The notes under the pieces are model-generated. The model had not been told where the DNA came from. It did no database searches and saw nothing but the letters and a program-made list of their open reading frames with translations. From contig JAZQYO010000007.1 in the NCBI GenBank assembly GCA_045633565.1, forward strand, positions 8,724-72,723: DNA of 64,000 bases, read 5' to 3'. Source of the stretch: Clostridia bacterium. Lineage in GTDB: Bacteria; Bacillota; Clostridia; RUG12999. Shown here one piece after another: positions 1-64,000 of the stretch. A program made the position numbers and the translations under genes. Each line of letters starts with the position of its first letter. Within the stretch, counting starts at the first letter, position 1.

Positions 1-165
1 ATTTTTCATGACAGGCTGAGCATCAAACTCCACCTGCTCTCCGTCAATTAAAACGGTAATCGGCTTTTCCTCAGCAAAGACTGCTCCTGCCGTCAGAAAA
101 GTAAAAGTGAGTATAATACAAAGTATTTTTAAAAGAACCTTCGCCGATTTTTTATTTTTCAGCAA
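1..165 (-). CDS. partial N-terminus (55 codons; continues past window start) of a secreted protein with signal peptide and a copper-amine-oxidase N-terminal-like domain
   Basis: Not in the ORF track because it is truncated. The minus frame is open from position 1 to a TTG at 163-165 with an AAGGA RBS about 9 nt upstream. Translation LKNKKSAKVLLKILCIILTFTFLTAGAVFA-EEKPITVLIDGEQVEFDAQPVMKN has a signal-peptide-like N-terminus followed by an ITVLIDG..FD..P motif. A TAGACA-17-TATAAT promoter lies around 190-220 on the minus strand. Confidence 0.35.
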   Translation of the reverse strand, partial: MLKNKKSAKVLLKILCIILTFTFLTAGAVFAEEKPITVLIDGEQVEFDAQPVMKN

Positions 166-285
166 AATATATCATTCCTTCCTTTAATAGCAGATACAAT
201 TATACATCTTTATTATATCAGTAAACCTTGCATTTGTCTATATTTTTTTTAATTTTTATAAGATTTATTCCAAATTTAAAACTGA

Positions 286-311
286 TGCCAAAAACCCCCG
301 CTTTAAGGGGG
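286..311 (-). terminator. rho-independent terminator (CCCCCGCTTTAAGGGGG hairpin followed by a T-run on the minus strand)
   Basis: GC-rich hairpin at 295-311 followed by TTTT(T) on the minus strand (A-run 291-294 on plus). Confidence 0.6.
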
Positions 312-438
312 TCGGCGAGTTTAGATGCAGAATGGCCGGTTCGAACCTCGCCGTAAGAATAATTCTTACTGCGAGGCGTGCCCAAAGGCATATGTGTATA
401 CGCCGAGTGGTGAGAACGGACCGTAGTTTGAATGCTTA

Positions 439-471
439 TAAAAAAAGAAATTCGCATAAAATGCGAATTTC
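439..471 (-). terminator. terminator of the pheST operon (palindromic GAAATTCGCAT-AAA-ATGCGAATTTC hairpin plus T7 on minus; possibly bidirectional)
   Basis: Perfect hairpin at 447-471 followed on the minus strand by TTTTTTT. Lies 90 nt downstream of the pheT stop. Confidence 0.7.
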
Positions 472-560
472 TACGAAATTTTATTAGGTTATTAACTGCA
501 CGTCGCTTGTGACAAGCCCATTTCTGCCTTCAAACGATCTGCGCTAAAGACGACAGCCCC

Positions 561-2936
561 TTATCTGAGTTCTGCACCGAGTTTTTCAGCGAGATTCTTT
601 AAAACCTTGTCCATTACGGCGGAAACTTCATCTTCGCCGAGTGTTTTTTCCGCACTTCTTAAGGTGAGAGCATAAGCTACGCTCTTTTTGTCAGCAGCAA
701 TCTGACTGCCTTTATAAACGTCAAAGAGTTTAACTTCTTCAAGCAGCTTTCCTGCCGCAGATTTTATTACATCTTCAATGTCCGCTACGGGCACATCGTC
801 TGAGACGAGCATTGCAATATCACGGGATACTGCGGGGAATTTAGGTGTTTCTGTGTAAGTTTTCACCGTATCGGCATGTTCTATTATCGCATCAAGATCA
901 ATTTCTGCAACATAAGCTTTCACGGGAATTCCGTAGTTTTTCAGCACATCGGGGTGGATTTCACCCATAATTCCCGCATCCTTTCCGCCGATAATAACTT
1001 TTGCGGTTCTGCCCGGATGGAATGTGGGATTTTCTGTCTCAGCAGTAACCTTCATGGTTTTTACGCCCATAGCATCCATAAGTACTTCAACCATACCTTT
1101 AAGGTCATAGTAATCCACATTGCCGTACATACCGATTGTCAGCTTTTCAGGCTCGTCGGCAAGGTTTTCGCCCGGGACAGGGTTAAAGATTTTGCCTATT
1201 TCGAAAAGTTTAACCTGTTCGTTTCTGCTGTTATAGTTGTTTGCCAGAATTTCAAGCATTGAACCCACTGTAGTTCTTCTCATAACAGAGTTTTCCTCAC
1301 CCAGCGGATTTGTTATTCTTATAACATCACGAAGCTCGGAATCTGCAGGAATTTTCAGCATGTCAAAGCTTTTGGGAGATGTGAAAGAATAGGTTAAAAT
1401 TTCAAGGCTGCCTGCGCCAACCAAAACATTTTTAATCTTATATGATAATGCCTGACGAAGGGTTCTGCCACCTGCCGTTGTGTCGCCACGGAGGAGTGTC
1501 ATGGGCATTTTGTCATAGCCATGGAAACGGAGAACTTCTTCGGCAATGTCTGCAAAACCTTCAAGGTCTGCACGGAAAGTAGGCGGTGTAACCATTCCAT
1601 TTTCAACTTTGCACTCAAGCTCGGTTAAAATTCTTACCATTTCCGCTTCGGGAATGTCTGTTCCAAGGAAGTTATTAATTTTTTCCGCATCAAACGGAAT
1701 GGGGTTCATTACCCTTACATTTTCATAAACATCCTGCATAACGTCGGTAACTTCACCGGCACCAAGCATTTCGATAAGCTCGCACGCACGGTCAAGCGCA
1801 TCGGGAACCATGTTGGGGTCAAGCCCTTTTTCATATCTGCCCGAAGCTTCGGTTCTCATGCCAAGCTTTTTAGCAGTAATTCTCACAGACGGACCGTCAA
1901 AGTTTGCAGATTCAAAAAGAAGTGTTTTTGTGTTTTCTGTAATTTCAGAATTTTCGCCACCCATAACACCTGCAACCGCAACAGCTCTCTCAGCGTCCGA
2001 AATTACAAGCATTGACGGGTCAAGCTTATGTTCAGCTCCGTCAAGTGTGGTGATGATTTCACCCTCTGCCGCAGTTCTTACAATAATTTCATTTCCTTTA
2101 ATAAAGCTCAGGTCAAAAGCGTGCATGGGCTGACCATATTCGAGCATAACAAAGTTTGTTATGTCAACTATATTGTTGATGGGTCGTACACCCGCACTTT
2201 TAAGTCTTTCTTTCATCCAGGAAGGAGACTCTTCAATTTTTATGTTTTTAACCACACGGCAGGCATAACGGGGACAAAGGTCGTGATTTTTAACAGTAAC
2301 CTTAACATCAAGTCCGTCAGCAGCGGCGCCGCCTTTAACGACAGGTTTTTTGTGGTTAAATGGTTTACCGAAGGTAACTGCAGCTTCTCTTGCAAGGCCT
2401 AAAACGCCAAAACAATCCGCACGGTTTGAGGTAATTTCAAACTCAACAATTTTTTCGTTGAGTGATAAAACCTCTTTAATGTCTGTACCTGTGGGAACAT
2501 CCTCCAAAATCACAAGTATTCCGTCCTCACACGCACCCGCATAGTCGGAAAGCTCTATGCCGAGCTCCTCGTGAGAACACATCATTCCGTTTGACACCTG
2601 TCCACGAAGTTTACCTTTTGTGATTTTAACGCCGCCGGGAAGTGTGGATTTATGAAGTGCAACCGGAACAAGCATGCCTTCTTCAATATTCTGCGCACCC
2701 GTTACAATCTGAGTTGTTTCTTCACCCACGTCAACCTGACAAACCCAAAGCTTGTCAGCATCGGGATGATGTTCTTTCTTTAAAATTCTGCCTGCAACAA
2801 CCTTGTTTATTTCTGCGCCCTGCTCGGAAATTTCTTCAACTTTAGAGCCGGACATTGTCATTGCTTCGGCAAGTGTGCGGAGCTCTACATCCGCTATATC
2901 AACATAGTCACATAACCATTTTACTGATGCTTTCAT
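561..2936 (-). CDS. pheT: phenylalanine--tRNA ligase beta subunit
   Basis: 791 aa. N-terminal MKASVKWLCDYVD.. tRNA-binding domain, then B3/4, B5 and anticodon-binding-like C-terminus. Immediately downstream of pheS. Confidence 0.95.
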   Translation of the reverse strand: MKASVKWLCDYVDIADVELRTLAEAMTMSGSKVEEISEQGAEINKVVAGRILKKEHHPDADKLWVCQVDVGEETTQIVTGAQNIEEGMLVPVALHKSTLPGGVKITKGKLRGQVSNGMMCSHEELGIELSDYAGACEDGILVILEDVPTGTDIKEVLSLNEKIVEFEITSNRADCFGVLGLAREAAVTFGKPFNHKKPVVKGGAAADGLDVKVTVKNHDLCPRYACRVVKNIKIEESPSWMKERLKSAGVRPINNIVDITNFVMLEYGQPMHAFDLSFIKGNEIIVRTAAEGEIITTLDGAEHKLDPSMLVISDAERAVAVAGVMGGENSEITENTKTLLFESANFDGPSVRITAKKLGMRTEASGRYEKGLDPNMVPDALDRACELIEMLGAGEVTDVMQDVYENVRVMNPIPFDAEKINNFLGTDIPEAEMVRILTELECKVENGMVTPPTFRADLEGFADIAEEVLRFHGYDKMPMTLLRGDTTAGGRTLRQALSYKIKNVLVGAGSLEILTYSFTSPKSFDMLKIPADSELRDVIRITNPLGEENSVMRRTTVGSMLEILANNYNSRNEQVKLFEIGKIFNPVPGENLADEPEKLTIGMYGNVDYYDLKGMVEVLMDAMGVKTMKVTAETENPTFHPGRTAKVIIGGKDAGIMGEIHPDVLKNYGIPVKAYVAEIDLDAIIEHADTVKTYTETPKFPAVSRDIAMLVSDDVPVADIEDVIKSAAGKLLEEVKLFDVYKGSQIAADKKSVAYALTLRSAEKTLGEDEVSAVMDKVLKNLAEKLGAELR

Positions 2937-2949
2937 TTTCTTCCCCTCC

Positions 2950-3984
2950 TTAGAACTGTTTTAAAAATCTTACGTCATTTTCAAAGAACAGACGCAAATC
3001 TCTGATGTCAAATCTTCTCATAACAATTCTTTCAAGACCGATACCAAATGCAAAACCGCTGTAAATTTCAGGGTCAATGTTACAGTTTTTCAGAACTTTG
3101 GGGTGAACCATGCCTGCACCTAAAATTTCTATCCAGCCTTCGTTTTTACAAAGTCTGCAGCCTTTTCCGCCACAAGAGAAGCAACGGATGTCCATTTCAG
3201 CCGACGGCTCTGTGAACGGGAAATGATGAGGGCGGAAACGTGTTACTGTTTCTTCGCCATAAAGTTTTTTAGCAAAAAGGTCAAGTGTGCCTTTAAGGTC
3301 CGCCATTGTTACACCTTTATCAACAACAAGTCCCTCAATCTGATGGAAAACGGGGCTGTGTGTTGCGTCAACCGCATCGCTGCGGTAAACACGTCCGGGA
3401 GCAAGAATTCTTATGGGTGGCTGCTGTTTTTCCATTACACGCACCTGCATAGGCGATGTTTGTGTTCTAAGGACGGTGTTTTCGTTTATGTAGAAGGTGT
3501 CCTGAGTATCTCTTGCAGGGTGGTTTTTGGGGATGTTGAGCGCTTCAAAGTTATAGTAATCAAGCTCAATATCCGGACCTTCGGCGATTGAAAAGCCAAG
3601 GCCAATAAAGATGTCCTTGATTTCTTCAAGCACCTGAGCTGTCGGATGAAGTCTGCCTGCAGCATTTTTGTTGCCCGGCATTGTAACGTCAATTTTCTCC
3701 TCTTTAAGCTTCTGTGCGGACATGGCAGATTCCACTTTTTCTTTTGCTGCTTCAAGCTTTGCCTCAATAGATTCCCTTACCTCGTTGGCAATTTTACCAA
3801 CAAGCGGTCTTTCCTCTGCAGAAAGTCCGCCCATACCTCTTAAAACTGCGGTAAGTTCGCCTTTTTTTCCGAGATATTTAATTCTCAAATTTTCAAGTTC
3901 TTCCTTTGCCTTGTCAGGCTGCGTGCTTATGCCGAGGATTTCAGTTTCCGCTGCAACTCTTATTTTTTCCAGCATTTCTTTCAT
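2950..3984 (-). CDS. pheS: phenylalanine--tRNA ligase alpha subunit
   Basis: 344 aa with class II aaRS core motifs (..[17 protein letters not shown].. [16 protein letters not shown]..). pheT follows 14 nt downstream. Confidence 0.95.
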
Positions 3985-4014
3985 AATTCTCTCTCCTTAA
4001 AGTAAAAATTACTT

Positions 4015-4263
4015 ATACAAAAAAATTCCTTCCGCCCACATTGGGACGGAAGGACAATTCCTTACGCGGTACCACCCAAATTCCGGATAAAAATCCGGCA
4101 CTTTTTAAAGATATAACGGTCTTTCCCGGCAAACCCTACTGGCCTTTCAGGTTTGCAGCTCCTGAGCGAACTTCATCTGTCGCTTTTCGCAGAACAGCTT
4201 TCAGCCTGTGGCATGTTCCTCTCTTGGCGTGCTGACGCAGATTACTTTTCTCAATCACAGCTT
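4015..4263 (-). promoter_or_regulatory. T-box riboswitch leader (Phe-specific) with promoter and intrinsic terminator, upstream of pheS
   Basis: Minus-strand sequence AATTTGGGTGGTACCGCG (plus 4065-4082) matches the conserved T-box motif. A terminator hairpin TCCTTCCG..CGGAAGGA (4027-4054) is followed by T-run on the minus strand. A UUC triplet sits in the candidate specifier region (..GAAGUUCGCU..). Promoter TTGCAA(4294-4299)-17-TAAAAT(4271-4276) lies on the minus strand. Confidence 0.8.
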
Positions 4264-4302
4264 TTAAAACATTTTATCACATATTTTTGTCATTTGCAAG
4301 TG

Positions 4303-5427
4303 CTAATTTGCTTTTCTCTTGACGTATGCCGAGAAAAGTGAGTAAATGAGCGCAAAAACCGGCACTCCTATAAGCATTCCGGCAATGCCGAAAAAGCCAC
4401 CGCCCACGATAATCGCAAACATTGTCCAAAATGGCGATATTCCTGTTGAATCGCCAAGTATTTTTGGTGAAATGATGCTGTTGTCAACCTGCTGAAGCAC
4501 CAGCACTAAAACCACAAACCAAATTGCCTGCAGCGGGCTTACCACCATTATCATAAGAGTAGCAATTATTCCACCAATCCACGAGCCGAAATAAGGAATA
4601 AGATTGGAAATACCTATGATAAATCCTATCAGCTCCGCAAAGGGCAGACGGAGAATCCACATTCCTATTGTGCAGATTACACCGACAATTATGGAATCAA
4701 TAATTTTTGCACCGATAAAACCGGAGAAAATCTGGTGTGCGTCACCTGCCACATCAATAATTTTCTGCGCATGGCCCGGTTTTGTGAATGCTTTTACAAG
4801 CATTTTTCCCTGACGAATGAATTTTTCTTTATCATATAGCATGTAAAGGGATATGATAAATCCTAAAATAATATTTATTACACCTCTTGCAAAGGATGTC
4901 ACGCCCGAAAATACTGCGGCAATAGAATCTCCAGAGTATGTAAGCGCAAGGCTTGTTGCACCTTTTACAAGCTTCTGAATATTTTCCGCTACAATAGCTT
5001 CGTATTCTGTATTCTTTATGAATCCCTCAACGGCAGCATAGGCTTTGGGTGCCCATTCCTGAACCTGCAGAGCAAACTGCGCAATGCTTTTGCCAATCTG
5101 AGGAACAATCAGTATGCAGAAACCTGTTATTGCACCCAATACCATCACGTACGCCGATATAATTGATAAAACTCTGCGAAGTCTTGATTTGGGATTGCTT
5201 TTTTTCACCCGCGAAAACCATTTTTCGCATACTTTTACAACAGGGTTTATGAGGTAGGCAATTATAAATCCGTTTACAAACGGAACAATCACCTTTGCTA
5301 TTTTACCTACAGCTCCCCACGCCACGCCAATATGGTTTAAAACTGCCCAAAAGCATAGCGCCGCTGCAATAACCAAAAATGCGTACACCGCAATGGTGGT
5401 ATATTTTTTGTTGAATTCCGGCTTCAA
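4303..5427 (-). CDS. AI-2E family transporter (PerM/UPF0118 permease)
   Basis: 374 aa polytopic membrane protein with N-terminal TM, multiple hydrophobic segments and typical AI-2E length and organisation. Confidence 0.75.
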   Translation of the reverse strand: MKPEFNKKYTTIAVYAFLVIAAALCFWAVLNHIGVAWGAVGKIAKVIVPFVNGFIIAYLINPVVKVCEKWFSRVKKSNPKSRLRRVLSIISAYVMVLGAITGFCILIVPQIGKSIAQFALQVQEWAPKAYAAVEGFIKNTEYEAIVAENIQKLVKGATSLALTYSGDSIAAVFSGVTSFARGVINIILGFIISLYMLYDKEKFIRQGKMLVKAFTKPGHAQKIIDVAGDAHQIFSGFIGAKIIDSIIVGVICTIGMWILRLPFAELIGFIIGISNLIPYFGSWIGGIIATLMIMVVSPLQAIWFVVLVLVLQQVDNSIISPKILGDSTGISPFWTMFAIIVGGGFFGIAGMLIGVPVFALIYSLFSAYVKRKAN

Positions 5428-5465
5428 TGTCCCTTCCTCCTTATAGTGGTGGATTTTCTTTCAGC

Positions 5466-6068
5466 TTAACAGCAAGGAATTAAATCTCCACCCATACATT
5501 CACACAAACAGTCTGCACAGATAAGGTTTGAACAACAGTTGCAGCAATCATCCTGCGACATATTTCCGGTGTTCATATTGCGATAACCGCCTGCGTTTTG
5601 CTGCATGGCCATAAAAGCATTTTTATATTCTGTGTTCATTGGGTCTTTGTTTGTAGCGGTTTTAAAGCTCTGATATGCCGCATTGTAATTTCCCCGTCTT
5701 AAAGCAACGCATCCTGTCAGATAATGCCACTCGGCATCGTGATTTTTCATTTCCGAAAGCAGCCTTTGTGCCTCGGTAAGATTTCCAATGTTGATATACT
5801 GACGAATTTGTTTATACTCGGGCGAAGAAGCTCCCGTAAAAGTATTTGAGCCCGGCGTGGACTGCTCGCTCTGCGCCTGTTTTGCTCTGTCTTTTATTAC
5901 CTCGTCATAAGCCTGGGAAAGCTCCTGGCGTTTTTTCTCGGCAAGGTCTGAGAGGGGGCCGCCGGTATATTTTTCTTCACCATATTTTTCCATCAGCGCT
6001 TTATAGGCTGCGTCAATTTCCGCCTTGCTTGCGTTTTTATTTACTCCGAGTATTGAATAAGCGTCCAT
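5466..6068 (-). CDS. J-domain-like / TPR-like protein with a C-terminal cysteine-string tail
   Basis: N-terminus DAYSILGVNKNASKAEIDAAYKALMEKY resembles a DnaJ J-domain but lacks the HPD tripeptide. A helical repeat region sits in the middle. The C-terminus DDCCNCCSNLICADCLCECMGGDLIPCC carries 11 Cys in 28 residues. Confidence 0.5.
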   Translation of the reverse strand: MDAYSILGVNKNASKAEIDAAYKALMEKYGEEKYTGGPLSDLAEKKRQELSQAYDEVIKDRAKQAQSEQSTPGSNTFTGASSPEYKQIRQYINIGNLTEAQRLLSEMKNHDAEWHYLTGCVALRRGNYNAAYQSFKTATNKDPMNTEYKNAFMAMQQNAGGYRNMNTGNMSQDDCCNCCSNLICADCLCECMGGDLIPCC

Positions 6069-6069
6069 T

Positions 6070-6873
6070 TTACCTCTCTTTCAGGACTTTTTCCGTAGCA
6101 TTTTTAAGTCCGATATATACTATGTTGTCAAGTATCTGTTTGTTACGTTTTACATCCAGCAGCTCGTATGCCGCTGCTGCTGCGGACAGATTGTACCACA
6201 AAGCCTCCGTCTGAGAGTCAATCTCCTCCGCTGACGAAAAGGGGTTATATCTGCCTTTTATTTTATCCTTTTCAAAATCGTCTATTGCGTCAGTTACATA
6301 TATCCATCTGCCGATGTTGTAACCAAACTCGTAAAGCGCACGGTTTTCTGTATCTGCCATGCAGAAAAGCTCCGCCATCAGTCTGCCAAATGCTCCTGCC
6401 GGAATATCTATATTTTTTTCGGCAAGTTTTTCAGCTTCTGTTATTTCACAAAGATATTTTTCTATATTTTTAAGTTTGTCCGGATATTTCTTTTTTATTT
6501 TATTTACCTCAGGTTTTAAAGCCAGCGCCGCATTTTTTATGCTAACGCCTTCATCCCGGAAATCATCAAGCGCCTTGTAATATGTGAGAGCAACGCTCAT
6601 TTGTGCGCAGTAGTCCATACTGCTGCTTTTTGTAACAACCGGACGTTTTTTAAATGGATGAAGCATGCATCTGCCCGCCGAAACTGTTGGCCTGTCATCT
6701 TCCATTGAATCAAGAAGCAGTGCTAAAACAGTAAAGTCATAGCTTAAAATAAGTCTGCTTGCCGGTCCGCAAAGTTTCCCCTGCCTTTTACATAGTCCGC
6801 AGTAATACGCATTAAAAAGCCGCAGCTCTTTTACTTTAAGCTCATCACGACATACATTTACATATCCAAACAT
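6070..6873 (-). CDS. hypothetical protein with N-terminal Cys cluster (YCGLCK..C), co-operonic with the J-like gene
   Basis: 267 aa. Only a 1-nt gap to the downstream J-like gene. Contains N-terminal CxxC...C and no other recognisable catalytic motif. Confidence 0.4.
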   Translation of the reverse strand: MFGYVNVCRDELKVKELRLFNAYYCGLCKRQGKLCGPASRLILSYDFTVLALLLDSMEDDRPTVSAGRCMLHPFKKRPVVTKSSSMDYCAQMSVALTYYKALDDFRDEGVSIKNAALALKPEVNKIKKKYPDKLKNIEKYLCEITEAEKLAEKNIDIPAGAFGRLMAELFCMADTENRALYEFGYNIGRWIYVTDAIDDFEKDKIKGRYNPFSSAEEIDSQTEALWYNLSAAAAAYELLDVKRNKQILDNIVYIGLKNATEKVLKER

Positions 6874-6951
6874 ATTGATTACCTCTTAAATTATAATTTT
6901 ACCATATAATAGTATCGTTTGCAAGTTTTGTAACAAAAATTTCATAAACGG

Positions 6952-6980
6952 AAATCTCCCGCCGGTTTGCGGGAGATTTT
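6952..6980 (-). terminator. terminator hairpin (TCTCCCGC-cggtt-GCGGGAGA)
   Basis: Perfect 8-bp GC-rich stem directly after the stop of the 6982-7464 gene. T-run on the plus side and a weaker one on the minus side. Confidence 0.5.
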
Positions 6981-6981
6981 A

Positions 6982-7464
6982 TCAGTCTTCAATTACATAA
7001 TTTATGTCGGTAAATGTTATCAGCATATATGTTTGCTGCTGTGAAATGCGTATTTCAGTTCTGTCGTTTTTCCAGTAATATTCATAGGCAGTCATGGTTT
7101 CTTCATACTCGTCCGCCTCACCGTATTTTTTCTCAAACGCTTTTATAATTTTATCGGCAAGTTTGTCCTCGTATCCTTCCATATCATATCCCATACTAAC
7201 CTGCCACAGCCCGTTTGCGCCGTCAAAATTGTAAAACACATTTGTTTCAACCGGAACGCCCTCAAGATTATCCACTTTATATGACAAACGATATGACGAG
7301 TCTACTATAATCTTACCGTCTTCACGGGCTTTTATCTTCTCGGGGCTCATTCCCCATTTTGCTCTGCGGAAATCCCCACCGAGGGACACGAGCGCAAGTG
7401 TTGCAATTGCAACAACTAAAACTGCCGCAATGATAATAATTACAGTTTTTTTACTTATTTTCAT
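6982..7464 (-). CDS. membrane-anchored hypothetical protein
   Basis: 160 aa with N-terminal TM helix (VIIIIAAVLVVAIATLALV) and an acidic soluble domain. Confidence 0.45.
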   Translation of the reverse strand: MKISKKTVIIIIAAVLVVAIATLALVSLGGDFRRAKWGMSPEKIKAREDGKIIVDSSYRLSYKVDNLEGVPVETNVFYNFDGANGLWQVSMGYDMEGYEDKLADKIIKAFEKKYGEADEYEETMTAYEYYWKNDRTEIRISQQQTYMLITFTDINYVIED

Positions 7465-7476
7465 ATTTCCAACTCC

Positions 7477-10400
7477 TTAAAAGAATGATACCTGGTCTGT
7501 TTCAGGCAGACCGTCTAAAATGTGATAATCCTTCATTAACTGTATCAGCGTTTTTGAAACGTGAGCTCTGTCGGCAAACTCCTTGACACTGTAAAACTCG
7601 CCCTCATTTCTCGCTTCCACAATGCCTGCCGCAGCGGCTCCCCCAAGTCCGGGAAGAGCAGAAAATGGCGGAATTATTTTGCCATCTGCAGGCAGGAATT
7701 TATGTGAATCCGATTTATAAAGGTCCAGCCCGGAAAATTCAATTCCCCTGGCGTACATTTCACGGCACATTTCAAGAATTGTGATGAGGTTTTTTTCCTT
7801 CTGCGAGGGTTTTTCAATCTCACCAAGTTCCTTCAGATTTTTCTCAATGTTTTCTCTGCCAATCATAAGCCCTGCGTCAAACTCATCCGCACGGACAGTA
7901 AAATATGTGCAGTAATATTCCACCGGATAGTAAACCTTATAGTAGGCAATGCGGAACGCCATCATTACATACGCCACCGCATGGGCTTTAGGGAACATAT
8001 ATTTAATTTTCTTACAGGAATCAATATACCACTCGGGAACATTGTTGTCAACCATAAGCTGTTCCTGCTCGGGAGTAAGTCCCTTACCTTTACGGACACT
8101 TTCCATGATTTTAAAAGCGTCCTTTTTTGGCAGACCTGCGTAAATCAGATATGTCATAATATCGTCACGGGTACATATAACCTCTTTAAGTGTTGCCGTC
8201 CCTGATTTTACAAGTTCCTCGGCATTGTTTGTCCATACGTCTGTTCCGTGAGAAAGTCCGGAAATTCGCACAAGCTCGGCAAATGTTGTGGGTTTTGTGT
8301 CCACAAGCATTTTCCGTACAAATTTTGTACCAAACTCGGGAACGCCGTAGCTTCCCACTGTTGAGCCAATCTGCTCGGGTGTTACGCCAAGTGCCTCTGT
8401 TGACGTGAAAAGACTCATTGTCTTTTCCTCGCCGATTTTTATATCGGTGGCTTTTGTGTTTGTAAAATCCTCAAGCATTCTGATAACCGTCGGGTCATCG
8501 TGACCGAGAATATCAAGCTTTAACAATCGGCCCGAAATTGAATGGTAGTCAAAATGCGTTGTGATAATATCTGTATCATTGTCGTCCGCCGGATGCTGAA
8601 CAGGGCAATACCAGTGAATATCCTCTTTTCTCGGCACAACCATAATTCCGCCCGGGTGCTGACCGGTAGTACGTTTAACGCCTGTGCAACCTTTAACAAG
8701 CCTGTTTATTTCGGCCTCAGCAGGTGTCATTCCCCGCTTTTCAAAATATTTTTTTACAAAACCGTATGCAGTTTTTTCCGCAACGGTACCTATCGTTCCG
8801 GCACGGAACACAAACCCTTCGCCGAACAGCTCTTCGGTGTATTTATGGGCAACAGGCTGATAGTCGCCCGAGAAGTTAAGGTCAATATCCGGCTCTTTGT
8901 CCCCGTCAAAACCAAGGAAAGTTTCAAACGGAATATCGTGACCGTTTTTGTCCAGCATCACACCGCAAACAGGACATTTTTTGTCCGGCATATCAACCCC
9001 CGAGGGAGCTGAGCCATCGGTTATAAATTCGCTGTGCTTACAGCCCGGGCAGACATAATGGGGCTGAAGTGCGTTAACCTCTGTGATTCCCAATAAAAAT
9101 GCAATAAAGGACGAACCAACCGAACCTCTCGAGCCTACAAGATACCCGTCTGAAAGAGACTTCCAAACAAGCTTTTGTGCAATAATATAAAGCACCGAGA
9201 ATCCGTGTTTTATAATTGAGCCAAGTTCCCTGTCCATTCTTGACTTAACCTGCTCGGGCAGTGGGTCACCATAAATTTCTATGGCTCTTTTTGTGGAAAT
9301 GTTTACAATATCCTCCTCAGCACCGTCCATTTCGGGCGTATGCGGTTCGTCAGGAAGAAGCTGAATATTCTCAACCATATCGGCAATTTTATTGGTGTTT
9401 TGCACAACCACCTTATATGCAAGTTCTTCTCCAAGATAGGAAAATTCCTCAAGCATTTGCTCGGTTGTCCTGAAATAAAGCGGCGCCTGCCTGTCCGCAT
9501 CCTCAAAACCAAGCGAGTCCATGAGTATGCGACGAAATGCCTCATCAGACGGGTTTAAAAAATGAACGTCGCCTGTTGCTACAACCGGTTTGCCCAGCCG
9601 GTCTGCTGTTTCAATAATAGTTTTATTTATCTTGTGAAGTGCCCCTTTTCCCGAAACTCTGCCCGACCGAATCATAAACTCATTGTTCCCGTCCGGCTGA
9701 ATTTCAAGATAATCGTAAAAGGACGCTAATTTATCAATTTCCTTTTGTTTTTTGCCGTTAAGCACCGCTTTGTAAACCTCGCCTGCTTCACAGGCGCTGC
9801 CCAGAAGAATTCCCTCCCGGTAAGTTTCTATCAGACTTTTTGGAACAAGCGGTTTGCGATAAAAGTGCTTGAGATGAGCCTCGGAAACAATCCTGTACAT
9901 ATTCTCAAGACCCTTTTTGTTCTGTGCAATCATCACAAAGTGATGATATTTTGCCTTTCGGCTGTCCTCGCACAAATCGGTGTTAAAAAGCTCAATATCT
10001 GTAATACCTTTGTCTTTTAGTATTGTGAAACAGCGTTTTAAAATTTCCGCTGTTGCTTCCGCATCGTCAACCGCACGGTGATGGTTGTCAAGCGTTATAT
10101 TAAGATATTTAACCATTGCCGCAAGTCCGTGTCTTTTCTGGTCGGTGAAAAGCGCACGGCAAAGCTCAAGCGTGTCAAGATAGCAATAGTCAAATTCCAT
10201 TCCGAGGTTTTCATAAACAACACGCATAAATCCAACGTCAAAGTTGGCGTTGTGCGCCACAAGCACCGAGCCTTTTGAGAAATCCTCAAACTCTTTTGCG
10301 GCAACTGAAATGTCGGGCGCATCGCTTACCATCTGGTCGGTAATGGATGTTATTTCGGTTATATTATCGGGAATATGTCTGTGCGGATTAACAAAAGTTG

Positions 10401-11766
10401 AATATCTTTCGGTAATTTCACCATTTACAATTTTCACCGCACCAATTTCAATTATAGAATCGTCCACCGGCGAAAATCCGGTGGTTTCAAGGTCGAAAAC
10501 CACGAAAGAAGAATCGAGCGTGTAGTCCTGTTTTACGTTATAGGTAATAGCGAGTTCGTTGCTGCAGAGGTAGCCCTCAACACCATAAAGCACCTTTATG
10601 CCACGTTTTCTCGCCACATCAAAAGCGTCCGGAAAAGCCTGCGCCACACCATGGTCGGTAATGGCAATGGCGGGATGTCCCCAGTCTGCAGCACGGTTTA
10701 CAAGGTCTTTTACTCCGGAAACGCCGTCCATTGCGGACATTTTTGTGTGAAGATGAAGCTCCACACGTTTAACCTCTGCGTTGTCGGTAACAACCTCTTT
10801 TTCAAGCAGGTTTATATTTGACGCCATAAGTACAAGCTCTTTGTCATATTCATCAAAAGTTACTCTGCCACTTACCGCAACATACGCACCCGCTTTAAGT
10901 CCGCAAAGAATTTTATCAAGCTTTTTTGCGGCTTTTTCCTTTTTATCCTCATCAGCGTCCGCTTTTGCTCCCTCAAAGGATTTTACTTTGATTGAACTTG
11001 TATAATCTGTCAGGGCAAAAGAAAGAATGGTTCTGCCATTTTTTGTTTCCTTTGTTTCGACAAATAAAACATCTCCGCGGATAACAACATCGCTCTGCTC
11101 TCTTGTAACAGAAATAATCTGCACCGGCTCTGTATCAAAAATCTTTCTGCCCTTTAAAATAGCACTGTACTCCGCTTTTGGCGGCTCGGGAAGGTCTATC
11201 TCGGGCGGGGCGATGACCGGCTCGGGTCTGGCTTCGGGCTCCTCCTGCGTGGGCATTTTAATAACGTCCTCTATTTTGGGAAGCTCGGGCATGGGACCGC
11301 CTGATGTGCGAATTACAACCTCATATTTTTTCCCTGTTTCTTCAAGCAAAAGGGATTTTAAAATCCCTGCGCATCCGCCTGAATTTAAAATGTCAACCCC
11401 TTCGTTTTTTGTTATAATCTCAAGCACGTTTTCGTTTATGTGCTTTTCTGCATCCGAAAGCAGACAGTGTGCAATTGAAAATTTTTCTGAAAGCCTTGCA
11501 AGTATGTGCGGATAATATATTTCAAGCTCTTTATCCGTCAGGTCAAGATGCGAATAATCATATTGACAGAAAACCGCTATCCCCGGGTACTCCTTTTTCA
11601 CAGCAGAGCAAATACTCGTCGTTTCCTTTTCGCTCAAAAAACGGTGGGGCTTTATAAAAAGCTCCAGCTTTTTGCCGGCAGAATAAAGTTTCGCCCGTGT
11701 AATTTCTATATTCTCAATATCACTTATTTTGCCTGTGTCGGCAATTAAATCGGTAATAGGTGGCAT
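7477..11766 (-). CDS. polC: DNA polymerase III PolC-type (Gram-positive replicative polymerase with intrinsic 3'-5' exonuclease)
   Basis: 1429 aa. Contains DEDDh exonuclease motifs (VVFDLETTGFSP.., H..NANFDVGF..), a PHP domain (HLHTKMSAMDG) and a zinc finger (CPGCKHSEF..CPVCG). Confidence 0.95.
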   Translation of the reverse strand: MPPITDLIADTGKISDIENIEITRAKLYSAGKKLELFIKPHRFLSEKETTSICSAVKKEYPGIAVFCQYDYSHLDLTDKELEIYYPHILARLSEKFSIAHCLLSDAEKHINENVLEIITKNEGVDILNSGGCAGILKSLLLEETGKKYEVVIRTSGGPMPELPKIEDVIKMPTQEEPEARPEPVIAPPEIDLPEPPKAEYSAILKGRKIFDTEPVQIISVTREQSDVVIRGDVLFVETKETKNGRTILSFALTDYTSSIKVKSFEGAKADADEDKKEKAAKKLDKILCGLKAGAYVAVSGRVTFDEYDKELVLMASNINLLEKEVVTDNAEVKRVELHLHTKMSAMDGVSGVKDLVNRAADWGHPAIAITDHGVAQAFPDAFDVARKRGIKVLYGVEGYLCSNELAITYNVKQDYTLDSSFVVFDLETTGFSPVDDSIIEIGAVKIVNGEITERYSTFVNPHRHIPDNITEITSITDQMVSDAPDISVAAKEFEDFSKGSVLVAHNANFDVGFMRVVYENLGMEFDYCYLDTLELCRALFTDQKRHGLAAMVKYLNITLDNHHRAVDDAEATAEILKRCFTILKDKGITDIELFNTDLCEDSRKAKYHHFVMIAQNKKGLENMYRIVSEAHLKHFYRKPLVPKSLIETYREGILLGSACEAGEVYKAVLNGKKQKEIDKLASFYDYLEIQPDGNNEFMIRSGRVSGKGALHKINKTIIETADRLGKPVVATGDVHFLNPSDEAFRRILMDSLGFEDADRQAPLYFRTTEQMLEEFSYLGEELAYKVVVQNTNKIADMVENIQLLPDEPHTPEMDGAEEDIVNISTKRAIEIYGDPLPEQVKSRMDRELGSIIKHGFSVLYIIAQKLVWKSLSDGYLVGSRGSVGSSFIAFLLGITEVNALQPHYVCPGCKHSEFITDGSAPSGVDMPDKKCPVCGVMLDKNGHDIPFETFLGFDGDKEPDIDLNFSGDYQPVAHKYTEELFGEGFVFRAGTIGTVAEKTAYGFVKKYFEKRGMTPAEAEINRLVKGCTGVKRTTGQHPGGIMVVPRKEDIHWYCPVQHPADDNDTDIITTHFDYHSISGRLLKLDILGHDDPTVIRMLEDFTNTKATDIKIGEEKTMSLFTSTEALGVTPEQIGSTVGSYGVPEFGTKFVRKMLVDTKPTTFAELVRISGLSHGTDVWTNNAEELVKSGTATLKEVICTRDDIMTYLIYAGLPKKDAFKIMESVRKGKGLTPEQEQLMVDNNVPEWYIDSCKKIKYMFPKAHAVAYVMMAFRIAYYKVYYPVEYYCTYFTVRADEFDAGLMIGRENIEKNLKELGEIEKPSQKEKNLITILEMCREMYARGIEFSGLDLYKSDSHKFLPADGKIIPPFSALPGLGGAAAAGIVEARNEGEFYSVKEFADRAHVSKTLIQLMKDYHILDGLPETDQVSFF

Positions 11767-11910
11767 GATATTTTCCTCTTAAAAAAGTATTACTATAATC
11801 ATATCACAGTTTAACTTTTTTTACAATAGCATCCGGCAAAAAATTGACACAAACTTCCCCTTGTGATAAAATATTTTAAAACACAAAAATGAATACGAAG
11901 TGATGAAACA

Positions 11911-12633
11911 ATGAAAAAAACAGAAATTTTAAAATATCTTAAATCCCTGCCCGGCGAAGAGTTTGTATCGGAAGTGGCAAGGCTTTTTGGCGAGGGCGAA
12001 GAAATCCCGGCGTCTATGATTAAAAGGCTGGAGGAATATAACAGGGTGCTTGGCATGAGAGAGTTTGACCTGTCAAAAGGAACACTTGTTGCCGGCGTTG
12101 ACGAGGCAGGCAGAGGTCCGCTTGCGGGGCACGTTTATACCGCAGCGGTGATACTTCCCCAAAACGTAGTGATTGAGGGACTTAACGATTCAAAAAAACT
12201 GAGCGAGAAAAAGCGTGATGAACTTTACGATATAATTATTGAAAAAGCGCTTTATTTTAACATTGTCTATTCCGACTGCGAAACTATTGACAAAATAAAT
12301 ATCCGCAATGCCACATTAAACGCCATGAAAGAGGCTGCCGAGGGACTTCCCGTCAGACCGGACAAACTGCTTATAGACGGAAATGCGCTCCCCAAAACCG
12401 ACATTCCCTGCGAGTTTGTGATAAAAGGAGATTCAAAAAGCATGGCAATTGCGGCGGCGTCCATTCTCGCAAAGGTGACAAGGGACAGATACATAAAGGA
12501 AATGGACGAAATTTACCCCGAGTACGGGTTTTCTAAAAACAAAGGCTATGGCACTGCAGACCATATAGAAGCAATCAAAAAATATGGCCCCTGCCCTATC
12601 CACAGAAGAACTTTCATTAAGAATTTCATATAA
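11911..12633 (+). CDS. rnhB: ribonuclease HII
   Basis: 240 aa with GVDEAGRGPLAGHV catalytic motif and DSK..S motifs. Has an N-terminal extension as in Bacillus RnhB. Confidence 0.9.
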   Translation: MKKTEILKYLKSLPGEEFVSEVARLFGEGEEIPASMIKRLEEYNRVLGMREFDLSKGTLVAGVDEAGRGPLAGHVYTAAVILPQNVVIEGLNDSKKLSEKKRDELYDIIIEKALYFNIVYSDCETIDKINIRNATLNAMKEAAEGLPVRPDKLLIDGNALPKTDIPCEFVIKGDSKSMAIAAASILAKVTRDRYIKEMDEIYPEYGFSKNKGYGTADHIEAIKKYGPCPIHRRTFIKNFI

Positions 12634-12636
12634 TTA

Positions 12637-12662
12637 AAAGCCACCCGATGGGTGGCTTTTTT
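12637..12662 (+). terminator. rnhB terminator (AAAGCCACCC-gat-GGGTGGCTTTTTT)
   Basis: Hairpin plus T-run 4 nt after the rnhB stop. Confidence 0.75.
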
Positions 12663-12710
12663 ATTACTTAATACTCGCATCAAGCGAGGACATTTCTTTT
12701 AAATATTTTC

Positions 12711-13262
12711 TCAGTATTTCCTTATAATGTGATAGCCAACCGCATGAAATTTTATTGTATTAAGTCTTTCGGTAACGTCCGGTCGGAAATTGAACTCGTT
12801 TATAACATTCCAAAAATCAACATAAGGCGCTATCTGCGGGATTATAAATTCAAGATAGTTTTCCCACGCTTTTAAATTTTCAATCTTTTTAAACGCACCT
12901 ATTTTCTCAAACCAACTCGGGTGAGTTGCATGAACAACTGTGCAGAAAACCTTAATCCCCTTTTCTTTAAGGCCCGAAAAAAATTCAACATAATGGTCGG
13001 CAGCCTCCTGGCTGAAAGCGCCCTGCTCAGGCTCAACTCTGCACCATTCAACAGATGTGCGGAAGGCCTGATGTCCAAGTCCTGCGCATAAATTTATATC
13101 CTCACGAAACATTTCATAGCTGTTGCAGGCAAGTCCCGCCATTTCCTCGTTCCAGAACCAGTTGTTTTTATTGTTGCCCTCCACCTGGTGTCCGGCATAG
13201 CCGCTATCCCATAAAAACCCTTCCGGGAAAGAGTAATCTTTTAAAGAAAAAACATCATACAT
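12711..13262 (-). pseudogene. glycoside hydrolase family 1 (beta-glucosidase-like) N-terminal fragment, likely a gene remnant
   Basis: 183 aa with hallmark GH1 N-terminal motifs (FPEGFLWDSGYAGHQVEG, RTSVEWCRVEP, acid/base-region VINEF). The nucleophile half (..ENG..) is absent. Only about 50 nt separate its stop from the rnhB terminator, so no continuation is possible. Confidence 0.6.
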
Positions 13263-13337
13263 AGCGGGGACCTCCTGTGTATTATTTGATTTAATTATAT
13301 CTCACGGCAGTCCACCTTGTCAGCGAAAAAAACAATT

Positions 13338-14456
13338 TTATTTATACCTTTCAATTACCTTTTCCACCCCATTTGCAATGTATTTCACCGAGGCAAGTGC
13401 CTCCTCAATTGTGTTGCCTCCGGTACCCACTTCTACAATTACTGCTCCGGGGGCAGTATGCCCGTTAAACCGGGAAGTCCTGAGATTTATAGGCCGGGCA
13501 AAATTTTCTTCCTCCTCCAAAAAGCATTTTTGCAAGTGTGCAGCAAATTTAAGGTTTGTCCGCCACCTGTCATGTTTCAGACCAAGCTCGTCAGTGCCTA
13601 CTACAAGCATTACCTGTGCCACCTTTTCACCGTCTATTGTAGTTGTCAGCTTGGTTTTTACTCCCTCTTTATTAATTATCGAGTCCCTGTGCAAATCAAG
13701 CACAATTTTTATCTGCGGATTTTCAGAAAGTGCGGCTTCTACCGCTTTGCATGAGCGTGCATAGGAATTATTATATTCCGGATAATCAAACAGGTCTGTG
13801 ATGTGCTCACACTTTATATCCCTTTTTTCAAGTTCTTTTTTGAGTTCTTTGCCAATCCGTATCATATTATAATCGGTGTCGGTGGTGCGGTCCTCAGCTG
13901 TATGGGGAAAATTATACTTTGACGTGGGTGCATAGCTTTCGGTGGAATGAGAATGGACAATCAACACCTGAGCCCCCTCTTTTTCAAGGCTGAAAGCGGG
14001 CGAAGATGAAATGTCCCCTGCCGATACTTTGTAGGAGGTTTCGTTGTTTATTGTAACTTTTTCGCCTGCGTCCGTTTTCCCACCCCCGGAACTTACAGTT
14101 TTTTCAAGAACATCTGCCGTCTCCTTTTCCTCCGCCAAGGGCATATCCTCTATGTAAGACGGGTTTTCGCCGTCATAATAAAAGTTCCCCGAAATTGTCC
14201 CGGCAACGGTGTCGGCATTGGTAAAGTCCCCGCCAAAAATCATGTCGCAAAGCTTCCCGGCATAGCTGACAAACCCCTCCGTTTTGTAGATATATTCACC
14301 TTTTTGGGCATCTGCCGCAAGTACATAATTTGATTTAAGCCTAGGGCGGATAAATGTCGCAAGCGTGTCTGCACAAAAACATACCATAAGCGCCAGAAAC
14401 AGCGCTCCCACCCCTTTTATACAAAACTTTCTAAGGCTCTGCCTTGCTTTTGACAC
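13338..14456 (-). CDS. spoIIP: stage II sporulation protein P (SpoIIP-family peptidoglycan hydrolase)
   Basis: Core motifs VLIVHSHSTESYAP.., ..YARSCKAVEAAL.., IVLDLHRDS match the SpoIIP family, with an N-terminal signal-anchor. Start placed at GTG 14454-14456 (VSKARQ..), preceded by RBS GGGGGTGAG. The ORF-track ATG at 14531 has no RBS. Confidence 0.75.
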   Translation of the reverse strand: MSKARQSLRKFCIKGVGALFLALMVCFCADTLATFIRPRLKSNYVLAADAQKGEYIYKTEGFVSYAGKLCDMIFGGDFTNADTVAGTISGNFYYDGENPSYIEDMPLAEEKETADVLEKTVSSGGGKTDAGEKVTINNETSYKVSAGDISSSPAFSLEKEGAQVLIVHSHSTESYAPTSKYNFPHTAEDRTTDTDYNMIRIGKELKKELEKRDIKCEHITDLFDYPEYNNSYARSCKAVEAALSENPQIKIVLDLHRDSIINKEGVKTKLTTTIDGEKVAQVMLVVGTDELGLKHDRWRTNLKFAAHLQKCFLEEEENFARPINLRTSRFNGHTAPGAVIVEVGTGGNTIEEALASVKYIANGVEKVIERYK

Positions 14457-14516
14457 TTTCTCACCCCCTTTTCTTATAATATATATGCGGGAAGCGGACA
14501 AAATATCAAAAAAAGC

Positions 14517-14545
14517 TTGACTTTGCGCCAAAACTGTTATATAAT
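14517..14545 (+). promoter_or_regulatory. sigma-A type promoter of rpsF-ssb-rpsR (TTGACT-17-TATAAT)
   Basis: Near-consensus -35 and -10 boxes with 17-nt spacer, about 65 nt upstream of the rpsF start. Confidence 0.65.
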
Positions 14546-14612
14546 TGTAAAGCTATTATTCCTTACCGCAGGGAATTTTCTGCGGTCAAAAGTCCATGAG
14601 GAGGTGAAAGAA

Positions 14613-14906
14613 ATGACTGAAATTAAAAGAGCTTATGAGACAATCTTTGTTCTCGATGCAACACTCGGCGATGAAGCTATTGAAGCTCTCACAGCCAAAT
14701 TCAAGTCATTAATCGAAAGCAACGCTACCATCGACAGCATTGATGTTTGGGGTAAAAGAAGACTTGCTTACGAAATTAATGACAGAACTGAAGGTCACTA
14801 TGTGCTCGTAAACTTTACTTCAAACCCTGAGTTCCCCAAAGAACTTGAGCGTGTTTACGGTATCACAGACGGCGTTCTCCGTTCAATCGTTATTGTAAAA
14901 GAATAA
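14613..14906 (+). CDS. rpsF: 30S ribosomal protein S6
   Basis: MTEIKRAYETIFVL.. matches the S6 family. Start at ATG 14613 is preceded by GAGGAGGTGA. The ORF-track start at 14517 would lie inside the promoter. Confidence 0.95.
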   Translation: MTEIKRAYETIFVLDATLGDEAIEALTAKFKSLIESNATIDSIDVWGKRRLAYEINDRTEGHYVLVNFTSNPEFPKELERVYGITDGVLRSIVIVKE

Positions 14907-14924
14907 TCAGGAGGAGAGCTATTT

Positions 14925-15365
14925 ATGCTTAACAAAGTAATTCTTATGGGTCGCTTAACCCGTGACCCCGACTTTAAAGCGACTCCATCCGGCACAAGTG
15001 TCTGCAGTTTTTCTCTCGCAGTTGACAGGGATTTTGTCCGTCAGGGCGAAGAAAGACAGACAGACTTTATCAACATTGTAACTTTTGGCTCAAGAGCGGA
15101 ATTTGTGTCCCGCTATTTCCATAAAGGTCAGCTTGTTGCTGTTTGCGGACGCATTCAGACAAGAAGCTGGGACGATGCGCAGACAGGTCAGAAAAGATAT
15201 GCTACTGACGTTGTTGCAGATGAGGTTCACTTTGCTGAGCCCAAGCGTGACGGCGCTTCTGCTGCTCCCGCTGCCGACCCGTATGTGCAGCAGGCTCCGC
15301 AGGGTTTTGATGCAGCCCCCCAGGGCTTCTCAGCTGCGGTTGATGATGACCAGCTGCCCTTTTAA
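14925..15365 (+). CDS. ssb: single-stranded DNA-binding protein
   Basis: OB-fold N-terminus (MLNKVILMGRLTRDPD..) and an acidic C-terminal tail ..DDDQLPF. Confidence 0.95.
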   Translation: MLNKVILMGRLTRDPDFKATPSGTSVCSFSLAVDRDFVRQGEERQTDFINIVTFGSRAEFVSRYFHKGQLVAVCGRIQTRSWDDAQTGQKRYATDVVADEVHFAEPKRDGASAAPAADPYVQQAPQGFDAAPQGFSAAVDDDQLPF

Positions 15366-15404
15366 TGTTGATTTTACCTAAAATTCTATAAGGAGGAAAT
15401 GAAA

Positions 15405-15653
15405 ATGGCTGACAGAGAAAGAATGGACAGACCTCACGCAAGACGTACAAAGAAAAAAGTTTGTGCTTTCTGCGCTGACAAGGTTGAATCTATCGATTAT
15501 AAAGATGTTGCAAAGCTCCGCAAATATGTTTCTGAAAGAGGCAAGATTCTTCCCAGAAGAATCACAGGCTGCTGCGCAAAACATCAGCGTCAGGTAACTA
15601 CCGCAATTAAAAGAGCAAGAATGATTGCACTCCTGCCCTTCTCGGTAGACTAA
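15405..15653 (+). CDS. rpsR: 30S ribosomal protein S18
   Basis: [37 protein letters not shown] matches the S18 family. ATG 15405 has better AGGAGG spacing than the ATG at 15399. Confidence 0.95.
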
Positions 15654-15666
15654 TTAAAAATTTAAA

Positions 15667-15963
15667 GCCACCCTTCGGCGGTTAGTCTTAGGGAGGAATC
15701 GGTTTCCGAACCACATTTTTAGTTTATACTACATCAAAAAGCACCATAATACGTCAGTATTATGGTGCTTTTAATCTTTATATAATTCTAAAAATCTGCT
15801 TTCGGAAACTGCCGGTGCATCACAAAAAACATTATTTTTTGTGCAGAGCAAGGAAAAACTGTGCGGAAATCCTGTCGGATTCTAAACGGTTTTGACGCCG
15901 CTATGTGCTAAAATAATGTTTTTTGGACGAATAATCCCTAAAACTAACCGCCGCTTGGGTGGC
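15667..15963 (+). repeat. inverted-repeat-bounded ~300-bp non-coding element (MITE-like or long structured RNA) directly after rpsR
   Basis: GCCACCCTTCGGCGGTTAG (15667-15685) is the near-perfect reverse complement (15 of 19 bp) of CTAACCGCCGCTTGGGTGGC (15944-15963), which is followed by T6. Nested inner inverted repeats: CGGTTTCCGAA at ~15701 pairs with TTCGGAAACTGCCG at ~15802, and a perfect hairpin GCACCATAATA-cgtcag-TATTATGGTGC sits at 15741-15768. Confidence 0.45.
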
Positions 15964-15972
15964 TTTTTTGTT

Positions 15973-16260
15973 TTAATTGATATTAATAATTATTTTATCT
16001 TCTGCTGTCGCTAAGAATTTTTCTTCTTCATAATCACAGAAATTGCAAATAACCGCATTATATTCTTCCATTTTAGGTTCTGTAATATAAAACACTTTGG
16101 CGCCTTGCTTTTCTACCGCCTTTTCACACATTTTTTCAAAACTGCTTGTTCCCCTGCTGTGAAATTCTTTAACTCCCCAATTTATCAATAGCCTTACTTT
16201 GTTAAAAATAATTTCCTCCGCATCAAACCCTATCTCATCCCCAACAATATAACATTTCAT
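15973..16260 (-). pseudogene. truncated DUF1273 / YpsA-like SLOG-family fragment
   Basis: 96-105 aa. CYIVGDEIG..GVKEFHSRGTSSFEKMCEKAV..KQGAKVFYI parallels VCFTGRR..GAVHFISGMALGVDMWAAEAI..EKGLDITLE of the full-length DUF1273 gene at 49176-49664. It covers only the N-terminal two-thirds of that gene. Confidence 0.4.
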
Positions 16261-16351
16261 AAAAAACACCTCACTTTCTATATTACACATATACCATATA
16301 ACACTTTTGTTGAATTGTCAATATGTAATATAGCAAATATACTATATACGG

Positions 16352-16573
16352 GTGATGATTTTGAATTACAATATTAAAGTTGTTTTGGATGAGATGTTGC
16401 TTTCGCGCGGAAAAAGTAGATATTGGTTATCAAAAGAAACCGGCATACATTATAAAACCATAGACAGCTATTATAAAAACAAAATTAAACGATACGAAGC
16501 CGATTCCATTTTAAAAATCTGTCTCGCTTTAGATTGCGAAGTTGGCGACATTATTAAAATTGTAAAATGCTAA
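16352..16573 (+). CDS. small XRE-family (Cro/C1-type) HTH DNA-binding protein
   Basis: 73 aa with HTH segment (WLSKETGIHYKTIDSYYKN). Overlaps the next HTH gene by 7 nt. Confidence 0.55.
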   Translation: MMILNYNIKVVLDEMLLSRGKSRYWLSKETGIHYKTIDSYYKNKIKRYEADSILKICLALDCEVGDIIKIVKC

Positions 16574-16821
16574 ATAAAAAAATCTTAATTTCAGAGACCT
16601 TTAGTCAGAATTTAAAAAGAATAAGAAAAAATTCCGGTCTTACGCAGGAGCAAACAGTTGCCAGACTTCAGCTTATGGGGTCTCCCATCAGCAGAAGCAC
16701 CTATTCTCTTATTGAAATGGGTAGAGGTAATATATTTGTAAGCGATTTAGTAGGACTTCAACAAATATTTAATGTTGATTTCAAAGAGTTCTTTGAAGAC
16801 ATTTCTGTAATGAGAGATTAA
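16567..16821 (+). CDS. small XRE-family HTH DNA-binding protein
   Basis: 84 aa with LKRIRKNSGLTQEQTVARLQLMG.. helix-turn-helix. Confidence 0.55.
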   Translation: MLNKKILISETFSQNLKRIRKNSGLTQEQTVARLQLMGSPISRSTYSLIEMGRGNIFVSDLVGLQQIFNVDFKEFFEDISVMRD

Positions 16822-16855
16822 ATTTAGAAAGTTATCTTGAACAGGAAATAAAATA

Positions 16856-17362
16856 ATGGATTTACCGAAACGAAAACGGACGAGATTAAAAGAATATGAT
16901 TATTCAACGCCCGGCGCATATTTTATTACGATATGCGTAAAAGACAAAAAACATTTGTTAGGCAAAATTGTAGGGTGCGGCGATTTCGACGCACCGAAGA
17001 TTATGTTGTCCGGATACGGTCAAATCATTAACAAACACATCAACCTGATGAATGAAAAATATTCACACATTAGTGTAGATAAATATGTAATTATGCCAAA
17101 TCATATTCATTTAATTATTAATGTAAAGGATTATAAAAACGGTGCGTCGGAAACCGCCGCACCCTACAATAACGAAATCTCCAAATTTGTATCACTGTTC
17201 AAAAGATTTTGTAACAAGGAATTTGGTGAAAATATATTCCAGCGGTCATATCACGACCATATTATACGTGGTGAAAAGGATTACAAAAAAATCTGGGAAT
17301 ATGTTGATACGAATGTGCAGAGATGGGAAATGGATTGCTTTTATAATAATGAAAGGTCGTAG
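16856..17362 (+). CDS. IS200/IS605-family Y1 (HUH) transposase-like protein, RAYT / TnpA_REP-like
   Basis: 168 aa with HUH motif (MPNHIHLII), catalytic Tyr motif (QRSYHDHIIR) and N-terminal YDYS..GAYFIT. Typical Y1_Tnp size. No typical IS200 terminal hairpins or tnpB are present. Instead it follows two HTH genes. Confidence 0.8.
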   Translation: MDLPKRKRTRLKEYDYSTPGAYFITICVKDKKHLLGKIVGCGDFDAPKIMLSGYGQIINKHINLMNEKYSHISVDKYVIMPNHIHLIINVKDYKNGASETAAPYNNEISKFVSLFKRFCNKEFGENIFQRSYHDHIIRGEKDYKKIWEYVDTNVQRWEMDCFYNNERS

Positions 17363-17382
17363 CCTTTGCTACGACCTTTTTT
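17355..17382 (+). terminator. terminator (GGTCGTAGC-cttt-GCTACGACC plus T6)
   Basis: Hairpin overlapping the transposase stop, followed by TTTTTT. Confidence 0.7.
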
Positions 17383-17383
17383 G

Positions 17384-18157
17384 TTAATCTAATATATTTC
17401 CTACGCCTTTTAAAATGTGACGTGGTCTGTATGGGAACTGGCCTATCATTTCCTCGGTTGTTACACCGCTTAAAACAAGCACCGTTTCAACTGCGGTTTC
17501 AACGCCTGCGATAATGTCGGTATCCATACGGTCACCAATCATAACCGTTTCGTGGCTGTGGCAATCGAGCAGTTTCATTGCATGGCGGAGCATAAGGGGG
17601 TTAGGTTTACCCACAAAATATGCCTTTTTGCCTGTGGCAATTTCAATTGGTGCAACAAGTGCGCCCGTTGCAGGCATAATGCCCATTTCGGTTGGACCTG
17701 TTGTGTCAGGGTTTGTGCCGATAAGTTTTGCGCCTTTATTTACAAGCGCCACCGCTTTTTCAATTTTTTCAAAGCTGTATGTTCTTGTTTCACCCACAAC
17801 AACATAATCGGGGTTGACATCGTTCATATAAATTCCTTTGTCATAGAGTGCGTTCATAAGACCGGGCTCGCCGATTACATAAGCGCTGCAACCGGGATTC
17901 TGATGGTCAAGAAAGCTGGCTGTTGCCTGAGCGCTTGTATAAAAATGCTTTTCCGGAACATCAAGACCAAGTCGTTTTAATTTTTCCGAAAGCTCTTTAG
18001 GTGTTCTTTCCGAGCTGTTTGTTAAAAACAGAAAGTTTTTGTTTTCTTTGAGCAGCCAGTCAACAAAAGGAATTACGCCGTCAAGAAGGTTGTTACCGTG
18101 ATAGATAACACCGTCCATATCGCATATAAAACCTTTTTTCTCACGAAGTTCTTTCAT
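17384..18157 (-). CDS. HAD-IIA family hydrolase (NagD/YutF-like sugar phosphatase)
   Basis: DMDGVIY motif I, ..FLTNSS.. motif II and C-terminal GDRMDTDI motif IV. Confidence 0.8.
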   Translation of the reverse strand: MKELREKKGFICDMDGVIYHGNNLLDGVIPFVDWLLKENKNFLFLTNSSERTPKELSEKLKRLGLDVPEKHFYTSAQATASFLDHQNPGCSAYVIGEPGLMNALYDKGIYMNDVNPDYVVVGETRTYSFEKIEKAVALVNKGAKLIGTNPDTTGPTEMGIMPATGALVAPIEIATGKKAYFVGKPNPLMLRHAMKLLDCHSHETVMIGDRMDTDIIAGVETAVETVLVLSGVTTEEMIGQFPYRPRHILKGVGNILD

Positions 18158-18158
18158 A

Positions 18159-19352
18159 TTATTTCTCCTTTTTAAGAGGTTTTGTGCTTCTTTCTAAAAT
18201 TCCGTTAAGATACGCAATGAGCGTGCCGTAATTTGTAACGGGAACGCCTGCGTCCTGAGCCGCAGAAATCCGGCTTTTCACTTCCGTTTCGGGCAGAGTG
18301 CATCCTCCGCAATGCACGACAAGTTTGTATTTATCAAAGTTTTTCGGGAAATCTCCGCCTGAGGCAAAGTCAAACTCAATTTTCTTGCCCGTTTTTTCCA
18401 TAATCCAGCGAGGAATTTTAACCGTTCCGATGTCCTCACATTGGCGGTGATGCGTGCAGCCTTCGGCAATTAAAATTTTATCTCCGTCTAAGAGATTCTC
18501 CACCGCCTTTGCTGCGTCCGCCATTTTCCAAAGCTGCCCTTTATACCTTGAAAAGAGTATGGAAAATGAGGTCAAAGGCACATCTTCGGGAACTATTTTT
18601 GCGACTTTTTTAAAGACTTGAGAATCTGTTATAACAAGGTCGGGTTTGCCGACTTTTTCTAAGGTTTCAGCAAGCTCGGTATCCTGCACGCAAAGGGCAT
18701 TTGCACCGCTTTCTAAAATGTCACGGATGGTCTGCTGCTGAGGCAGGATAAGTCTGCCTTTGGGTGCGGACTCATCTATCGGGATTACTAAAACTACCAA
18801 ATCGCCCTCTTTTATGAGGTCGCCAACAAGGCGTTTGTCCGGCTCTTTTTTTGCAAAAGTGCCGAGGAGATTTTTTAAGTCTTCTATATTCTCCCCCGTT
18901 TTTGCACTGACGCAAATATCATGCGGATATTCTGCCTTTACCGGCTCAGCCTCATCAAGCTTGTTTCTTACTACCACAAAGGGGAGTTTTTTCTTTTCTA
19001 TTTCTTTTATAATCTCTTTTTCCGGCTCGCCTACACCATTTTTTATATCGGTGCAAACTATGGCAATGTCCGTTTTGTTTAAAGCTCCGTAGGTTTTTTC
19101 AACCCTCATTTTTCCAAGCTCGCCCTCATCATCAAGCCCGGCGGTGTCAATAAGCGTCACCGGACCTAAGGGAAGCAGCTCCATATTTTTATAAACTGGG
19201 TCTGTCGTTGTACCGGCAAAGTCTGACACAATAGCAAGGTTTTGACCGGTAATCGCATTAATAAGACTTGATTTCCCCGAATTTCGTCTGCCGAAAATGC
19301 CAATGTGAATTCTCTCGGCAGCCGGTGTAGTGTTAAGACTCATAATTATCAC
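18159..19352 (-). CDS. hydF: [FeFe]-hydrogenase H-cluster maturation GTPase HydF
   Basis: N-terminal GTPase (GRRNSGKSSLINA, DTAG, NKLD) plus a C-terminal domain with the CxH...HC..C cluster-binding region (CTHHRQC..HCGGC). Adjacent to hydG and hydE. Confidence 0.85.
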   Translation of the reverse strand: MIIMSLNTTPAAERIHIGIFGRRNSGKSSLINAITGQNLAIVSDFAGTTTDPVYKNMELLPLGPVTLIDTAGLDDEGELGKMRVEKTYGALNKTDIAIVCTDIKNGVGEPEKEIIKEIEKKKLPFVVVRNKLDEAEPVKAEYPHDICVSAKTGENIEDLKNLLGTFAKKEPDKRLVGDLIKEGDLVVLVIPIDESAPKGRLILPQQQTIRDILESGANALCVQDTELAETLEKVGKPDLVITDSQVFKKVAKIVPEDVPLTSFSILFSRYKGQLWKMADAAKAVENLLDGDKILIAEGCTHHRQCEDIGTVKIPRWIMEKTGKKIEFDFASGGDFPKNFDKYKLVVHCGGCTLPETEVKSRISAAQDAGVPVTNYGTLIAYLNGILERSTKPLKKEK

Positions 19353-20771
19353 CTAAAATCTGAAATCACGGACATTTTCTTCAATGAGTTTCAGCCTTTC
19401 GGTTGCAATTTCCCTCACTTTTTCGTTGGGTATATTGGAAAGCTCTTTCATTATAAGCTCATTACCGATTTTCTTGGTGTCCTCAGACGCATAATCCATC
19501 AGAAATTCTTTTAGCGTCATAAGTGCATTGGGGTGACAGCAGTTTTGAATCTGTCCTGTTTTGCAAAGCTGCATAAACCTGTCCCCCGTTCTGCCTTCAC
19601 GGTAACATGCCGTGCAGAAGGACGGGATATATCCCAGCCTCATCAGCCAGTTTACAACCTCGTCAAGCGTTCTTTTGTCGCTGACGTCAAACTGCTCGGA
19701 GTTTTCCTCTTCCGGCTCGGGCTCACAGTAACCGCCCACGCTTGTGCGTGACGCACCGCTTATCTGGGAAACTCCAAGGCGGATAACCTTTTCACGCACT
19801 TCCTTGCTTTCTCTTGTGGAAATAATCATGCCTGTATAGGGCACCGCAAGACGGATAAGTGCGCAAAGTTTTGCAAAAATCTCATCTGAAATTCCGTTAT
19901 CAAAAGTGGTCGGGTCAATATCGTCCGCCCTTTTGATTCTCGGAACGCTGATTGTGTGCGGACCTACACCATGAACCGCCTCAAGATGTTCGGCGTGCAT
20001 AAGTAGTCCCGCAAATTCGTATTTATAAAGCTCAAGTCCAAACAGAACACCAAGACCTACATCATCAATGCCGCCCTCCATGGCTCTGTCCATGGCTTCG
20101 GTATGATAGGCATAGTTGTGTTTTGGGCCTGTCGGATGAAGTTTTTCGTAGCTTTCTTTGTGATAGGTTTCCTGGAACAGGATATATGTGCCTATTTCCG
20201 CCTCTTTAAGCTTTCGGTAGTTTTCCACCGTAGTGGCTGCTATATTCACATTTACCCTGCGGATAGCACCGTTTTTGTGTTTTACATTGTAAATGGTTTT
20301 GATGCAGTCAAGGATATATTCTATCGGATTGTTGACCGGGTCCTCCCCTGCTTCGATTGCAAGGCGTTTGTGACCCATATCCTGCAGAGCAATTACTTCT
20401 TTTTCCACTTCCTCGAGCGAAAGTTTTTTTCTGCAGATGTGCTTGTTCTGATGGTGATATGGGCAGTAAACACAACCGTTTACGCAGTAGTTGGAAAGAT
20501 AAAGCGGCGCAAACATAACAATTCTGTTGCCGTAAAAGTCTTTTTTGAGCTGCTCGGCAAGTGTGTAAATCCGATTTATTCTTTCCTCATCCTCGCAGGC
20601 TAAAAGCACCGATGCTTCCCTGTGACTGAGCCCTTTTCTCTCAGCCGCTTTGTCAATTATTTTATCTATAAGTTCAAAATTATTTTTATTTTTTTCTGCA
20701 TAATCAAGCGTATCAAGAATTTCCTCGTGGTTTATAAATTCTTCCGCTTTAAGTGATTTTGGGTTATACAT
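19353..20771 (-). CDS. hydG: [FeFe]-hydrogenase maturase HydG (radical SAM, ThiH-like)
   Basis: CVNGCVYC radical-SAM CX3CX2C motif and a C-terminal auxiliary cluster motif (CTACYREGRTGDRFMQLC). 472 aa. Confidence 0.85.
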   Translation of the reverse strand: MYNPKSLKAEEFINHEEILDTLDYAEKNKNNFELIDKIIDKAAERKGLSHREASVLLACEDEERINRIYTLAEQLKKDFYGNRIVMFAPLYLSNYCVNGCVYCPYHHQNKHICRKKLSLEEVEKEVIALQDMGHKRLAIEAGEDPVNNPIEYILDCIKTIYNVKHKNGAIRRVNVNIAATTVENYRKLKEAEIGTYILFQETYHKESYEKLHPTGPKHNYAYHTEAMDRAMEGGIDDVGLGVLFGLELYKYEFAGLLMHAEHLEAVHGVGPHTISVPRIKRADDIDPTTFDNGISDEIFAKLCALIRLAVPYTGMIISTRESKEVREKVIRLGVSQISGASRTSVGGYCEPEPEEENSEQFDVSDKRTLDEVVNWLMRLGYIPSFCTACYREGRTGDRFMQLCKTGQIQNCCHPNALMTLKEFLMDYASEDTKKIGNELIMKELSNIPNEKVREIATERLKLIEENVRDFRF

Positions 20772-20825
20772 ATTTTTCTCCTTTCTTTCGGGTCAGAGCC
20801 TCTTCCCCGTCAGATAAAAACTTTA

Positions 20826-21859
20826 TTACTTTTCGTTATAGTCCCCTCTGTCGCACACTATTTCGTAACCGATTTTTAAAATTTGCTCTTTTAATCTTTC
20901 AAGCTGAAATGCATTTTCAGTTCCTGTGTGCAGCTTGTTGTTATAGAGGGTATATTTTTCTCTCGCCTCTTTGGGTGAAAGGTTTGGCATAATAACATTT
21001 GCCCCGGCAAGGATGCCTTTTTCCCTGCCATTTTCCGATGCAGTTCCAAGCGCGGTTGTTGCAGGCAGCAGCACCGACGGCAGCATCAGGCGGATTATTG
21101 CCAGAAGATAAACTGTCAGCTCGGCTGAGCCTTTTTTTTCTTCCCCAAAAGGCGTGTCTTTATGCGGCAAAAACGGGCCAATCCCCACCATCTGGGGTTC
21201 AAATTCCTTAATAAACCGCAGGTCGGAAACTATATTTTCCACCGTCTGTCCCGGCGAACCCACCATAAATCCGCAACCTGTCTGAAAACCTATTTTTTTT
21301 AAGGTTTTCAGACATCTCATGCGGTTCTGGTATGACATTCCGGTCGGGTGAAGGCTTCTGTAATGAGCCTCGCACGCCGTTTCGTGTCTGAGCAGATATC
21401 TGTCCGCACCGGCGGCCCTGAGCTTTTTATAGCTTTCGTCACTTTTCTCCCCCAGCGACAGGGTAACCGCACAATCGGGGTGTTTTGACTTAATGGTTTT
21501 TATCAGATTAACCAGCCGGTCATCTGAAAACTTTACGTCCTCTCCCCCCTGCATTACAAAGGTGCGAAAACCAAGATGGTATCCGTTTTCGCAGGCAGAC
21601 AGAATTTCCTCGTCTGTCAGCCGGTATCGCTCTGCTGCCTTGTTGCTTTTTCTGATTCCACAGTAATAGCAATCATTTTTGCAGTAGTTGGACACCTCGA
21701 TAAGTCCGCGGATAAACACCTTGTTGCCGTAATTCTCCTTTGCACGAATCCGCGCTTTCTCATAGAGATATTCCGGCTCTGGCATTTGAGAAATTAGAGT
21801 TTTCAGCTCATCATCCGATAAATTTCTTTCGTTAAACAGTTTATCAATCAGTTTTTTCA

Positions 21860-21860
<1 letters not shown>
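20826..21860 (-). CDS. hydE: [FeFe]-hydrogenase maturase HydE (radical SAM, BioB-like)
   Basis: CKNDCYYCGIR CX3CX2C motif. 344 aa. Sits in the hydE-hydG-hydF arrangement. Confidence 0.85.
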
Positions 21861-23143
<1,283 letters not shown>

Positions 23144-23158
23144 TTATAATATGTTATG

Positions 23159-24028
23159 TCAACCTCTTTTAAGTCTTGAAACAATTCTATCAAGACTTTC
23201 TTTATCATAGAACTCTATTTCTATTTTACCCTTTTTCTTGCCACTTATAATTTTTACTTTTGTTCCAAGTGCACCCTCAAGAAGCTTTTCAATGTCGTCC
23301 TTTACAACGCTGAACGCTTCCCTTACCTTAGGTAGCCTGTCCGGCTTTTTAAGCAAGTTTACATAATTTTCTAATTGTCTTACTGACATATCTTTTTCAA
23401 TTACAAGATACGCAGTTTTTTCCTGCAAATCCTTATCCTCAATTGCAAGTAAAGTTCTTGCGTGTCCGGCAGAAATTTCAAGCTGTTCAACAAGTTTTCT
23501 GACAGGTGCCGAAAGGTTTAAAAGACGCATGCAATTTGTGATTGCACTACGGCTTTTTCCTACCGATTTACTTATTTCTTCCTGAGTCATTTCAAATTCC
23601 TCAGCAAGACGTGCATAACCCGCAGCTTCTTCAATGGGGTTTAAATCTTCTCTCTGCAGGTTTTCAATCAATGAAAGTTCTGCAACGGCTTTGTCGTCAA
23701 ATTCATATACAACTGCCGGAATTTCTTTAAGCCCAGCCATTTTTGCTGCACGCCAACGACGTTCACCGGCAATTATAGTATAAAATCCATTTTCATTCTT
23801 TTTAACTGCTATCGGCTGAAGAAGTCCATGTTCGGCTATTGAATCAGAGAGCGCCTGAAGTTTTTCAGGGTCAAATGTTTTTCTCGGCTGATTCGGATTT
23901 GGTTCAACCTGCGTAAGCTTAAGAGAATTTACCGGTTTAAGCTCATTTTCTTCTTTTTTTATAAGTATATCCGCATCAGGAATGAGCGCAGATATGCCTT
24001 TACCGAGGCCTCCGGTCTTTTTTGCCAT
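23159..24028 (-). CDS. parB: chromosome partitioning protein ParB/Spo0J
   Basis: GLGKGISALIP.. and ParB box (GERRWRAA) plus HTH. Sits immediately downstream of parA. Confidence 0.9.
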   Translation of the reverse strand: MAKKTGGLGKGISALIPDADILIKKEENELKPVNSLKLTQVEPNPNQPRKTFDPEKLQALSDSIAEHGLLQPIAVKKNENGFYTIIAGERRWRAAKMAGLKEIPAVVYEFDDKAVAELSLIENLQREDLNPIEEAAGYARLAEEFEMTQEEISKSVGKSRSAITNCMRLLNLSAPVRKLVEQLEISAGHARTLLAIEDKDLQEKTAYLVIEKDMSVRQLENYVNLLKKPDRLPKVREAFSVVKDDIEKLLEGALGTKVKIISGKKKGKIEIEFYDKESLDRIVSRLKRG

Positions 24029-24807
24029 TATTTTCTGCCTCCTTTAACCTTATTTTGTTTTAAGAACTCTTTTGCAAGAAGTTCGTAGCATTCAGCACCT
24101 TTGGAGCTTGGGTCATAAACATTTATTGGCTGACCATAGCTGGGCGCTTCGCCCAAACGCACATTTCTGGGTATAAGTGTTGAATAAACCTTACCCGGGA
24201 AGTGATTTTTAACCTCTTCAACCACCTGAATTCCAAGGTTTGTCCTTGCATTAAGCATTGTCAGGAGTATTCCTTCAAGCTCAATATCGGCGTTAAGTGA
24301 TTTCTTTATACGATTAATGTTTCCCATTAAAAGTCCAAGCCCTTCAAGCGCATAGTATTCGCATTGAATTGGAATAAGAACGGTATCAGTCGCCGTCAGA
24401 CAGTTTAATGTAACAAGGCCAAGAGATGGGGGACAGTCAATAAAAATAAAATCAAAGTCATTTTTTATCTGCTGCACCGCATTTTTCAGGCGAAATTCTC
24501 TGTTATCCATATTTACAAGCTCAATTTCAGCACCTGCAAGCTCTTCACACGAATTAATAATGAATAAATTTTTAAAGTCTGTCTTTTTAACGGCATCTTT
24601 TATAGATGAATCTTCAATTAATACACTATAAATACTGTTTTCAGCCGTTTTTTCCATTCCAAGCCCACTTGTAGCGTTTGCCTGGGGGTCAACATCAATC
24701 AAAAGTACTTTTTTTCCTCTTTCAGCAAGCATTGCAGAAAGGTTTATTGCGGTTGTTGTTTTACCGACACCGCCTTTTTGGTTAGCTATTGCAATTATTT
24801 TACTCAT
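24028..24807 (-). CDS. parA: chromosome partitioning ATPase ParA/Soj
   Basis: Deviant Walker A KGGVGKTT. 259 aa. Confidence 0.9.
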
Positions 24808-24909
24808 TTCATTCTCCTAAAACAGGGGAGAACACCCCTTTTTACTACATATATAATTATATCACCCTTTTTCCATCTTTTCAAGGGTTTTACTACATTT
24901 ATTATAAAA

Positions 24910-24925
24910 TGTTTCACGTGAAACA
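24910..24925. promoter_or_regulatory. parS centromere site (TGTTTCACGTGAAACA)
   Basis: Perfect 16-bp palindrome matching the Firmicutes parS consensus tGTTtCACGTGAAACa, about 100 nt upstream of parA. Confidence 0.8.
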
Positions 24926-24948
24926 TTGTTAAACACAAAAAAGAGGAA

Positions 24949-24964
24949 TGTTTCACGTGAAACA
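24949..24964. promoter_or_regulatory. second parS site embedded in a 32-bp perfect palindrome (24941-24972) that also forms the gyrA terminator
   Basis: AAGAGGAATGTTTCACGTGAAACATTCCTCTT. On the minus strand it is followed by TTTTGTGTTT, 14 nt after the gyrA stop. Confidence 0.8.
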
Positions 24965-24985
24965 TTCCTCTTTTAATAAGGTCAT

Positions 24986-27502
24986 TTATTCAGTAGTTTC
25001 TGTGGCTTCCACAGTCTGAGCTTCTTCAGCAACTTCTTCAGCCTCTTCTTTGTCAACAACTGCAATTGATGCAACCTTGGTTTCATCGGTAACTTTTATA
25101 AGTTTAACACCCTGAGAAACTCTGCCGCATGTCCTTATTTCTTCTGAGCTGATTCTGATTACAACTCCACCGGTTGTTATAAGAATCAGGTCTTCTTCGC
25201 CGGTCACAGCTTTAATGCCAACTATCTCACCGGTCTTTTCGGTAATTGCATAGTTCTTAACGCCCATACCTCCTCTGGCCTGAACTTTGTATTCGTCAGT
25301 CGGAGTACATTTACCAAAGCCATTTTCGCTTACTGTTAGCAGAAGCTTTCCTTCCTCTTCAATTTCCATACCTATAATATAGTCGTTGCCTTTGAGCTTC
25401 ATTGCACGAACGCCACGGGCATTTCTGCCGACAGTTCGAACATCTGATTCCTCAAATTTTATTGCCATACCACCGTGTGTTGCAATCATAATGTTCTTGC
25501 TGCCATCGGTCATTTTAACGTCAATCAACTCATCATTTTCATCAAGGTTTATTGCAATAAGACCGCCCTTAATTCTGCTGTTATAATGCGATAAAACGGT
25601 CTTTTTGATAACCCCAAATTTGGTTAACATAATTAAATATTTATCCTCTTCAAACTCCTTAACAGGAATCATGGCAGTTATCTTTTCACCCTCATCAAGC
25701 TGGAGAAGATTAACAAGCGCCATACCTTTGGATGTTCTTGAGGTTTCGGGAACTCTGTAAGCTTTAATCTTAAACATTCTGCCCTTGTTACTGAAGAACA
25801 TTATAAAGTCATGTGACATGCAGGGGAGAATGGTGTCGGCAACGTCTTCCTCACGGGCTTTAAGTCCGGTAATGCCTCTGCCTCCACGATGCTGAGTTTT
25901 ATAAGTATCAATTGACTGACGTTTGATGTAACCAAACTTTGTAAGAGTGAGAATATTTTCTTCCATAGGAATTAAATCTTCGTCCTCAATAAAGTCAATT
26001 GCAGGCTCAATTGTGGTCATTCTGCCGTCGCCATATTTGTCACGGATTTCAAGAAGCTCTGTTTTAATCTGTTCCATAAGAGCGCTTCTGTCATTAAGCA
26101 GTCTGTTATATTCATTAATTTTGACGCCAAGCATGTCATATTCTTCGTCAATTTTCTCGCCGTTTAATCTTTGCAGCTGACCCAGCTTCATTTCAAGAAC
26201 GCTCTGCGCCTGGATTGCAGACATTCCAAAGCGCTCCATCAGACGCTCTTTTGCGTCATCATAGGATTCTCTGATAACTTTAATAACTTCATCAATATTG
26301 GAAAGTGCAATTCTAAGACCTTCAAGGATATGTCTTCTTGCCTCTGCTTTTTCAAGGTCAAATTTAGTTCTGCGGGTAACAATTTCCTCCTGGAAACTGA
26401 TAAAACTTGCCAGAATTTCTTTAAGACCCATCGTTTTGGGTTTACCGTCTGAGATTGCAAGCATATTTATTGAAAAGCTATCCTGAAGTCTGGTATATTT
26501 ATAAAGCTGATTTAAAACAACCTGCGGATTAGCATCTCTCTTTAAGAATATTTCAAGTCTGATGCCTACACGGTCGGAAGAATGGTCGTCAATATCAGAA
26601 AGACCTTCAATTTTCTTGTCTTTAACCAGTTCAGCAATGGATTCAACAAGCATTTTCTTGTTAACCTGGTAGGGGAGCTCGGTAACAATAATTGAAGATG
26701 TACCGTCTTTGTGCTCCTCAATTTCAGCTTTTGCACGGATAATTACCTTTCCTCGACCTGTTTCATAAGCACTTCTGATACCGCTGATGCCCATGATAGA
26801 CGCTTTTGTGGGGAAATCCGGACCTTTTATGTAGTCCATCAGCTCGTCCACAGTAATTTCCGGGTTGTCAATCTGCGCAACTACCCCGTCTAAAACCTCT
26901 TCTAAGTTGTGCGGCGGAATATTTGTCGCCATACCAACCGCAATACCCGAGCTGCCGTTGATTAAGAGAGTGGGAACTCTGGTAGGGAGTACAACCGGCT
27001 CTTTCCTTTTTTCGTCAAAGTTGGGTGCAAAATCAACGGTGTTTTTATCAATATTTTCAAGAAGTACATTGGCAATCTTGCTCATTCTTGCTTCGGTATA
27101 ACGGTAAGCAGCCGGAGGGTCTCCGTCCACCGAGCCGAAGTTACCGTGACCGTCAATAAGCGGATATCTCATAGAGAAATCCTGCGCAAGACGAACCATC
27201 GCATCATAAACAGAAGCATCACCGTGGGGGTGATATCTACCGATAACGTTACCAACAGTGGTAGCCGATTTAAAAAAGGGCTTGTCAACCGTCAGATGCT
27301 CTTCAAACATAGAATATAAAATACGTCTGTGAACAGGTTTTAAACCGTCACGAACATCAGGAAGGGCACGGGAAACTATAACGCTCATTGCATAGTCAAT
27401 AAACGCTTCCTTCATTCTTTTTTCTATATCAACATTAACAATGGTTTGTGTATCAAAATATTCCTCAAAATGGGAATCTTCATATTTTTTATTTTTAGCC
27501 AT
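24986..27502 (-). CDS. gyrA: DNA gyrase subunit A
   Basis: 838 aa with active-site region ..AAMRYTEARM.., and a C-terminal beta-pinwheel with acidic tail. Confidence 0.97.
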
Positions 27503-27515
27503 AACTTAATACTCC

Positions 27516-29462
27516 TTATACATCGAGGTTTGTAACATACTGAGCATTTTCCTCGATGAAAATTCTTCTGGGTTCAACCTCATCACCCATTAAGATACTG
27601 AAGATTTCGTCTGCTCTTTCGGCGTCTTCGAGTGTGACCTTAAGAAGAATTCTGTTTTTGGGGTCCATGGTTGTTTCCCAAAGCTCTTCGGGGTTCATTT
27701 CACCAAGACCTTTATAGCGGCTGATGTCAACCTTGGCATTTTCGTCGCCGTCTTTAAGTTCTGCACTTATGCGGTCTCTTTCTTCGTCACTGAAAGCAAC
27801 CTGGGATTTTTTACCTCTTGAAACCTTATAAAGAGGCGGTTTTGCAAGGTAAATATGCCCTGTTTCAATAAGATCTCTCATAAATCTGAAGAAAAATGTG
27901 AGAAGAAGCGTCTGAATATGAGCGCCGTCAACGTCGGCATCGGCCATAATAATTATTTTGTCATAACGGAGTTTTTCAAGATTAAATTCTTCACCGATTC
28001 CTGTACCAAGCGCCTGAATAACAGGTGTCAGCTTATCATTGCCGTAAACCTTGTCAGCTCTTGCTTTTTCAACATTGAGCATTTTACCCCAGAGGGGGAG
28101 AATAGCCTGATATTTACTGTCTCTGCCATTTTTAGCAGAGCCGCCTGCCGAGTCACCTTCGACAATGTAAATTTCCGTTTTGGTCGGGTCTTTTACAATA
28201 CAGTCGGTAAGTTTGCCGGGAAGCGAGCTTGAACCGAGCGGAGTTTTTCTTGTTGCTTCTCTTGCTTTTCTTGCTGCAAGTCTTGCACGGGAGGCAAGAA
28301 GAGCTTTTTCTATAATAGCACGACCAACCTGCGGGTTTTCTTCAAGGAAGTCCGCAAGCTTTTCTTTTACCATGTTTTCAACAATGGAGCGCATTTCCGA
28401 GTTTCCAAGCTTGGTTTTTGTCTGCCCTTCAAACTGTGGCTCGGTAAGTTTTACGGAAATTACCGCAATAATGCCTTCACGGGCATCGTCACCGGTAAGC
28501 TCTTCGTTATCTTTTATAAGCTTATATTTTCTGCCATAATCGAGCAGCACCTTTGTAAGTGCGGATTTAAAGCCTGTTTCATGTGTTCCGCCCTCAGTTG
28601 TGGAAATGTTGTTGGCAAATGATTCAATTACCTCGTCATAACCATTATTCCACTGAATTGCAACCTCTGCCATGCTTCCGTTTTTCTCACCGCTGACATA
28701 GATTACTTTTTCATGAATATATTCAAGACTGTCACGTCTTGATTTTTTATCGTCAAAAAGGTAGGAAACAAAGTTTCTGATACCGCCGTCATACTGGAGT
28801 ACTTCTTCAACCTTTTCATTTTCACGAAGGTCTGTAAATACTATTCTGATACCACCGTTTAAAAATGCCTGTTCTCTAAGTCTTTTAAGAAGAACATCAT
28901 AGTCATAAACGGTTGTTTCAAAGATTTCATCATCTGCCCAGAAGGTAATTTCAGTACCTGTTCTGTCAGTTTTGCCTGAAATGTGAACTTCGCCGTCCGG
29001 AATGCCCCGTTTATAGCTTTGGCTCCATATATTTTCACCGTCATGAACTTCAACGGTGAGCTTTTTAGACAAAGCATTAACAACCGACGCACCAACACCG
29101 TGCAGACCGCCGGATACTTTATATCCGCCACCGCCGAATTTACCGCCGGCATGAAGCACTGTAAATACAACGTCAATTGTTGAAATTCCCATTTTAGGAT
29201 GAATTCCGTGGGGAATACCACGGCCATTGTCCTTTACAGTAACAGAATTGTCCTTGTTTATAATAACATCAATCTGACTGCAAAATCCTGCCAACGCTTC
29301 GTCAATAGAGTTGTCCACAATTTCATAAACCAGGTGATGCAGACCTCTTTCGGAGGTTGAACCAATATACATACCCGGTCTTTTTCTGACAGCCTCAAGA
29401 CCTTCTAAGACCTGAATTTGGTTTTCATCATAATTATTATTCATCATTTTTTCGGTTTCCAT
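27516..29462 (-). CDS. gyrB: DNA gyrase subunit B
   Basis: 648 aa with GHKL ATPase (..[16 protein letters not shown]..), Toprim (EGDSAGG) and ..PLKGKILNVEKA.. motifs. Confidence 0.97.
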
Positions 29463-29731
29463 ATATTACCCTCCATATTCATGGAACTTAATCTCTTAAT
29501 TAGTGTTGCAGAGGAGATAGGGGAGATATAAACTATTTGCTTATCATTATATTGTGTTACAATAAAGGATTTTGGCAAATCCTCCTCGGAAACATTTACA
29601 ATAAAATCTTCTTCCTGAGAAATTGACAAAAATTCTCTTGTTATCTTTGATGTAGTGGTATTTTCAAAATCAAATATCGCTACAATATCGTCCGAATGAA
29701 CCATACAGTCGCTTCCAATATGCAAATACAT
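29444..29731 (-). CDS. DUF370 domain protein (RemB/YaaB-like)
   Basis: 95 aa. Position between recF and gyrB matches the conserved Firmicutes remB/yaaB locus. Confidence 0.65.
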
Positions 29732-29734
29732 AAC

Positions 29735-30829
29735 CTAACCCTCTTTTACAATTCCTTTTTCAACTTTAAAAAGTTTAGGCCGGAGCTCCTCCGGAACAAT
29801 TGTTTTTTCAGTTCCGGTAATTATCACCTGTTTATCACACAGTTGTTGCATTAAATATTTTCTTCTTTTTATATCAAATTCGCTTGTTATATCGTCAAGC
29901 AGCAAAACCGGATACTCTCCTGTCTGCTGATAAAACAGCTCTGCCTGCACCATTTTAAGTGCAAGAACTATACTTTTCTGTTGTCCCTGTGAACCGTAGA
30001 TTTTTGCATTTTTTCCGTTGATATAAAAGAGCAAATCATCCCGGTGAGGACCTACAAGACAAGTCTTTTCCCTGATTTCTTTTTCTTTATTTATTGTTAA
30101 AGCCCTTAAAAACTCTTGCCTTATATATTCTTTGTCGCCCGATTCATCAAACTGAACCGTTTTTATATATTTAAGCTTAATTTCTTCTTTTCCTTCGCTT
30201 ATTTCTTCAAAAACCGGCTTTATAATTTCCTTGATTTTATTAACAAGCGAAATTCTAAACCACATTATAGTGCTTCCGTATTCAGCAAGTTTTTCATTCC
30301 ACACATCAAGGGTTTTTTCTGCCCCTTCCTCTTTTAAAAGCTTATTTTTTTGAAGGAGCGTTCTGTTATAATCTGTAAGTGCAGACAGGTATTTTTTTCT
30401 TAGTTGACCTGCACAAAGGTCCATATATCTTCTGCGGTAAAAAGGACTGTCTTTTACAGTGTCCATATCCTGAGGGGAAAATAAAACAACATTTAAATTA
30501 CCTATAAAATCAATTCTTCTTTTAAAGGCAACACCGCTTACTTCAATTTTTTTTCCTTTTTCTTTTTCAAAAGTAATTTTATTTTCTTTTTTTCTTCCGC
30601 CTGATTCATATTTCACCGAAATTTCTGCTCTTTGTTTGCCGAAATTTATAAACCCCATGTCCGGAGAAAATTTAAAACTTTTTGCCATACTGCAAAAATA
30701 TATTCCTTCAATAAGGTTAGTTTTTCCCTGGGCATTATCTCCGTAAATCAAATTAATTTCGGGAGAAAGACTTAACTTTAAATTTTCATAATTTCTGAAA
30801 TTTTTAAACTCTATTTCGGTTATAAACAT
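29735..30829 (-). CDS. recF: DNA replication and repair protein RecF
   Basis: Walker A GDNAQGKTNLIEG and ABC signature-like region. Conserved dnaN-yaaA-recF-gyrB order. Confidence 0.95.
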   Translation of the reverse strand: MFITEIEFKNFRNYENLKLSLSPEINLIYGDNAQGKTNLIEGIYFCSMAKSFKFSPDMGFINFGKQRAEISVKYESGGRKKENKITFEKEKGKKIEVSGVAFKRRIDFIGNLNVVLFSPQDMDTVKDSPFYRRRYMDLCAGQLRKKYLSALTDYNRTLLQKNKLLKEEGAEKTLDVWNEKLAEYGSTIMWFRISLVNKIKEIIKPVFEEISEGKEEIKLKYIKTVQFDESGDKEYIRQEFLRALTINKEKEIREKTCLVGPHRDDLLFYINGKNAKIYGSQGQQKSIVLALKMVQAELFYQQTGEYPVLLLDDITSEFDIKRRKYLMQQLCDKQVIITGTEKTIVPEELRPKLFKVEKGIVKEG

Positions 30830-30831
30830 GT

Positions 30832-31035
30832 TTAAATTACCTTACAGATTTCATTTTCAAAAGATACTTCATCGCCGGGATAAATCTTTTTACCTCTCAT
30901 TAAAACTGTTTCACCATTAACTTTTACAAGTCCATCTAAAATTACTTCTTTTGCCTCACCACCGGTTGAGCAAAGACCTGAAAATTTTAAAAGTTGGTCA
31001 AGTTTTATAAAAGGTGTTGTAATTTTTATTTCCAT
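30832..31035 (-). CDS. yaaA: S4-domain RNA-binding protein YaaA
   Basis: 67 aa S4-like protein (..GEAKEVILDGLVKVNGE..) in the conserved position between dnaN and recF. Confidence 0.8.
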   Translation of the reverse strand: MEIKITTPFIKLDQLLKFSGLCSTGGEAKEVILDGLVKVNGETVLMRGKKIYPGDEVSFENEICKVI

Positions 31036-31036
31036 T

Positions 31037-32137
31037 TTATCTTATCCTTACAGGTAAAACTATGTAGAGATATTCTTCACCTTCTACCGGACGAAGAACT
31101 GTCGGAGTGATATTTCCGTTAAGTTCTATCATTACATATTCATCATCAATTGCTTTTAAGGCATCAAGCATAAATTTGCAGTTATAACCAACCTCAAAAG
31201 TTTCATTTCCGTTGCCGCTGACAGCAATAACTTCTTTAAGATGTCCTTTTGCAGTATCACAGGTTATGGTTATGCTATTTAAATCATAAGCAATTTTAAC
31301 AGGGTTTATAATTCCGCCTGCTTCAGCAAGAAGTGAAGCTCTGTCTATACTTTTTACAAGTTCTTTAACCTCAACCCTTGCACTGTAAAGCTTTTCCTTG
31401 GGAATTACATTGTTATAATTTATAAACTCTCCTTCTAAAAGTCTTGAGAAAAATCTGCAGCTGCCAAACTGGAACAAAACATTTTTCTCTGCCAGACTTA
31501 TCGAAACTTTTTCATCTTCAGTGCTCATTATTTTAGAAAGCTCATTTAAAGCTCTACCCTGAACAGTAAAGCTTAAATCATGGAAAACTTCAATAGGAGT
31601 GTTCTTTATTGCAAGACGATATCCGTCAACAGCAATGCCCTTCATATTATTTGAATTTATTTCCAGTTTAATTCCTGTTAAAATAGGATTAATGTCAGAT
31701 TGTGCAACCGCAAAAGATGTTTTTCTGATTACAGAAAGTAAACTTTCTGCAGTTGTAATTATTTCCTGGTTATATGACATATCTGGAATTTTCGGGAACT
31801 CATCACCATTTATACCCATAATATTAAAATCAAGCTCTCCGCATTTGATATTAACATTTTTGTCGCTCATAACCTCAAAGTCAATCATTCCTTCAGGCAT
31901 ACGACGTATAATTTCCGAAAGCATTCTTGCATCAACTGCAATACTTCCTTCAGAATAAACATTGGCATCAAACACATATTCAATTGTAATTTCATTATTA
32001 CTGCCTGTTATTTTTATATCTTTACCTGCTTCAATCAAAAGTGTTTCAAGAATAGGAAAAGATGAATTTGAAGCTGCAGCTTTGCCTGCCGCATTAATTG
32101 CAGTCATCATATCAAAATTAGAACAGGAAAATTTCAT
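31037..32137 (-). CDS. dnaN: DNA polymerase III beta subunit (sliding clamp)
   Basis: 366 aa with three-domain clamp architecture, immediately downstream of dnaA. Confidence 0.95.
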   Translation of the reverse strand: MKFSCSNFDMMTAINAAGKAAASNSSFPILETLLIEAGKDIKITGSNNEITIEYVFDANVYSEGSIAVDARMLSEIIRRMPEGMIDFEVMSDKNVNIKCGELDFNIMGINGDEFPKIPDMSYNQEIITTAESLLSVIRKTSFAVAQSDINPILTGIKLEINSNNMKGIAVDGYRLAIKNTPIEVFHDLSFTVQGRALNELSKIMSTEDEKVSISLAEKNVLFQFGSCRFFSRLLEGEFINYNNVIPKEKLYSARVEVKELVKSIDRASLLAEAGGIINPVKIAYDLNSITITCDTAKGHLKEVIAVSGNGNETFEVGYNCKFMLDALKAIDDEYVMIELNGNITPTVLRPVEGEEYLYIVLPVRIR

Positions 32138-32362
32138 GGGGGTTCCTCCTTATTTATTTTAATAAATAGTAATAGTAGTAGGTGGTGTTAAAGTTGTTGA
32201 AAAACCAAAAAGTCAACGGAAATAAGCCAAAATTTTTAAACAGAAGACTTTTTATAACTTTCTTTTTTTGTGGATAAAATGTGTATTTATAAAAATTTAC
32301 ACACAGCTTGTATACAGTTTTATTAACATATTAACAAAAAAACTGTGGAAAATGTGGACAAC
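32138..32362. other. oriC-type DnaA-box cluster and AT-rich region in the dnaA-dnaN spacer
   Basis: Perfect DnaA box TGTGGATAA at 32269-32277, with near-consensus boxes TGTGGAAAA (~32344-32352) and TGTGGACAA (~32353-32361). Strongly AT-rich stretches surround them. Confidence 0.6.
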
Positions 32363-33676
32363 TTAACCGTTTTTAATATTAGATACTATATCACTGTAGT
32401 CACTTTCAACTGCTTTGTCTATTTTAATTGATTTACCTATTTTATCAACTGCATGTAAAACCGTTGTATGGTCACGATTAAAAGAAGAACCAACTTTTGG
32501 AGTAGATAAATCAAGGAGATTCCGACAGATATACATTGCAAGCTGACGAGCGTAAGAAATTTCTTTGGTTTTCTTTTTAGACATCAAATCTTCAACTGTA
32601 ATTCCAAAATAGTCGCTGACATAACTTTTAATTTCGTCAACTGTGTAAATTTTCTGAGCCTGGTTTTTATATTCGCCCAAAATATTTTTAGCAGTGTCAA
32701 GGTTGATAGTTGTTTTACTTAAGGATGAAAGTGCAGAAACTCTGTTAAGCGCTCCTTCAAGCTCCCTGATGTTGGTGTCAACACTTGAGGCTATGTAATC
32801 TAAAACATCAGCAGGAATTTCCGCATGGGTTCCCTGAAGTTTTTGCTGTAAAATAGCAAATCTTGTTTCGTAATCGGGGGACTGAATATCACAAACTATA
32901 CCCCATTCAAAACGGGTAATTAGTCTTTCCTCAATATTGTTAAGTTTTTTAGGCGGTTGGTCGGAAGAAATAATAATTTGCTTGTCCGCCTGGTGCAGAT
33001 GATTAAAAGTATGGAAAAATTCCTCCTGAGTTGATGTTTTTCCTGCAATAAACTGAATATCGTCTATTAACAGAACATCAATCTGACGATATTTATTTCT
33101 GAAACTTTCGTTTGTGCCCTTCTGAATTGAATTAATAAGTTCGTTTGTAAAATCAACAGAAGGAATATATAAAACCTTAAGAGAGGGATTCAAAACAGAA
33201 ATATAGTTTCCTATAGCGTGAAGAAGATGAGTTTTTCCAAGGCCGGAAGAGCCGTAAAGGAAAAGTGGGTTATATGCCTTTGCGGGTGTTTCAGCAACAG
33301 CAACCGAGGCAGCATGAGCAAATTTATTTGAAGAACCCACAATAAAGTTATCAAAAGTGTATTTTGGATTAAGTCCGATAGCATTTTTATTAAAAACAGG
33401 AATTTTTATTTCCTTTTCTATGCCCTTTTCGGAAGATAAAATTACATTAACGGAAACTGCTTCTTCAATAACTGTAGAAAGGCATGCCGAAATAACCGAA
33501 GAATATCTTGAAGAAATCATATTCTTAAGAAAATCCGTTTCGGTTGCAAGTGTAAATATGCCGTCATTATAGGAAACAGGCTCAAGAGGTTTTATCCATG
33601 TGTCAAAAGAAACCCCTGTCAGATTTTCCTTTAAAAGCATACGGGCTTTTTCCCAGTAAAAATTAATATTATCCAT
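32363..33676 (-). CDS. dnaA: chromosomal replication initiator protein DnaA
   Basis: AAA+ Walker A (GSSGLGKTHLLHA), sensor motifs and C-terminal DnaA-box-binding HTH (..SYARQLAMYICRNLLDLS..). Confidence 0.97.
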   Translation of the reverse strand: MDNINFYWEKARMLLKENLTGVSFDTWIKPLEPVSYNDGIFTLATETDFLKNMISSRYSSVISACLSTVIEEAVSVNVILSSEKGIEKEIKIPVFNKNAIGLNPKYTFDNFIVGSSNKFAHAASVAVAETPAKAYNPLFLYGSSGLGKTHLLHAIGNYISVLNPSLKVLYIPSVDFTNELINSIQKGTNESFRNKYRQIDVLLIDDIQFIAGKTSTQEEFFHTFNHLHQADKQIIISSDQPPKKLNNIEERLITRFEWGIVCDIQSPDYETRFAILQQKLQGTHAEIPADVLDYIASSVDTNIRELEGALNRVSALSSLSKTTINLDTAKNILGEYKNQAQKIYTVDEIKSYVSDYFGITVEDLMSKKKTKEISYARQLAMYICRNLLDLSTPKVGSSFNRDHTTVLHAVDKIGKSIKIDKAVESDYSDIVSNIKNG

Positions 33677-33799
33677 AATTTTTTCTCCAATTTTAAAGAA
33701 AAATTTTAAAATAAATTTTTAAAAAACATATTAGATTTATACATAAAAAATTATATCATAAATTTTCAAATTTTTCAAGGCTTTTGTTTATCATTTTAA

Positions 33800-33836
33800 A
33801 AAAATTTCTCCCCCTCTTTAGAGGGGGAGAAAAAGT
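33800..33836. terminator. bidirectional terminator (TTCTCCCCCTC-ttta-GAGGGGGAGAA)
   Basis: Perfect palindrome flanked by A and T runs. Ends citrate synthase on the minus strand and insulates the dnaA upstream region. Confidence 0.7.
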
Positions 33837-33841
33837 TAAAA

Positions 33842-35185
33842 TTATCTGTCGTCCATAAGAACGTATTCTTTACGCTCACAAACGCTTTTGAAAGCAGGTC
33901 TAATGATTTTTCCGTTGGTTAAAACCTCTTCAATTCTGTGTGAACACCAACCAACTATTCTTGAAACCGCAAACAGTGGTGTATAAAGCTCGGGCGGAAT
34001 GTCAAGCATCTGATAAACAAAGCCCGAATAAAGGTCTATGTTGGCACAGATTGCTTTTTTTACACCCATTTTTTCGCAAAGAATTTCGGGTGAAACCTCT
34101 TCTAAAAGCGCATAAAGGTTAAATTCGTCCATAAGACCTTTTTTTGCAGCCATTTCCTGTGCTTTTTGTTTTAAAACAGCAGCACGTGGGTCTGACAGGG
34201 TATAAACCGCATGGCCCATACCGTAAATAAGACCGGAACCGTTACCCGCCTGTTTTCTTACGATTTTTCGCAGGTAGTCTGCAAGCTCACCTTCACTTGT
34301 CCAGTCCTTAACATTTGTTTTAATTTCATCCATCATATCTAAAACGGCTTTATTTGCACCGCCGTGACGGGGACCTTTAAGTGAACAAATGGCAGAGCCG
34401 ATAGCTGAATATGTATCTGTTCCCGTAGATGAAACTACACGACACGCAAAAGCAGAGTTGTTACCTCCACCATGTTCTGCGTGCAACGTAAGCATAATGT
34501 CCAAAAGTTCCGCTTCTTCAGCAGAAAATTTGCCGTTAGGTCTTATAAGATGCAGAAAATTTTCCGCAGTGGAATTTTCCGATTTTGGCGGATGGATATG
34601 TAAGCTTTCACCTTCAAAATAGTGACGGCGTGCATGGTAAGAATAAGCAACAATTGTACTCATTCTTGAAATAAGCTCAATTGACTGGCGAAGAAGGTTT
34701 TCAAGTGTAAGTTCCTCGGGAGACTGGTCGTAAGAATAGAGAGAAAGAACACTTCTTGCAAGTTTATTCATAATGTCCGGACAGGGGGTTTTCATGATAA
34801 TATCTTCATTGAACCCCACCGGAAGTGTGCGCATCTTACCCAAAAGGCTGCTGAATTTACTATATTCTTCTTTTGACGGAAGTCTGCCAAAAAGCAGTAA
34901 AAATGCCGCTTCTTCATAGCTGGGACGGTTTTCCTCAACCGAATTTTTAATAATTTTTTTAACGTTTACACCCCGGTACATAAGTTTACCGGCAACGGGC
35001 ACTTTATCACAGTCGTCAATAATATAACCGCGAACTTCACCTACCGAAGTAAGACCTGCCAAAACACCTGTACCGTCAGCATTTCTCAGCCCTCTTTTTA
35101 CTTTATAGTTTTTAAAAAGAGAGGGGTCAATACTGTAACTCTCTTTGGCAAGGTCAAGAAAGTCAGTTACTTCTATGTTTTCCAT
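33842..35185 (-). CDS. citrate synthase
   Basis: 447 aa with LHAEHGGGNNSAF..SAICSLKGPRHGGANKAV motifs of the citrate synthase family. Confidence 0.9.
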   Translation of the reverse strand: MENIEVTDFLDLAKESYSIDPSLFKNYKVKRGLRNADGTGVLAGLTSVGEVRGYIIDDCDKVPVAGKLMYRGVNVKKIIKNSVEENRPSYEEAAFLLLFGRLPSKEEYSKFSSLLGKMRTLPVGFNEDIIMKTPCPDIMNKLARSVLSLYSYDQSPEELTLENLLRQSIELISRMSTIVAYSYHARRHYFEGESLHIHPPKSENSTAENFLHLIRPNGKFSAEEAELLDIMLTLHAEHGGGNNSAFACRVVSSTGTDTYSAIGSAICSLKGPRHGGANKAVLDMMDEIKTNVKDWTSEGELADYLRKIVRKQAGNGSGLIYGMGHAVYTLSDPRAAVLKQKAQEMAAKKGLMDEFNLYALLEEVSPEILCEKMGVKKAICANIDLYSGFVYQMLDIPPELYTPLFAVSRIVGWCSHRIEEVLTNGKIIRPAFKSVCERKEYVLMDDR

Positions 35186-35257
35186 AATATTCCTCCTAAA
35201 GAAAAAAAGATTTTTATCCGAAAAAACGAATAAAAATCCTTTTATGTAACCAAAAAA

Positions 35258-35692
35258 CTATTTTTTAAGCTGACGTCTTGCTTCACGGATTTCGTCAAGA
35301 ACAACAGAGGTTGTTTTATCAATTTTTTCCATAATACTGTCAGCATATAAAACAGCATTGCGCTGCATTTCTGACTCCTGACGTCTTGCTTCTGCAAGGA
35401 TTGCTTCAGATTTTTCTTTTGCAGATTTTGTTATTTCGTGTTCGTCAATTAATGCAATAACTCTGTCCTGAGCGTCTTTAACAATTTTTTCAGCCTCAGC
35501 CTGAGCCTCGCTGATAATTCTCTGGCGCTCTTCTTTCACCCAACGTGCTTGTTTAAGCTCTTCGGGCAGTTTAAGACGAATTTCATCCGCCATTGCAAGA
35601 AGCTCCTCTTTATTTACAATTGTATGACCGAAAATATTAAAGCTTTTTTCTACAAGATCGTCCAATTCGTCAATTATCTGTAAAACTTCCAT
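35258..35692 (-). CDS. coiled-coil hypothetical protein (ATP-synthase b/E-subunit-like helical protein)
   Basis: 144 aa, highly charged, with predicted long helices (..AQAEAEKIVKDAQDRV..AEARRQESEMQRNA..). No catalytic motif. Confidence 0.35.
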   Translation of the reverse strand: MEVLQIIDELDDLVEKSFNIFGHTIVNKEELLAMADEIRLKLPEELKQARWVKEERQRIISEAQAEAEKIVKDAQDRVIALIDEHEITKSAKEKSEAILAEARRQESEMQRNAVLYADSIMEKIDKTTSVVLDEIREARRQLKK

Positions 35693-35724
35693 TTTTCTAC
35701 CTCCCGTAAAATAATAAACAGGGT

Positions 35725-36201
35725 CTATTTAAATTTATTGTAAATAGTATCTATACATTGCGGCGGAACAAGATTTGTAATATCCGCACCATAGCTTGCA
35801 AGCTCACGAACCAGACTGGAGCTCACATGTGAAAGCTCGGACGAGGTCATCATAAAAAGAGTTTCAATATCAGGATTTTGCTCACGGTTTGCAAGCGCCA
35901 TCTGAAATTCATACTCAAAGTCAGAAATCATGCGCAGACCTTTAATAATAATTTTAATGTCCTGTTCTTTCATGAAATGAACAAGAAGCTTGTCCGAAGA
36001 AGTGATTTCCACATTGTCAAATCCTGCGGTAACTTCACGAAGCATTTCAACACGTTCGGAAACCGAAAAAGCGGAGTTTTTAGCTTTATTGACAAACACC
36101 GCAACAACCACCTTATCAAAGGTTTTAGATGCCCTGCGGATAATGTCAAGATGACCGTTTGTAACCGGGTCAAAGCTTCCGGGATATACCGCTGTTTTCA
36201 T
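35725..36201 (-). CDS. coaD: phosphopantetheine adenylyltransferase
   Basis: MKTAVYPGSFDPVTNGHLDIIRRA.. carries the canonical (H/T)xGH nucleotidyltransferase motif. 158 aa. Confidence 0.93.
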   Translation of the reverse strand: MKTAVYPGSFDPVTNGHLDIIRRASKTFDKVVVAVFVNKAKNSAFSVSERVEMLREVTAGFDNVEITSSDKLLVHFMKEQDIKIIIKGLRMISDFEYEFQMALANREQNPDIETLFMMTSSELSHVSSSLVRELASYGADITNLVPPQCIDTIYNKFK

Positions 36202-36296
36202 AGATTATCATAGCCTTTCCACAGCATTATATATACTTACTATAACATTATATACTACTTTTTTAAAATAATCAAGTCTTTAAGCAAATTTTTTTG

Positions 36297-36830
36297 TTAT
36301 TTGCCATAAAATCTTACGGCAACCCGTCCGTAAAATCGCTCATCTTTGAGAACGAAGGAAGAAATTTCAGCCGGAAAAACCTCTTGTCTGTCGCTTTCGG
36401 CAACAATAATTCCATCGTCTGCTAAAAGATTTTTTTCGGCAATTATTTTCATGCAGTCTGCAATGTGGCCGGAAAAATAGGGAGGGTCCATAAAAATAAT
36501 ATCAAACTTCTCGTTGCAGCCAAGCAAAAACTTGTCTGCCGGCCGGCAGATAACATTTGCCAAAAGCCTTGTAAATTCAAGGTTTTTCTTTATGATTTCT
36601 GCCGATTTTTGAGATGAGTCAACAAGAGTTGCGCTTTTTGCACCACGACTTAACGCCTCAATTCCTATTGCTCCGCTTCCTGAAAAAAGGTCCAACACAT
36701 CAGCATCCGCAACCTTATCATAGAGAATATTAAAAATGCAGCCCTTTACCTTGTCGGTAGTTGGGCGGGTATCAAGTCCTGACAGAGTTTTCAGAGGCAG
36801 ACCGCCTCTTGATCCCGATATGACACGCAT
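36297..36830 (-). CDS. rsmD: 16S rRNA (guanine966-N2)-methyltransferase RsmD
   Basis: RVISGSRGGLPLKT..VLDLFSGSGAIGIEALSRGA..DPPY motifs. Start at ATG 36830 (MRVISG) with an AAAGGGGA RBS. The ORF-track start at 36869 is less likely. Confidence 0.85.
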   Translation of the reverse strand: MRVISGSRGGLPLKTLSGLDTRPTTDKVKGCIFNILYDKVADADVLDLFSGSGAIGIEALSRGAKSATLVDSSQKSAEIIKKNLEFTRLLANVICRPADKFLLGCNEKFDIIFMDPPYFSGHIADCMKIIAEKNLLADDGIIVAESDRQEVFPAEISSFVLKDERFYGRVAVRFYGK

Positions 36831-36885
36831 AAAAGTCCCCTTTCGCACATTAAAGGAAATCCGCAGCAATGCTGCGGATTAAAAG

Positions 36886-37737
36886 TTAATTAATAATTCG
36901 TCTTGCAGTTACATATCTTGAACTGTAGTAAGCTTCATCAAGACTGCTGGTTCTAACAATATCTCCCGGAACTGTAGCATGAACAAAATTATTGCTACCA
37001 ATGTATATTCCTACGTGAGAGATTCCACCATAGGTGTCAAAGAACACCAGGTCGCCCGGAATAAGCTCATCCCTTGAAACAGCATTTCCCACAGTTGCTT
37101 GTCCTGCTGCGGTACGGGGAAGGGAAATCCCAAACTGTTTATATACATAGCCGGTAAATCCGCTACAGTCAAAACCTGAGGGAGAAGCTCCTCCATAAAT
37201 ATAAGGTGTGCCTATAAGGTTTTTGCCATAATCAACCACACGGCTGCCCAATCTTGTAAAACTACTGCCTTCTCTTGATGAAAGAGAAGAAACATCTCTG
37301 ACAGAAACATAGTCGCTATGTACAAATCTAAGCTGACCGAAAAGAAGAATTTCGTACCAGTTACCCGAAACTCCGGTAAGCTGGACCTCATCTCCGCGCA
37401 CAAGCTGTCCCACAACTTCAGAATCGGTTGAGGGCTTGCTTCGGATATTTAAAAGGTCAGTAGTAATTGTGCCAACGGATTTTACATTAACCGCAACATA
37501 ATCGGCAGAAGCATAAGCCTCCATGCCGTTGTAATTAATACGGTAAAAAGCACCTTCGGCGGAAGATATATTAAGGATTTCTCCTTTATAAGCAGATGAA
37601 ATTTTCTTGCTGTCAGTTGAAGGGGCACTGCGGATGTTAAGCGCGTCTGTTGTTACGGTGCCTTCTGCTGCAAAACAGGAAGTAGCTGTCATAAAAATAA
37701 GTGCAGCAACGGAGGCAACCTTTTTAAACGTGTTCAT
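36886..37737 (-). CDS. NlpC/P60 family peptidoglycan endopeptidase with two SH3b domains
   Basis: Signal peptide, two SH3_3-like repeats (..LNIRSAPSTDSK.. and ..LNIRSKPSTDSE..) and a C-terminal NlpC/P60 domain (DCSGFTGYVY..H..IY). Confidence 0.8.
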   Translation of the reverse strand: MNTFKKVASVAALIFMTATSCFAAEGTVTTDALNIRSAPSTDSKKISSAYKGEILNISSAEGAFYRINYNGMEAYASADYVAVNVKSVGTITTDLLNIRSKPSTDSEVVGQLVRGDEVQLTGVSGNWYEILLFGQLRFVHSDYVSVRDVSSLSSREGSSFTRLGSRVVDYGKNLIGTPYIYGGASPSGFDCSGFTGYVYKQFGISLPRTAAGQATVGNAVSRDELIPGDLVFFDTYGGISHVGIYIGSNNFVHATVPGDIVRTSSLDEAYYSSRYVTARRIIN

Positions 37738-37966
37738 TTTACACGCCTCCTTTGTGATGATGCAGAAGCTCTCTGCATTTTTTCAGCATATTTATTTTAC
37801 CATAAAACTAACTGATAGTCAAATAAACAGCGCCAATAAAACCGAAAATATGTAAAATAAATCTTTGGAAAAACGCCCAAAAAGCCCATAATTAGGGAGA
37901 TGAGCGCATACTTTTCCGTAAAACGAAACTTGAGCAGAAAAAGCAGAAAACGTGTTAAAATTTTTG

Positions 37967-37995
37967 TTGACAAGGGGAAATTTATATGGTAAAAT
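37967..37995 (+). promoter_or_regulatory. promoter TTGACA-17-TAAAAT driving the TPP riboswitch and thiT
   Basis: Consensus -35 and a good -10 box about 15 nt upstream of the riboswitch aptamer. Confidence 0.6.
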
Positions 37996-38011
37996 GTGTA
38001 TGAAAATTTAA

Positions 38012-38150
38012 TCGGGGTGCTGATTTTCGGCTGAGAAAGCGATTGCTTAACCCGCGAACCTGATACGGATAATGCCGGCGTAGGAATAATAATCGATTAT
38101 TTTGCTCTACTGGGATTTCCCGGTGGAGCTTTTTTAATCCATCAGGAATT
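38012..38150 (+). promoter_or_regulatory. TPP (thiamine pyrophosphate) riboswitch
   Basis: GGGGTGC..GGCTGAGA..AACCC..GAACCTGATACGGATAATGCCGGCGTAGGAA matches the THI-element consensus (CTGAGA, ACCTGATCTGGATAATGCCAGCGTAGGGAA). The downstream gene is thiT. Coordinates are approximate (+/-2). Confidence 0.85.
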
Positions 38151-38182
38151 TTCACTATTATAATAATGAAAAGGTGGTTTTA

Positions 38183-38746
38183 ATGAAAACAAAAAAACTT
38201 ACTCTTGCAGGAATGCTTATTGCTCTTGCCACCGTTTTGTCCCTTATCAAGATTTTTGATATGCCCTATGGAGGCTCGGTTACGGCAGGAAGCATGGTTC
38301 CTATAATTATTTTTTCCATGCAGTGTGACACAAAATGGGGCATAACCCAGGCAATATGCTATTCCATTATACAGTTGATGCTTGGCTGGTACGCACCTCC
38401 TGCCCAGAACTTTGTTTCCTTTGCAGCAGTAATTTTGCTGGATTATGTAATAGCTTTCGGCGGACTTGGACTTGCAGGCCCGATAGCTCGCAGACTCGGA
38501 GGAGGCCGGTCGGCAACAGCCGTCGGCGTGATTTTGGTTCTTTTTATAAGATTTTTATGCCATTTTTTGTCAGGAATTTTAATCTGGGGAAGCTTTGCTC
38601 CCGAAGGTCAACCGGTATGGCTCTATTCGCTGCTGTATAATGGTGGATATATGCTCGGAGAAACGGTTGTAACATTGGCAGCAACCCTTTTGCTCCTTTC
38701 ACGCAAAGGCCAAAACTGTAAAAATTTACCAAAAAGCGGTGTATAA
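38183..38746 (+). CDS. thiT: thiamine ECF-transporter substrate-binding (S) component ThiT
   Basis: 187 aa with 6 TM helices, preceded by a TPP riboswitch. ATG 38183 has an AAGGTGG RBS. The ORF-track GTG 38174 is also possible. Confidence 0.8.
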   Translation: MKTKKLTLAGMLIALATVLSLIKIFDMPYGGSVTAGSMVPIIIFSMQCDTKWGITQAICYSIIQLMLGWYAPPAQNFVSFAAVILLDYVIAFGGLGLAGPIARRLGGGRSATAVGVILVLFIRFLCHFLSGILIWGSFAPEGQPVWLYSLLYNGGYMLGETVVTLAATLLLLSRKGQNCKNLPKSGV

Positions 38747-38799
38747 ATTTTGCCTGATAGCATGGACAAATGTCATATTAGGCGGAAAAATACACAAAT

Positions 38800-38860
38800 T
38801 TGTTCAATAAATTTGAACAAAACGTAAAAAATTGAAAAAAATGTTCAAAAATATTGAACA
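38800..38860. promoter_or_regulatory. two palindromic operator-like sites TGTTCAA-N5-TTGAACA overlapping the promoter of the spo0A-like gene
   Basis: TTGTTCAATAAATTTGAACAA (38800-38820) and TGTTCAAAAATATTGAACA (38842-38860). The second overlaps the -35 (TTGAAC, 38854-38859) of a TTGAAC-17-TATACT (38877-38882) promoter. Confidence 0.45.
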
Positions 38861-38914
38861 CTCTCCTTTTTTGTGTTATACTAAAGGCATCAAATACAGC
38901 AAGGAGAGACAAAA

Positions 38915-39700
38915 ATGGGAAACACAATACTTATAATTGACGATAACAGAGAGTATGGGGACAAGCTTAAAAAGGAACTGGCTGTTTATCCGGAATTTGG
39001 TGAAATTTTAAATGCAACCGGTGGCAGGGCGGGCCGTGATATGGCTGCAAGATATAATGTCGATGTTATTGTTTGTGAAGCTATCATGAGAGATGGAGAT
39101 GGATTTTCGGTTGTTGAGGATATTTTGAGGACTTCCGTTACAAAGCCTGTTATAATAATGATATCTTCATTTACCAATGAAGCCATGATTGCAAGGGCGG
39201 CGTCAAGCGGTGCGTCTTTTTATCTGCCCAAGCCTTTTGACGCTACAACTCTTTACCAGCACATCTCGTTTTTCACCAAAATGAAGGAAAAACCTGTTAA
39301 TGCCATGATAAGCGAGACGGACGATGACGAGTATGACATTGAAATAATGGTAAGCAATATGATAAAAACCATTGGTGTTCCGGCACACATTAAAGGATAT
39401 CAGTTCCTGCGTGATGCCATAATGTGGGTGGTTGAGGATATGGAGCTTATCAACGCCGTAACAAAAGAGCTTTATCCCGGAATTGCGAAGAAGCATAAAA
39501 CAACCTCATCAAGGGTTGAACGGGCAATTCGCCATGCTATAGAGGTGTCCTGGCAGAGAGGCGACGTGGAAACATTAAACAAGCTTTTCGGTCACACTGT
39601 GAAATTTACCAAGGACAAGCCCACAAACTCAGAGTTTATCGCAATGATAGCTGACAGGATAAGACTTCAGCTTAAACGACAGGGCAAAAAAGCGTCTTAA
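38915..39700 (+). CDS. spo0A: Spo0A-like response regulator (Spo0A_C DNA-binding domain) with Glu at the predicted phospho-acceptor position
   Basis: The C-terminal region [53 protein letters not shown] is diagnostic of Spo0A_C. The receiver domain has DD (res 9-10) and the conserved K (LPKPF). Where Spo0A has LVLDIIMP (D56) this protein reads IVCEAIMR. Confidence 0.85.
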
Positions 39701-39750
39701 CAGTGCCTCCTTTACATTAAAGGTCGGCACTAAAGACCGGCCGAATATTA

Positions 39751-39776
39751 AAAAGCCACCGAAAGGTGGCTTTTTT
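39751..39776 (+). terminator. terminator (AAAAGCCACC-gaaa-GGTGGCTTTTTT)
   Basis: Hairpin plus T6 50 nt after the spo0A-like stop. Confidence 0.75.
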
Positions 39777-39830
39777 CTTGACATAACTTTGCCGGGGTGG
39801 TATATTAAATATTTGAAGGAAGGCAATATT

Positions 39831-40550
39831 ATGACAGAAAATAACAATTTTTTAAAAGGAATAAAGGGCGGACTTCCTATATGCATAGGGTATTTTGCAG
39901 TAGCCTTTGCATTTGGGATAACAGCCGTGCAGTGCGGACTTACCTGGGTGGAAACCCTGCTTATTTCCGTGACAAATTTGACCTCGGCAGGTCAGCTTGC
40001 GGGAGTGCCCATAATAGCAGGTGGTGGCTCGCTTATTGAAATGGCAGTGTCCCAGCTTGTGATAAACTCACGCTACGCACTTATGTCGGTATCTCTTTCG
40101 CAAAAATTTGGGAAATCTGTAAAACTCCCTCATCGGTTTTTGTTTTCCTTTACAAATACCGACGAGGTGTTTGCAGTTGCTATGACAAACAAAAATCCGG
40201 TAGGAAAAAAATTTATGTTTGGCCTGTCGCTGACACCGCCCATCGGCTGGACGCTTGGCACACTTTTTGGTGCAATTGCTGACAATATACTGCCGGCAAT
40301 AGTAATTTCCGCACTTGGAGTAGCAATTTACGGTATGTTTGTAGCAATCGTTGTCCCCGAAATGAAACACAAAAAACCCATCAGACTGTGCGTAATTTTT
40401 GCTGTAGCACTCAGTTGTGCGTTTTATTATATACCGGTTTTAAAAACAATTCCAAGCGGTTTTGTTATAATAATCTGCGCAGTTTTGGCGAGCACTCTGT
40501 TTGCCGTGGCTTACCCCATTCCGGCAGAGGAGGGACAGGCAGATGATTAG
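39831..40550 (+). CDS. azlC: AzlC-family branched-chain amino acid exporter subunit
   Basis: Polytopic membrane protein with the AzlC signature N-terminus (..GLPICIGYFAVAFAFGI..). ATG 39831 has a GAAGGAAGG RBS. An azlD gene overlaps its 3' end. Confidence 0.85.
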   Translation: MTENNNFLKGIKGGLPICIGYFAVAFAFGITAVQCGLTWVETLLISVTNLTSAGQLAGVPIIAGGGSLIEMAVSQLVINSRYALMSVSLSQKFGKSVKLPHRFLFSFTNTDEVFAVAMTNKNPVGKKFMFGLSLTPPIGWTLGTLFGAIADNILPAIVISALGVAIYGMFVAIVVPEMKHKKPIRLCVIFAVALSCAFYYIPVLKTIPSGFVIIICAVLASTLFAVAYPIPAEEGQADD

Positions 40551-40857
40551 AGAAAACTTTTTTGTCTATCTTGCTGTAATGGCGGGAATTACATATCTTT
40601 TAAGAATGGTGCCCATGGTACTGTTCAGAAACAAAATCAAAAACCGGTTTATCCGTTCGTTTCTCTATTATACTCCATACACCGTTTTAAGCGTAATGAC
40701 GGTTCCGGCAATTTTTTATTCAACAGAATTTATTCCTGCCGTGGCTGGATTTTTGGTGGCACTCTTTCTTGGTTTCAGAGAAAAATCCCTCGTCACCGTC
40801 GCAATGCTATCCTGCACAGCAGTTCTTGTTACACAGGTTGTCATGAATATGATATAA
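40543..40857 (+). CDS. azlD: AzlD-family branched-chain amino acid transport protein
   Basis: About 104 aa with three TM helices. Translationally coupled to azlC (8-nt overlap). RBS GAGGAGGGA. Confidence 0.8.
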   Translation: MIRENFFVYLAVMAGITYLLRMVPMVLFRNKIKNRFIRSFLYYTPYTVLSVMTVPAIFYSTEFIPAVAGFLVALFLGFREKSLVTVAMLSCTAVLVTQVVMNMI

Positions 40858-40890
40858 AAAAGCTGCCCACCGGGCAGCTTTTACTTTTTT
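40856..40890. terminator. bidirectional terminator (AGCTGCCC-accg-GGCAGCT flanked by A5 and T-runs)
   Basis: Serves azlD on the plus strand and the XRE gene 40881-41096 on the minus strand. Confidence 0.65.
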
Positions 40891-41096
40891 GGATAAGGCT
40901 TTTTCTCGTCAGTAAGTCCTGCTAAATAGTCCATACTGGTATCAAGGGCAATCGCAAGTTTTCTGCATTGTTCAAATGTAAAATATCTTTTTCCGCTTTC
41001 GAGTTTGGAATAATCACTTTGGTCAATTCCTGTCAGCATCTGCATTTTTACCTGTGTATATCCCTTTTCTTTTCGTAGTTCTTTTAATCTGTTCAT
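40881..41096 (-). CDS. XRE-family HTH transcriptional regulator (tandem paralogue 2)
   Basis: 71 aa with HTH (KGYTQVKMQMLTGIDQSDYSKLESGKR). C-terminus ..EKKPYPKK is identical to the tail of the upstream paralogue. Confidence 0.6.
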   Translation of the reverse strand: MNRLKELRKEKGYTQVKMQMLTGIDQSDYSKLESGKRYFTFEQCRKLAIALDTSMDYLAGLTDEKKPYPKK

Positions 41097-41100
41097 ATTA

Positions 41101-41325
41101 TCATTTTTTTGGATAAGGCTTTTTCTCTGAAGAAACGCCGCAAATATAGTTCATATCTACATCGTAATAGCGGGCTAATAATATAACACTGTCTAAAGGA
41201 ATTCTTGTTTTACCAAGCTCATAGTCGGAGTATGTTTTCTGACCTATATTCAAAAGTCTTGCTATTTCTGTCTGATTTTTGTCTGCATCTTCACGAAGTC
41301 CACGAATTCTCTCAATTGCATCCAT
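41101..41325 (-). CDS. XRE-family HTH transcriptional regulator (tandem paralogue 1)
   Basis: 74 aa with HTH (QTEIARLLNIGQKTYSDYELGKTR). Same ..EKKPYPKK C-terminus. The 3' DNA (TTTTTGGATAAGGCTTTTTCTC) is repeated at the end of both genes. Confidence 0.6.
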   Translation of the reverse strand: MDAIERIRGLREDADKNQTEIARLLNIGQKTYSDYELGKTRIPLDSVILLARYYDVDMNYICGVSSEKKPYPKK

Positions 41326-41421
41326 AAAGACACCTCCTACAATAGCTATTGTACAATAGAGTTATTTTCACTATTGATTTTTAGTGTTATTTACTCTATA
41401 ATATACACAGGGGTGATAAAA

Positions 41422-41676
41422 ATGGCAGAATTCTGTTTTGAATGTTTTAAGAAAATTCATCAAACAAATAAACCGGAAAACGAATACATTTTTTCGAAAG
41501 ATACATACTTGTGTGAGCAGTGCGGAGAGTGGAAAAAGGTTGTTATTATGGAAAAGAAAGGGTATTACTTGTACAAACTAAGATTTATACTGTTGCCACT
41601 TTATATTTTGTGGAAAATAATCATTGTTCCGTACACCATTTATGATTACAATAAAAAAATAAAAAACCGCCGTTAA
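41422..41676 (+). CDS. small zinc-ribbon protein with C-terminal transmembrane helix
   Basis: 84 aa from ATG 41422 (RBS AGGGGTGA). Has CFECFKK..(23 aa)..CEQCGEW, then a hydrophobic segment LRFILLPLYILWKIIIVPY and a basic tail. Divergent from the XRE pair. Confidence 0.45.
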   Translation: MAEFCFECFKKIHQTNKPENEYIFSKDTYLCEQCGEWKKVVIMEKKGYYLYKLRFILLPLYILWKIIIVPYTIYDYNKKIKNRR

Positions 41677-41834
41677 CGGCGGGAAAGAATAAGTTGCAGA
41701 GATGGATTCGCTTTGCTGCGGCAAAGCCGGGTCGTGGCTCTGACATGCCCCCGGCATGTCATTCACTACCACTCCCTTCGAATCCGCCTCTCTCACATAA
41801 AAAAATCCGCACAACAAATGTTGTACGGATTTTT

Positions 41835-41919
41835 TGGTGGAGAGAGATGGATTCGAACCATCGAAGGCGGTGCCAACAGATTTACAGTCTGCCCCCTTTG
41901 GCCACTCGGGAACCTCTCC
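41835..41919 (-). tRNA. tRNA-Tyr (anticodon GTA), 85 nt with long variable arm, CCA encoded
   Basis: Reverse complement GGAGAGGTTCCCGAGTGGCCAAAGGGGGCAGACTGTAAATCTGTTGGCACCGCCTTCGATGGTTCGAATCCATCTCTCTCCACCA gives a cloverleaf with 7-bp acceptor, CUGUAAA anticodon loop, GATGG-TTCGAAT-CCATC T-arm and 13-nt variable arm. Confidence 0.9.
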
Positions 41920-41925
41920 AAAAAA

Positions 41926-42001
41926 TGGAGCTGGTGATGGGACTCGAACCCGCGACCTGCTGATTACAAATCAGCTGCTCTACCAATTGAGCTACACCAG
42001 C
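41926..42001 (-). tRNA. tRNA-Thr (anticodon TGT), 76 nt, CCA encoded
   Basis: Reverse complement GCTGGTGTAGCTCAATTGGTAGAGCAGCTGATTTGTAATCAGCAGGTCGCGGGTTCGAGTCCCATCACCAGCTCCA. Acceptor, D and anticodon stems pair. The T-stem has one C-A mismatch. It lies 6 nt upstream of tRNA-Tyr on the same strand. Confidence 0.85.
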
Positions 42002-42088
42002 GCATTTTTTACTTTGTTGTCATAAGCGACTTACTCATTATACTACAGATTATTTGCTTTGTCAATATATTTTATTAATTTTTTTCAA

Positions 42089-43330
42089 TTATTTTTTCAC
42101 AGTCGCTTGCTTTATTACAATGGGTTCAACCGGAGCTGATGTTTTGCTGCTAACCTCAACATCCTGCAATGCCTCAATGTGCTCCATACCTTTTGTAACC
42201 TTGCCGAATGCAGCATAGGCTCCATCAAGGTCGGTGCAGTCTTCAAAACAAATGAAAAACTGGCTTGATGCGGAATTGTTATGTTCGGCACGTGCCATGG
42301 AAACCACACCTTTTTCGTGTGACAATTCATTTATTATATTGTTTGCAGAAAATTCGCCTGTTATGTTATGCTCAGAACCGCCTGTGCCGTCGCCATTCGG
42401 GTCACCACCCTGGAGAACAAAGCCGGGAATCAATCTGTGAAAGGTAAGTCCGTCATAAAAACCGGCGTTTACAAGCGCAACAAAGTTAGCACAGGTCTGA
42501 GGAGCGTGCTGCGGGTAAAGTGTAATTTCAAATTTATTGCCGTTTTCAAGAGTGAACTCCACTACTGTGTTTTCAGCAGGAATCTGTTCTTCGGTATATG
42601 TAATCTTGTTCTGCTCATATTTTTCAATGGTTTTTTCGTAGTTGTCGTTATATTCTTTAATCAGTCTGTCATACTCATCTCTTATTTTTTCGGCAACACC
42701 GCAAAGACGGTTTATAACAGTAACCGCTTCGGCTCTTGTTCCGGAGTCTGACGCATTGAAATTTCCGTTTTCGTCACCGAAGACAATACCGCAGTATGCA
42801 ACGTTTAATACAGAGTTGCCGACATTATTTGAATAAGTTTCAAAGATTGCGGCTTTGTCGTTAAATTTGGTATTATTTTCGAAAAGATATAAAACTTTTC
42901 CTGCATCAAAATAGTTGACGAGGGCGCAGTTGATGATATAAGCCATTTCCCATCTTTTTATAGGGAGGTCATAATTTTCTGCGGACATAACTGCAGGGCT
43001 TATTTGGTCATATACTTCACCAGTCATTGCATAAAGATATGCCTCTAACGCAAAATTATAGTATTTTTCTGCCCAATGCTCCGCACCTTCAAGCTCGGGA
43101 ATATTTTCAAAAAGAGCACAGGTAACCATTTTCATGAATTCTGCTCTGGAAACGGTGTCATCTGGGCGGAAAGTGCCGTCATCATAACCGTTTGTAACCC
43201 CATTTTCGTACGCTTTGCCAATTTCATCTATTGCCCAATGACCTTCAATATCCGAAAATGGCAGCTCAGCAGCAAACACCGAGCTTAAGGAAAGTGTAAG
43301 TAATATTAAAAAAGAAATAAATTTTTTCAT
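42089..43330 (-). CDS. secreted SLH-domain protein fused to a cyclophilin-type peptidyl-prolyl cis-trans isomerase
   Basis: Signal peptide plus S-layer-homology repeats (FSDIEGHWAIDEI.., ..GYDDGTFRPDDTVSRAEF..) and a C-terminal cyclophilin domain (FHRLIPGFVLQGGDP..GTGG..). Confidence 0.8.
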   Translation of the reverse strand: MKKFISFLILLTLSLSSVFAAELPFSDIEGHWAIDEIGKAYENGVTNGYDDGTFRPDDTVSRAEFMKMVTCALFENIPELEGAEHWAEKYYNFALEAYLYAMTGEVYDQISPAVMSAENYDLPIKRWEMAYIINCALVNYFDAGKVLYLFENNTKFNDKAAIFETYSNNVGNSVLNVAYCGIVFGDENGNFNASDSGTRAEAVTVINRLCGVAEKIRDEYDRLIKEYNDNYEKTIEKYEQNKITYTEEQIPAENTVVEFTLENGNKFEITLYPQHAPQTCANFVALVNAGFYDGLTFHRLIPGFVLQGGDPNGDGTGGSEHNITGEFSANNIINELSHEKGVVSMARAEHNNSASSQFFICFEDCTDLDGAYAAFGKVTKGMEHIEALQDVEVSSKTSAPVEPIVIKQATVKK

Positions 43331-43492
43331 TATAATCGCTCCTTTATCAACTAATTATAAACAACCGGGTCCGATTTGTCAAGATTAATAAAATAATTTT
43401 CAATGACTCTTGCATTTTTTACACAAATATCGTATAATAAAAGTAGGTATATTATTTTTTTGCCGCACACAAGCGGCGGAAGGGAGATTTTT

Positions 43493-43855
43493 ATGGATTT
43501 TATGAATGTTGTAAGAGAAAAAGCGGCAGCACTGGCTCATGGTGCGGTAAAAACTTCAAATGCAGTTGTAGAAACGGTTAAATCCAATCTGGCTATTGCA
43601 GATAAAGAAGCCGAAACCACAAAAATTCTCCGTCAGCTGGGCACACTTATGTATGATGCTTACAAGGATGGCTCAGATGTTGATGCAGATGCAGTTGCAG
43701 AAAAATGTGCAGCTTTAGATGACTATTTCAGCGAAATCGCAGCTTTAAAGGAAAAAGTAGGCGAAATTAAAAACACAAAAACTTGTCCGAAATGCAACGC
43801 AAAGGTTAAGGCGGATTTTAAATTCTGCCCCGTTTGCGGCGAAAAAATGGACTAA
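43493..43855 (+). CDS. zinc-ribbon domain protein
   Basis: 120 aa from ATG 43493 (RBS GGAAGGGAG). C-terminal CPKCNAKVKADFKFCPVCGEK zinc ribbon. Promoter TTGCAT-17-TATAAT lies upstream. Confidence 0.5.
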   Translation: MDFMNVVREKAAALAHGAVKTSNAVVETVKSNLAIADKEAETTKILRQLGTLMYDAYKDGSDVDADAVAEKCAALDDYFSEIAALKEKVGEIKNTKTCPKCNAKVKADFKFCPVCGEKMD

Positions 43856-43885
43856 GTCCCATTACTACAAAAGAGGTGAAAACCC

Positions 43886-44593
43886 GTGCAAAGACTTATT
43901 TTAGTCGTTGAGGACGAAAAACCTATTCTTGATATTTTGCAGTTCAATCTTGAAAAGGAAGGATATAAGGTTGCGACCGCTATGGACGGAGAAACTGCTG
44001 TTTCATCAGCAATTCAGCTTAACCCCGACCTTATTTTGCTTGATGTTATGCTTCCGGGAATGGACGGATTTGAGGTGTGCAAAAATGTCCGCACACGCTC
44101 GGATGTGCCTATAATTATGCTGACAGCAAGAGGCGAAGAGGTAGATAAAATTCTTGGTCTTGAGATAGGTGCCGACGATTATATTACAAAACCGTTCAGC
44201 ATGAGGGAGCTTTCGGCAAGAATAAAGGCCAATATGCGCAGAACTGCGCCTGTTGAAGGGGAACAGCCATCTTCTTCGGGTGGGAAAATTATTCAGTCAG
44301 GTCAGCTTAAGATTGACTGTGACCGTTACGAGGTTTACCGTGACGGCCAGCCGGTTATTCTTACCCTGCGTGAATTTGAACTTATCAAATTCCTCGCAAT
44401 GCAGCCTGAAAAGGTTTTCTCCCGCGAAACACTGCTTGAAAGAGTATGGGGATACGAATTTTTCGGCGATGTCCGCACAGTGGATGTTACCGTTCGCCGT
44501 CTGAGGGAAAAGGTCGAAGAGGATCCCTCTGCGCCCAGGTATATTATGACCAAACGAGGCGTAGGTTACTATTTTAATAATAAAGAGGTTTAA
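43886..44593 (+). CDS. OmpR/PhoB-family response regulator (WalR/YycF-like)
   Basis: Receiver (..LLDVMLPGMDGFEV.., K at ITKPF) plus winged-helix trans_reg_C. GTG start. Immediately upstream of the cognate kinase. Confidence 0.9.
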   Translation: MQRLILVVEDEKPILDILQFNLEKEGYKVATAMDGETAVSSAIQLNPDLILLDVMLPGMDGFEVCKNVRTRSDVPIIMLTARGEEVDKILGLEIGADDYITKPFSMRELSARIKANMRRTAPVEGEQPSSSGGKIIQSGQLKIDCDRYEVYRDGQPVILTLREFELIKFLAMQPEKVFSRETLLERVWGYEFFGDVRTVDVTVRRLREKVEEDPSAPRYIMTKRGVGYYFNNKEV

Positions 44594-44599
44594 TGCCCA

Positions 44600-46381
44600 A
44601 TGTTTAAAAGCGTCAGACTGAAAATTGTATTAATGTTTGTTCTGATGGTGGTGTCCGTCATTGTTATGGTGGGCACCTTTTTCCGTATGAGCATTTCTTC
44701 GTATTATACCAATGAATTTTCTCAGAAAATAACCTCTCAGGCAGCTGCCGAGCTTTCGGACAGGATAACAGACCTTGCAATTTCGGGAGCTCCGCATGAT
44801 GAGATAGCATCTGTAATAGAAACCTATTCGTCACGGCTTGGGGTGGACATGTTCCGAACGGTATATATTCTGGACGGAATTTCCGCACAGACCGTCTATC
44901 ACACAAACACAGCAAGCATTGCGACTCTTGAAAAAACTCCCAACATCATTGCAGCACTCAGCGGAAGTGAAGGAAAAACGCTGACGGACGAGCAGTCCTA
45001 TATGGATTGGGCAAAACCTGTCATGACAGGCGATGAAGTTGCGTATATTCTTTATGTGAAGGACACCAAAGAGGAGCTTGATGAAATTGTTGGCAGCATG
45101 CTGAAAATTATTCTTCAGGCGATGCTTTTCGGTCTTGGAATTTCACTTCTTTTGGGATATTTTATGTCAAAAACCATCACATCGCCCATCATTTCGCTGA
45201 CACGCAGCGCAGAAAGACTTGCTGCCGGTGATTTTTCCCAGAAAATAAACTCTGAGGCGGACGATGAAATAGGTCAGCTTTCGCGGACCTTTAATGAAAT
45301 GGCGACACGCATAAAGGACAATGTCACCACAATTGAAGAAGAAAAAAATAAAATGACTGCCATTTTAATGCACATGACGGACGGTGTTATGGCGTTTGAC
45401 TCGGCAGGCAAGCTTATTCATATAAACCGTGCGGCAATCCGCATAATCGGCAAACATAATGCCGAAAATGTTACATTTGGTGAATTTTTCGAAAAAATTG
45501 GTGCAGATATTTCCCTGTCAGAGATTTCTTTCAGAAAAAATGAAACAATAACCCGTGATATAGATATTGGCGGAAAACACATTCAGCTCTTTTTTGCAAC
45601 AAGTGGCAGCAAAAAGGACTCTATGTCGGCAATTATTGTTATGCTCCGTGATGTTACCGAACAGATGAAGCTTGAAATGTCAAGACGTGAGTTTGTTTCC
45701 AATGTTTCACACGAGCTGAGGACGCCTATTACCACAATAAAAACCTATGCTGAAACGCTGCTTGAATCTGAGGATATTCCTCCCGAAATGGAGAAAAACT
45801 TCCTTGGCGTTATGCATAGTGAAGCGGACCGGATGGCACGACTTGTTTCCGACCTCCTGGACCTTTCAAAGCTTGATTATAACCCCAACGATATGCAAAA
45901 AGAGCATTTTGACTTAAAAGCGCTGCTGGAAGATGTTGTTAAAAAGCTGGGACTTGAGGCGACTGCAAGAAACCAGGATTTATCCCTGTCTTTTGCGAAC
46001 ACAATGAAACCCATTTTCGGCAACCGGGACAGAATTGAACAGGTGATTACCAACATAATTTCCAACGCAATAAAATACACTCCCGACGGTGGTGAAATTA
46101 AGGTTTCGGCAGGAAATATTTACAGTAGTTTTTACATTAAAGTCAAAGACAGTGGTGTAGGAATTCCCAAAGAGGACCTGCAGCACATCTTCGAGAGGTT
46201 TTACCGTGTTGACAAAGCCCGCAGCCGTCGAAGCGGCGGAACGGGGCTTGGGCTGGCCATTGCAAAGGAAATTGTGGAGGCGCATGGTGGCCAGATTAAG
46301 ATTGAAAGTGAATTTGGCGAGGGTACGCTTGTTACCGTTAAGTTTCCCGTTAAACCTACGGGAGCCGAGCATAAGGTCTGA
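44600..46381 (+). CDS. sensor histidine kinase (WalK/VicK-like; TM, HAMP, PAS, HisKA, HATPase_c)
   Basis: Two TM segments flank a ~150-aa extracellular loop. HAMP, PAS (..MTDGVMAFD..), H-box (SHELRTPIT) and N/G boxes (..GGTGLGLAIAKEIVEAHGG..) are present. Confidence 0.9.
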   Translation: MFKSVRLKIVLMFVLMVVSVIVMVGTFFRMSISSYYTNEFSQKITSQAAAELSDRITDLAISGAPHDEIASVIETYSSRLGVDMFRTVYILDGISAQTVYHTNTASIATLEKTPNIIAALSGSEGKTLTDEQSYMDWAKPVMTGDEVAYILYVKDTKEELDEIVGSMLKIILQAMLFGLGISLLLGYFMSKTITSPIISLTRSAERLAAGDFSQKINSEADDEIGQLSRTFNEMATRIKDNVTTIEEEKNKMTAILMHMTDGVMAFDSAGKLIHINRAAIRIIGKHNAENVTFGEFFEKIGADISLSEISFRKNETITRDIDIGGKHIQLFFATSGSKKDSMSAIIVMLRDVTEQMKLEMSRREFVSNVSHELRTPITTIKTYAETLLESEDIPPEMEKNFLGVMHSEADRMARLVSDLLDLSKLDYNPNDMQKEHFDLKALLEDVVKKLGLEATARNQDLSLSFANTMKPIFGNRDRIEQVITNIISNAIKYTPDGGEIKVSAGNIYSSFYIKVKDSGVGIPKEDLQHIFERFYRVDKARSRRSGGTGLGLAIAKEIVEAHGGQIKIESEFGEGTLVTVKFPVKPTGAEHKV

Positions 46382-46474
46382 AATGTTAATCTAACTTAAT
46401 GCTGCTGTAATTGTTTTGTAATAATTATAGTGTATAATAGACTTACTTAAAACTCCCGGAAAGGATGGAAAGTT

Positions 46475-46966
46475 ATGAAACGAGTATCCATAATACTGCT
46501 TCTGGCACTTGTTTTCTCTTTCTGCGCTATAGGTCAGGTTATGGCTGCACCGCAGGAAATGGCAACAGTTCCGGCAAGCGACGGTATGCTTTACATAGAT
46601 ATTTACAACCCCGAAACCGTTGTTTCCACCACTACACAGAAGGACTATGTTCTTTCGGGCGTGGCGAAAAGTGGCGTGATTGTGAGTGTTTATATGTATG
46701 ACAAAGCGACCGCAAAATATAAAATGGTTGAAAATGGCGGTGCTATGGCAGTACAGACAATTGGTGCAAGCGGCTATTTTGCTCAGCGTGTGTCTTTGTC
46801 TGAAGGCAAAAATGATATCCTGGTGCGTGTAGATTCTGCTCAGGATTCTGAAGTTGCGTCTCAGGTAGTACGTCTTGAAATTAATCTCCTTGTTGACAGT
46901 TTCTGGAGCAAAATAAAAAATGCTTCCGCAAACATGATGCAGGAGCTTAAGAACTCTTTTAAATAA
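46475..46966 (+). CDS. secreted hypothetical protein
   Basis: 163 aa with signal peptide (..FCAIGQVMAAP..). Inserted between the kinase and the yycH-like gene. Confidence 0.5.
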   Translation: MKRVSIILLLALVFSFCAIGQVMAAPQEMATVPASDGMLYIDIYNPETVVSTTTQKDYVLSGVAKSGVIVSVYMYDKATAKYKMVENGGAMAVQTIGASGYFAQRVSLSEGKNDILVRVDSAQDSEVASQVVRLEINLLVDSFWSKIKNASANMMQELKNSFK

Positions 46967-46970
46967 TATT

Positions 46971-48371
46971 ATGAAGAAGGAAATAGTAAAAAACAGCATA
47001 CTTACCCTTCTCATATTCATCTGTGTATTTTTATTCTATAAAATATGGTTTAGCGAAAAATTATGGTCCTCGGACTATAATTTTTTTGCTGCTTTATGGG
47101 GTAATCAGCCCATAGCGGTTGACACATCCTCGTCTATAGAGGACATTCTTCAGCCTGAAAAAATCATTTTTTCCGGTGGCGGAAAAAGATTTGTTTCCAC
47201 AAAGGGAGAAAGTGGCTTTGAAGGTTATTATAATGAAGTGAAATCTGTTCTCGGAAAAATAACGGAAAAAACAAAATTTGCAGAATCTACCGAAGAAGAA
47301 ATGATTTCGGCAATCAAAGCATCGTCGGTAACTGTTGATTTCGGCACCGTTTTCAGTGGCGAAACAGGCACATTTTTAGGCACATATTTCCCGTGTGAAA
47401 GTGTCCGTGATGTTGTTATTTCCTTAAATGACACCGCACTGGGCAAGCCGGTTGTATTTGTCCGTGACCATAAAGGAGGCGCCGTTTATAAAGCGGTAGC
47501 TGATATGCCGCTGGATAAACTGTCAGAATCTGTTTCCGGCCATATATTAAAAAATTCCGGCGAAAATATTCCCTTTGCATTTGAACTGGGATTTAACAGG
47601 ACAGACACCACCGAAGGCAGCGAAATTTCCCGCAAAATTCTTTTAAATTCAAACATATTAATCGGTCTTACAGATGTGACGGCACCCGCTATTAAGATAA
47701 CACCACCGGAAGAGACAGAACTTCCGTCCTCCAAGCTTAATATGCTGCTCAGCCAGTTTGGTATTGAAAGGGCAACTGCAAGAAAATATATTGAAACAAA
47801 TGATGATGTTTTGTTTGTTGGCAGTGGAGCAACTCTTAAAATATCCAAATCGGGAACACTTGAATACCAGGCAGAAGCATCCGGACCTGTCATTTATGAC
47901 GCATCTTCGAAAAATGCGCTTCCGTCAGCGGTGGGAAACATTTTCAGCCTGGTCAGAACAGTATTCAGAAGCTTTGATATTTCCTCACCTGCACTGCAGA
48001 TTTCATCGGACCTTGTTAATCTGCCCAACGCTTCGGGTGAAATAACGGTATATATTGACTATTATCTGGACAGTATTCCGGTTATGGCGTGGGATAATGG
48101 TCATGCTATAAGCATTACCGTAAAAAACGGCAGACTCATTTCTTACAAACAACAGATTTGCACCCTGTCAAAAGGTGATGGAAAGCTTACGGCGGGGAAC
48201 ATGCTTCAGGCGGTAGACGGTCTTTATGCCGTACTTCCGCTTAAGGAGGATGAAACGGCAACCGTTTCAGACATATTTGTTGCATACACCGGCGAAGATA
48301 GTATTTCCTGGTGTGCAAAAATAGATGGCAGCGACAGACTTATAGTAATAAATAAGGAGGGAACACCATGA
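46971..48371 (+). CDS. YycH-like two-component-system regulatory protein
   Basis: 466 aa with a single N-terminal TM (MKKEIVKNSILTLLIFICVFLFYKIWF) resembling the B. subtilis YycH N-terminus. Position after walK-like kinase. Confidence 0.55.
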   Translation: MKKEIVKNSILTLLIFICVFLFYKIWFSEKLWSSDYNFFAALWGNQPIAVDTSSSIEDILQPEKIIFSGGGKRFVSTKGESGFEGYYNEVKSVLGKITEKTKFAESTEEEMISAIKASSVTVDFGTVFSGETGTFLGTYFPCESVRDVVISLNDTALGKPVVFVRDHKGGAVYKAVADMPLDKLSESVSGHILKNSGENIPFAFELGFNRTDTTEGSEISRKILLNSNILIGLTDVTAPAIKITPPEETELPSSKLNMLLSQFGIERATARKYIETNDDVLFVGSGATLKISKSGTLEYQAEASGPVIYDASSKNALPSAVGNIFSLVRTVFRSFDISSPALQISSDLVNLPNASGEITVYIDYYLDSIPVMAWDNGHAISITVKNGRLISYKQQICTLSKGDGKLTAGNMLQAVDGLYAVLPLKEDETATVSDIFVAYTGEDSISWCAKIDGSDRLIVINKEGTP

Positions 48372-49186
48372 ACTGGCCAAGAGTAAAAACCATCCTTATT
48401 TTTCTGTTTCTGGCGGTGGATATTATGCTGCTCTGCTCAATTATTATTCCGTCGGTGACCTTAAGCCGTATTCCTCAGGAAACCATAAGGAATACAGCAG
48501 ATGTTTTATCGCAGAGAGGGATAGAAATTTCGCCCGAAATTATTCCTGCCCGCAGGGAAAGTATGGGCATTGTCGAGCTTTATAACATCTGGCCAGACAA
48601 AGAGGCTGTTGCCGAAAAGCTGCTTGGCAAAGCACCAGTTTTAAGCGGAGAGGTTTATAAAAACGGAACAAAAACACTTACCTTTCAGCAAGACGGGTTC
48701 AACTATAAAAACAGTGCAACAGTAAAAACAGTTGCACACGAGCTAATTGAAATGGGAATAGATGTCAGGGACAATTTTTACGAAGAGGGCGAGTCCTCGC
48801 TCAGGTCCTGGCAGACAATTGAAGATAAAAAACTTTTTGAGTCGGAGATTTATGCAGCGCAGACAGGTGCGGAAGTAACAGTTACCGGCTACTGGATTTT
48901 CTCGGACAGGGAAAACGGCATAATAATAAACACGCCCGATACACTTCTTGACGTAACAGGCGTGCTGATAGATTTTATAAATAATCCCTTAAGGGAACCG
49001 GAAGTTAAAATAACCTCGGTTGAAACAGGATATTCGGCAGGCACGGCATACCGTGACATGTCCCACAAGCTGGTATCGGTTTCGCCGGCATATAAAATCA
49101 GTACCGACACGGGTGCATATTATATATACGACGCACTTTCGGGAAACTTCCTTTATGCCTGCAAAAATGGAGAAATTATATACTGA
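48368..49186 (+). CDS. YycI-like two-component-system regulatory protein
   Basis: 272 aa. N-terminus MNWPRVKTILIFLFLAVDIMLL resembles YycI (MDWNKTKTIFIVAFLILNVFL..). 4-nt overlap with the yycH-like gene. Confidence 0.55.
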   Translation: MNWPRVKTILIFLFLAVDIMLLCSIIIPSVTLSRIPQETIRNTADVLSQRGIEISPEIIPARRESMGIVELYNIWPDKEAVAEKLLGKAPVLSGEVYKNGTKTLTFQQDGFNYKNSATVKTVAHELIEMGIDVRDNFYEEGESSLRSWQTIEDKKLFESEIYAAQTGAEVTVTGYWIFSDRENGIIINTPDTLLDVTGVLIDFINNPLREPEVKITSVETGYSAGTAYRDMSHKLVSVSPAYKISTDTGAYYIYDALSGNFLYACKNGEIIY

Positions 49187-49664
49187 TAATCCGGACAGGA
49201 ACATTTTTAGACCGTGCGTAAAGCACGGTCTTTCCGCTTCCACCGGAAAAATCGTCTGTTACGGCAATCACAAGGTCGCTTGAGTCAACCATATACTGAT
49301 TGCGTTTCATCATACAATAGTGAGTATAGTGCTCGCTGACGCAGGTAATTTTGTCGCACTTTTTTAAAATTGCAGTATATCTTGCTTTGTGAGATGCGTT
49401 CCACCCGGCAGACTGCTTTTTATGTGGCAGAGCAGCCTCAAGCGTAATGTCAAGACCCTTTTCTTTCAGCTCAATTATCGCTTCGGCAGCCCACATATCA
49501 ACTCCTAAAGCCATCCCGCTGATAAAATGGACAGCGCCCTGCGAAACTGCGGTTTTTATATTCTCAAGTATTTCATTTTTAAGCTTTATGCATCGCTCGT
49601 CTGATTCGTTATACCCCCAGGGGAGTTTTTGAGGACGGCGACCGGTAAAACATACAGTTTTCAT
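49176..49664 (-). CDS. DUF1273 / YpsA-like SLOG-family protein
   Basis: 162 aa full-length Rossmannoid SLOG fold pattern (CFTGRRP..GAVHFISGMALGVDMWAAEA..DLVIAVTD..GGSGKT). Confidence 0.7.
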   Translation of the reverse strand: MKTVCFTGRRPQKLPWGYNESDERCIKLKNEILENIKTAVSQGAVHFISGMALGVDMWAAEAIIELKEKGLDITLEAALPHKKQSAGWNASHKARYTAILKKCDKITCVSEHYTHYCMMKRNQYMVDSSDLVIAVTDDFSGGSGKTVLYARSKNVPVRIISI

Positions 49665-49849
49665 TTAATCACCAAAAACATTTTACCACATAGTCATTGA
49701 AAAAGCAATCGCAAGATGGTATAATTGATTCATGCAGAATTTTATTTCATAAATTTAAAAGGAGCTGGCGCTCTTTTGTGCTCGTTTGAGCACGCCGTCA
49801 ATTGATTTATTATAAAATGAAATCTTTATAGAACAAGGTGGTTTATATT

Positions 49850-50602
49850 ATGAAAGCGTTGATTACAGGTGCAAGCTCGGGCATTGGCAGGGAAATAGCC
49901 ATTCTTCTCGACAGTATGGGAATTGAAACGGTCCTTGTCGCAAGGCGTGAGGACAAGCTTAAAGAGCTTGCAGACACCCTAAAAACCAAACCGGAAATTA
50001 TCCCGCTTGATTTGTCAAAACCGCAGGCGGCAAAAGAGCTGTATGAAAAAGTACCCGACATTGACATTTTAATTAATAACGCAGGCTTCGGCGTGTTTGG
50101 CGAGTTTGACAAAACACCGCTTGAAAGGGAAGAGGAGCTTATTTCCCTTAATGTGACCGCACTTCATATTCTGACCAAGCTTTATCTTAAAGATTTTAAA
50201 GAGAAAAACAAAGGGTATATATTAAATGTTGCATCAATAGCATCATTTTTGCCCGGTCCGCTTTTTTCTTCATATTATGCCTCAAAAGCGTATGCCATGA
50301 AACTCACCACCGCAATCCATCACGAGCAAAAACGCTGCCGGTCAAAAGTTAAGGTCAGCTGTCTGTGTCCCGGTCCTGTGGTAACGGAATTTAACGATGT
50401 AGCAGGTGTCAGCTTCGGGCCGCTTGGAATGAAAGCTGATAAAGTAGCAAAAATTGCAGTAAAAGGAATGTTTAAAGGCAAACGCCTTATCATTCCGGGT
50501 GGATTATATAAATTTGCACGAATTTTCGTAAGGTTTATTCCTGAACGGCTTTGTGCAAAGGTTATGGCAGAGCTTCAGCTTGCGAAAAATCCAAAAAGAT
50601 AA
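49850..50602 (+). CDS. SDR-family short-chain dehydrogenase/reductase
   Basis: TGASSGIG NAD(P)-binding motif, NNAG, and catalytic S..YxxxK (SYYASKAYAMK). ATG 49850 has an AAGGTGG RBS. Confidence 0.85.
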   Translation: MKALITGASSGIGREIAILLDSMGIETVLVARREDKLKELADTLKTKPEIIPLDLSKPQAAKELYEKVPDIDILINNAGFGVFGEFDKTPLEREEELISLNVTALHILTKLYLKDFKEKNKGYILNVASIASFLPGPLFSSYYASKAYAMKLTTAIHHEQKRCRSKVKVSCLCPGPVVTEFNDVAGVSFGPLGMKADKVAKIAVKGMFKGKRLIIPGGLYKFARIFVRFIPERLCAKVMAELQLAKNPKR

Positions 50603-50605
50603 AAG

Positions 50606-50637
50606 AAACCCAACGGTTTTAAGACCGTTGGGTTTTT
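50606..50637. terminator. bidirectional terminator (AAACCCAACGG-ttttaaga-CCGTTGGGTTTTT)
   Basis: Hairpin between the convergent SDR and FAD-oxidoreductase genes. Confidence 0.7.
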
Positions 50638-52142
50638 ATGTTTTCTATCACCGCAAGAGCGCATTTTATTCCGTCAACTGCCGCAGAGGTTATTCCGCCG
50701 GCATAGCCCGCACCTTCACCTGCAGGGTAAAGCCCTTTTACAGAGCTCATCATATTTTCATCACGGATAATCCGGACAGGGGAGGAGCTGCGGGATTCCA
50801 CACCTGTTAAAACTGCATCCGGACGGTCAAAGCCTTTAATTTTTCTGCCCATTTCGGTCACCGCATCTTTTAAAGATGAGGAAATAAAGTGGGGCAGGAA
50901 GGTTGTTAAATTTGTCAATGTAACCCCCGGCTGATAAGTAGGCTCTATCTCGCCCAAAACAGAAGATTTTTCGCCCCTTATAAAATCACCGAGAAGCTGC
51001 GCCGGAGCTTTGTATCCGCCGCCGCCCGCTTCATAAGCGGCACGCTCCAGCTTACGCTGAAATTCTATACCGGCAAGGGGGTGGTCACTCCCGAAATCTT
51101 CAGGGCCGACATTTACAAGCAGCGCACTGTTGGCATTTTTTCCGTCACGGGCATGGTTGCTCATTCCGTTTGTCACCACACCACCATCTTCAGACGCTGC
51201 CGCAACAACAACTCCGCCCGGGCACATACAGAAAGTGTATGCCTTTCCTGAAATTGCCAGTTTATAATCGGCAGCAGGCAAATCTTTTGCAAAATCACCA
51301 TACTGAGCACGGTTTATCATTTGCTGAGGATGTTCAATTCTTACACCTGCAGAAAATATTTTCTGCCGGATGGGCACGCCCTTTTCAAAAAGCATTTTAA
51401 AGGTATCACGCGCGCTGTGACCTATTGCGAAAATCACATGGTCGGCAGGGTAAAATCTGTCCGCAGTAACCCCTGCAACTTTGCCGTTTTTTATCGAAAC
51501 ATCGGTCACTGTGCTACCGAAAATAAATTCTCCGCCCATGCCAATTATCCGGTTACGCATATTTTCAATTACTATGGTTAATTTGTCTGTACCGATATGT
51601 GGTTTTGAAAGATATTTTATCTCCTCGGGAGCACCACATTCAAAGAAAATTTCCATTACTTCCCTGCAAAGGGGACTGGATATACCGCTGTTTAATTTAC
51701 CGTCCGAAAATGTTCCGGCACCGCCCTCGCCAAACTGCACATTTGAATCGGGATTGAGCCTGCCGGTTTTAAAAAAGTGGTCAACATCTGCTTTGCGTTC
51801 ACTAACTTTTTTGCCGCGCTCTAAAACTATGGGGCAAAGTCCACCCTTTGCAAGAATATATGCCGCAAAAAGCCCTGCAGGCCCGCTGCCAACCACTACG
51901 GGGCGGTTGTCTGATTGAACTTTTGGTACTTTGAGTCTTTCGGGGCACGGCTTCTCGCCAAAGTAAGCCAAAACGCTGTAAACCAGGCGGACATCGCTCT
52001 TTTTTCGTGCATCAACTGATTTTTTTGTTATTATATATCCGTCCGGTTTTCTGCCGCACTTTTTTTCAATTTTATCGGTAAGGTCCTGTAGCGAGTGGTC
52101 GGGAGGTAGTTTTATACCTGTAATCTCAATTATTTTATTCAT
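50619..52142 (-). CDS. FAD-dependent oxidoreductase (uncharacterised flavoprotein family, COG2509-like)
   Basis: 507 aa with a dinucleotide-binding motif VVVGSGPAGLFAA after a ~90-aa N-terminal domain. Confidence 0.65.
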   Translation of the reverse strand: MNKIIEITGIKLPPDHSLQDLTDKIEKKCGRKPDGYIITKKSVDARKKSDVRLVYSVLAYFGEKPCPERLKVPKVQSDNRPVVVGSGPAGLFAAYILAKGGLCPIVLERGKKVSERKADVDHFFKTGRLNPDSNVQFGEGGAGTFSDGKLNSGISSPLCREVMEIFFECGAPEEIKYLSKPHIGTDKLTIVIENMRNRIIGMGGEFIFGSTVTDVSIKNGKVAGVTADRFYPADHVIFAIGHSARDTFKMLFEKGVPIRQKIFSAGVRIEHPQQMINRAQYGDFAKDLPAADYKLAISGKAYTFCMCPGGVVVAAASEDGGVVTNGMSNHARDGKNANSALLVNVGPEDFGSDHPLAGIEFQRKLERAAYEAGGGGYKAPAQLLGDFIRGEKSSVLGEIEPTYQPGVTLTNLTTFLPHFISSSLKDAVTEMGRKIKGFDRPDAVLTGVESRSSSPVRIIRDENMMSSVKGLYPAGEGAGYAGGITSAAVDGIKCALAVIENIKTQRS

Positions 52143-53400
52143 TTTTCAGCCTTTCCGCCGCGGCTTTTCCGGCAACATAGCCGCTGCTCCATGCCCATTG
52201 CAGGTTAAATCCGCCACAGTCACCATAAATATCAAGAACTTCTCCTGCCGCATAAAGACCGGGCAGGATTTTTGATTCCATTGTGGCAGGGAAAAATTCC
52301 GAGGTCAAAATTCCGCCGGCAGTAACCTGAGCATCACGCCAGCCGGTATACCCGGTAATTTCAAACTCCCAGTTTTTTATAATATCCACCAGCCGGGAAA
52401 CATCCTCGTTTGTCAGACTGCCCGACGACCGGCTGAGTTTACCAAAATTTGCTGCTTTAACCAGGATTTTGCCAATCTGTTTATTAAAAATTCCCGAAAA
52501 GAAAAATTCAAGTGGCATGTCGGGGTTTGAATCTATAAGTGATTTTATAATTTTCTTCAGTTCATCTGAGCTTTTTTTGGGCATAAGATCAAGAACAACA
52601 AAGGTTTTTCTGTTGTGGTTCAACGACTTTACCGCATGGCCCGAAAGCTGCAGAATTGGTGGGCCGGAAAGTCCGTAGTCGGTAAATAAAATTTCGCCTT
52701 CTTCGGTTCGCAATGCCTTGCCCGCGGACATAAGTGTAGCTTTTCCGTCAAATTTTATGCCCTGAAGAGATTTGTGCCAGGGGGAAGAGCTTTTGAGCCT
52801 TGTCAGCGCAGGGTAAATGGCGGTTTTTGTGTGACCTAATTTTTCAAACAGCTTAAACGCACTGCCGTCTGTGCCGCATTGCGGACTTGCACTGCCACCG
52901 GTGCAGACTATAATACTGCGTCCATGCATACTGCCGCCCGATTTTGCTTTTACGCCAAAACCGTTTTTGGACGGTTTTATTTCAGCTGCTTCGAAATCTG
53001 TAATTTCGGGAATGTCAAGCTTTTGAAGTTTTAACCGCAAAAGGTCCAAAACCGCCGAAGCCTGACCGCCAAGGGGATAAATTTTCCCGCCATCTTCCTC
53101 TCTTGTCATTATACCAAAAGAGGCAAACAAATCCAGTGTTTTTTCTACGGAAAAATTAGAAAATGCGCTCATTGTAAACTTGGGGTTTTCACCATGATAA
53201 CGGTCAACATTGCACCCTGAGTTTGACAGGTTGCACCTTCCGTTGCCGGTAACAAGAATTTTCTTTCCCACACGGGGAAGCTTTTCCAAAATGGCGATTT
53301 TCAGCCCGGGATTTTCAGTTTTTGCGGCAATTGCAGCAATAATTCCGCTTGCTCCACCGCCGATTATAAGTATATCAAAAGTATTTTTCATATTCTTCAC
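52135..53400 (-). CDS. HI0933/BaiN-like NAD(P)/FAD-dependent flavoprotein (aminoacetone-oxidase family)
   Basis: IIGGGASGIIAA..GNGRCN motif typical of the HI0933 family. GTG start. 8-nt overlap with the downstream flavoprotein gene. Confidence 0.8.
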   Translation of the reverse strand: MKNMKNTFDILIIGGGASGIIAAIAAKTENPGLKIAILEKLPRVGKKILVTGNGRCNLSNSGCNVDRYHGENPKFTMSAFSNFSVEKTLDLFASFGIMTREEDGGKIYPLGGQASAVLDLLRLKLQKLDIPEITDFEAAEIKPSKNGFGVKAKSGGSMHGRSIIVCTGGSASPQCGTDGSAFKLFEKLGHTKTAIYPALTRLKSSSPWHKSLQGIKFDGKATLMSAGKALRTEEGEILFTDYGLSGPPILQLSGHAVKSLNHNRKTFVVLDLMPKKSSDELKKIIKSLIDSNPDMPLEFFFSGIFNKQIGKILVKAANFGKLSRSSGSLTNEDVSRLVDIIKNWEFEITGYTGWRDAQVTAGGILTSEFFPATMESKILPGLYAAGEVLDIYGDCGGFNLQWAWSSGYVAGKAAAERLKNE

Positions 53401-53483
53401 CCTGATAATAGTTTATCATAACTAAAGAGCGATTTCAACTTAAACTTGACAAAAGCCCTGACGCCGTGTAAAATGTTTAATAT

Positions 53484-53507
53484 GCCCCCTTAGTTAAATG
53501 GATATAA
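53484..53507 (+). repeat. 24-nt direct repeat of the 5' end of tRNA-Arg (pseudo-tRNA fragment), 117 nt upstream of the intact gene
   Basis: GCCCCCTTAGTTAAATGGATATAA is identical to tRNA-Arg positions 1-24 (53601-53624). It is followed by a 7-bp/3-nt hairpin (CTGCTCC-TGT-GGAGCAG) but no T-arm. Preceded by TTGACA(53446-53451)-17-TAAAAT(53469-53474). Confidence 0.5.
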
Positions 53508-53600
53508 GAACCTGCTCCTGTGGAGCAGAACCTTGCCGCTCGCTTACGCTCGCGGAACAAGCCCGTTTAACAAAGGCATTTTTCAAAAAACTAAATACTT

Positions 53601-53675
53601 GCCCCCTTAGTTAAATGGATATAACAAGCCCCTCCTAAGGGCTAGTTACAGGTTCGATTCCTGTAGGGGGTGCCA
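53601..53675 (+). tRNA. tRNA-Arg (anticodon CCT), 75 nt, CCA encoded
   Basis: GCCCCCTTAGTTAAATGGATATAACAAGCCCCTCCTAAGGGCTAGTTACAGGTTCGATTCCTGTAGGGGGTGCCA. Acceptor 7 bp (one G-U), D-arm GTTA/TAAC, anticodon stem AGCCC/GGGCT with loop CUCCUAA, T-arm ACAGG-TTCGATT-CCTGT. Terminator hairpin at 53678-53709. Confidence 0.85.
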
Positions 53676-53818
53676 GAAAAGGACTTGCCATAAGGCAAGT
53701 CCTTTTTTATGTCAGACATATCACTTTCTCCATATTTATAGAGTAAAAAACACATTGAGGTTAAAGGAAAGCTGTGTTATTATAATACTAAAGTACATAT
53801 TCTGAAAGGAAGATTAAT

Positions 53819-55132
53819 ATGTCAAGCTATAAAGTTAAAAAAACAGACGGGGATCTCAGCTGGTTTACTCAGGACAGATTCGGAATGTTCATTCATTTCG
53901 GGCTTTATTCCATGCTTTCAAGGCACGAATGGGTAAGGTCAAACGAATCAATTCCCGATGAAGTTTATGACAATCACATAAATTTTTTCAATCCCGATTT
54001 ATTTGATGCGAAAGAGTGGGCAAAAAAGGCGAAAGATGCCGGCATGAAGTATGCGGTTATGACAGCAAAACACCATGAGGGTTTTTGCATGTTTGATTCT
54101 GCATACACCGAATATAAATCAACAAACACACCTGCGAAAAAGGACTTTATAAAAGAATATGTTGAGGCGTTTCGTGAGGCAGGACTTAAGGTGGGCATTT
54201 ACTATTCCCTTTTAGACTGGCATCACCCCGAATATCAGATTGACTTTTTCCATCCGAGAAGAGCAGATAAAAACGCCGAAGAAATGAACAAAAAGCGTGA
54301 TATGGCAAAATACCGTGAATATATGTTTAATCAGGTATGCGAGCTTTTAACAAACTACGGGAAAATTGACATAATCTGGTTTGACTTTACATACCCCGAC
54401 CTTGACAGCATCAGAAATGAATATAACCAGAGATTTATGCCCGATTACAGGGAATGGATGCCCTGGGCAACAAAGGAAACCTGGGATGCGGAAAATCTTA
54501 TTAAAATGATAAGAGAAATAAATCCGGATATTATTATAAACAACAGAACAGGAATTCCGCAGGATATCACAACTCCCGAGCAGACACTCACAACCGAGTG
54601 GCCCAAATACCCCGGCACAGATGAAAATGCGGCGTGGGAATCCTGCCAGACCTTCTCGGGCTCGTGGGGATACTTCCGTGACGAAATGAGCTGGAAAACT
54701 CCCGAGCAGCTTATAAGAATGCTCATCAGCTGCGTACAGGGCGGTGGAAATCTTATAATGAACGTAGGACCTACCTCAAGAGGATATTTTGACAAAAGAG
54801 CGGACAAAGCACTGGGCGTGTTTGCCGACTGGATGAAATATAACCAGCGGTCAATTTACGGCTGCACAAAAGCTGAGCCGGAATTTGAAGCGCCGGTGGG
54901 AACTGCCCTGACGCAGTCTGAAGATGGAAAACGTCTTTACATACACCTTATCGACTATCCGTTTGCCGAAATGAAAATGAAAAATATGGCAGGCAAAATC
55001 GCCTACACCCAGTTTTTGCACGACGGCTCGGAGCTTAAAATCCGCGAAAACAAAGACGGCAGCGTAAACTTTATCATTCCGGGAATAAAACCCGACCAGA
55101 CAATTTCTGTCGTGGAAGTATTTTTAAAATAA
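53819..55132 (+). CDS. alpha-L-fucosidase (GH29)
   Basis: FGMFIHFGLYS.., ..TAKHHEGFCMFDS.., ..YYSLLDWHHPEY motifs of the GH29 family. 437 aa. Confidence 0.9.
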   Translation: MSSYKVKKTDGDLSWFTQDRFGMFIHFGLYSMLSRHEWVRSNESIPDEVYDNHINFFNPDLFDAKEWAKKAKDAGMKYAVMTAKHHEGFCMFDSAYTEYKSTNTPAKKDFIKEYVEAFREAGLKVGIYYSLLDWHHPEYQIDFFHPRRADKNAEEMNKKRDMAKYREYMFNQVCELLTNYGKIDIIWFDFTYPDLDSIRNEYNQRFMPDYREWMPWATKETWDAENLIKMIREINPDIIINNRTGIPQDITTPEQTLTTEWPKYPGTDENAAWESCQTFSGSWGYFRDEMSWKTPEQLIRMLISCVQGGGNLIMNVGPTSRGYFDKRADKALGVFADWMKYNQRSIYGCTKAEPEFEAPVGTALTQSEDGKRLYIHLIDYPFAEMKMKNMAGKIAYTQFLHDGSELKIRENKDGSVNFIIPGIKPDQTISVVEVFLK

Positions 55133-55151
55133 TGCAAAGAGCAGAATTAAT

Positions 55152-55180
55152 AAAAAAACCCGACCATAGGTCGGGTTTTA
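55152..55180. terminator. bidirectional terminator (AACCCGACC-atag-GTCGGGTT)
   Basis: Flanked by A7 and T4ATT. Ends the fucosidase gene on plus and the 40-aa ORF on minus. Confidence 0.7.
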
Positions 55181-55181
55181 T

Positions 55182-55304
55182 TCATTTTTCTGAGTCTGAA
55201 GATATGTAAATTTCCTCAACCTTTTTCTGTGCATCCTGAAGAATTTTTGTTGCATCTGTTATTGCATTAAACAGAATATAATACATTTCCTGATACTTGT
55301 CCAT
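55182..55304 (-). CDS. candidate 40-aa small protein (MDKYQEMYYILFNAITDATKILQDAQKKVEEIYISSDSEK)
   Basis: Not in the ORF track (under 60 aa). ATG has a strong RBS AAGGAGAAAAATT-ATG. It sits downstream of a promoter, leader and terminator structure and ends at the bidirectional terminator. Predicted helical peptide. Confidence 0.3.
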   Translation of the reverse strand: MDKYQEMYYILFNAITDATKILQDAQKKVEEIYISSDSEK

Positions 55305-55335
55305 AATTTTTCTCCTTTGTTTTGATTAGGAGCAT

Positions 55336-55584
55336 AAAAAAGCGCCGGCAGGAGCCGACGCATAAAACACAAGGCTCCCTAATTTACTGCGACATAAATT
55401 GCGAAGATGATTTCTACCGGTATGGGAAACCCAAAACGCCTCAGGAGCCTGCGTTTTTAGCAGACAACAGACGTTTTGGTTTTAAAAATGGACATAAACG
55501 TCCCCCGATACCTCTTGGTAGAAAAAGAAATATCTTCAATTTATGTCGCAAGATTATTATATCATCATATTCTACATTTTGCAA
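55336..55584 (-). promoter_or_regulatory. promoter (TTGCAA-17-TATAAT) plus ~210-nt structured leader with long-range P1 helix and an intrinsic terminator; candidate riboswitch/attenuator or sRNA
   Basis: On the minus strand, -35 sits at 55579-55584 and -10 at 55556-55561. P1 pairs CTTGCGACATAAATTGAAGAT (plus 55532-55552) with ATCTTCGCAATTTATGTCGCAG (plus 55387-55408). Inner stems include TTCTACC..GGTAGAA, GGAC-GTTTAT-GTCC and AAACCAAAACG..CGTTTTGGTTT. Terminator GCGTCGGC-TCCTG-CCGGCGC plus T6 lies at 55336-55361, about 30 nt before the small ORF. Confidence 0.45.
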
Positions 55585-55663
55585 CAATTTTTTGTCGACA
55601 AATTATGACAAAGGAAACGGAAGCTATAATATTCAAAAAACCATATTTTACCTCAGACTTCTC

Positions 55664-56425
55664 TTATTTTTTGGAGCGGTACTGATTTGGCGTAACTCCA
55701 AGTGAAGCAATAAAGTTTCTGTTAAAGCTGCGCAGGGATTTGTACCCGCTTTCAAGAGCGCAGTGAATGATTGGATAATCTGTGTTATTTAAAAGATAGC
55801 AGGCATTGCTTATTCTATACTGATTAATGTAAGAATTAAAGGAAATACCTGTTGATTTTTTGAAACAGCGGGACAGATGAGAATAACTGTACCCGGTATC
55901 GCTTGAAAGTTTGGCAAGAGAGCAATCTTTTGCAAAATTTTGTTCAACAAAATCAAATATTTTATGTAGCAGATTGTCAGAAAGCTTATTTTTGTCTATA
56001 TATTTTACATCTTTTTCAAATTGTGAACACAAAAAGTACAACACACCCTTTTTTTCGGTTACAGAAGAATCGGGCAAAAGATTGTCCAGTGCACCAATTA
56101 AAAATGCATCGGTAGATATTGTGTTTTTTTCGGGAATTTTATTTCTGATTTTGGAATAATAAGCGCTGACCAGCTCGGGTGAAAATATGCAGAGCATGTG
56201 CGTACTGTTGCTACTCTGCAAAGAATGCAGCTGATTGGGAAAAACAAGCACAGATTCGCCCTGTTTCAGCGGATATAGGGCATTATCAATCTCAACCGTC
56301 ATCTCTCCGGAAAGGACGGTTATAATCTCAAATGAATTGTGCAGGTGAACAGGAAAACTGAAGTTTTCACCATATTCCTTGCGGAAATATTCTGCCGTGC
56401 CGAAGTGATTGTACTGATAAAACAT
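55664..56425 (-). CDS. AraC-family transcriptional regulator with N-terminal cupin sensor domain (likely xylose/fucose-utilisation regulator)
   Basis: Cupin-like N-terminus (..FPVHLHNSFEII..) and a C-terminal double HTH_18 (..SLAKLSSDTGYSYSHLSRCFKK.., ..ESGYKSLRSFNRNF..). Divergent from xylB. Confidence 0.85.
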   Translation of the reverse strand: MFYQYNHFGTAEYFRKEYGENFSFPVHLHNSFEIITVLSGEMTVEIDNALYPLKQGESVLVFPNQLHSLQSSNSTHMLCIFSPELVSAYYSKIRNKIPEKNTISTDAFLIGALDNLLPDSSVTEKKGVLYFLCSQFEKDVKYIDKNKLSDNLLHKIFDFVEQNFAKDCSLAKLSSDTGYSYSHLSRCFKKSTGISFNSYINQYRISNACYLLNNTDYPIIHCALESGYKSLRSFNRNFIASLGVTPNQYRSKK

Positions 56426-56523
56426 ATAAAAACCCCTATGACAAATTTTGTCTATATATTATATGATGGATGGCGAGAAATGTCAAGCCTTGTGCATTAT
56501 AATGTTTGTAAGGAGATGAGAGT

Positions 56524-58005
56524 ATGAATTATTACATAGGTGCAGACCTGGGAACGTCGGCACTGAAACTGCTTCTTTCAGACATTGACGGCAAGATTCT
56601 AAAAACAGCCACTCGGGGTTATGATGTTATGTACCCCAAATCAGGCTGGAGCGAGCAGGAGCCGGAAGATTGGTGGGAAGCATTTAGAGATGGAATAAAA
56701 GAACTTGTAGCTGATGTTGATGCAGATAAAATTAAAGGAATTTGCGTTGCGGGGCAGATGCACGGACTTGTAATACTGGATGAAAATGACAAAGTCATAA
56801 GACCGGCTATACTCTGGAATGACGGACGAAGTTCTGCAGAAACGGCATATCTTAATGATGTTATCGGAAAAGAAAAACTTTCTTTGATGACGGCAAATAT
56901 TGCCTATGCCGGATTTACAGCTCCTAAAATTCTGTGGCTTAAAAATAATGAGCCGGATAATTATAATAAAATTTCAAAAATAATGTTGCCTAAGGATTAT
57001 ATAAACTATCGTCTTACGGGCGTGCACGCAACAGATTATTCGGATGCTTCGGGGTTTTTGTTGCTTGACGTTAAAAACAAATGCTGGGCAAAGCAGATGC
57101 TTGACATTTGTGGCATAAGTGAAAAACAAATGCCAAAGTTGTTTGAAAGTTATGAAAGTATCGGCACAATTTCACCTGACATAGCAGAAAAGCTCGGACT
57201 TTCAAAAAATTTAACAGTTGCAGCCGGTGCGGGCGACAATGCCGGTGCGGCTATAGGCACAGCAACGGTAGGAGAGGGTAAATGCAACATTTCCCTCGGG
57301 ACAAGCGGCACAATTTTTATACCATCGGAAAAATTTAAGGTTGACAGGTATAATTCGCTTCACTCCTTCTGTCATGCAGACGGGAACTATCATCTTATGG
57401 GATGTATATTGTCAGCAGCGTCCTGCAACAAATGGTTTTGTGATGAAATACTTAAAACTGAGAACTACGCAGATGAGCAGGCAGAGATTACAGACGATAT
57501 GCTCGGAAATAATGAAGTGTTCTTCCTTCCGTACCTTATGGGGGAAAGAAGCCCCATTAACGATACTGATGCGACAGGGCTGTTTATCGGGCTGAGACCA
57601 AATACCAGTCGCGCAGATATGCTTCTTGCAGTTTTAGAAGGCGTGAGTTTTGCTGTCAGAGATAATCTTGAGGTTGCAAAAAGTCTGGGAATTGACATTA
57701 AAAACAGCACCATTTGCGGCGGTGGAGCAAGGTCTGAGCTTTGGATGAAAATTCTTGCAAACATATTAAATATAGAGCTTTTGGTTCCCGCAACTGAAGA
57801 AGGACCGGGATATGGCGCTGCAAAACTTGCAATGGTTGCAGCAGGAGAATTTAATAGCGTAAAGGATTGCGTTGATGTTAAAATAAAACAAAAAATTGTT
57901 CCGGACCGAAAACTTGCACAAGCTTATGAGAACAGATATCGCAAATTCTGCAAACTTTATCCTCATATAAAAAATGTATATAAAGAAATCAGGGGGGGAA
58001 ATTAA
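56524..58005 (+). CDS. xylB: xylulokinase
   Basis: FGGY kinase N-terminus [18 protein letters not shown], ..[10 protein letters not shown].. and ..[17 protein letters not shown].. motifs. Upstream of xylA. Confidence 0.9.
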
Positions 58006-59318
58006 TGAGTTATTTTGATAATATTCCTGTGATTAAATATGAAGGCAAAGACAGCAAAAATCCGCTTTCATTCAAGTATTATGACGCAGAGAGGGTAATA
58101 CTCGGAAAAACCATGAGAGAACACCTGCCCTTTGCAATGGCCTGGTGGCACACTTTATGTGCAGCGGGCACAGATATGTTCGGCAGAGATACTGCAGACA
58201 AATCTTTCGGAACAGAAAAGGGCACTATGCAGCACGCAAAAGCCAAGGTTGATGCAGGTTTTGAGCTTATGCAAAAGCTTGGAATTGAGTATTTTTGTTT
58301 CCACGATGTTGACCTTGTGCCCGAGGCAGAGGACATAAAAGAAACAAACAAAAGACTGGACGAAATTACAGATTACATCCTTGAAAAAATGAATGAAACG
58401 GGCATAAAATGTCTGTGGGGAACAGCAAATATGTTCTCAAACCCCCGTTTTATGAGTGGTGCAGGCAGCACAAACTCCGCCGAGGTTTTCTGCTTTGCAG
58501 CAGCACAGGTAAAAAAAGCGCTGGAGCTTACAGTTAAGCTTGGCGGTAAAGGTTATGTGTTCTGGGGCGGTAGAGAAGGTTATGAAACCCTTTTAAACAC
58601 AGACGTTAAGTTTGAGCAGGAAAACATTGCCCGCCTTATGAAAATGGCGGTGGAATATGGAAGAAAAATCGGATTTAAAGGTGATTTTTATATTGAACCA
58701 AAACCGAAGGAGCCAATGAAACATCAGTATGATTTTGATGCATCAACAGCAATCGGATTTTTAAGACAGCACGGGCTTGACAAAGATTTTAAGATGAACA
58801 TAGAGGCAAACCACGCAACTCTTGCGGGACATACATTCCAGCACGAACTGCGGATTTCAGCCATCAACGGAATGCTCGGCTCCATTGATGCAAACCAGGG
58901 AGATTTGCTGCTTGGCTGGGATACTGACGAGTTTCCGTCAGATGTATACAGCGCAACACTTTGTATGTATGAGGTGTTAAAAGCGGGCGGTCTTACAGGC
59001 GGATTAAACTTTGATTCAAAAACCAGGCGTTCAAGCTATACGGCAGAAGATATGTTCCACGCATTTATTCTTGCTATGGACACATTTGCTCTTGGCTTAA
59101 TCAAAGCAGCTGAAATTATTGAAGACGGCAGAATGGATGAGTTTGTTAAAACAAGATACGCAAGTTTTGACAGTGAAATAGGCAAAAAAATACTTGGTGG
59201 TAACGCAACACTTGAAGAACTGTCTGCCTATGCAGAAAAGCTGGGGCATGTCAAATTGCCGCACAGCGGAAATCAGGAATATTTAGAGGGCGTGCTAAAC
59301 AACATTTTATTTAAATAA
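58005..59318 (+). CDS. xylA: xylose isomerase
   Basis: 437 aa class-II XylA (..FCFHDVDL.., ..GGREGY.., ..[10 protein letters not shown].., ..[14 protein letters not shown]..). Confidence 0.95.
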
Positions 59319-59320
59319 TA

Positions 59321-59349
59321 AAAAAGGCTGAGCTTTTGCTCAGCCTTTT
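59321..59349. terminator. bidirectional terminator (AAAAAGGCTGAGC-tttt-GCTCAGCCTTTT)
   Basis: Hairpin between convergent xylA and the kinase-fold gene. Confidence 0.7.
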
Positions 59350-59353
59350 CAAT

Positions 59354-60103
59354 TTATTCGTAGTCTACAACATCAATCCAGGATAAAAGCAGTTCTCTTT
59401 CCTGCTCGTTGCCTTTTACTGACTGGGAAGCCGCAACGATGGGCATCCATTTCTGAACATACTGTTTTGCAGTGTCGCTCTTTTTGCAGAAAAGGTCGAG
59501 ATATTTTTTTGCAACATCTTCCTTTCCGCTGAGGCAGTAACGAAGGTATGTTCTTGCAACATCTGCCGATGCGTTGCCCTGAGTAGCGTGTGACCAGTCC
59601 AGGATAAAAGGAGTGCCGTCCGGCCTTATAACAATGTTACCGGGGGTAAAGTCGCCGTGGCAAACCTTTTTGTGCTTGGGCATACCCTCAAGTCTGTGAC
59701 GAAGCTCGTAGCGAACCGTGGGGTCGAGATTTGCTTCAACCATTTTGCGGTCCATTTTGTCCTTAAGTTTTGTTAAAAGCGGGCATCTTTTGGAATGTAT
59801 TTCAAGCTGAAGGTCAACAAACAGCTCGAGATATTCATCAAACTTATCAGGATTTTCCTGGATAAGCTGCTCCAGGGTTTTTCCTTCGATAAAATCGCAC
59901 ACGATTGCCCATTTGCCGTCAACAGAGGTAACCTCATGAAGTTTTGGTGTGTTAATGCCGGTTTCTTCAATTCTTGCAAGATTAAGCGCTTCGTTTAAAA
60001 CATCCGCTTTAGAAAACTCCGAATCAAAAACCTTGATACAAAGGTCGCCGTCACGGTAAATCTTTTTGTGTTTTCTTGTTGCAATTACATTGTCAAGTTT
60101 CAT
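59354..60103 (-). CDS. aminoglycoside-phosphotransferase-fold small-molecule kinase (APH/choline-kinase-like)
   Basis: HGDFTPGNIVI..DWS catalytic-loop and DFG-like motifs of the APH/ChoK fold. 249 aa. Confidence 0.6.
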   Translation of the reverse strand: MKLDNVIATRKHKKIYRDGDLCIKVFDSEFSKADVLNEALNLARIEETGINTPKLHEVTSVDGKWAIVCDFIEGKTLEQLIQENPDKFDEYLELFVDLQLEIHSKRCPLLTKLKDKMDRKMVEANLDPTVRYELRHRLEGMPKHKKVCHGDFTPGNIVIRPDGTPFILDWSHATQGNASADVARTYLRYCLSGKEDVAKKYLDLFCKKSDTAKQYVQKWMPIVAASQSVKGNEQERELLLSWIDVVDYE

Positions 60104-60118
60104 TCTTCATTTCCCTCC

Positions 60119-62752
60119 TTATGCTTTTTTGGGCATTTCTTTTTCTGTAAAATGCTTGCCGTAATAAGCGTTGAGATACATCTGTTTTATTTCGCTCATT
60201 AGCGGATATCTCGGGTTAGCGCCTGTGCACTGGTCGTCAAACGCCTGTTCAACCATTTCATCAAGTCTGTCAAGGAAATCTTTTTCATCAATACCGTAAT
60301 CCTTGATGGTATCTTTAATGCCAACTTTTTTCTTCAGGTCGTTGATAGCTTTTATAAGACCTTCAAATTTTTCACTATCATTTTTGCCTTTAATTCCAAG
60401 ATAGTCTGCAACTTCAGCATATCGAGCGAGTGTATGCGGATGGTCATACTGTGAGAAAGTACCCATTTTTGCGGGAGCTTCTGCTGCATTAAAGCGGAGA
60501 ACCTCTTCAATCATTAAAGCGTTGGCAACGCCGTGTGGCAGATGGTGGAAAGCACCAAGCTTGTGAGCCATTGAGTGGCACACGCCGAGGAATGCGTTTG
60601 CAAACGCCATACCTGCCATTGTAGCTGCATTGGCCATTTTTTCTCTTGCCTCAACGTCGGTCTGTCCGTTTTCGTACGCTCTGGGCAAGTATTCAAATAC
60701 TGTTTTGAGCGCTTTAAGAGCAAGACCGTCTGTATAATCTGTTGCAAGCATTGCCGCATAAGCTTCAATTGCGTGTGTTACTGCGTCAATACCCGATGCT
60801 GCAGTTAAGCCTTTAGGAGCAGACATGTGGAAGTCTGTGTCGATAATAGCCATATCGGGAAGCAGTTCGTAGTCAGCCAAAGGATATTTTACGCCGCTGT
60901 TTTCATCTGTGATAACAGCAAAAGGAGTAACCTCAGAGCCTGTACCTGCAGATGTGGGAACTGCGATAAAGTATGCTTTTTCACCCATTTTGGGGAATGT
61001 GTAAACACGCTTTCTAATATCAATAAATCTCATTGCCATATCCATAAAGTCAGCTTCGGGGTGTTCGTACATTACCCACATAATTTTAGCTGCGTCCATA
61101 GCCGAGCCACCGCCAAGGGCAATGATTGCGTCCGGTTTAAATGCCGCCATCTGAGCTGCACCCTCTTTTGCACAACCGAGTGTCGGGTCGGGAGCAACAT
61201 TGAAGAAGGTTGTATGAACAATACCCATTTCATCAAGTTTATCGGTGATGGGTTTTGTGTAACCGTTCTCGTAAAGGAAGGTATCTGTTACGATAAATGC
61301 TCTTTTCTTACCCAGTACATTTTTAAGCTCATCTAAGGCAACGGGCAGGCAGCCTTTCTTGATATATACCTTTTCAGGTGCACGGAACCAAAGCATATTT
61401 TCCCTTCTTTCTGCAACTGTTTTAATGTTGATAAGATGTTTTACGCCAACGTTTTCGGAAACGGAGTTACCGCCCCATGAGCCGCAACCGAGCGTTAGTG
61501 ACGGAGCAAGCTTGAAGTTGTAAAGGTCGCCGATACCACCGTGCGATGACGGTGTGTTAACAAGAATTCGGCAGGTTTTCATACGAGCCGCAAACTCAGC
61601 AGCCTTTTCAGTTTCTGTGATTTCGTTGAGGTATATGGAAGATGTGTGACCATATCCGCCGTCAGCAACAAGCTGCTCAGCTTTTAAAAGAGCATCTTCA
61701 AAATCTTTTGCTTTGTACATCGCAAGTACAGGGGAGAGCTTTTCGTGTGCAAATTCTTCTGAAAGGTCAACCGATTCAACTTCACCAATAAGAATTTTTG
61801 TGCCTTCGGGAACTTTAACGCCCGAAAGCTCAGCAATTTTGTATGCGGGCTGACCAACAATCTTTGCATTGAGTGCGCCATTTATAATAATTGTTTTTCT
61901 AACCTTTTCAATTTCGTCGCCTTTAAGGAAATAGCAACCTCTGCGGGCAAACTCATCTTTTACTTTATTATATACACCCTTTAAAACGATAACTGACTGC
62001 TCGGAAGCACAAATCATACCATTGTCAAAGGTTTTGGAATGAATGATTGAGTTAACAGCAAGTAAAATGTCTGCGCTGTCATCAATAATTGCCGGAGTGT
62101 TACCTGCACCAACACCAACCGCCGGTTTACCGCTGGAATAAGCAGCTTTAACCATGCCGGGACCGCCTGTTGCAAGGATAATGTCCGCCTCTTTCATAAC
62201 GGTGTTTGTCAGCTCAAGTGACGGAACGTCAATCCAGTCAATAATTCCTTTGGGAGCGCCAGCTGCCACAGCAGCTTCAAGAACAAGTTTTGCAGCCGCA
62301 ATAGTTGAGCCTTTTGCTCTCGGGTGGGGAGAAATGATGATTGCGTTTCTTGTTTTAAGAGCAAGCAGACATTTAAATATAGCGGTTGATGTGGGGTTTG
62401 TTGTGGGAATAACCGCAGCAATAACACCAATCGGCTCTGCAATTTTCTTAATGCCAAACGCCTTGTCCTCTTCGATAACACCACAGGTTTTGGTGTTTTT
62501 GTAAGCGTTGTAAATATACTCGGACGCATAGTTGTTTTTGATAACTTTATCTTCAACAACGCCCATGCCTGTTTCTTCTACAGCCATTTTTGCAAGAGAA
62601 ATTCTTGCTTTGGTTGCAGCTGAAGCAGCAGCTAAAAATATTTTGTCCACCTGCTGTTGGGTAAAGGTGGCAAATTCTGACTGTGCTTTTCTCACACGAC
62701 AGAAAGCTTCTTCAAGCTTTTCAACACTGTCAATGACCTGATAATTCTCCAT
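60119..62752 (-). CDS. adhE: bifunctional acetaldehyde-CoA / alcohol dehydrogenase AdhE
   Basis: About 878 aa with an N-terminal ALDH domain and a C-terminal Fe-ADH domain (GGGSAMDAAK, ..HxxxH metal site). Start at ATG 62752 (MENYQVI.., RBS AGGAGGG). The ORF-track GTG at 62776 has no RBS. Confidence 0.93.
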   Translation of the reverse strand: MENYQVIDSVEKLEEAFCRVRKAQSEFATFTQQQVDKIFLAAASAATKARISLAKMAVEETGMGVVEDKVIKNNYASEYIYNAYKNTKTCGVIEEDKAFGIKKIAEPIGVIAAVIPTTNPTSTAIFKCLLALKTRNAIIISPHPRAKGSTIAAAKLVLEAAVAAGAPKGIIDWIDVPSLELTNTVMKEADIILATGGPGMVKAAYSSGKPAVGVGAGNTPAIIDDSADILLAVNSIIHSKTFDNGMICASEQSVIVLKGVYNKVKDEFARRGCYFLKGDEIEKVRKTIIINGALNAKIVGQPAYKIAELSGVKVPEGTKILIGEVESVDLSEEFAHEKLSPVLAMYKAKDFEDALLKAEQLVADGGYGHTSSIYLNEITETEKAAEFAARMKTCRILVNTPSSHGGIGDLYNFKLAPSLTLGCGSWGGNSVSENVGVKHLINIKTVAERRENMLWFRAPEKVYIKKGCLPVALDELKNVLGKKRAFIVTDTFLYENGYTKPITDKLDEMGIVHTTFFNVAPDPTLGCAKEGAAQMAAFKPDAIIALGGGSAMDAAKIMWVMYEHPEADFMDMAMRFIDIRKRVYTFPKMGEKAYFIAVPTSAGTGSEVTPFAVITDENSGVKYPLADYELLPDMAIIDTDFHMSAPKGLTAASGIDAVTHAIEAYAAMLATDYTDGLALKALKTVFEYLPRAYENGQTDVEAREKMANAATMAGMAFANAFLGVCHSMAHKLGAFHHLPHGVANALMIEEVLRFNAAEAPAKMGTFSQYDHPHTLARYAEVADYLGIKGKNDSEKFEGLIKAINDLKKKVGIKDTIKDYGIDEKDFLDRLDEMVEQAFDDQCTGANPRYPLMSEIKQMYLNAYYGKHFTEKEMPKKA

Positions 62753-63003
62753 AAATAACCCTCCTGTGGCAATCACTGCGGGAATGCCATTTATTCATTT
62801 TAAAAATATCATTTTTTGCGCAAAAAATCAAGCAAAATTGGGTGGGGCGACCATGGAAATTTAAACCGCCCCATTTTCCTTGACTTTTGGACGATACTAT
62901 TATATAATTTTTAACAACAATAATCAACAATGGCGACAAAAACGGCATATTTTACATAAAAATGTTGCAAATGAGCAAAAATGCGCAAGGGGGATGGGCG
63001 AAT

Positions 63004-63759
63004 ATGTACATGAATGAGAGACTTCATGAAATCATGAAAGAACTTAACGAAACCAACTATGCAACGGTGGAGTATCTGGCACAAAAACTACACATTTCAA
63101 GCTCCAGCGTGCGCCGGGATCTTGCGGCGCTTGAGGAAAGAGGACTTGTAATCCGAAGCTACGGCGGTGTTGAGCTTGCCGACTCTGTGGGCAAAAACAT
63201 TCCTTTTACTTTGAGAAAACTTGCTTACTTGAGTGAGAAAAAGAGAATTGCAGCGGCAGCGGCAAAAATGGTAAAAGAAGGAGATGTTGTTTTTGCGGAC
63301 GGGTCAAGTACCTGCTTTGTGCTTTTTGAAGAACTTGCAAAAATAAAGGGTATAACCGTTGTGACAAACAGCATTGACGGGCTATTTTTTCTCTCGTCAT
63401 ATCAGACAAAAACCATTTCAAGCGGCGGCGTGACAAGTGGCGAAAACAGGTCGGTACTCGTTGGCCATGCTGCAGAAAGCACTTTTTCGGCTATGCACGC
63501 CGATGTTGCTTTTATTTCTGCTCAAGGTGTTGACGAGGAAGGAAATATTTTTGACGGATATCTCGCTGAAATACCTATAAGAAATATTATGCTGAAAAAC
63601 TCAAAACACAGAGTTTTTCTTGCAGATAAAAGTAAAATCGGCAGATTGTCTGCATATCGTCAATGTGATTTAAATGATGTGGACACGGTAGTAAGCGAAG
63701 TTGACCTTATGGATATTTATGGCGAAAGATACAAAAATACGGAGTTTGTGCAGGTATAA
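63004..63759 (+). CDS. DeoR/GlpR-family transcriptional regulator
   Basis: N-terminal HTH (..ATVEYLAQKLHISSSSVRRDLAALEERGLV) and a C-terminal DeoR sugar-binding domain. ATG 63004 has RBS AAGGGGGA. Promoter TTGACT-17-TATAAT at ~62881-62910. Confidence 0.8.
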   Translation: MYMNERLHEIMKELNETNYATVEYLAQKLHISSSSVRRDLAALEERGLVIRSYGGVELADSVGKNIPFTLRKLAYLSEKKRIAAAAAKMVKEGDVVFADGSSTCFVLFEELAKIKGITVVTNSIDGLFFLSSYQTKTISSGGVTSGENRSVLVGHAAESTFSAMHADVAFISAQGVDEEGNIFDGYLAEIPIRNIMLKNSKHRVFLADKSKIGRLSAYRQCDLNDVDTVVSEVDLMDIYGERYKNTEFVQV

Positions 63760-63840
63760 TTTTATGTAATTTATAGTTGCTTTTTGTAACCCCGTGTGCT
63801 ATAATACTAAAGTTGAAAAATTTTAGAAAGAAGTGGAACT

Positions 63841-64000
63841 ATGAATACATTATTATCAGTATCAATAGCGCTCCTTGCCGGACTACTTATGACAAGGGCG
63901 TTTAAACCTTTAAAATTACCCGCAGTAACGGCATATCTTATTGCCGGCGTGCTTGTAGGCCCTTACTGCCTTGGTGCACTGGGGATAGAAGGTCTGGGGT
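63841..64000 (+). CDS. partial (N-terminal 53 aa) cation:proton antiporter (CPA2/KefB-like)
   Basis: MNTLLSVSIALLAGLLMTRAFKPLKLPAVTAYLIAGVLVGPYCLGALGIEGLG matches the conserved N-terminus of Na+/H+-K+/H+ antiporters. Promoter TTGCTT-17-TATAAT upstream. Runs off the window end. Confidence 0.6.
   Translation, partial: MNTLLSVSIALLAGLLMTRAFKPLKLPAVTAYLIAGVLVGPYCLGALGIEGLG

Follow-up and report, generated by a model that had tools for sequence, protein, structure and literature searches.

A structured leader RNA with tip-to-tail pairing precedes an unannotated small-protein gene in Clostridia: a candidate transcription attenuator

How does a gene come to be expressed when it lies behind an intrinsic terminator and no promoter-like site separates the two? 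The question is posed by a short unit on the minus strand of a 64,000-nucleotide stretch of DNA from a Clostridia bacterium (contig JAZQYO010000007.1; the whole stretch is referred to here as the window, and coordinates given without a locus name are positions in it). Read along the minus strand, the unit comprises a promoter, a structured stretch, a GC-rich terminator with a run of six U (U6), a ribosome binding site (RBS), a 40-codon ORF and a bidirectional terminator. It is flanked by the gene for an AraC-family regulator (56425-55664) and by a convergent alpha-L-fucosidase gene (53819-55132). A preliminary description of this DNA had taken the leader for a candidate riboswitch/attenuator or sRNA. 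We have analysed the locus together with a comparison set of 14 distinct variants, plus strain copies, of the same promoter-hairpin-terminator-ORF unit. Of the original assignment, the attenuator and the sRNA still stand as readings; the ligand riboswitch with a switchable P1 does not.

The unit and the gene behind the terminator

The promoter is of the sigma-70 type (TTGCAA-17-TATAAT; 55556..55584 (-)), with the -35 hexamer at 55584-55579 and the -10 hexamer, preceded by TG (TGATATAAT), at 55561-55556. Already proposed in the preliminary description, it was recovered by our promoter scan; it is near-invariant in the homologous loci and precedes the ORF in all 14 distinct variants. The promoter motif has no second copy in the window, and a scan of viral contigs returned none. 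The terminator that follows the structured stretch, T2 (GCGUCGGC-UCCU-GCCGGCGC and then U6; 55336..55361 (-), stem 55361-55342), was located by the terminator scan and is present in all variants; folded alone, the window copy reaches -16.6 kcal/mol. The RBS (AAGGAG; 55312..55317 (-), 7 nt 5' of the ATG), read from the sequence, is kept in homologous loci, and the ORF at 55182..55304 (-) was taken from the ORF list and supported by homologue searches. The unit closes with a terminator at 55155..55179 (-), which the scan located on both strands and which is common to the unit and the convergent alpha-L-fucosidase gene. For all of these elements our coordinates agree with those given earlier. The same is true of the earlier contention that expression of the ORF relies on read-through: the promoter scan found no promoter-like site between T2 and the ATG. 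A 37-codon ORF with a TTG start (55259-55372 (-)) runs in another frame across the terminator and into the beginning of the 40-aa gene; it is probably spurious, and nothing suggests that it is conserved as a leader peptide.

Conservation of the unit begins abruptly at two tandem boxes, TGTCrnn-ATT-TGTCGAy, located ~10 nt upstream of the -35 hexamer (TGTCATA-ATT-TGTCGAC in the window; 55594..55610 (-)). The boxes, a putative regulator site, mark the left edge of the conserved unit: they are kept in all aligned loci, while the sequence farther upstream is not conserved. A single TGTCN6TGWCGAY motif is present in the window, where 0.04 would be expected. The similarity of the boxes to the Spo0A core TGTCGAA extends to the contacted positions G2, C4 and G5 (PMC3485338), and on this likeness we treat them as a candidate Spo0A-type site (0A box), which is a lead only. 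A SpoIIP gene is encoded in the window (13338-14531 (-)), and the organism therefore has sporulation genes. Elsewhere the window carries genes for HydF and radical-SAM hydrogenase maturases (18159-21860 (-)) as well as recF and dnaN (29735-32137 (-)); given the presence of the latter two, it probably spans the replication-origin region.

The 40-codon ORF has 21 relatives of 36-46 aa in a sequence search and 604 clusters in a profile search. Across 13 loci its pN/pS is 0.17 at a pS of 0.64, and the differences between close strains are synonymous. Judged by this substitution pattern, the ORF is a real gene under purifying selection. AlphaFold2 models the product as a single alpha-helix (pLDDT 91.5), and the protein is accordingly predicted to be a single acidic amphipathic alpha-helix; being acidic, it is not an obvious RNA binder. 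It has no match in Pfam, NCBIfam or PHROG, and its sequence matches in the PDB are exclusively idealised or de novo helical designs. The protein clusters of the family are given without source names.

The ORF occurs once in the window. In the 14 distinct variants it always follows the promoter-hairpin-terminator unit, so that promoter, leader and gene are conserved as one whole, and its neighbours differ from locus to locus (PFOR, ThrRS, metK, the pyr operon and others), from which we conclude that the unit is a self-contained, dispersed gene. On one metagenomic contig of 185 kb there are at least two copies, one at 40-46 kb and another at 77-84 kb. A scan of viral contigs found no member of the ORF family. 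Distant homologues, in Desulfitobacterium and in an Oscillospiraceae MAG, are preceded by a divergent gene for an XRE-type regulator and have no such hairpin. Two such homologues of 47 and 66 aa were found beside a divergent XRE-type HTH gene at positions 3001-3141 of locus L003 and 2992-3192 of locus L004; the translations at L004, inspected by eye, also include a DNA cytosine methyltransferase-like ORF and a HicB-like ORF.

A long, fast-evolving hairpin

No Rfam 15 family matches 55145-55600 at its gathering score, and when 55100-55700 was scanned permissively (E<=10) the matches were sub-threshold, terminator-driven noise only; neither scan returned a T-box at the leader. The leaders of 12 homologous loci are likewise without an Rfam match, in line with the earlier remark that the leader could not be matched to consensus sequences such as those of TPP, SAM or the T-box, and we found no description of such a motif in the literature. 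The leader belongs to a new family of leader RNAs, candidate attenuators, that is tied to an unannotated small-protein family. We considered and rejected 6S RNA, SRP RNA, a retron ncRNA and a T-box: there is no Rfam match, no central bubble and no nearby reverse transcriptase, and the unit is multi-copy. Rfam matches elsewhere in the window (a T-box leader, a TPP riboswitch and three tRNA genes; 4039-4267 (-), 38003-38104 (+), 41838-42001 (-) and 53601-53672 (+)) are unrelated to the leader.

The 223-nt leader of the window has a minimum free energy (MFE) of -87.8 kcal/mol (z = -7.5), and none of 200 shuffled sequences folds equally well. The structure is a single long irregular hairpin of 165 nt (55387..55551 (-)) that starts ~4 nt past the -10 box and has ~52 bp on its main path, along with a three-way junction bearing a small GGAC/GUCC side hairpin (55503-55490 (-), placed by the MFE fold). 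The first ~20 nt (55551-55532 (-)) pair with the last ~22 nt (55408-55387 (-)) in a closing stem, P1, just as the preliminary description had it. The three internal helices listed there, UUCUACC/GGUAGAA, GGAC-GUUUAU-GUCC and AAACCAAAACG/CGUUUUGGGUUU, are all part of the MFE structure, apart from one G that had been dropped from the last of them.

Conservation of the structure in relatives, which had been named as a point to examine, was found. In all 14 distinct homologous leaders the fold is a single long hairpin with the terminator behind it, and the leaders fall into two length classes: long forms of 150-179 nt with the three-way junction, the window among them, and short forms of 104-116 nt. 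The closing stem has 12-19 uninterrupted base pairs in every variant. In an alignment of its bottom 14 pairs (alignment A5) 98.7% of cells are paired, and both sides have changed in 10 of the 14 pairs (36 cells); none of 500 shuffles matched the observed value, and slid controls gave 34-43%. Despite covariation at ten positions, these bottom 14 bp retain a loose UGCnAnAnAAA pattern, so that the term 'hypervariable' applies mainly to the middle of the hairpin.

The inverted repeats raise the question of whether the palindrome is selected as DNA. On that reading the segment would be an invertible switch or a MITE-like mobile palindrome, and the formal resemblance is considerable: in the C. difficile cwpV switch, inverted repeats lie between promoter and ORF and a terminator depends on the sequence that they enclose (PMC2784873), and here too repeats of 20 bp surround a segment of ~125 bp between promoter and gene, with a terminator dependent on the sequence inside. 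The hairpin has moreover been replaced between near-identical strains. However, in 14/14 variants the sense strand folds more stably, with a mean advantage of 10 kcal/mol over the reverse complement, and G·U pairs make up 77 of the 716 base pairs in the 14 variants, compared with 4 A·C mismatches. This bias points to selection on the RNA and not on a DNA palindrome. Unlike cwpV, the locus shows no sign of inversion. The segment at the hairpin tip described below has the same orientation in all 14 variants and in five strain copies, and in about 25 loci overall, the palindromy runs through the whole segment and is not confined to its ends, no second copy of a hairpin arm exists in the window, and the promoter and terminator belong to the conserved unit. 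We consider a DNA-level element largely refuted and hardly credible.

The body of the hairpin evolves fast. Two contigs that carry the same locus have flanks that are 95-100% identical and ORFs that are 100% identical, and their hairpins cannot be aligned except at the tip. A strain that is 99.0% identical to the window over 3.1 kb differs from it at 31 positions, 9 of which fall within the 165-nt hairpin and include a compensatory change from G-C to A-U; these differences cluster in one inner helix (55422-55506 (-)). Strongly conserved sequence inside the hairpin is essentially confined to a single apical segment, seg1 (AAAAACGCAGGCUCC; 55444..55458 (-)), which is kept in all variants.

This pattern bears directly on whether the leader is a riboswitch. 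A layout of promoter, structure, terminator and gene, with alternative pairings, is compatible with a metabolite- or ion-binding riboswitch in which the hairpin serves as the aptamer, and a sensor of general compaction, for instance of Mg2+, would need no conserved pocket. We nevertheless regard a riboswitch as very improbable, and a small metabolite as an unlikely trigger. The freely varying body, whose length (104-179 nt), branching (the three-way junction is present or absent) and sequence differ even between strains with near-identical flanks, speaks against a small-molecule aptamer, and no conserved pocket-like core was found across the variants. The closing stem is far longer than a switchable P1, and its 20 bp in the window do not compete with the terminator; in this respect the 'riboswitch-like P1' of the preliminary description has to be given up. 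Finally, the downstream gene always encodes the same uncharacterised protein of 36-40 aa and never a metabolic enzyme or a transporter. A fast-evolving body fits a scaffold selected for pairing and not for a ligand pocket.

Pairing between hairpin tip and tail

Seg1, at the tip of the hairpin, is complementary to a segment of the tail, seg2 (GGGAGCCUUGUGUUUU; 55364..55379 (-)), which begins 8 nt past the hairpin in the window and 1-8 nt past its foot across variants. This pairing between apical loop and tail, like the two upstream boxes and the multi-copy nature of the family, was absent from the preliminary description. The duplex has an energy of -15.5 to -22.0 kcal/mol in the 14 variants, with the window at the stable end (-22.0), and in every variant it beats 300 of 300 shuffled tails. 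Cognate pairs are more stable (mean -20.1 kcal/mol) than non-cognate ones (-16.3 kcal/mol). For covariation we used alignment A3, in which seg1 and the tail are joined by an artificial spacer; it replaced a MAFFT alignment (A2) that misregistered the window sequence. In A3 94.8% of cells are paired and both sides have changed in 7 of 14 pairs, against none of 500 shuffles that matched the observed value and slid controls of 29-54%. Wobble pairs are present in the alignment and A·C mismatches are absent. A conserved run of five A (A5) opens seg1 and a conserved run of four to five U (U4-5) closes seg2. It is this helix, and not P1, that appears to stand against an antiterminator: the earlier idea of mutually exclusive helices holds in so far as an attenuator layout exists, with seg1:seg2 as the competitor in place of P1.

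T2 starts 2-3 nt past the U run of seg2. If the sequence is folded without the 3' half of T2 (seg4), the predicted partner of seg2 in 14/14 variants is the 5' half of T2 together with its loop, at -10 to -20 kcal/mol (-13.3 in the window). The strength of this alternative helix varies. In the window (-13 to -14 kcal/mol) it was equalled by one of 300 shuffles; it beats at least 98% of shuffles in six variants, the window included, and ~97% in a seventh, and in about half of the variants (L001, L008, L021, L019, L002 and L011) it does not exceed chance. Its cognate mean is -12.7 kcal/mol against -10.4 for non-cognate combinations, and it is usually weaker than T2. Taken together, the layout appears to be a chain of a 1:2 anti-antiterminator, a 2:3 antiterminator and a 3:4 terminator, of which the 2:3 helix is moderately supported; its use in the cell is something that we infer.

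From these pairings the following course of events may be envisaged. A strong sigma-A promoter, with the two conserved boxes upstream of it, would start transcription almost at the foot of the 165-nt hairpin, and the folded hairpin would present seg1 at its tip. By pairing with seg2 just after the hairpin, seg1 would remove seg2 from play, the GC-rich T2 would form and transcription would stop, leaving an RNA of ~215 nt with a 5'-terminal hairpin. If seg1 were instead withheld, whether in a local apical hairpin, by a bound protein or RNA, or for want of fold-back, seg2 would be free to pair with the 5' half of T2 and so block it, and the polymerase would continue into the promoterless 40-codon gene. 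The nucleotides immediately 5' of seg1 also fold with it into a weak local hairpin at the apex, which would offer a natural means of withholding seg1.

We put the chance that the unit is the leader of a small-protein gene acting as a transcription attenuator at about even. What speaks for it is the gene itself: a conserved ORF with a strong RBS and without a promoter of its own must be expressed by read-through, and dependence of a conserved gene on read-through favours a conditional attenuator whose outcome would be set by whether seg1 is available. The main competing reading, unlikely in our estimate, is a stand-alone stable sRNA, for example a protein sponge or a trans regulator, in which seg1:seg2 would be a structural pseudoknot or a split first terminator and the gene would be served by constitutive leakage. 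It stays viable because the default product is probably the terminated RNA of ~215 nt. The A5 run of seg1 and the U4-5 run of seg2 resemble a terminator with a large loop directly before T2, that is, tandem terminators; the hairpin begins within ~4 nt of the predicted 5' end, and stabiliser hairpins in Firmicutes sit similarly close to the 5' ends of their RNAs; and support for the antiterminator is moderate only. Yet leakage accounts poorly for a strongly conserved ORF that has a strong RBS and, in the window, no promoter of its own, since read-through is more likely to be conditional where a gene under selection has been placed downstream of two efficient terminators. As to a trans regulator, complements of seg1 within the window do not exceed the chance level. 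The attenuator remains our preferred reading.

Geometry is the weak point of pairing in cis. The main path of the hairpin is 38-60 bp long across variants, with seg1 at the tip and seg2 at the foot, and a cis pseudoknot consequently requires the hairpin to fold back on itself. We examined the lengths of the arms that flank the junction; they are unbalanced across variants, and fold-back gains no support from them. The steric problem would vanish if the seg1 loop of a terminated RNA kissed seg2 on nascent transcripts of the same or a paralogous unit, forcing T2 in the manner of an antisense RNA and giving a feedback within the family. Such kissing is favoured by the exposure of seg1 on the tip of a very stable hairpin and by the multi-copy nature of the unit family, and two paralogues on the same contig (L008 and L021) cross-pair at -18.6 and -21.4 kcal/mol, compared with -20.9 and -21.6 for their cognate pairs. 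Against such trans control, the seg2 present on each terminated RNA itself would be a competing partner for seg1, and the cognate pairs are on average the more stable, as expected for co-evolution within a locus. We hold control in trans to be improbable; in the preferred model seg1 and seg2 would pair in cis.

Relation to known systems and meaning for the family

The proposed attenuator shares single features with several known systems. As in trp- and pyr-type attenuators and T-box leaders, an intrinsic terminator lies between promoter and gene, one segment is predicted to have two alternative partners, the terminator's 5' half and a stretch upstream, and the upstream pairing covaries. Unlike in those systems, there is no leader peptide, T-box match or known protein-binding repeat. 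A conserved leader ORF preceded by a Shine-Dalgarno sequence was looked for and not found, and attenuation by a leader peptide was rejected on that ground. A further departure from classical attenuators is the position of the anti-antiterminator, which sits in the apical loop of a long, freely covarying hairpin and not directly adjacent to its partner.

In ZTP/pfl, fluoride and preQ1 riboswitches a pseudoknot between a loop and the 3' tail sets the terminator, and the aptamers are short, with conserved cores and defined ligands. The pairing of a hairpin loop with the 3' tail beside the expression platform is common to these riboswitches and to the leader described here; the leader body, in contrast, is 104-179 nt long and variable, and has neither a conserved pocket nor an Rfam class. 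In the replication genes of pT181 and pIP501 an antisense RNA from the opposite plasmid strand attenuates transcription. There, as proposed here, a segment of the leader is bound by the loop of a stable hairpin, and the choice between the terminator and a rival helix falls to the terminator, but in our case both partners lie on one strand of chromosomal, multi-copy units, and the promoter scan found no antisense promoter covering the hairpin. B. subtilis SR1, which encodes SR1P, is a dual-function sRNA with its ORF inside the sRNA, upstream of the terminator. It resembles our unit in that one short stretch yields a structured RNA and a protein of ~40 aa; here, however, the ORF lies behind the terminator, and the sequences are dissimilar.

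Several loci of the family carry additional palindromes. At L002 an element of ~290 nt (~2651-2935; arms GCGGCGGTTAATCTTAGGGAT and ATCCCTAAGACTAACCGCCG) is inserted exactly between seg2 and T2, and its excision restores the canonical GCGUUUUAUGUGCGC junction. GC-rich palindromes ending in ...CCCTACA(A), for example GTAGGG...CCCTACAA, were seen by eye to recur between T2 and the RBS at L006 (about 2600-2665), L008, L019, L017 and L018, and are absent at the window locus. By their appearance they may form a REP-like family of repeats in these genomes.

What does this unit mean for the organisms that carry it? The broadest picture would be a regulon of very small helical proteins, scattered in many copies over the genomes of spore-forming gut Clostridia and driven throughout from one promoter type, in which tandem Spo0A-like boxes, a new kind of kissing or fold-back attenuator and cross-acting leader RNAs together would make up a family-wide switch for entry into sporulation; as a whole we consider it improbable. 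More immediately, the analysis adds a well-supported structured RNA family that is missing from Rfam 15 and links it to a large unannotated family of small proteins, with hundreds of clusters and several copies to a genome, in Clostridia of the rumen and gut that are uncultured. What makes the architecture unusual is that a long 5'-terminal hairpin varies freely while only its tip is conserved, and that the tip pairs beside the terminator. The conserved upstream boxes provide a handle on the regulator of the family, possibly Spo0A. If the mechanism proposed here is true, it would show by what means an entire group of small genes can be controlled once RNA polymerase has initiated.
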